41,620 nucleotides of DNA, taken from IMG/VR virus record IMGVR_UViG_2713896897_000009; one strand, given 5' to 3'. The notes beneath the pieces were generated by a model. The model saw nothing but the letters and a program-made list of their open reading frames with translations. It did no database searches and was not told the DNA's origin. Positions 1 through 41,620 of the stretch are shown here, one piece after another. The position numbers and the translations under genes were made by a program. How positions within the stretch are numbered: position 1 is the first letter of the stretch; each line of letters begins with the position of its first letter. The DNA is from a virus. Taxonomy: Duplodnaviria > Heunggongvirae > Uroviricota > Caudoviricetes.

Positions 1-3000
1 TCAGACGGCATGAGGAGTAAATATCAGTATGCTCTCTCTCATGCTTAGCGCCACTGAATGCCACCGCCGGAATAACAATCTGCCGGTCAAACGGCTGATC
101 GTCATAAACCCTGACGGTAATGGTCCCTGATGGCCACCGCTCCGGTGCCCGGAGTCCCGCGGAAAAGCCTTACCCACTGTTTTGACAATATCGCCTTCAA
201 TCTGGTTGGCTGACAGTTTCCCCTTAATCTGACAGTTCTCATTAATTGTGACATTGTTGAGCGTCCCGGCGTTCGCATTCACACTGCCACTGATATCTGC
301 ATTTTTAGCGGTCAGCTTTCCGTCCGGTGTCAGGGAAAATGCCGGAGGATTACCGCCGCTGGTAATGGTGGGAGCCGTCAGGCGTTTCAGGAACACGTCG
401 TTCATGAATATCTGATCGCCCTGACCAACAAACATCGGCTTTGTGTTGCCATTCGCAGGATTAATCATCGCAATCCTGTCTGCCGCCAGCAGCACCTGAC
501 TCTGCATTCCTGCTGGCGTATTCTCAATACCGGCACCGATACCCGCAATATAAAGGCGTCCGTCCTTCATCTGTTGCAGCTTCACAGCCCACATGCTGTT
601 CAGATTATTATTTGTATCAACCTGAACCTTCTGTATCTGCTGGATCGCTGCACTCTGGTCTTCCAGTTTCTTATTGACGGTCTGCGTGATTTCATTACTG
701 ACATCCGTGATGGACGTTCTGATTTCCGCCAGGTCAGGCGCAAGCTGACCGTTATCAATCTGAGTCCACAACTCCTGAGCCAGATGGGTTTTCCCTATCT
801 CTCCTTTGAAAAAATCCAGATAGCCGGATGCATCATCACTCGGCTGGCCAACAGCCTCCACAAATGCCGATTTGCCAACGGTGTTCACACTGCGGATATA
901 AAAGTAATAATCATGGCCCGGTTTGATATTGATACTGGCAGCTATCCAGTACAGCGCCGTGCCAAGATAGCGGGCTGTGGTTTCAACCTGCCTGATATCA
1001 GCAATCCGCTTTTCCGAGAACCAGAACTCAAACTGTACCGTCGGATCATAAACCGCAAGATGCGGCGTGGCGGTTATCTGAAAATAGCCCGGTGTCAGCT
1101 CAATCCGAGACGGCGCTGCCGGTGCGGCAATCCGGAACGATACCGATGCCGGATCGCCCTGCTGTCCCCACGCATTTACCGCCCGGACTGTCAACCTGTA
1201 GTTCCCCGGCGCCAGTTGCGTGAAGCGGTATGTGGTTTCTGTCGTCCTGGCCGTGCTGACCAGCCGCTCACTGCCGTCATCCGCTGCCACGGTCAGGCGA
1301 AGCAGGAAGCTCACGCCCTTCACCACCTTCGGCGTGTCCCAGCGCGCCAGCACCTGATATTCCCCGCTGTCTGCGGTGACTTCGGCGGTCAGGTGCTGCA
1401 CCGCTGGCGGCGTGACACCATTCACCGTGCCGCTCTGGTCGCCGTCAAAGTGCGCCCCGTTATCCACGATGGCTTCTTTTTCCGGCACGTGCTGCACCGC
1501 CGTGATGGCAAAGGTGCCGTCCGTGTTTTCCCGGATGGAGACACAGCGGAACAGGCGACGACGCAGTGACGGCAGGGAGAGTCCCCATACACCGTATGTC
1601 TCCACACCATCAGGCAGGGTGCTGACCTGTATCCGGTCCGGCGCGGGGTGTGCAGTGATGGCCACGCTCACCGGCTTACCGCTGCCGTTAATCAGGTTCA
1701 CCGTGGCGGCACCTGTCTCCGGCAGGGTCACCTCACGGTCCAGTGTCAGGGTGCGGCTGGCGGCATCGATGGACAGGATACGTCCGCCGGTCATGGTCCC
1801 GGCATAGTCGTTATCACAGATTTCAATAATGTCACCGGGTGTGTGACGCAGCCCCTGTGACCCGAGCGTGAAATCCACCGTCTGCGTTTCCAGCAGTCCG
1901 GTCTTTATCACCCACAGCCCGGCACGGTGGGCCTGACCGCGACTGGTGCAGCCGAACGCATCCATCTTCAGCAGGTTGCGCCCGTAGCGCAGTATGGCTT
2001 CCGGGTCTTCCACCAGTTCCGTGGAGGTCTGCCAGCCGTTCTGCGGGTCGGTGTAATTCACCTCCACCGCCGTGTGGCGGTCCTTCAGGGCGCTGAAGCT
2101 GTAGCGAAACCCCACGCCGTTATCATCCACCACCACATCGCTGTTGGTGTACGGCCACACCACATCCGACGGGCGGTCCTGAACGAACGTCAGCGTCTGG
2201 CCATTCCATACCGGCATACAGCGCATCGCCGAGCAGAAATCACTGAGCACATCCCATGCCTTACGCTGTTGTGACAGGTACGCATTAAAGGTCATCCGCG
2301 GCTCGGTCCCCCCGAAACCATCCGGCACCGTCTGGTCGCAGTACTGCGCAATGGCATACAGCGCCCATTTGTCCACGTCTGCCGCCCCCAGACGTTTTCC
2401 CATCCCGTAGCGCGGGTGAGTCAGCATGTCCCACAGGCACCAGGCCGGGTTGTTGCTGTATGCCGGTTTCAGACTGCCGTCCCAGATACCGCTGTACGTG
2501 CGTTTTTCCGGGTCATAGTTTGACGGTACCTGAATGATACGACCACGGATATGGTAGTTCACCGTCATCTGCTGGCCGCCGAACTGCTCCGCATCCACCT
2601 GCAGCCCCACAATGGCCGTGTTCGGGTAGCACTGTTTCACATCGATGATTTCGGTGTATGACGACCACAGCGTTCTGTTCTGCAGCTGGTCCGTGGTGCT
2701 GTCCGCTGTCTCCCGGACCATCCGGATGTTAAAAGGACGGGGAGGCAGATTATCCAGAATCACCGACGCCAGAAACTGCGAGGTGGTCTTGCCGTTAATG
2801 GTGACATCATTTTCCGTCACCCAGTTACCGTTACGCTGCAACTGAATCAGCAGTCGGACAGAAGAGGGATTACGGTCGCCCTTTGAGGTGGTCTCCAACA
2901 GTGACTGCACCCCGAAGGTGACCCGCAGGCGGTCAATGTTCGCGGACGTAATGGTGCGCGTCACCGGCTTTGCCTTCGTCACTTCCACGCCCAGTGCGGT

Positions 3001-3261
3001 TTCCGCCCCGGAGGACTCAAAGCCTTCAGGTGGTGTCTGCTCCTGCTCCCCGGCGCGCCAGACCGCTGTCACACCATGTATCACAGGATTACCGTCCGTG
3101 TCCGTCAGCGGGGTTTTGTTCACCAGGATACTCTGCAGCCCCTTCACCGGACCTTCAATCGGCCCTTCACCAATGGCATCAATCACGCTCATCATCTGCG
3201 TGGACTTAAGATTGTCCTTTGCCTCAACCGGCGTGTGCGCCCTGCCGCCACCTTTACCCAT
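1..3261 (-). CDS. J: Tail tip / host-specificity protein J (lambda J-like); the last ~50 codons are out of frame relative to the J-homologous frame
   Basis: 1086-aa ORF with long stretches matching lambda J as recalled (MGKG..[14 protein letters not shown].., [54 protein letters not shown]). After AFPR (nt 168-157) homology continues in another frame and runs off the left edge. Confidence 0.9.
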
Positions 3262-3394
3262 AATGTTCCTCTCAATTGGTATTATTAATCGCAGTGATAG
3301 GATATTGCACAGCTATTGCGCGATATCATCAGAACGCTGTTTGTTACCCTGTAACCAGCAAGCTCAGTCTGTTAACGGAATTAATGAGGGTTTT

Positions 3395-3922
3395 ATGAAA
3401 TGTAAAATCATTGCTGCCATTGCCATGCTGACAGCAGCATCATGCGGATACGCAGCAGAACAGGAAGTCCCAATGAACCTTGTCAGTGCTGACGGAAAAG
3501 AAGTCAGCATTGGAAAAATAACCATTCAGGAGACCCCCTACGGTCTGCTGTTCACACCAGCCCTTCACTCTCTGTCTGAAGGCATTCATGGTTTTCATGT
3601 GCACGAAAAAGGAAATTGCGCCCCGGCACTGAAAGACGGAAAACCGGTCGCAGCATTATCGGCTGGCGGTCACTTTGACCCGAAAAACACCGGCAAACAT
3701 CTTGGCCCCTGGTCTCCGGATGGACACCCGGGCGACCTCCCTGCGCTGTTCGTGACGCATGACGGAAAAGCGAACTACCCGGTCCTGGCCCCGAGACTGA
3801 ACTCATTAAAAGAGATTAAAGGGCGTTCTCTCATGCTTCATGCTGGCGGTGATAACCATCATGACCATCCGGAGCCCCTGGGCGGTGGTGGTGCGAGAAT
3901 GGCCTGCGGCATCATTCAATAA
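3395..3922 (+). CDS. sodC: Periplasmic Cu/Zn superoxide dismutase SodC (prophage moron)
   Basis: ATG at 3395; signal peptide [18 protein letters not shown]; SodC motifs [37 protein letters not shown]; 175 aa. Confidence 0.9.
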
Positions 3923-3929
3923 TCAGTCA

Positions 3930-3960
3930 GGTAAGGGGCGGGCCCCTTACCTTTATTCCT
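3930..3960 (+). terminator. Rho-independent terminator downstream of sodC
   Basis: 9-bp GC-rich stem GGTAAGGGG/CCCCTTACC with 4-nt loop, followed by TTTATT. Confidence 0.6.
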
Positions 3961-4070
3961 CAGGACGATAAATCCTTTCTCCCAGAAAAGAACGGCACAT
4001 CCTCCCTCTCTGAGTTAATGTTTTTGTCGTGACATAAGAATAATTCCTTACACTCAATCTTCGTAACGCT

Positions 4071-4106
4071 CCCGCAGTTCCGCAACTCTGCGGGATTTTT
4101 TCGCTT
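4071..4106 (+). terminator. Second plus-strand intrinsic terminator between sodC and gene I
   Basis: Stem CCCGCAG/CTGCGGG with 10-nt loop followed by ATTTTTTCGCTTTT; the T-run is only on the plus strand. Confidence 0.5.
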
Positions 4107-4787
4107 TTATGCCTGCCGCCCGATAACCACCACCTTCCCGTCACCGCCTTCATCACGGGTACTGATGTCCTGGGAGATTCGCCGTGAGCCAACCAGCATT
4201 TCACCGTAAGGCACCGGCATCGGGTTCCCCTGAGCAATCATGTTGTCCAGTGAGGAAAAGTACGTGTTCTGTTTACCGTTATCCGTCGCCCTGTACTCCG
4301 GTGTTTTTGCCTTCGGGGCCAGCATCTGAGCCACACCACCCAGTATCATGCTGGCCCCCAGTGAAAACAGCATCGTGGTGGCAGAAAAACCACCGGCTGC
4401 CAGGGCTGAACCCCATAACGCCATTGATGCCCCGGCAGTGAAGAAAGAGCCCACGATGGCTGCCGCCCCCAGCACAATCTGCAGTCCACCTTTTCCGGCC
4501 CCGGCCAGTCGCGGCACAATGTGGATGACCGTTCCCTCACCCAGCTGTTCGTGAAGACGGGCGTACACCGCCTCCGGTGCCGTGTCCTCACCGCGAATAC
4601 GTATCTGGTACCAGCCTTCGTTCATCTGACGGCGGAATCCCGGCATCTGCATCGACAGGGCACGGATGGCTTCCGCTGCCGTGTTCACATACAGGCTGAG
4701 GCGGCGGCCAAATCGTTGTAAATCCCCGTGAAGGCAGATGCGTGCCAGTGGCGGTGACGCCAGACAGAATGCGTTCGTCGTTGCCAT
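4107..4787 (-). CDS. I: Tail assembly protein I
   Basis: ATG at 4787; N-terminus ARICLxGDLQRFGRR and position downstream of K match lambda I; C-terminal hydrophobic Gly/Ala-rich region. Confidence 0.85.
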   Translation of the reverse strand: MATTNAFCLASPPLARICLHGDLQRFGRRLSLYVNTAAEAIRALSMQMPGFRRQMNEGWYQIRIRGEDTAPEAVYARLHEQLGEGTVIHIVPRLAGAGKGGLQIVLGAAAIVGSFFTAGASMALWGSALAAGGFSATTMLFSLGASMILGGVAQMLAPKAKTPEYRATDNGKQNTYFSSLDNMIAQGNPMPVPYGEMLVGSRRISQDISTRDEGGDGKVVVIGRQA

Positions 4788-5428
4788 TTTTCGGAATACC
4801 TCTCCCGTTTACTCAGTTGTTCAGGCAGATGGTGAAGCAGTTCACCGTTGCCGCAGTAAATGGCAGCATGGTTGGGTACCGATGCGCCAAAGCAGCACAG
4901 CAGGATATCGCCTGCCTGTGCCGAGGACAGGGGCACCCGGTAAAAACCAGTGGCCTCCATATTGTCCAGATACAGGTTCTGACCATTGCGCCACCACTCA
5001 TCCTCGCGGTGAAAATCCGGCAGCGTTATCCCCGCCAGATGGCAGGCATCCCTGAACAGCGTGTAACAGTCCGTCACCCCGTGTTCAAAACGACGCCCGG
5101 TCAGGTGCGGCACACAGCGGAATTTATGAATGTCCCCCCGGCAGACCAGCCACCAGGGCAGGGCACTTTTTATCTGCAGCCGCCGGTCGGCCTCGCTCAG
5201 CCAGGGCAGGCCACCGGGATGGCTGTGGACCAGTGCCACAATCTCCCCCTGCATCTCTGCCCGCAGCCAGTCTTCCGGGGCAATACGAAAATACGCCTCC
5301 GGCTCTGCAGAGATATTCACGCAGGGCTGGTACCGTTCGCCCTCCGGGGTGCTTATCACGAAGCCGCACGACTCCGCTGGCGCACACCGCCGGGCATGCG
5401 CCAGAATCGCTGATTCAGTCTGTGTCAT
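4685..5428 (-). CDS. K: Tail assembly protein K (JAB/MPN plus NlpC/P60-like)
   Basis: ATG at 5428 giving MTQTESAILAHARRCAPAESCGFV as in lambda K; HSHPGG JAMM motif; C-terminal Cys/His hydrolase region; overlaps I. Confidence 0.85.
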   Translation of the reverse strand: MTQTESAILAHARRCAPAESCGFVISTPEGERYQPCVNISAEPEAYFRIAPEDWLRAEMQGEIVALVHSHPGGLPWLSEADRRLQIKSALPWWLVCRGDIHKFRCVPHLTGRRFEHGVTDCYTLFRDACHLAGITLPDFHREDEWWRNGQNLYLDNMEATGFYRVPLSSAQAGDILLCCFGASVPNHAAIYCGNGELLHHLPEQLSKRERYSEKWQRRTHSVWRHRHWHASAFTGIYNDLAAASACM

Positions 5429-5438
5429 AAAACAGGAT

Positions 5439-6137
5439 TTACTGCGAAAGTTTATTGATGGAAAGGAAACCGCCAAAATTAACCGCCATGCCGCGCATCT
5501 CACACCCGCGCATGCACTTGCTGCATCTGTCCTTACGGATATCGGTGGTGGGTTTATCGAACTCATCCGCCACCGCAGGACCGTTATACCCGCATTCATC
5601 TCCCCGGTAATCCCACATACAGGTGTTCGCCAGCATGATGCGACCGGGAAACAGCGCTCCGTCCGTCTCCGTCGGTGTTGCCAGCACAAACGAGGCTGTC
5701 ATGGCCGTCAGCTCTGACATCTGCTCCACCACCCAGCGGTCGCTCAGCTCCTGCTCCGGGTCCGCTTCCGGATTGCCCGCCACAAAATTCACCGCATCCA
5801 GAAAACGGGCATACACCCGGCGGCGGACCACCGTGGCCCCCACCAGGCTCTGCAGGTCCTCCGCCATTCCGGTGACCAGACCGAACAGATTCGACACCGT
5901 CAGCGACGGGCGGGCACTGCTGCCCTTCCCGTTCATCTCAAAGCCACTGCCGTCAATCGGGTATACCTGATATTGCCGCCCCTGCCAGGTGACCGCCTCC
6001 CCTTTTTCATTCAGCTCATTACAGAAAAAATACCGCTCACCGCCCTGCACCGTCAGGTCAATTTCCCAGAGCACCACCCGCGGTGACTGCTCTGATTTAA
6101 CCGACTCGTTCAGACTTTCTTCATGAATGTCCTGCAT
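5439..6137 (-). CDS. L: Minor tail protein L
   Basis: 232 aa, same length as lambda L; C-terminal Cys cluster (CSKCMRGCEMRGM); ATGA overlap with M stop. Confidence 0.9.
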   Translation of the reverse strand: MQDIHEESLNESVKSEQSPRVVLWEIDLTVQGGERYFFCNELNEKGEAVTWQGRQYQVYPIDGSGFEMNGKGSSARPSLTVSNLFGLVTGMAEDLQSLVGATVVRRRVYARFLDAVNFVAGNPEADPEQELSDRWVVEQMSELTAMTASFVLATPTETDGALFPGRIMLANTCMWDYRGDECGYNGPAVADEFDKPTTDIRKDRCSKCMRGCEMRGMAVNFGGFLSINKLSQ

Positions 6138-6478
6138 CAGTTCACCACCTGCTCAATCGTACAGCTGAAATCACTGTACCGGGCGTTATCCGTGACGCTC
6201 CACTCCCGGCACACCACCCTCACCGTCCGGTTATGTTTCGGCGGTCGCCACAAAAAGGCACGGTAACCACCATGCCAGGATAAAAATTCATCCAGCCAGC
6301 GCCGGGTTGACTCATCCGTCACCCGGAACACCGCCTGAAACGTCTTCAGTTGAGGATTCAGCCCTGTGGGGCGGCGCTGTTCATAACCGTCACCAAACCG
6401 CACCCTCACCACCGACGGCTTCTCACTCACCTGCATCCCTTCACGCGGGACCAGATGCAGCGTTTTTATCTCAGCCAC
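6137..6478 (-). CDS. M: Minor tail protein M
   Basis: 113-aa ORF between H and L; VRFGDGYxQR motif as in lambda M; GTG start. Confidence 0.8.
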   Translation of the reverse strand: MAEIKTLHLVPREGMQVSEKPSVVRVRFGDGYEQRRPTGLNPQLKTFQAVFRVTDESTRRWLDEFLSWHGGYRAFLWRPPKHNRTVRVVCREWSVTDNARYSDFSCTIEQVVN

Positions 6479-9400
6479 TCAGCATTCCTCCGTCACGTCG
6501 CATGGACAACATCACCGCCTGCACCCGCTGGTCAATCAGCTGCACAAGACTGCCTGCCGCCTCCGGCCCTATCTGGCCATTAGTCCCGTCATTCTGAATG
6601 GCGATATGGTAGACCGGGGAATACACCAGGCCCGCACTACCGTTCATACTGCCCACCGCTCGCACACCCAGCGAGCCATCCGCCGCCCGGGTCAGGGGCA
6701 TAATGGCTTCAGGACCGGCCTCCCCCATCAGCCCCGCCCCTTTTGCAAAGGCAAAGTACGTGGGCGTATCCACAATACTGTTGCTGTACGCACTCAGGTT
6801 TGCCGAGGTATACACGCCGCCTTTTGCATTGGCCACCGCTCCGCCCAGCCAGTCACCAATGCTGCCAATAAATCCTCCCGCACCGGACATACCGTTTGCC
6901 GCCGTCTTAATTCCGTTGACAATGGCCGCATTCATAAGAACTTTTGATATTTCCTGCAGTACGGATGAGGCCCAGTTGCGCCATTCCACTTTGTTTCCGT
7001 TCAGCATCTCCGTGATGTTATTCACCAGTCCTGAAATCCCCTCCGTTGCCAGCTGTGCTGCCTGTGAGGCGTAATCGGACGCATTGTCCACCCAGTTACT
7101 GAGCCCCTCCTGCAAGCCTTTCTGCCAGTCCGCACGCTGCGCATCCGATTCGGCATAAAAGGCTGCCTGGTCCTTAAGGCGTTCGCTCAGATACTGCGCG
7201 TTCTGTGCCCGTGCCTGTCTGTAAAAATCCTCACTGATATCCCCGGTCTGATACTGAGACTGAAGGTCCGCATCCTTCTGGCGGAAGCTGTCGCGGATCT
7301 GCTGCAACTCCCGCATGCGTTCCCTGGCTCGTTCTCCCTGCCCGTATCCCAGCAGTTCGGCTTCATTTGATGCACGCGCAGCCACATTATCATTCTTCAG
7401 GGTCTCTTCCCGGGATCGCAACTGTTCCCGGATTTTTTGCTGGTCAATCAGGGCCGCGTTACGCAGCAGTTCCTGCTTCTGCATCTCCGTCAGGGTTTTC
7501 AGTTCGCCCTGCGCAGTCTGGTACTTCAGCTTCGCCAGCTCTGTATTCTGACCCGCCAGTGCCAGTTGCTCTTTCTGCTGCTTCAGTAGCCGGGAAAAAC
7601 TGTCTTCCGCTTTTTCCGTCTCTGATTTTCCACCCCGGGATTTAGGTTTGTTCGCCTCGTTATTACGCCAGGCTTCCAGAGCATTACTGATATAACGCTG
7701 TCTCGCCTCCTGATACGAATCCCCCACAAAACCAAGGTCATCCGCCGCATACCCCAGCCGGGCACGCTCTTTTTCTTCCCCTTTCAGTCTGGACAGGGCC
7801 AGCTCACGCTCTGTTTTTGTCAGGGCACTCTGCTGTTTATCATCCAGAGTGGCCTGTGGCAGCCGTAACGGCACATTCACCAGTCCCTGCCGCTGCTGAA
7901 GCAGTTCATTACCCAGCCCCAGCAGACGGTTGAATTCCGTATGCTGACCGTTCATAACCAGCATGGACTGGTACACCTTATTCTGCTCTGCCGCCTGCTG
8001 ACGAATTAACGCCACACGACGGTCTTCCAGCCCGGCAAGCACATCCTGAATGGACTGCGCTTTTTCCTGCATCTGTGCCAGACGGGACTGCTCAACGGCA
8101 AGCTGCTCTGTTGCCTGAGCAAGCCCTTCCGTTACGGTCTTCACCGAGGTCAGATGGTTTATCATGAATCCGTCACCGGTCGTCCAGCCCGGGTTCGCCA
8201 GAACATACTGATATCCTGCGATTTTTTCCTGCAGGGATTTCACCCGACTGGCCTGTTCATCAATCAGTCGGTTCTGCTCTGTCAGCGCCGCCCGTGTTCG
8301 TCCTTCATTATCTGAGGCTTCAGGCAAAGACATTGACGGCGTTTTATGCGCGATTTCATCTATCGTCAGTGCATACTGGCGCGCAGACTCCCTGGCCTGC
8401 TCCTGATTCTGGTACAGCGTGTACCATGCTGCAGCCCCCAGCATCACCAGTCCGGGTACGCCACCAACCAGCCCCAGCGCACCGCTCATCAGACGTGAGC
8501 CCACCGCCGTTGTACTGTTCAGCGCATTCTGGGCGGCGCTTCTGGCAGCAATATTTCTGTTCAGGCGTTCCTGTGTGGCCGCCAGACGGGCTTCTGCAGC
8601 AATCTGCATCTCCGTCCCGCGGGCTGCCGCCACGGCCTGCTGAGCACGGTACACGGCTGCTCTTGCCCGCGCCGTGGCAATCTGCGTTCCCCTGAACTGT
8701 GCTTCCGCCAGTGCAACTTCATTACGTGCAGCCGTCACAAGTCCTGCCGTGGCAGACATCGCTCCGGAGGCCATATTGCCAAAGTACCGGGCAACCCCGA
8801 CGGCAACCAGTGCCCCCACGGCTGTTGCCACATTATCAATCTGTCCGGCAACACCGTTCAGCACGCCGGAGAGCGTTTTCGTCACCCCGCTGGCCTCATT
8901 CGCACCACCCACCCAGGCCATAAAGGCGTTTTCCACCTTTGTGATCCCGTCAGAGACCGTTTCCGGCATGGCCGCGTATTCATCACGCAATACCTCCAGC
9001 TGGCTGATTAACGCAGGAACGACTTTATCCGCCGTCAGTTGACCATCGTCCGCCATCGCCTTCAGATCTTTACGGGCCACGCCCATACCCGCAGCCAGTG
9101 CACGTACGATCCGGTCACCACTTTCATTGACCGAATTAAATTCCTCACCGCGCAACACACCCTGTGCCAGCGCCTGGCTGAACTGGGTGATCACCGAACC
9201 CGCCTCAGCCGTACTGGCACCGGAGATTTTCAGCCCCGTGGAAATGGCCTCCGTCACCTTCAGCACATCATCAGCACTGTAACCATATTCACGCATTGAG
9301 GCTGCCGAGCGGGCAAACAGGGCCGCATTATCCGAAAAAGCGGTACCTGTCCGCTGACTGATATCCATCAGCACTTTCTGTGATGACGAAAATTCATCAG

Positions 9401-9713
9401 ATGACTGCGACGCCTGTTTCAGACGGGCATTCACGGAACTCCACTCATCAGCCAGTGAAATCAGGTGTCCGGTGGCAAAGGCACCGGCAAATGCGCCAGC
9501 CATTCCGACAGCAGAACCGCGAATTTCCGTCAACTGGCTGTTCAGTTCTGCCAGGGCACGTCGCTGCTCCCGGGCTGCCGCAGCGGCCTGACGCCCGCCA
9601 TTCTGCAGGGTCCGGTAATATTCACTGCCCATACGGGAAGCCCGCTGGATCTCCGACTGGAATGACTGCGAATTTGCCGAAATTTTGATAATCAGTTCAC
9701 GTAACGTCGCCAT
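6471..9713 (-). CDS. H: Tail tape measure protein H
   Basis: 1080-aa Ala/Gln-rich coiled-coil protein in the tape-measure position between G-T and M; ATG at 9713. Confidence 0.9.
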   Translation of the reverse strand: MATLRELIIKISANSQSFQSEIQRASRMGSEYYRTLQNGGRQAAAAAREQRRALAELNSQLTEIRGSAVGMAGAFAGAFATGHLISLADEWSSVNARLKQASQSSDEFSSSQKVLMDISQRTGTAFSDNAALFARSAASMREYGYSADDVLKVTEAISTGLKISGASTAEAGSVITQFSQALAQGVLRGEEFNSVNESGDRIVRALAAGMGVARKDLKAMADDGQLTADKVVPALISQLEVLRDEYAAMPETVSDGITKVENAFMAWVGGANEASGVTKTLSGVLNGVAGQIDNVATAVGALVAVGVARYFGNMASGAMSATAGLVTAARNEVALAEAQFRGTQIATARARAAVYRAQQAVAAARGTEMQIAAEARLAATQERLNRNIAARSAAQNALNSTTAVGSRLMSGALGLVGGVPGLVMLGAAAWYTLYQNQEQARESARQYALTIDEIAHKTPSMSLPEASDNEGRTRAALTEQNRLIDEQASRVKSLQEKIAGYQYVLANPGWTTGDGFMINHLTSVKTVTEGLAQATEQLAVEQSRLAQMQEKAQSIQDVLAGLEDRRVALIRQQAAEQNKVYQSMLVMNGQHTEFNRLLGLGNELLQQRQGLVNVPLRLPQATLDDKQQSALTKTERELALSRLKGEEKERARLGYAADDLGFVGDSYQEARQRYISNALEAWRNNEANKPKSRGGKSETEKAEDSFSRLLKQQKEQLALAGQNTELAKLKYQTAQGELKTLTEMQKQELLRNAALIDQQKIREQLRSREETLKNDNVAARASNEAELLGYGQGERARERMRELQQIRDSFRQKDADLQSQYQTGDISEDFYRQARAQNAQYLSERLKDQAAFYAESDAQRADWQKGLQEGLSNWVDNASDYASQAAQLATEGISGLVNNITEMLNGNKVEWRNWASSVLQEISKVLMNAAIVNGIKTAANGMSGAGGFIGSIGDWLGGAVANAKGGVYTSANLSAYSNSIVDTPTYFAFAKGAGLMGEAGPEAIMPLTRAADGSLGVRAVGSMNGSAGLVYSPVYHIAIQNDGTNGQIGPEAAGSLVQLIDQRVQAVMLSMRRDGGMLSG

Positions 9714-9729
9714 TCACCTTTCTCCGGGC

Positions 9730-9760
9730 AAAAAAAACCTGCCACAGCAGGTTTTCATCA
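9730..9760. terminator. Terminator-like hairpin between T and H, flanked by an A-run and a T-rich tract
   Basis: AAAAAAAA-ACCTGC-CACA-GCAGGT-TTTCATCATTATTTAT; the minus-strand transcript sees the hairpin then U8. Confidence 0.45.
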
Positions 9761-9764
9761 TTAT

Positions 9765-10079
9765 TTATGGCATTGCTGCAAGGCTCAGCGCGTCTTCCAG
9801 CGCCGCAAACGGATCCACCTCCGGCTTATCCTCATCCTCGCCCCAGCAGAGCATGGCGTCCTTCAGTGCAACATTCATCCCCTGTGCCCCGAAAACCGCT
9901 TTCACGATCTGTGCATTACGGATATCCCCGCGCTCATCACCCAGCGGGGATACCCTGTCGAACTCCATCCACATCATCGCCTCGCTCGCACTCAGGCTGT
10001 GGCGCAGTTCGGATAAGGTGCGCCCCAGACGGAGCGCAAGTCGCATCAGAAAGCGAATTTCCGGGCGGGCTACTTTTTT
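9765..10079 (-). CDS. T: Tail assembly chaperone T segment, expected to be made only as a G-T fusion by -1 ribosomal frameshift
   Basis: T frame is -1 relative to G and opens at slippery heptamer A AAA AAG (10079..10073), immediately before the G stop TAG (10072..10070). Confidence 0.7.
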   Translation of the reverse strand, partial: KKVARPEIRFLMRLALRLGRTLSELRHSLSASEAMMWMEFDRVSPLGDERGDIRNAQIVKAVFGAQGMNVALKDAMLCWGEDEDKPEVDPFAALEDALSLAAMP

Positions 10080-10444
10080 CTGGCCGACTCTGCATCAGCG
10101 ATCAGTTCCAGTGCCTGACGCAGCAACCGGGCATGTACCGGACCATAGACGGCCAGCACCTGCTCACGGTCGTCCGGAGTGAACACCCGTTGCAGGTCAG
10201 TATCACACAGGACATCGCAGAACAGCGTCACATCCGCTTCCAGGTTACGGCGGGTTTTCGCCACCACCGACAGGGTATCGTCATCCTCTCCATCACCATT
10301 GAGCACTTCCTGCCACAGATACCAGGCCTCTGCCGAAGGCTCCCGCAGCACCACGCTGACATTTCTCCATTCCGGCACCTTCACCGTTTTATGACGGAAC
10401 CCCGACAGTCTGGCCAGCGCCAGTGTTTTCAGATCTTTTGCCAT
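10070..10444 (-). CDS. G: Tail assembly chaperone G
   Basis: 124-aa acidic ORF between V and T; ends ..AESARKK with codons AGA AAA AAG TAG. Confidence 0.85.
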   Translation of the reverse strand: MAKDLKTLALARLSGFRHKTVKVPEWRNVSVVLREPSAEAWYLWQEVLNGDGEDDDTLSVVAKTRRNLEADVTLFCDVLCDTDLQRVFTPDDREQVLAVYGPVHARLLRQALELIADAESARKK

Positions 10445-10449
10445 AAGCC

Positions 10450-36232: not shown

Positions 36233-36278
36233 AGAAACCAACCGACCTTGCAGGGTCGATATGATGAGGAGCAGCAAA

Positions 36279-36641
36279 ATGGCTAGCGAACGCAGTACTG
36301 ATGTGCAGGCATTTATCGGGGAGCTGGACGGCGGCGTATTTGAAACCAAAATCGGCGCTGTTCTCAGTGAAGTCGCTTCAGGTGTGATGAACACGAAAAC
36401 CAAAGGGAAGGTCTCGCTCAACCTGGAAATCGAACCGTTTGATGAGAACCGTGTGAAAATAAAACACAAACTCTCATATGTTCGTCCGACTAACCGCGGG
36501 AAAATTTCCGAAGAAGACACCACCGAAACGCCGATGTATGTCAATCGCGGTGGTCGCCTGACTATTCTGCAGGAAGACCAGGGACAATTACTGACTCTTG
36601 CCGGTGAACCTGACGGAAAACTCCGCGCAGCAGGTCATTAA
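36279..36641 (+). CDS. Hypothetical 120-aa protein, first gene of the early-left operon
   Basis: ATG at 36279 with GAGGAG RBS; the longer ORF from 36048 runs through the structured leader and is unlikely to be translated. Confidence 0.55.
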   Translation: MASERSTDVQAFIGELDGGVFETKIGAVLSEVASGVMNTKTKGKVSLNLEIEPFDENRVKIKHKLSYVRPTNRGKISEEDTTETPMYVNRGGRLTILQEDQGQLLTLAGEPDGKLRAAGH

Positions 36642-36706
36642 TATCGTTCTTAATTAACTGATTATTTATCTCATCACTGAATATCCTTATATAGTGAGGA
36701 CTTATT

Positions 36707-37531
36707 ATGTCTCAGAACTTAGACGCAACCGCAATTAATCAAATCCATGCCCTTATTTCTGCTCAGGGTGTTAATGAAATTATTAGTAAGATTGGTGCCG
36801 ATGCTGTGGCATTGCCTGAGAATTTCCGCATTCATGATCTGGAAAAATTTAATTTAAATCGCTTCCGTTTCCGTGGTGCGCTTTCCACTGCCAGCATCGA
36901 TGACTTTACCCGTTATTCTAAAGATCTTGCAGATGAAGGCACCCGCTGCTTTATCGATGCCGATAATATGCGTGCCGTCAGTGTGCTTAACCTGGGTACT
37001 ATTGATGAACCAGGTCACGCAGATAACACCGCCACTCTCAAACTGAAAAAGACAGCACCGTTCTCTGCTCTGTTGTCTGTTAATGGCGAGCGTAACTCCC
37101 AAAAGTCACTGGCAGAATGGATTGAAGACTGGGCCGACTACCTTGTGGGCTTTGATGCTAATGGTGACGCCATTCAGGCAACCAAAGCGGCTGCGGCGAT
37201 CCGTAAAATCACAATTGAAGCGAACCAGACCGCTGATTTTGAAGACAATGACTTCAGCGGCAAACGCTCCCTGATGGAGTCTGTCGAAGCGAAGACCAAA
37301 GACATTATGCCAGTGGCATTTGAATTTAAATGCGTTCCGTTTGAAGGCCTGAAAGAACGTCCGTTTAAATTACGCCTCAGCATTATCACTGGCGATCGTC
37401 CTGTACTGGTTCTGCGCATTATTCAGCTGGAAGCGGTGCAGGAAGAAATGGCTAACGAATTTCGTGATCTGCTTGTTGAGAAATTTAAAGACAGCAAAGT
37501 AGAAACCTTTATTGGTACTTTCACCGCCTGA
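36707..37531 (+). CDS. DUF2303-like phage protein (resembles E. coli CPS-53 YfdQ as recalled)
   Basis: 274 aa; ATG at 36707 with GAGGA RBS; family assignment from memory only. Confidence 0.5.
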
Positions 37532-37658
37532 TTTCATTACTGCAAATGCCCCTGCGGGGGCATTTATGGAAACATAATTTACTCAATAATCGCCGGATGG
37601 TGAGGGCTTCCTTTTACCAGAATTCAGCGCGGTGCAGCGCATATACGTGGAGAACAAA

Positions 37659-38195
37659 ATGTCATTTATTAAAACTTTTTCCGGGAAGCATTTTTATTAT
37701 GACAAGATAAATAAAGACGACATCGTTATTAACGATATCGCGGTTTCCCTTTCAAATATCTGTCGCTTTGCAGGACATCTTTCACACTTCTACAGCGTCG
37801 CCCAACATGCGGTGCTTTGCAGCCAGCTGGTACCGCAGGAATTTGCTTTTGAAGCGTTAATGCATGATGCAACAGAAGCATATTGCCAGGACATCCCCGC
37901 ACCACTGAAACGCCTTCTTCCTGACTATAAACGGATGGAAGAAAAAATAGACGCCGTAATCCGTGAGAAATACGGGTTACCTCCTGTTATGAGCACGCCA
38001 GTGAAATATGCCGATCTCATTATGCTGGCAACCGAACGCCGCGATCTCGGGCTTGATGATGGTTCTTTCTGGCCTGTACTGGAAGGTATCCCGGCGACAG
38101 AGATGTTCAAAGTTATTCCACTGTCACCAGGCCATGCCTACGGGATGTTTATGGAACGTTTTAACGAGTTATCGGGGTTACGCAAATGCGCATGA
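37659..38195 (+). CDS. HD-domain phosphohydrolase (YfdR-like 5'-deoxynucleotidase family)
   Basis: ATG at 37659 with GGAG RBS; HD signature H..H (FAGHLSHFYSVAQHAV) and MHDATEAY. Confidence 0.7.
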   Translation: MSFIKTFSGKHFYYDKINKDDIVINDIAVSLSNICRFAGHLSHFYSVAQHAVLCSQLVPQEFAFEALMHDATEAYCQDIPAPLKRLLPDYKRMEEKIDAVIREKYGLPPVMSTPVKYADLIMLATERRDLGLDDGSFWPVLEGIPATEMFKVIPLSPGHAYGMFMERFNELSGLRKCA

Positions 38196-38773
38196 ATGTT
38201 TTCGAAATGGAAGGGTTTCTTCGCGGGAAATGTGTACCGCGAGATCTGAAAGTGAACGAAACAAACGCTGAGTACCTAGTGCGTAAATTTGCTGAAGCTG
38301 AGGCCAAGTGCGCGGCGCTGGCTGAACGTATCGAAGAGTTACAGACAAAACCTACGCCAGATTCGTTTGGCATCATCGGTGAAAATATTCGAACACAGGA
38401 TAATCGAATAACGTCAGACCCTATGTTTTGTGTGTATCAAAAGCGCGAAATTGTTGTTGATGCTGATTATGACTATGACCGGATTGTCTGGGTTGATGAA
38501 GATGGCAATGAAGCCAATAAACTCCAAAGTCGTCGTCTCGAACTACTTCATGAAAACTTTCGGGAACCACCAGAAAAATGGCGGCGCGTTGCTGTGAAAG
38601 ATATTGATGAATTCGTTACCTGCTGTTTCACCGAACAGGGTTGTAAAGACTACCTGGCAGCCAATGGTCACAATCTTCGCTTGCCATTTATATATGTAAA
38701 AAGCGGTTTCAGGAACGCTGAATATATCGGCATAAGAACCTGGCTTGCTGGCATTCGCATCAAAGGAGAGTGA
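38186..38773 (+). CDS. Hypothetical phage protein (195 aa)
   Basis: ORF overlapping the upstream stop by 10 nt; coiled-coil N-terminus; no recognisable catalytic motif. Confidence 0.5.
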   Translation: MRMNVFEMEGFLRGKCVPRDLKVNETNAEYLVRKFAEAEAKCAALAERIEELQTKPTPDSFGIIGENIRTQDNRITSDPMFCVYQKREIVVDADYDYDRIVWVDEDGNEANKLQSRRLELLHENFREPPEKWRRVAVKDIDEFVTCCFTEQGCKDYLAANGHNLRLPFIYVKSGFRNAEYIGIRTWLAGIRIKGE

Positions 38774-38774
38774 G

Positions 38775-38966
38775 ATGAACGGACAAATATCAATTGTTCG
38801 ACCAGGAGCATGTGACGATCGCGAAATACGAATGATTATTCGTCTGGCGATGGGGAAAACAATAACTGCTCTCATTACTCCAGAAAATCTCGCATTAGCA
38901 TTAACAGGAAAGTCAGACCTGCCAGTAGAGCTAAAGCTGCGAAATGTTGAGATTAAGGTGAAATAG
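38775..38966 (+). CDS. Hypothetical small protein (63 aa)
   Basis: ATG at 38775 with GGAG RBS, 2 nt after the upstream stop. Confidence 0.45.
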   Translation: MNGQISIVRPGACDDREIRMIIRLAMGKTITALITPENLALALTGKSDLPVELKLRNVEIKVK

Positions 38967-38968
38967 CT

Positions 38969-39559
38969 ATGACCACTTTTACCAATAGCAAACTAACAGA
39001 CGAATACGTTTCAAATGCAACGTTGATTCGGCTCATTCTGTGGGCTGACCAGCACAATAGCCATTATGTTGTAGCGGCTCTGCGCGAGCTACAGGAGCGC
39101 CGCAAGGCTGATAGTGCAGAACCTGTAAGCCAAACTTACAAGTTGCCAGTTAATACACCTTGCCAAGATGCGCCAGCCCATATCTGGCTGCAAACGGCTG
39201 GAGTATGGCCAGAAGATGGCGAGTTAAGCGAATTAACGTGGTGCAGCCACAATCAACACCATGATGACACGCTATATGTTCGAGCTGACCTTGTGAATGG
39301 CAACTATCCGGCAACTCCGGATGGTTGGATAAGCTGTAGTGAGCGAATGCCTGAAATGGGAGAGCGACAATGCTATGTGTTAGCAGCTGACTTTAAAAAC
39401 AACTACCCACCAAACATCCCCAACACTCAGGTCGGCGTATATGGCGACTGGTTTAATGATGGCAAGCCCACTTGGGATGACGGTGATGGCGAAGACCTGT
39501 ATCTCAAAGAGGTAACCCACTGGATGCAGCTACCAGAACCGCCGCAGGAGGTGAAATGA
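38969..39559 (+). CDS. DUF551-like phage protein
   Basis: C-terminal VTHWMQLPEPP motif typical of DUF551 as recalled. Confidence 0.55.
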   Translation: MTTFTNSKLTDEYVSNATLIRLILWADQHNSHYVVAALRELQERRKADSAEPVSQTYKLPVNTPCQDAPAHIWLQTAGVWPEDGELSELTWCSHNQHHDDTLYVRADLVNGNYPATPDGWISCSERMPEMGERQCYVLAADFKNNYPPNIPNTQVGVYGDWFNDGKPTWDDGDGEDLYLKEVTHWMQLPEPPQEVK

Positions 39560-39642
39560 TGAATTGGCCTGAAGCATTCACCGCAGTTGGAGTTGCAATA
39601 GCGGTGGCATTTATTCTGTATTCGCTTTTCCGCTGGGGATAA
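39556..39642 (+). CDS. Candidate 28-aa single-pass membrane peptide
   Basis: ATG ATG overlapping the upstream stop with AGGAGG 6 nt upstream; MMNWPEAFTAVGVAIAVAFILYSLFRWG. Confidence 0.35.
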   Translation: MMNWPEAFTAVGVAIAVAFILYSLFRWG

Positions 39643-39646
39643 AGGA

Positions 39647-39889
39647 ATGTTCGCTCTGATTCAACGTGGTCAGATATACACGGACAGAGCCGGATACCCT
39701 GTGGTGATTACTCGCAGTACTCAGCACTCAGTGTTCTTTCGACGCATGGACGGGCGCTCCGGACGGGTACGCATTGGTGAGTTCAACAACCTGTTCGAAC
39801 ATATTGACCAACAGGAGTACCGCAAAATTCTGGCGGGCACTGAGCAGGAAATGCGCCTGAAAAAATTACGCGTAATGCAACGGAGGTGA
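39647..39889 (+). CDS. Hypothetical protein (DUF4222-like as recalled)
   Basis: 80 aa; ATG at 39647 with AAAGGA RBS. Confidence 0.45.
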   Translation: MFALIQRGQIYTDRAGYPVVITRSTQHSVFFRRMDGRSGRVRIGEFNNLFEHIDQQEYRKILAGTEQEMRLKKLRVMQRR

Positions 39890-39892
39890 TAC

Positions 39893-40027
39893 ATGCATAC
39901 GGCTTTTGAGTTCTGGGTTCGCAAGACATTCGGCAATCGCTACGACCTGACCCGTGATGTCGACGGCTTCTACTGCCGTGAAGTTGTGAAACGAATGTTT
40001 GACGTGTGGTGCCACTGCCGTGGATGA
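39893..40027 (+). CDS. Candidate 44-aa Cys-rich small protein
   Basis: ATG at 39893 with GGAGGTG RBS; ..FYCREVVKRMFDVWCHCRG. Confidence 0.35.
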   Translation: MHTAFEFWVRKTFGNRYDLTRDVDGFYCREVVKRMFDVWCHCRG

Positions 40028-40045
40028 AAGTTTTATGAGGTTGGC

Positions 40046-40300
40046 ATGCAGACAATCATCTATCAGATAACCCCCAGCAAATGGTGTACGGAGAGAGTCC
40101 TTATTGCATCAACAGGGCTAAAGCCCGGCACCATCGAGCGGGCCAGAAGAAAGTCATGGATGCAGGGAAAAGAATACCGCCATTACGCTGTAGAAGGTGA
40201 TCCTGGGCATTACAGTGAATGCCTGTACAACATCGAAGAAATTATGCGATGGATCGAAAACCAGAAACAACCAGGTGCCAAAAATGCAAGTTCCGGTTAA
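40046..40300 (+). CDS. xis: Excisionase-like protein
   Basis: 84 aa directly upstream of int; KWCTERVLIASTGLKPGTIERARRKSW resembles excisionase-family DNA-binding proteins. Confidence 0.65.
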   Translation: MQTIIYQITPSKWCTERVLIASTGLKPGTIERARRKSWMQGKEYRHYAVEGDPGHYSECLYNIEEIMRWIENQKQPGAKNASSG

Positions 40301-40333
40301 CCTGTTAATGCTCCTGGACGTCTGGGAGGTTTA

Positions 40334-41620
40334 ATGAGTAACGCATCATACCCGACAGGCGTTGAAAACCATGGAGGATCACTCCGTATATGGTTTCACT
40401 ATAATGGCAAACGTGTCAGAGAAAACCTCGGTGTTCCTGACACAGCCAAAAACCGGAAGATCGCTGGTGAACTTCGCACTTCCGTTTGTTTTGCAATCAG
40501 AATGGGGAGTTTCGACTACGCCGCGCAGTTCCCTAATTCCCCTAACCTGAAACACTTTGGTCTGGGAAAAAGAGAGATAACCGTTAAGGCACTTTCGGAA
40601 AAATGGTTGGACCTTAAGAAAATTGAGATTTGTGCGAATGCACTTAACCGTTACCAGTCAGTAATTAAAAACATGTTACCAATGTTAGGTGAAAAAAAAC
40701 TGGTTTCATCCATAACAAAAGAGGATTTACTTTTCGTAAGGAGAGATTTGTTGACCGGTTACCAAAAGCTTTCTAATGGAAAGACTTCTTCCATAAAAGG
40801 GCGCTCAGTGGTCACGGTAAACTACTATATGACAACCATAGCTGGAATGTTTCAATTTGCAACAGATAATGGTTATACCTCAGGAAACCCATTTAACGGT
40901 CTGGCTCCCTTAAAAAAGTCCAAGGTAAAACCAGATCCTCTCACCCGTGACGAATTTATTCGTTTTATTGAGGCTTGCCGTCATCAACAAACAAAAAACC
41001 TGTGGATTCTCGCTGTATACACGGGTATTCGTCACGGGGAGTTGGTATCGCTGGCATGGGAAGATATAGACCTTAAAGCAAGGACTATAACCATCCGTAG
41101 AAATTATACAAAACTTGGCGAATTCACTCCACCAAAAACCGATGCAGGCACCGGAAGGACAATTCATCTGGTTCAACCAGCTATTGATGCTCTTAAAAGC
41201 CAGGCGGAAATGACCATGCTTGGAAAGCAACATTCTGTAGAGGTGAAGCAGAGGGAATATGGGAGAACTGCTGTGCATAAATGCACTTTTGTTTTTAGTC
41301 CTCAGGTAACAAAACAGCAGCAGTTGTCCGGACCTCACTACAAGGTTGACTCCATCAGGGAGTCATGGACAAGTATCTTAAAACGCGCAGGTCTGAGACA
41401 CAGAAAATCGTACCAATCCAGGCATACTTATGCATGCTGGTCACTTGCCGCAGGAGCTAATCCTAGTTTTATCGCAAGCCAGATGGGCCACACAAACGCA
41501 CAAATGGTATTCAATGTTTACGGAGCATGGATGAAAGACAACAATCACGAACAGATAGAACTCCTTAACAAAAGACTATCTGAAAGTGTCCCATGTATGC
41601 CCCATAAGAAAGCAGGGTAA
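40334..41620 (+). CDS. int: Tyrosine integrase (lambda Int family)
   Basis: 428 aa; GGGAGG RBS; catalytic-domain motifs TGIRHGEL, HxxR-like SRHTYACW, Tyr in VFNVYGAW; stop at the right window edge. Confidence 0.9.
   Translation: MSNASYPTGVENHGGSLRIWFHYNGKRVRENLGVPDTAKNRKIAGELRTSVCFAIRMGSFDYAAQFPNSPNLKHFGLGKREITVKALSEKWLDLKKIEICANALNRYQSVIKNMLPMLGEKKLVSSITKEDLLFVRRDLLTGYQKLSNGKTSSIKGRSVVTVNYYMTTIAGMFQFATDNGYTSGNPFNGLAPLKKSKVKPDPLTRDEFIRFIEACRHQQTKNLWILAVYTGIRHGELVSLAWEDIDLKARTITIRRNYTKLGEFTPPKTDAGTGRTIHLVQPAIDALKSQAEMTMLGKQHSVEVKQREYGRTAVHKCTFVFSPQVTKQQQLSGPHYKVDSIRESWTSILKRAGLRHRKSYQSRHTYACWSLAAGANPSFIASQMGHTNAQMVFNVYGAWMKDNNHEQIELLNKRLSESVPCMPHKKAG

Follow-up and report, generated by a model that had tools for sequence, protein, structure and literature searches.

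The stretch of DNA analysed here (41,620 nt, the window in what follows) was taken from the draft contig BBVG01000001.1 (GCA_001514595.1; 346,931 nt), and its left end lies in a J gene at the very end of that contig. The open reading frame concerned, on the minus strand at positions 1..3261, encodes 1086 amino acids of a tail tip attachment (host specificity) protein and stops at the TGA at 3..1. It is a lambda-type J gene. According to tblastn and the gene calls, it belongs to a siphovirus tail module in which it follows homologues of the tape measure gene and of M, L, K and I, in the same order as in lambda, and Pfam detects the two hub domains FNIII-A_GpJ (PF24801, residues 86-207, E 1.4e-40) and Phage-tail_3 (PF13550, residues 330-498, E 7.7e-39), as well as Ig_J, Ig_J_second and Phage_Tail_Tip (PF24421, PF24489 and, at residues 872-1000, PF09327). 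The first-pass annotation had this frame tracking lambda J closely up to the residues AFPR (codons at nt 168..157, minus strand), with which both the translation and the Pfam domains agree.

Beyond that point the gene changes character. The product consists of 1037 native residues and 49 out-of-frame residues (GHRSGG...FTPHAV, positions 4..150, minus strand), which the J frame reads past a deletion before it reaches the TGA. An Arg/His-rich tail running to the stop at 3..1 had been described earlier; tail and stop are both there, but the unrelated part is limited to these 49 residues, with 6 Arg and 4 His, as the D and S that follow AFPR are still native. In the PDB, the 49 residues gave no match at E<=10.

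The frame is lost through a single missing base, which is present in the deposited sequence and can be placed precisely. The intact J genes of Escherichia coli O26:H11 11368 and O157:H7 EC4115 read GACTCCCGGGCACC when aligned to the window, which reads GACTCCGGGCACC, so that one C is missing; the site is at 151..152 (minus strand), where the window has CC and these near-identical genes have CCC, the first half of the palindrome CCCGGG. This narrows the 1-nt deletion that had been proposed for 137..156, and the spacing on which that proposal was based, 20 nt between AFPR and the W codon instead of the 21 expected, is exact in the alignment. Over the last 260 nt of J the missing C is one of only two differences from these relatives, the other being a synonymous T/A substitution, and past the deletion the DNA is the same as in the intact genes over all 150 nt, and over 18 nt more beyond the window.

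The start of the receptor-binding domain (RBD) is still encoded in the -1 frame: a remnant at 2..151 (minus strand) holds the first 50 of its approximately 122 residues (...SSCRL) and reaches the window edge, beyond which the frame stays open for the 18 nt that remain before the contig stops. A PDB search with this frame yields lambda J (residues 1014-1058, E 7e-8) and the gpJ of phage A8 (E 7e-10), which bears out the earlier assignment to lambda J; the accompanying remark that the frame goes on beyond the left edge applies to those 18 bases and no further. A translated alignment had been suggested as a check, and tblastn with a relative's gpJ against the window indeed returns two pieces, in frames -2 and -1. 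The deposited sequence thus has the hallmark of a frameshift pseudogene: a base lost in comparison with close intact orthologues, and similarity that carries on in a different frame.

The frame is lost after Ser1037, where the beta-prism shaft meets the Ig-like RBD at the C-terminus and a few residues into the latter, so that about 122 residues are removed. The product retains every hub, FNIII/Ig and shaft domain, and the RBD is missing; Pfam finds Ig_GpJ_C (PF12421) at 1028-1158 in the gpJ of an intact relative and does not find it in the window's reading frame, in keeping with the initial view that the receptor-binding C-terminus had been cut off. The window thus holds a lambda-family J in which the C-terminal domain that defines the protein has been shifted out of frame. 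Lambda gpJ (PDB 8IYK; 8XCJ/8XCK with LamB) and A8 gpJ (9WCA) have the same series of domains, and the intact relative's gpJ aligns to lambda J 838-1131 (E 5e-99) and to the LamB-complexed gpJ fragment (8XCJ). In lambda, four loops of the C-terminal Ig-like RBD insert into LamB, and its opening triggers the tail (PMC11101478). Unlike in lambda, the RBD in the window is out of frame and mostly past the contig end; its sequence also differs from that of lambda (RGSKRTVSGRTTYSMCYL at one stretch), and therefore the receptor need not be LamB.

The contig stops inside J, 18 nt to the left of the window, and these 18 nt (tagtgcggaaaaacggtg) are identical to the intact relatives; the deletion is located about 170 nt from the contig end, in a segment of J that is repeated among prophages. 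The window begins and ends at the stop codon of a called gene, on the left the false one in J and on the right (41620) that of a tyrosine integrase, which means that the left limit of the provirus was shaped by the frameshift together with the contig break. Missing from the window are lom, the tail fibre genes and attR; in other genomes the tyrosine integrase adjoins mlrA/yehV. Queries with this integrase and with a DUF551 protein, both very common, returned other genomes only, and these show mlrA/yehV as the integration site. Many draft assemblies split their contigs at the same base within terS and also in the 3' region of J, and such breaks produce partial coding sequences that mimic truncated genes, among them a 'TerS' of 93 aa with the same sequence as the amber-truncated product described below. 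They are a trap for exact-protein look-ups.

Intact J genes of this type are found in lambdoid prophages of EHEC and EPEC, such as those encoding WP_000515142.1 (O26:H11 11368) and WP_000514959.1 (O157:H7 EC4115). There J measures 3477 nt and encodes 1158 aa in a single frame, with lom and tail fibre genes downstream of it. The window differs from these genes over the last 700 nt only by the synonymous substitution and the deletion (99.7% DNA identity), whereas the remainder of J is approximately 96% identical, which indicates that the window J is a mosaic; this mosaic upstream part and the T at position 187 are markers of the present copy. A search of 5,426 complete E. coli genomes with the same 700 nt gave 14,433 matching places, spread over 4,522 of the genomes, with up to 13 J copies per genome, and the best matches, again 99.7% identical, span 701 nt. 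A 70-nt query centred on the deletion site was found at 2,773 places in 1,868 complete E. coli genomes; none of these places matched at 99% identity or more, and the best ones all span 71 nt. Likewise, the exact 34-nt pattern with CC was absent from the GTDB species representatives, IMG/VR and the JGI metagenomes, and its intact counterpart with CCC was present at 47 IMG/VR loci. Of 1872 complete-genome records, each has the in-frame version at its best place, as do those 47 loci. At the protein level, BBVG01000001.1 is the only contig recorded with the exact 1086-aa product, and the 71-aa open reading frame of the RBD remnant, used as a query, returned only cluster representatives of other alleles.

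A second lesion lies well inside the contig. The small terminase gene terS (18872..19435, minus strand) is interrupted by an amber codon: positions 19154-19156 read TAG in frame, against GAG in relatives. This TAG was not found among 1,601 places in complete E. coli genomes. The 93-aa N-terminal TerS fragment to which it gives rise is, however, on record in the Logan assemblies of ERR13303001 and SRR27751781, both of which carry the TAG: the ERR13303001 contig is 100% identical over 2,520 nt, and the SRR27751781 contig differs by 8 SNPs over 2,647 nt. Queried with its C-terminal half, TerS matched only contigs that start inside terS and have GAG. The amber codon is a real, inherited lesion. 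As the same TAG occurs in two independent read sets, the prophage is genuinely defective in packaging, and the divergence of SRR27751781 implies that there has been time for neutral decay. In a packaging-defective, vertically inherited prophage, selection on J is relaxed.

A further 26 late proteins from O111:H- 110512, the nearest relative, and 24 early proteins from TOE17, the closest relative in the early region, map to the window in single frames and without internal stops. The window contains 210 homopolymer runs of at least 5 nt, 59 of which are of at least 6 nt, and with some 50 clean frames despite these runs, a homopolymer-error-prone platform is unlikely to be behind a change in a run of 3 nt.

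Frameshifts in this part of J are not confined to this prophage. I found 1-nt frameshifts in the same CCGCGGGACTCCCGGG stretch in other assemblies (among them the Logan contig from SRR23278689, SQB54298.1, and proteins on 5.4-Mb contigs), where J enters the same out-of-frame tail and ends at the same TGA. Their junctions differ from that of the window: AFPRDSR|HRSGG, AFPR|TPGHR, AFP|G(T/I)PVHR and SFPRDS|VHRNAG, with a few lying further upstream, while the junction DS|GHRSGG of the window is unique. Most of these frameshifted relatives also belong to another allele group (FMNEVFLKYL), unlike the window J. In several assemblies, J alleles of the FMNEVFLKYL type are multiply frameshifted pseudogenes, with the 1-nt indels clustering in CCGCGGGACTCCCGGG. 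The one case checked at the DNA level, the SRR23278689 contig, reads CCCGG, a G having been lost from the same CCCGGG hexamer, and its J is broken by a further frameshift upstream. The CCGCGGGACTCCCGGG stretch is indel-prone in public data.

A J protein that naturally ends in ..FTPHAV had been named as the observation that would speak against a frameshift. Protein searches with the tail alone, and with the tail plus 48 J residues, returned no full-length J of this kind; the carriers of the tail were only fragments of 32-256 aa from J genes that are broken or lie at contig edges, namely partial coding sequences from contigs only some hundred bases long, a single chimera from an O145 genome, and wrong-frame pieces of J. 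In addition, of the five substitutions that separate the two alleles here, four leave the protein of the receptor-binding frame unchanged when read by eye, which identifies this frame as the selected one.

The deletion creates a perfect 6-bp inverted repeat, CTCCGG-GCA-CCGGAG, at 140..154 (arms at 140-145 and 149-154). A repeat search finds the perfect form in the window only; the intact locus has an imperfect repeat with a bulged C, CTCCCGG-GCA-CCGGAG. The local hairpin changes from -3.1 kcal/mol in the intact sequence to -6.0 kcal/mol in the deleted one, though in a 28-nt context, where hairpins compete, the intact sequence folds slightly better (-8.4 versus -7.4 kcal/mol). Such a repeat would be created by 49 of the 2,571 single-base deletions possible in intact J (1.9%), and by 5 of the 148 in runs of at least 3 nt. 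Template-switch mutations at quasipalindromes are described in E. coli (PMC7202029), with the perfecting of imperfect repeats as their signature, and in the window an imperfect inverted repeat has indeed become a perfect one. The neighbouring deletion in SRR23278689 perfects no repeat. The C was likely lost by replication slippage in the short G+C-rich run, to judge from its setting, and the quasipalindrome made perfect by the deletion may possibly have helped. The case for a quasipalindrome mechanism is modest, as plain slippage in a run of 3 nt explains the loss equally well.

The window thus contains a J that has been frameshifted as a lambdoid prophage of pathogenic-type E. coli decays, or else an error of assembly with the same appearance. 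The first-pass annotation had left the matter between prophage decay and a sequencing error, and this either/or is supported; two facts pull against each other, the terS amber codon one way and the distance of about 170 nt to the contig end the other. Both outcomes are well known, common and ordinary.

The reading I favour, with a probability of roughly 0.55, is a genuine pseudogenisation of J in a lambda-like E. coli prophage next to mlrA/yehV, through the loss of one C from CCCGGG. The nonsense codon in terS would have come first, after which the tail genes of the packaging-defective element would no longer have been under selection, and the frameshift in J would be one more step of ordinary prophage decay. 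By analogy with lambda, particles built with this J would presumably be unable to bind their outer-membrane receptor. Speaking for a real mutation are the terS amber codon, located 19 kb in from the contig end, the otherwise clean assembly, and the different 1-nt frameshifts that other data sets have at CCGCGGGACTCCCGGG, which show that such lesions do occur at this spot; the perfecting of the inverted repeat also fits quasipalindrome template switching. Against it stand the position of the site, so near a draft contig end and within a repeated segment, and the absence of the exact allele from every other sequence searched. Furthermore, the 168 nt past the deletion show no further decay, and hence the event must be either very recent or not real.

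Alternatively, J may be intact in the strain and the C may have been lost in assembling the last approximately 170 nt of BBVG01000001.1, a segment shared by several J copies, in which case the truncated frame would result from gene calling on a faulty contig end. I regard this as a serious possibility, if somewhat short of even odds. The contig ends inside J, and the 3' 700 nt of the gene are 99.7% identical to copies that number up to 13 per genome, which points to a contig break induced by the repeat; assembly errors concentrate at such repeat-linked ends. The allele is unique across the collections searched, the sequence after the deletion is identical to that of intact genes, and many drafts are split in the same region of J, with odd partial coding sequences as a result. 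However, a run of 3 nt is a poor candidate for a homopolymer error, and the other approximately 50 genes are without frame breaks despite 210 longer runs. Mixing of paralogous J copies would not delete the base either, because every best-matching copy seen has it. The decay of the prophage is moreover known independently, from an amber codon present in three data sets, and a real frameshift in the same hexamer occurs elsewhere (SRR23278689). The proximity of the contig end itself discriminates only weakly between the two explanations, as a real deletion would be the final base to distinguish this copy ahead of the shared 3' end of J, and a graph-based assembly would be expected to break off soon after it.

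If the lesion in J is real, the mlrA prophage can neither package, owing to the terS amber codon, nor adsorb, and it would be a fixed, non-transmissible element; this would be relevant only when the mobility of prophages in this lineage is assessed. An artefact, on the other hand, would illustrate that gene calls and provirus boundaries at the ends of draft contigs are unreliable. In either case the observation has little importance beyond annotation.

The recurrence of frameshifts in public assemblies could suggest something more, namely that the 16-nt G+C-rich CCGCGGGACTCCCGGG at the shaft/RBD junction is a selected hot spot for recurrent -1 frameshifts, or even a switch that can be reversed. 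In that case lysogens would time and again separate the RBD from the tails of their resident prophages, as a form of domestication or to avoid self-adsorption, beyond neutral decay. At least four or five distinct junctions cluster at CCGCGGGACTCCCGGG, but J copies are very numerous (14,433 places, as counted against the 5,426 complete genomes), the stretch is made up of short G/C runs, and several of the frameshift carriers are multiply broken genes, and I consider such a role very improbable. That frameshifts gather in a single G+C-rich stretch of J is no more than a small curiosity.

Least credible of all is that programmed -1 frameshifting or transcriptional slippage restores a full-length J, or that the tail is a deliberate alternative C-terminus. 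The receptor-binding frame is in the -1 position relative to the upstream frame, the G+C-rich site has hairpin potential, and frameshifts recur at the same spot, but a direct reading of CGG GAC TCC GGG CAC reveals no X XXY YYZ slippery heptamer, transcriptional slippage would need a longer run than the 2-3 nt present, J has the extra base and is read in a single frame in every near-identical relative, so that a need for a shift is not conserved, no full-length protein ends in this tail, and the mostly synonymous allele substitutions preserve the receptor-binding frame; I have therefore rejected both programmed frameshifting and a natural alternative C-terminus.

Several other features of the window may be mentioned. 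The portal region (12693-15001, minus strand) holds an open reading frame of 362 aa that covers Pfam portal positions 2-254 of 321 and ends in an odd tail, and a frame of 407 aa overlaps it by 4 nt and contains 3.3 copies of a 162-nt (54-aa) tandem repeat at 13159-13691. A portal frameshift at 12693..15001 was considered as further decay and rejected, as PGAP also flags the gene as 'portal, frameshifted' in O111:H- 110512 and O55:H7 CB9615; the conserved split possibly reflects a programmed frameshift, a fused-gene model, an annotation habit or an old shared lesion.

A SASA-family esterase of the nanS-p type (24220-25467, minus strand) aligns to its relatives only from residue 185, the N-terminal third being missing. 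Between this gene and a tRNA cluster (25648-25899; Arg-TCT, Arg-TCG and Met/Ile-CAT) lie approximately 130 nt that are free of genes, at a position that is occupied by stx in Stx phages, and the region looks like a deletion. Just upstream of the tRNA cluster is a gene for an N6/N4 DNA methylase (PF01555; 25949-26998, minus strand; 349 aa) that is absent from TOE17. Finally, sodC (3395-3922), on the plus strand and thus opposite to the I and J genes between which it is inserted, encodes a Cu/Zn superoxide dismutase of 175 aa, 99.4% identical to WP_000649829.1, and is a moron-type cargo gene.

Follow-up and report, generated by a model that had tools for sequence, protein, structure and literature searches.

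Two described families of phage accessory elements bear on the locus analyzed here. The first consists of prophage-encoded superoxide dismutases. Specifically, two genes, sodC-F1 and sodC-F2, reside in the lambdoid prophages CP-933R and CP-933V of Escherichia coli O157:H7 (D'Orazio et al. 2008, PMC2569942). Their product, SodC-F, is dimeric and is seen in O157 lysogens in exponential phase, in stationary phase, and under anaerobic conditions; inside Caco-2 cells, it is more abundant relative to the chromosomal SodC (PMC2569942). A lacZ fusion carrying the 299 bp upstream of the sodC-F start, compared in wild-type and rpoS backgrounds, is reported, as "data not shown," not to be RpoS-regulated (PMC2569942).

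The second family consists of small RNAs (sRNAs). In the EPEC strain E2348/69, PasB is an 83-nt RNA placed at 1466343-1466261 on the minus strand and detected with the northern probe AATCCCGCAGTGATCGCGGAGCT (Pearl Mizrahi et al. 2021, Table S6, PMC8550237). PasB is strongly Hfq-dependent and takes part in 37 RIL-seq interactions (PMC8550237). A 2026 preprint (Zhu, Shabalina & Storz) describes it as widespread and as lying within a phage structural-gene operon. In E. coli Sakai, the homologous Hfq-CRAC peaks EcOnc22, EcOnc23, and EcOnc24 are listed in the prophages Sp15, Sp14, and Sp11, respectively, all on the plus strand (Tree et al. 2014, Table S2, PMC4104026). EcOnc22 runs at ~85 nt on a northern blot and is destabilized in a delta-hfq strain (PMC4104026).

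Here, we examine a lambda-like tail operon in which members of both families lie between genes I and J. The window, that is, the whole 41,620-nucleotide stretch of viral DNA analyzed (IMGVR_UViG_2713896897_000009), carries the tail operon on its minus strand in the order J, I, then K, L, M, and H, as determined by ORF calling and Pfam. We put the probability at roughly 85% that the I-J spacer is made up of two separate, already described accessory elements, a sodC-F moron and a copy of a PasB/EcOnc22-family sRNA, both oriented against late transcription. The features are as follows.

1-3261, minus strand: J, the tail tip/host-specificity gene (ORF and Pfam J domains), with its start codon at 3259-3261.
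3262 to ~4006, plus strand: sodC-specific cassette, delimited by comparison with sodC-bearing and sodC-less phages.
3276-3303, plus strand: best candidate sodC promoter, TTGGTA (3276-3281)-N16-TGaTAGGAT, with an extended -10 whose hexamer is at 3298-3303, 8/12 plus the TG.
3343-3355, no strand assigned: inverted repeat GTTAC-N3-GTAAC, 5-bp arms.
3395-3922, plus strand: sodC (sodC-F type), 175 aa (PF00080, PDB matches, conserved ligands).
3929-3952, plus strand, to 3958 with its tail: T1, the sodC terminator, a hairpin with a 10-bp GC-rich stem and a 4-nt loop.
4010-4102, plus strand: promoter-less PasB/EcOnc22-24 homologue (covariance model), antisense to the I-J intercistronic late mRNA.
4070-4095, plus strand, with U6 to 4101: T2, the PasB-family terminator, a hairpin with the stem UCCCGCAG / CUGCGGGA.
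4107-4787, minus strand: I, the tail assembly gene (ORF and Pfam Lambda_tail_I), with its stop codon at 4107-4109.

The I-J gap thus spans 3262-4106, or 845 bp, and contains a single intact ORF, sodC, on the plus strand. Two small minus-strand ORFs of 41 and 94 aa lie in 3953-4237 and overlap I and the sRNA. The neighboring J gene is out of frame in its C-terminal part from about position 150; aligned with the intact gpJ of O121 RM8352, its product is 86% identical up to residue 1037, and beyond that there is no match.

The sodC product is a Cu,Zn superoxide dismutase. Against Pfam PF00080 (Sod_Cu), it scores 111.1 bits (cutoff 28.9, E = 7e-32) over profile positions 3-133 of 133, and its best PDB matches are bacterial Cu,Zn-SODs (E = 4e-62). 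In an alignment with the O157, O121, Fels-1, and Gifsy-2 SodC proteins, H68, H70, H93, H102, H111, D114, H149, C75/C171, and R168 are invariant. As established for the family, the histidines and the aspartate are the copper and zinc ligands, C75/C171 the disulfide pair, and R168 the catalytic arginine. The gene begins at the ATG at 3395 rather than at 3401, has a GAGG upstream at 3386-3389, and stops at 3920-3922. Its N-terminus, as read directly from the sequence, is hydrophobic with a lipobox, AASC, at residues 14-17. For the same sequence, dual SpI/SpII processing at this lipobox, yielding soluble and lipid-anchored forms, is published (PMC2569942). The protein is 99% identical to the annotated sodC product WP_000649829.1, and it represents a Pro112 allele common to 94 genomes. 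The window gene is therefore the already characterized and published sodC-F1/F2. In the most likely account, a good ribosome-binding site directs the translation of SodC-F in the lysogen, and the protein, which is exported and in part anchored through lipid, clears periplasmic superoxide.

Comparative data define sodC as part of a discrete cassette. A 1201-bp region spanning the locus is 98.7% identical to DNA, with sodC annotated, in O157, O145, O121, and other E. coli strains; at least 80% of the 1201 bp is covered in 545 of 5426 complete E. coli genomes, and two Stx2a phages also carry the sodC region. The cassette itself is 99.7% identical to those of O157 644-PT8 and Stx2a phage EH2201. 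Its flanks are less conserved: in the comparison with EH2201, J is 90.7% and I is 92.3% identical, a difference from 99.7% that marks the cassette as a discrete module. Stx2c and Stx1a phages and the Sakai prophages Sp11, Sp14, and Sp15 have no sodC, and their I-J spacer is ~240 bp. Aligned with the window, these sodC-less spacers diverge directly 5' of the J start codon, and homology returns at TCTCTG, ~4005-4010; thus, the sodC-specific segment runs from 3262 to ~4006, and 4007-4106 is common to the sodC-less relatives. A reading made earlier from the sequence alone (hereafter, the sequence-only reading) took the entire 845 bp as an insertion with a complete antisense sodC gene and proposed that sodC-less I-J junctions would fix its borders. 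They do: the length of the gap and the intact antisense gene hold, and the inserted DNA ends at ~4006, not at 4106.

Relative to the sodC-less relatives, the cassette stands in place of ~131 bp of ancestral spacer, in which lay the ribosome-binding site of J, a hairpin on the late strand, and the promoter of pasB. By this account, the cassette would have arrived by swapping out these ~131 bp, the part of the spacer nearest to J. GC content is 45-51% at the cassette edges and up to 60% inside sodC, compared with 52-66% in the tail genes J, I, and K. Presence or absence between conserved neighbors, a terminator of its own (T1), and a distinct base composition together support the view that sodC is a moron-type gene, here antisense to the tail operon. 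The sequence-only reading named two observations that would speak against a moron: lack of sodC expression from its own promoter in the lysogen, and related phages with sodC on the late strand in the same place. SodC-F expression in lysogens is published, and the sodC genes of Fels-1 and Gifsy-2 are also antisense. The moron reading stands and is not new.

Two hairpins, each followed by a T-run, lie downstream of sodC on the plus strand, as originally proposed, and the absence of a minus-strand T-run makes them unidirectional by sequence. T1 has a predicted free energy of -17.4 kcal/mol (z = -2.2), and its tail, UUAUUCCU, contains an interrupted U tract (UUAUUC); the hairpin lies inside the conserved sodC cassette. 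T2 has an 8-bp stem, a predicted free energy of -14.4 kcal/mol, a variable loop that is 10 nt long here, and a U6 tail, and the I stop codon lies 5 nt past its U tract. A scan of 1.2 kb found five terminator-like sites, compared with 1.1 expected. The two hairpins have different affiliations. The sequence-only reading made T2 a second insulator of sodC, a role that does not fit its distribution: T2 is the terminator of the PasB/EcOnc22 family and is present in I-J gaps that lack sodC in ~870 genomes.

The assignment of T2 rests on the family match, the I-J location, and the published coordinates of PasB and EcOnc22. Regarding the family match, a covariance model (R1) whose input was limited to 24 members without sodC, PasB and the Sp15 copy among them, recovers window positions 4010-4102 with 86.8 bits (E = 3e-15) over model positions 1-97 of 97; the next match in the window has E = 0.54. 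The query 3956-4106 finds 3148 places in 1412 E. coli genomes. The 51 nt on the sodC side are included in only 539 of the 1412, and the other genomes match from query position 52 on. An IMG/VR pattern scan, combined with the earlier loci, gives 58 unique hairpin-bearing variants, a few of them unrelated chance matches. Every family member seen has the same T2 stem; for the IMG/VR members this reflects a search pattern that fixed the stem, and the members fetched by BLAST show that stem as well. With an invariant stem, T2 can yield no covariation support. The loop, by comparison, has 13 variants among 24 aligned sequences.

With respect to location, PasB lies in the I-J gap of NC_011601 (E2348/69), in which the plus-strand gene I runs to 1466255 and gpJ, on the same strand, begins at 1466496. 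The reverse complement of the PasB probe, AGCTCCGCGATCACTGCGGGATT, corresponds to the loop plus the 3' arm of the T2 hairpin family. The 3' ends are alike: the window U tract ends at 4101, with the I stop at 4107, and PasB ends at 1466261, with I ending at 1466255. The 5' end of the family is uncertain by ~15 nt, this being how much farther downstream the annotated 83-nt PasB begins than the TATAAT box would predict. In Sakai, the I-J gaps lie at 2902691-2902930 (Sp15), 2676622-2676861 (Sp14), and 2166672-2166911 (Sp11), and the tail genes around them are minus-strand genes. The coordinates of Tree et al. refer to an older Sakai version, from which the current one is shifted by ~+140 nt as judged from two anchors. 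One anchor is AgvB, which Rfam places at 1941920-1941981 and the paper at 1941783-1941835. The other is EcOnc15, which is StxS, whose shifted peak falls against the tR' hairpin upstream of stx1A; this hairpin is the known end of StxS. With the shift applied, the peak of EcOnc22 lies over the counterpart of window ~4030-4095, and EcOnc22, EcOnc23, and EcOnc24 all fall in I-J gaps. An apparent position of EcOnc22 beside the J start is an artifact of the genome version.

The sequence-only reading suggested that a small RNA might be encoded between the two terminators, and this idea proves essentially right, in the form of the PasB/EcOnc22-family homologue at 4010-4102. Other identities fared less well. 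Anti-sRNAs of the AgvB/AsxR type reside at the PR' moron site rather than in the tail operon, and Rfam AgvB has no match in the window. Scanning the window, and 3200-4200 by itself, with Rfam returns no family for 3956-4106; the sole Rfam match, to STnc400, scores 23 bits against an 80-bit threshold and is merely the T1 hairpin.

What distinguishes the window copy from its published relatives is the DNA in front of it. Ahead of the sRNA body, copies without sodC have TTCACA-N16-TATAAT, which scores 11/12 in E2348/69 and 10/12 in an Stx2c phage. A -10-like hexamer at the same offset is present in 89 of the 89 sodC-less copies in which the anchor was found, and a further 19 copies form a subtype with TATCAT. 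The window has ATCCTCCC in place of this -10 hexamer, and the hexamer is likewise replaced in 15 of 15 sampled copies that are linked to sodC. The right junction of the cassette falls exactly at the sRNA -10 hexamer, leaving the window copy without its native promoter. A search for a replacement promoter in 3923-4010 gives nothing better than 7/12. Inside the sRNA body, a promoter-like site scoring 8/12 (TTAATG-N18-AATAAT, 4015-4044) could give a truncated RNA. The sRNA body is probably silent or weakly made in the window arrangement, and T2 would mainly stop read-through from T1. Specifically, sodC transcription would end mainly at T1, and transcripts that escape T1 would continue across the spacer of 51 nt and then the PasB-like body, which has no promoter, until T2 stops them 5 nt before the stop codon of I.

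Sakai provides a glimpse of expression, as it too has sodC-linked copies (sodC_1 in Sp4). The sodC-linked copies in Sp4 and Sp10 have no peak in the thresholded Hfq-CRAC table, in which only three promoter-bearing copies are listed (PMC4104026). The absent peaks lend weak support to silencing of the sodC-linked copies. In the searchable literature, we found no statement that prophages with sodC have a copy of the PasB family in which the cassette has replaced the promoter. The searchable PasB literature does not mention a sodC-pasB linkage, and the word "sodC" is absent from the 2026 preprint.

A strict sigma-70 scan finds no promoter in 3100-4300. The candidate at 3276-3303 falls below the threshold of that scan and lies within the 299-bp fragment of the published lacZ fusion (PMC2569942). 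The sodC-F promoter region would lie somewhere in 3262-3394, possibly reaching into the J start, and the candidate would predict a transcription start near 3310. An operator of the form TGTTAC..GTAACA had been suggested for this region. GTAACA is absent, and the actual repeat, GTTAC-N3-GTAAC, is at chance level: shuffles of the 133-bp region contain a mean of 1.5 repeats with 5-bp arms, and the probability of at least one is 0.71. Aligned with the regions upstream of the Fels-1 and Gifsy-2 sodC genes, the sodC upstream region shows no similarity beyond the J ribosome-binding site, and a shared promoter or operator was not found. Salmonella sodCI offers an analogy for a PhoP box upstream of sodC. 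The matches to such a box in the window are weak (3-4 mismatches in 12) and lie over the ribosome-binding site and start codon (3378-3395), and no PhoP-box-like site overlaps the inverted repeat at 3343-3355.

Late transcription runs across this spacer on the opposite strand. The sequence-only reading described I and J as adjacent in lambda, which is inexact, as lambda has a 60-nt gap that contains a hairpin on the late strand, AAACCGCC-tgcg-GGCGGTTT followed by TGTCATTT. Fels-1 has a hairpin of the same type just before J. In the sodC-less relatives, the late strand carries CAGGCAYCC..GGRTGCCTG and then TTGTTTTTG, and the variants differ by compensatory changes. Transcription of the late genes therefore normally passes a terminator-like hairpin of its own direction in this gap, which fits the established terminator resistance of a Q-modified polymerase. 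The unidirectionality of T1 and T2 is thus no design requirement, and the contention that late transcription is spared only if both act in one direction is unnecessary.

These findings bear on how the spacer as a whole should be interpreted. For two independent elements speak the occurrence of the T2 module apart from sodC in most of its carriers, the 86.8-bit family match, and the cassette borders; on the other side stands the interrupted U tract of T1, with which read-through into the sRNA body could be substantial. Suppose, instead, that the whole 845 bp is one insertion in which T1 and T2 were co-selected as a double unidirectional insulator of sodC transcription. Both hairpins do lie on the sodC strand with no T-run on the late strand, and T2 in practice stops read-through before I. 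Nonetheless, we consider a single insertion highly improbable: T2 and the ~60 nt before it, with a promoter of their own, occur in the ~870 genomes without an adjacent sodC and correspond to a published sRNA, the late-strand hairpins of lambda, Fels-1, and the sodC-less gaps indicate that late transcription tolerates co-directional terminators, and the Fels-1 sodCIII gene lies only 53 bp from I and has no T2. Nor does a reversed history, with the sodC-bearing form ancestral and the sodC-less spacers derived by deletion, strike us as credible. The position of sodC between I and J is old, as the same arrangement in Fels-1 involves proteins only 60% identical, and the J ribosome-binding region of the window resembles that of Fels-1. 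The sodC-less spacers, however, are far more diverse, with 47 unique sRNA variants and tandem arrays, and they have a complete promoter and a conserved late-strand hairpin, neither of which is in the sodC form; moreover, the sRNA bodies linked to sodC belong to one narrow subtype that is also found with a promoter.

Compatible with two separate elements, yet at odds with a silent copy, is the idea that the promoter-less copy still functions, either as an Hfq-bound, 3'-UTR-derived RNA processed out of the sodC transcript through a leaky T1 or from a weak internal promoter; PasB-type regulation would then follow whatever conditions induce sodC-F. We judge this unlikely. The imperfect U tract of T1, the intact sRNA body and terminator with a full-length 86.8-bit match, the internal 8/12 site, and the retention of the module in all ~540 sodC-bearing genomes are consistent with function, but retention may just reflect youth, given a cassette 99.7% identical across hosts, and the Hfq-CRAC table has peaks for the three promoter-bearing Sakai copies and none for the sodC-linked ones. 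A more specific version holds that the sodC cassette captured the resident PasB-family sRNA by promoter replacement, such that the sRNA is now made solely as a read-through product of the sodC-F 3'-UTR. We regard capture as doubtful, and it would have consequences if true: a phage sRNA gene that had been independent would have been turned by the moron into an sRNA of its 3'-UTR, and the host-associated conditions under which SodC-F rises would now govern an Hfq sRNA that has dozens of targets in the host.

The preferred interpretation, two separate elements, amounts to a corrected annotation. Both elements belong to described families, prophage sodC being a studied fitness and virulence factor and PasB/EcOnc22 a catalogued sRNA, and the exact arrangement exists in hundreds of sequenced genomes. 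That ~540 E. coli genomes carry a promoter-less PasB-family copy affects similarity-based PasB counts and the inference of which copies are expressed. We note, too, that a lambda-like I-J spacer normally has a late-strand hairpin before J and that the sodC cassette removed it.

Compared with known systems, the window locus is closest to sodC-F1/F2 of O157:H7, with which it shares 99% protein identity, the same 133 bp upstream, the same T1, and the same I-J position; it differs in its Pro112 allele and in a T2 loop that is 6 nt shorter, as in O121 RM8352. Like the window, Fels-1 has a Cu,Zn-SOD gene, sodCIII, antisense and exactly in the I-J gap, and Gifsy-2 has sodCI antisense in a lambda-like tail operon, although between lom and L. 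Their proteins are only 58-60% identical to that of the window, and, beyond the J ribosome-binding site, there is no detectable similarity in promoter or terminator DNA. Fels-1 further differs in that its sodCIII lies 53 bp from I and that it lacks a PasB module. Analogous to the window copy, PasB and EcOnc22-24 lie in the I-J gap, antisense to the tail genes, with a 3' end a few nucleotides from the I stop, and they share the core ..AAYTCCTTA..TTAATCTTC.. and the CCCGCAG/CTGCGGG-U7 terminator. The window copy differs from PasB in that the native TTCACA-N16-TATAAT is gone and that sodC and T1 lie upstream instead. Finally, classical lambdoid morons (Juhala et al. 2000, as cited in PMC4104026) are extra genes between conserved neighbors that are expressed from the prophage and that have their own promoter region and terminator and lower GC content at their edges, all of which sodC resembles. 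Unlike these, which are co-directional, sodC is antisense to the tail operon in which it sits, and instead of being a simple insertion, it took the place of elements already present in the spacer.

The closest relative of the window's I–J region is a prophage of O121 RM8352 (L133 1-13500), which is integrated beside ssrA; past its tail-fibre genes lie espK, espN, and nleL, which encode type III effectors. The gpJ of O121 RM8352 is intact (1157 aa), and the window J matches it up to residue 1037 only (..KAFPRDS). Specifically, the window J ORF (1-3261, minus strand) is out of frame beyond a break near position ~150, and its stop lies at positions 1-3. The receptor-binding C-terminus of J is probably frameshifted and, because of this, the window prophage may be tail-defective.

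Codon 112 of sodC (window 3728-3730) specifies Pro in the context DGH-P-GDLP, where Zn ligands lie on either side of the residue (His111 and Asp114). By contrast, residue 112 is Leu in the SodC proteins of O157 644-PT8, O121 RM8352, Fels-1, and Gifsy-2. The exact 51-nt Pro112 allele is present in 94 E. coli genomes, PA20 and 86-24 among them, and it is therefore a natural allele. Possibly, Pro112 versus Leu112 is the published single-residue difference between F1 and F2. For the sodC 3' end and T1, the sodC terminator hairpin (window 3886-3962, plus strand), Rfam gives a match to STnc400, a Salmonella sRNA, that stays below threshold (23 bits vs 80); its score is due to the terminator hairpin only.

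In some I–J gaps (L053, L058, L063, and L136), modules of the PasB sRNA family are repeated in tandem. These arrays hold two or three copies that have diverged from one another, and every copy has a promoter-like box and a terminator of its own. The PasB 5' end is published at 1466343 in E2348/69 (PMC8550237). In that genome (L131 1344-1372), an 11/12 TTCACA-N16-TATAAT promoter predicts a start ~15 nt upstream of the published end. If so, the conserved CTGCGTTA..U-run leader would be part of a longer PasB primary transcript of about 98 nt. This offset, with the leader inside the longer transcript, suggests either 5' processing or imprecise annotation of the 5' end.

The window prophage also has the following RNA features:

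33431-33518, minus strand: C4 antisense RNA (Rfam, gathering-level, 78.8 bits)
33543-33619, minus strand: isrK Hfq-binding RNA (Rfam, gathering-level, 58.7 bits)
25648-25899, minus strand: three clustered tRNA genes, namely Arg(tct), Arg(tcg), and Met(cat)

The C4 and isrK matches adjoin each other, and the pair looks like an early-region C4/isrK regulatory module of the P1/P7 type. In Stx-type lambdoid phages, tRNA clusters typically sit directly 3' of the late-gene antiterminator.

Immediately 5' of J, lambda, Fels-1, and the PasB-bearing prophages possess a hairpin that resembles a terminator and has its T-run on the late strand, the strand of the tail genes:

L137 (lambda) 746-805, late strand
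L010 (Fels-1) 2874-2893, late strand
L001 (PasB-bearing prophage) 1704-1727, late strand
L131 (E2348/69, PasB-bearing) 1431-1454, late strand
L004 (PasB-bearing prophage) ~6745-6766, late strand

Two sequence types of this hairpin exist, the second with compensatory changes. Unlike lambda, Fels-1, and the PasB-bearing prophages, the window lacks the late-strand hairpin before J, and the sodC cassette replaces it.
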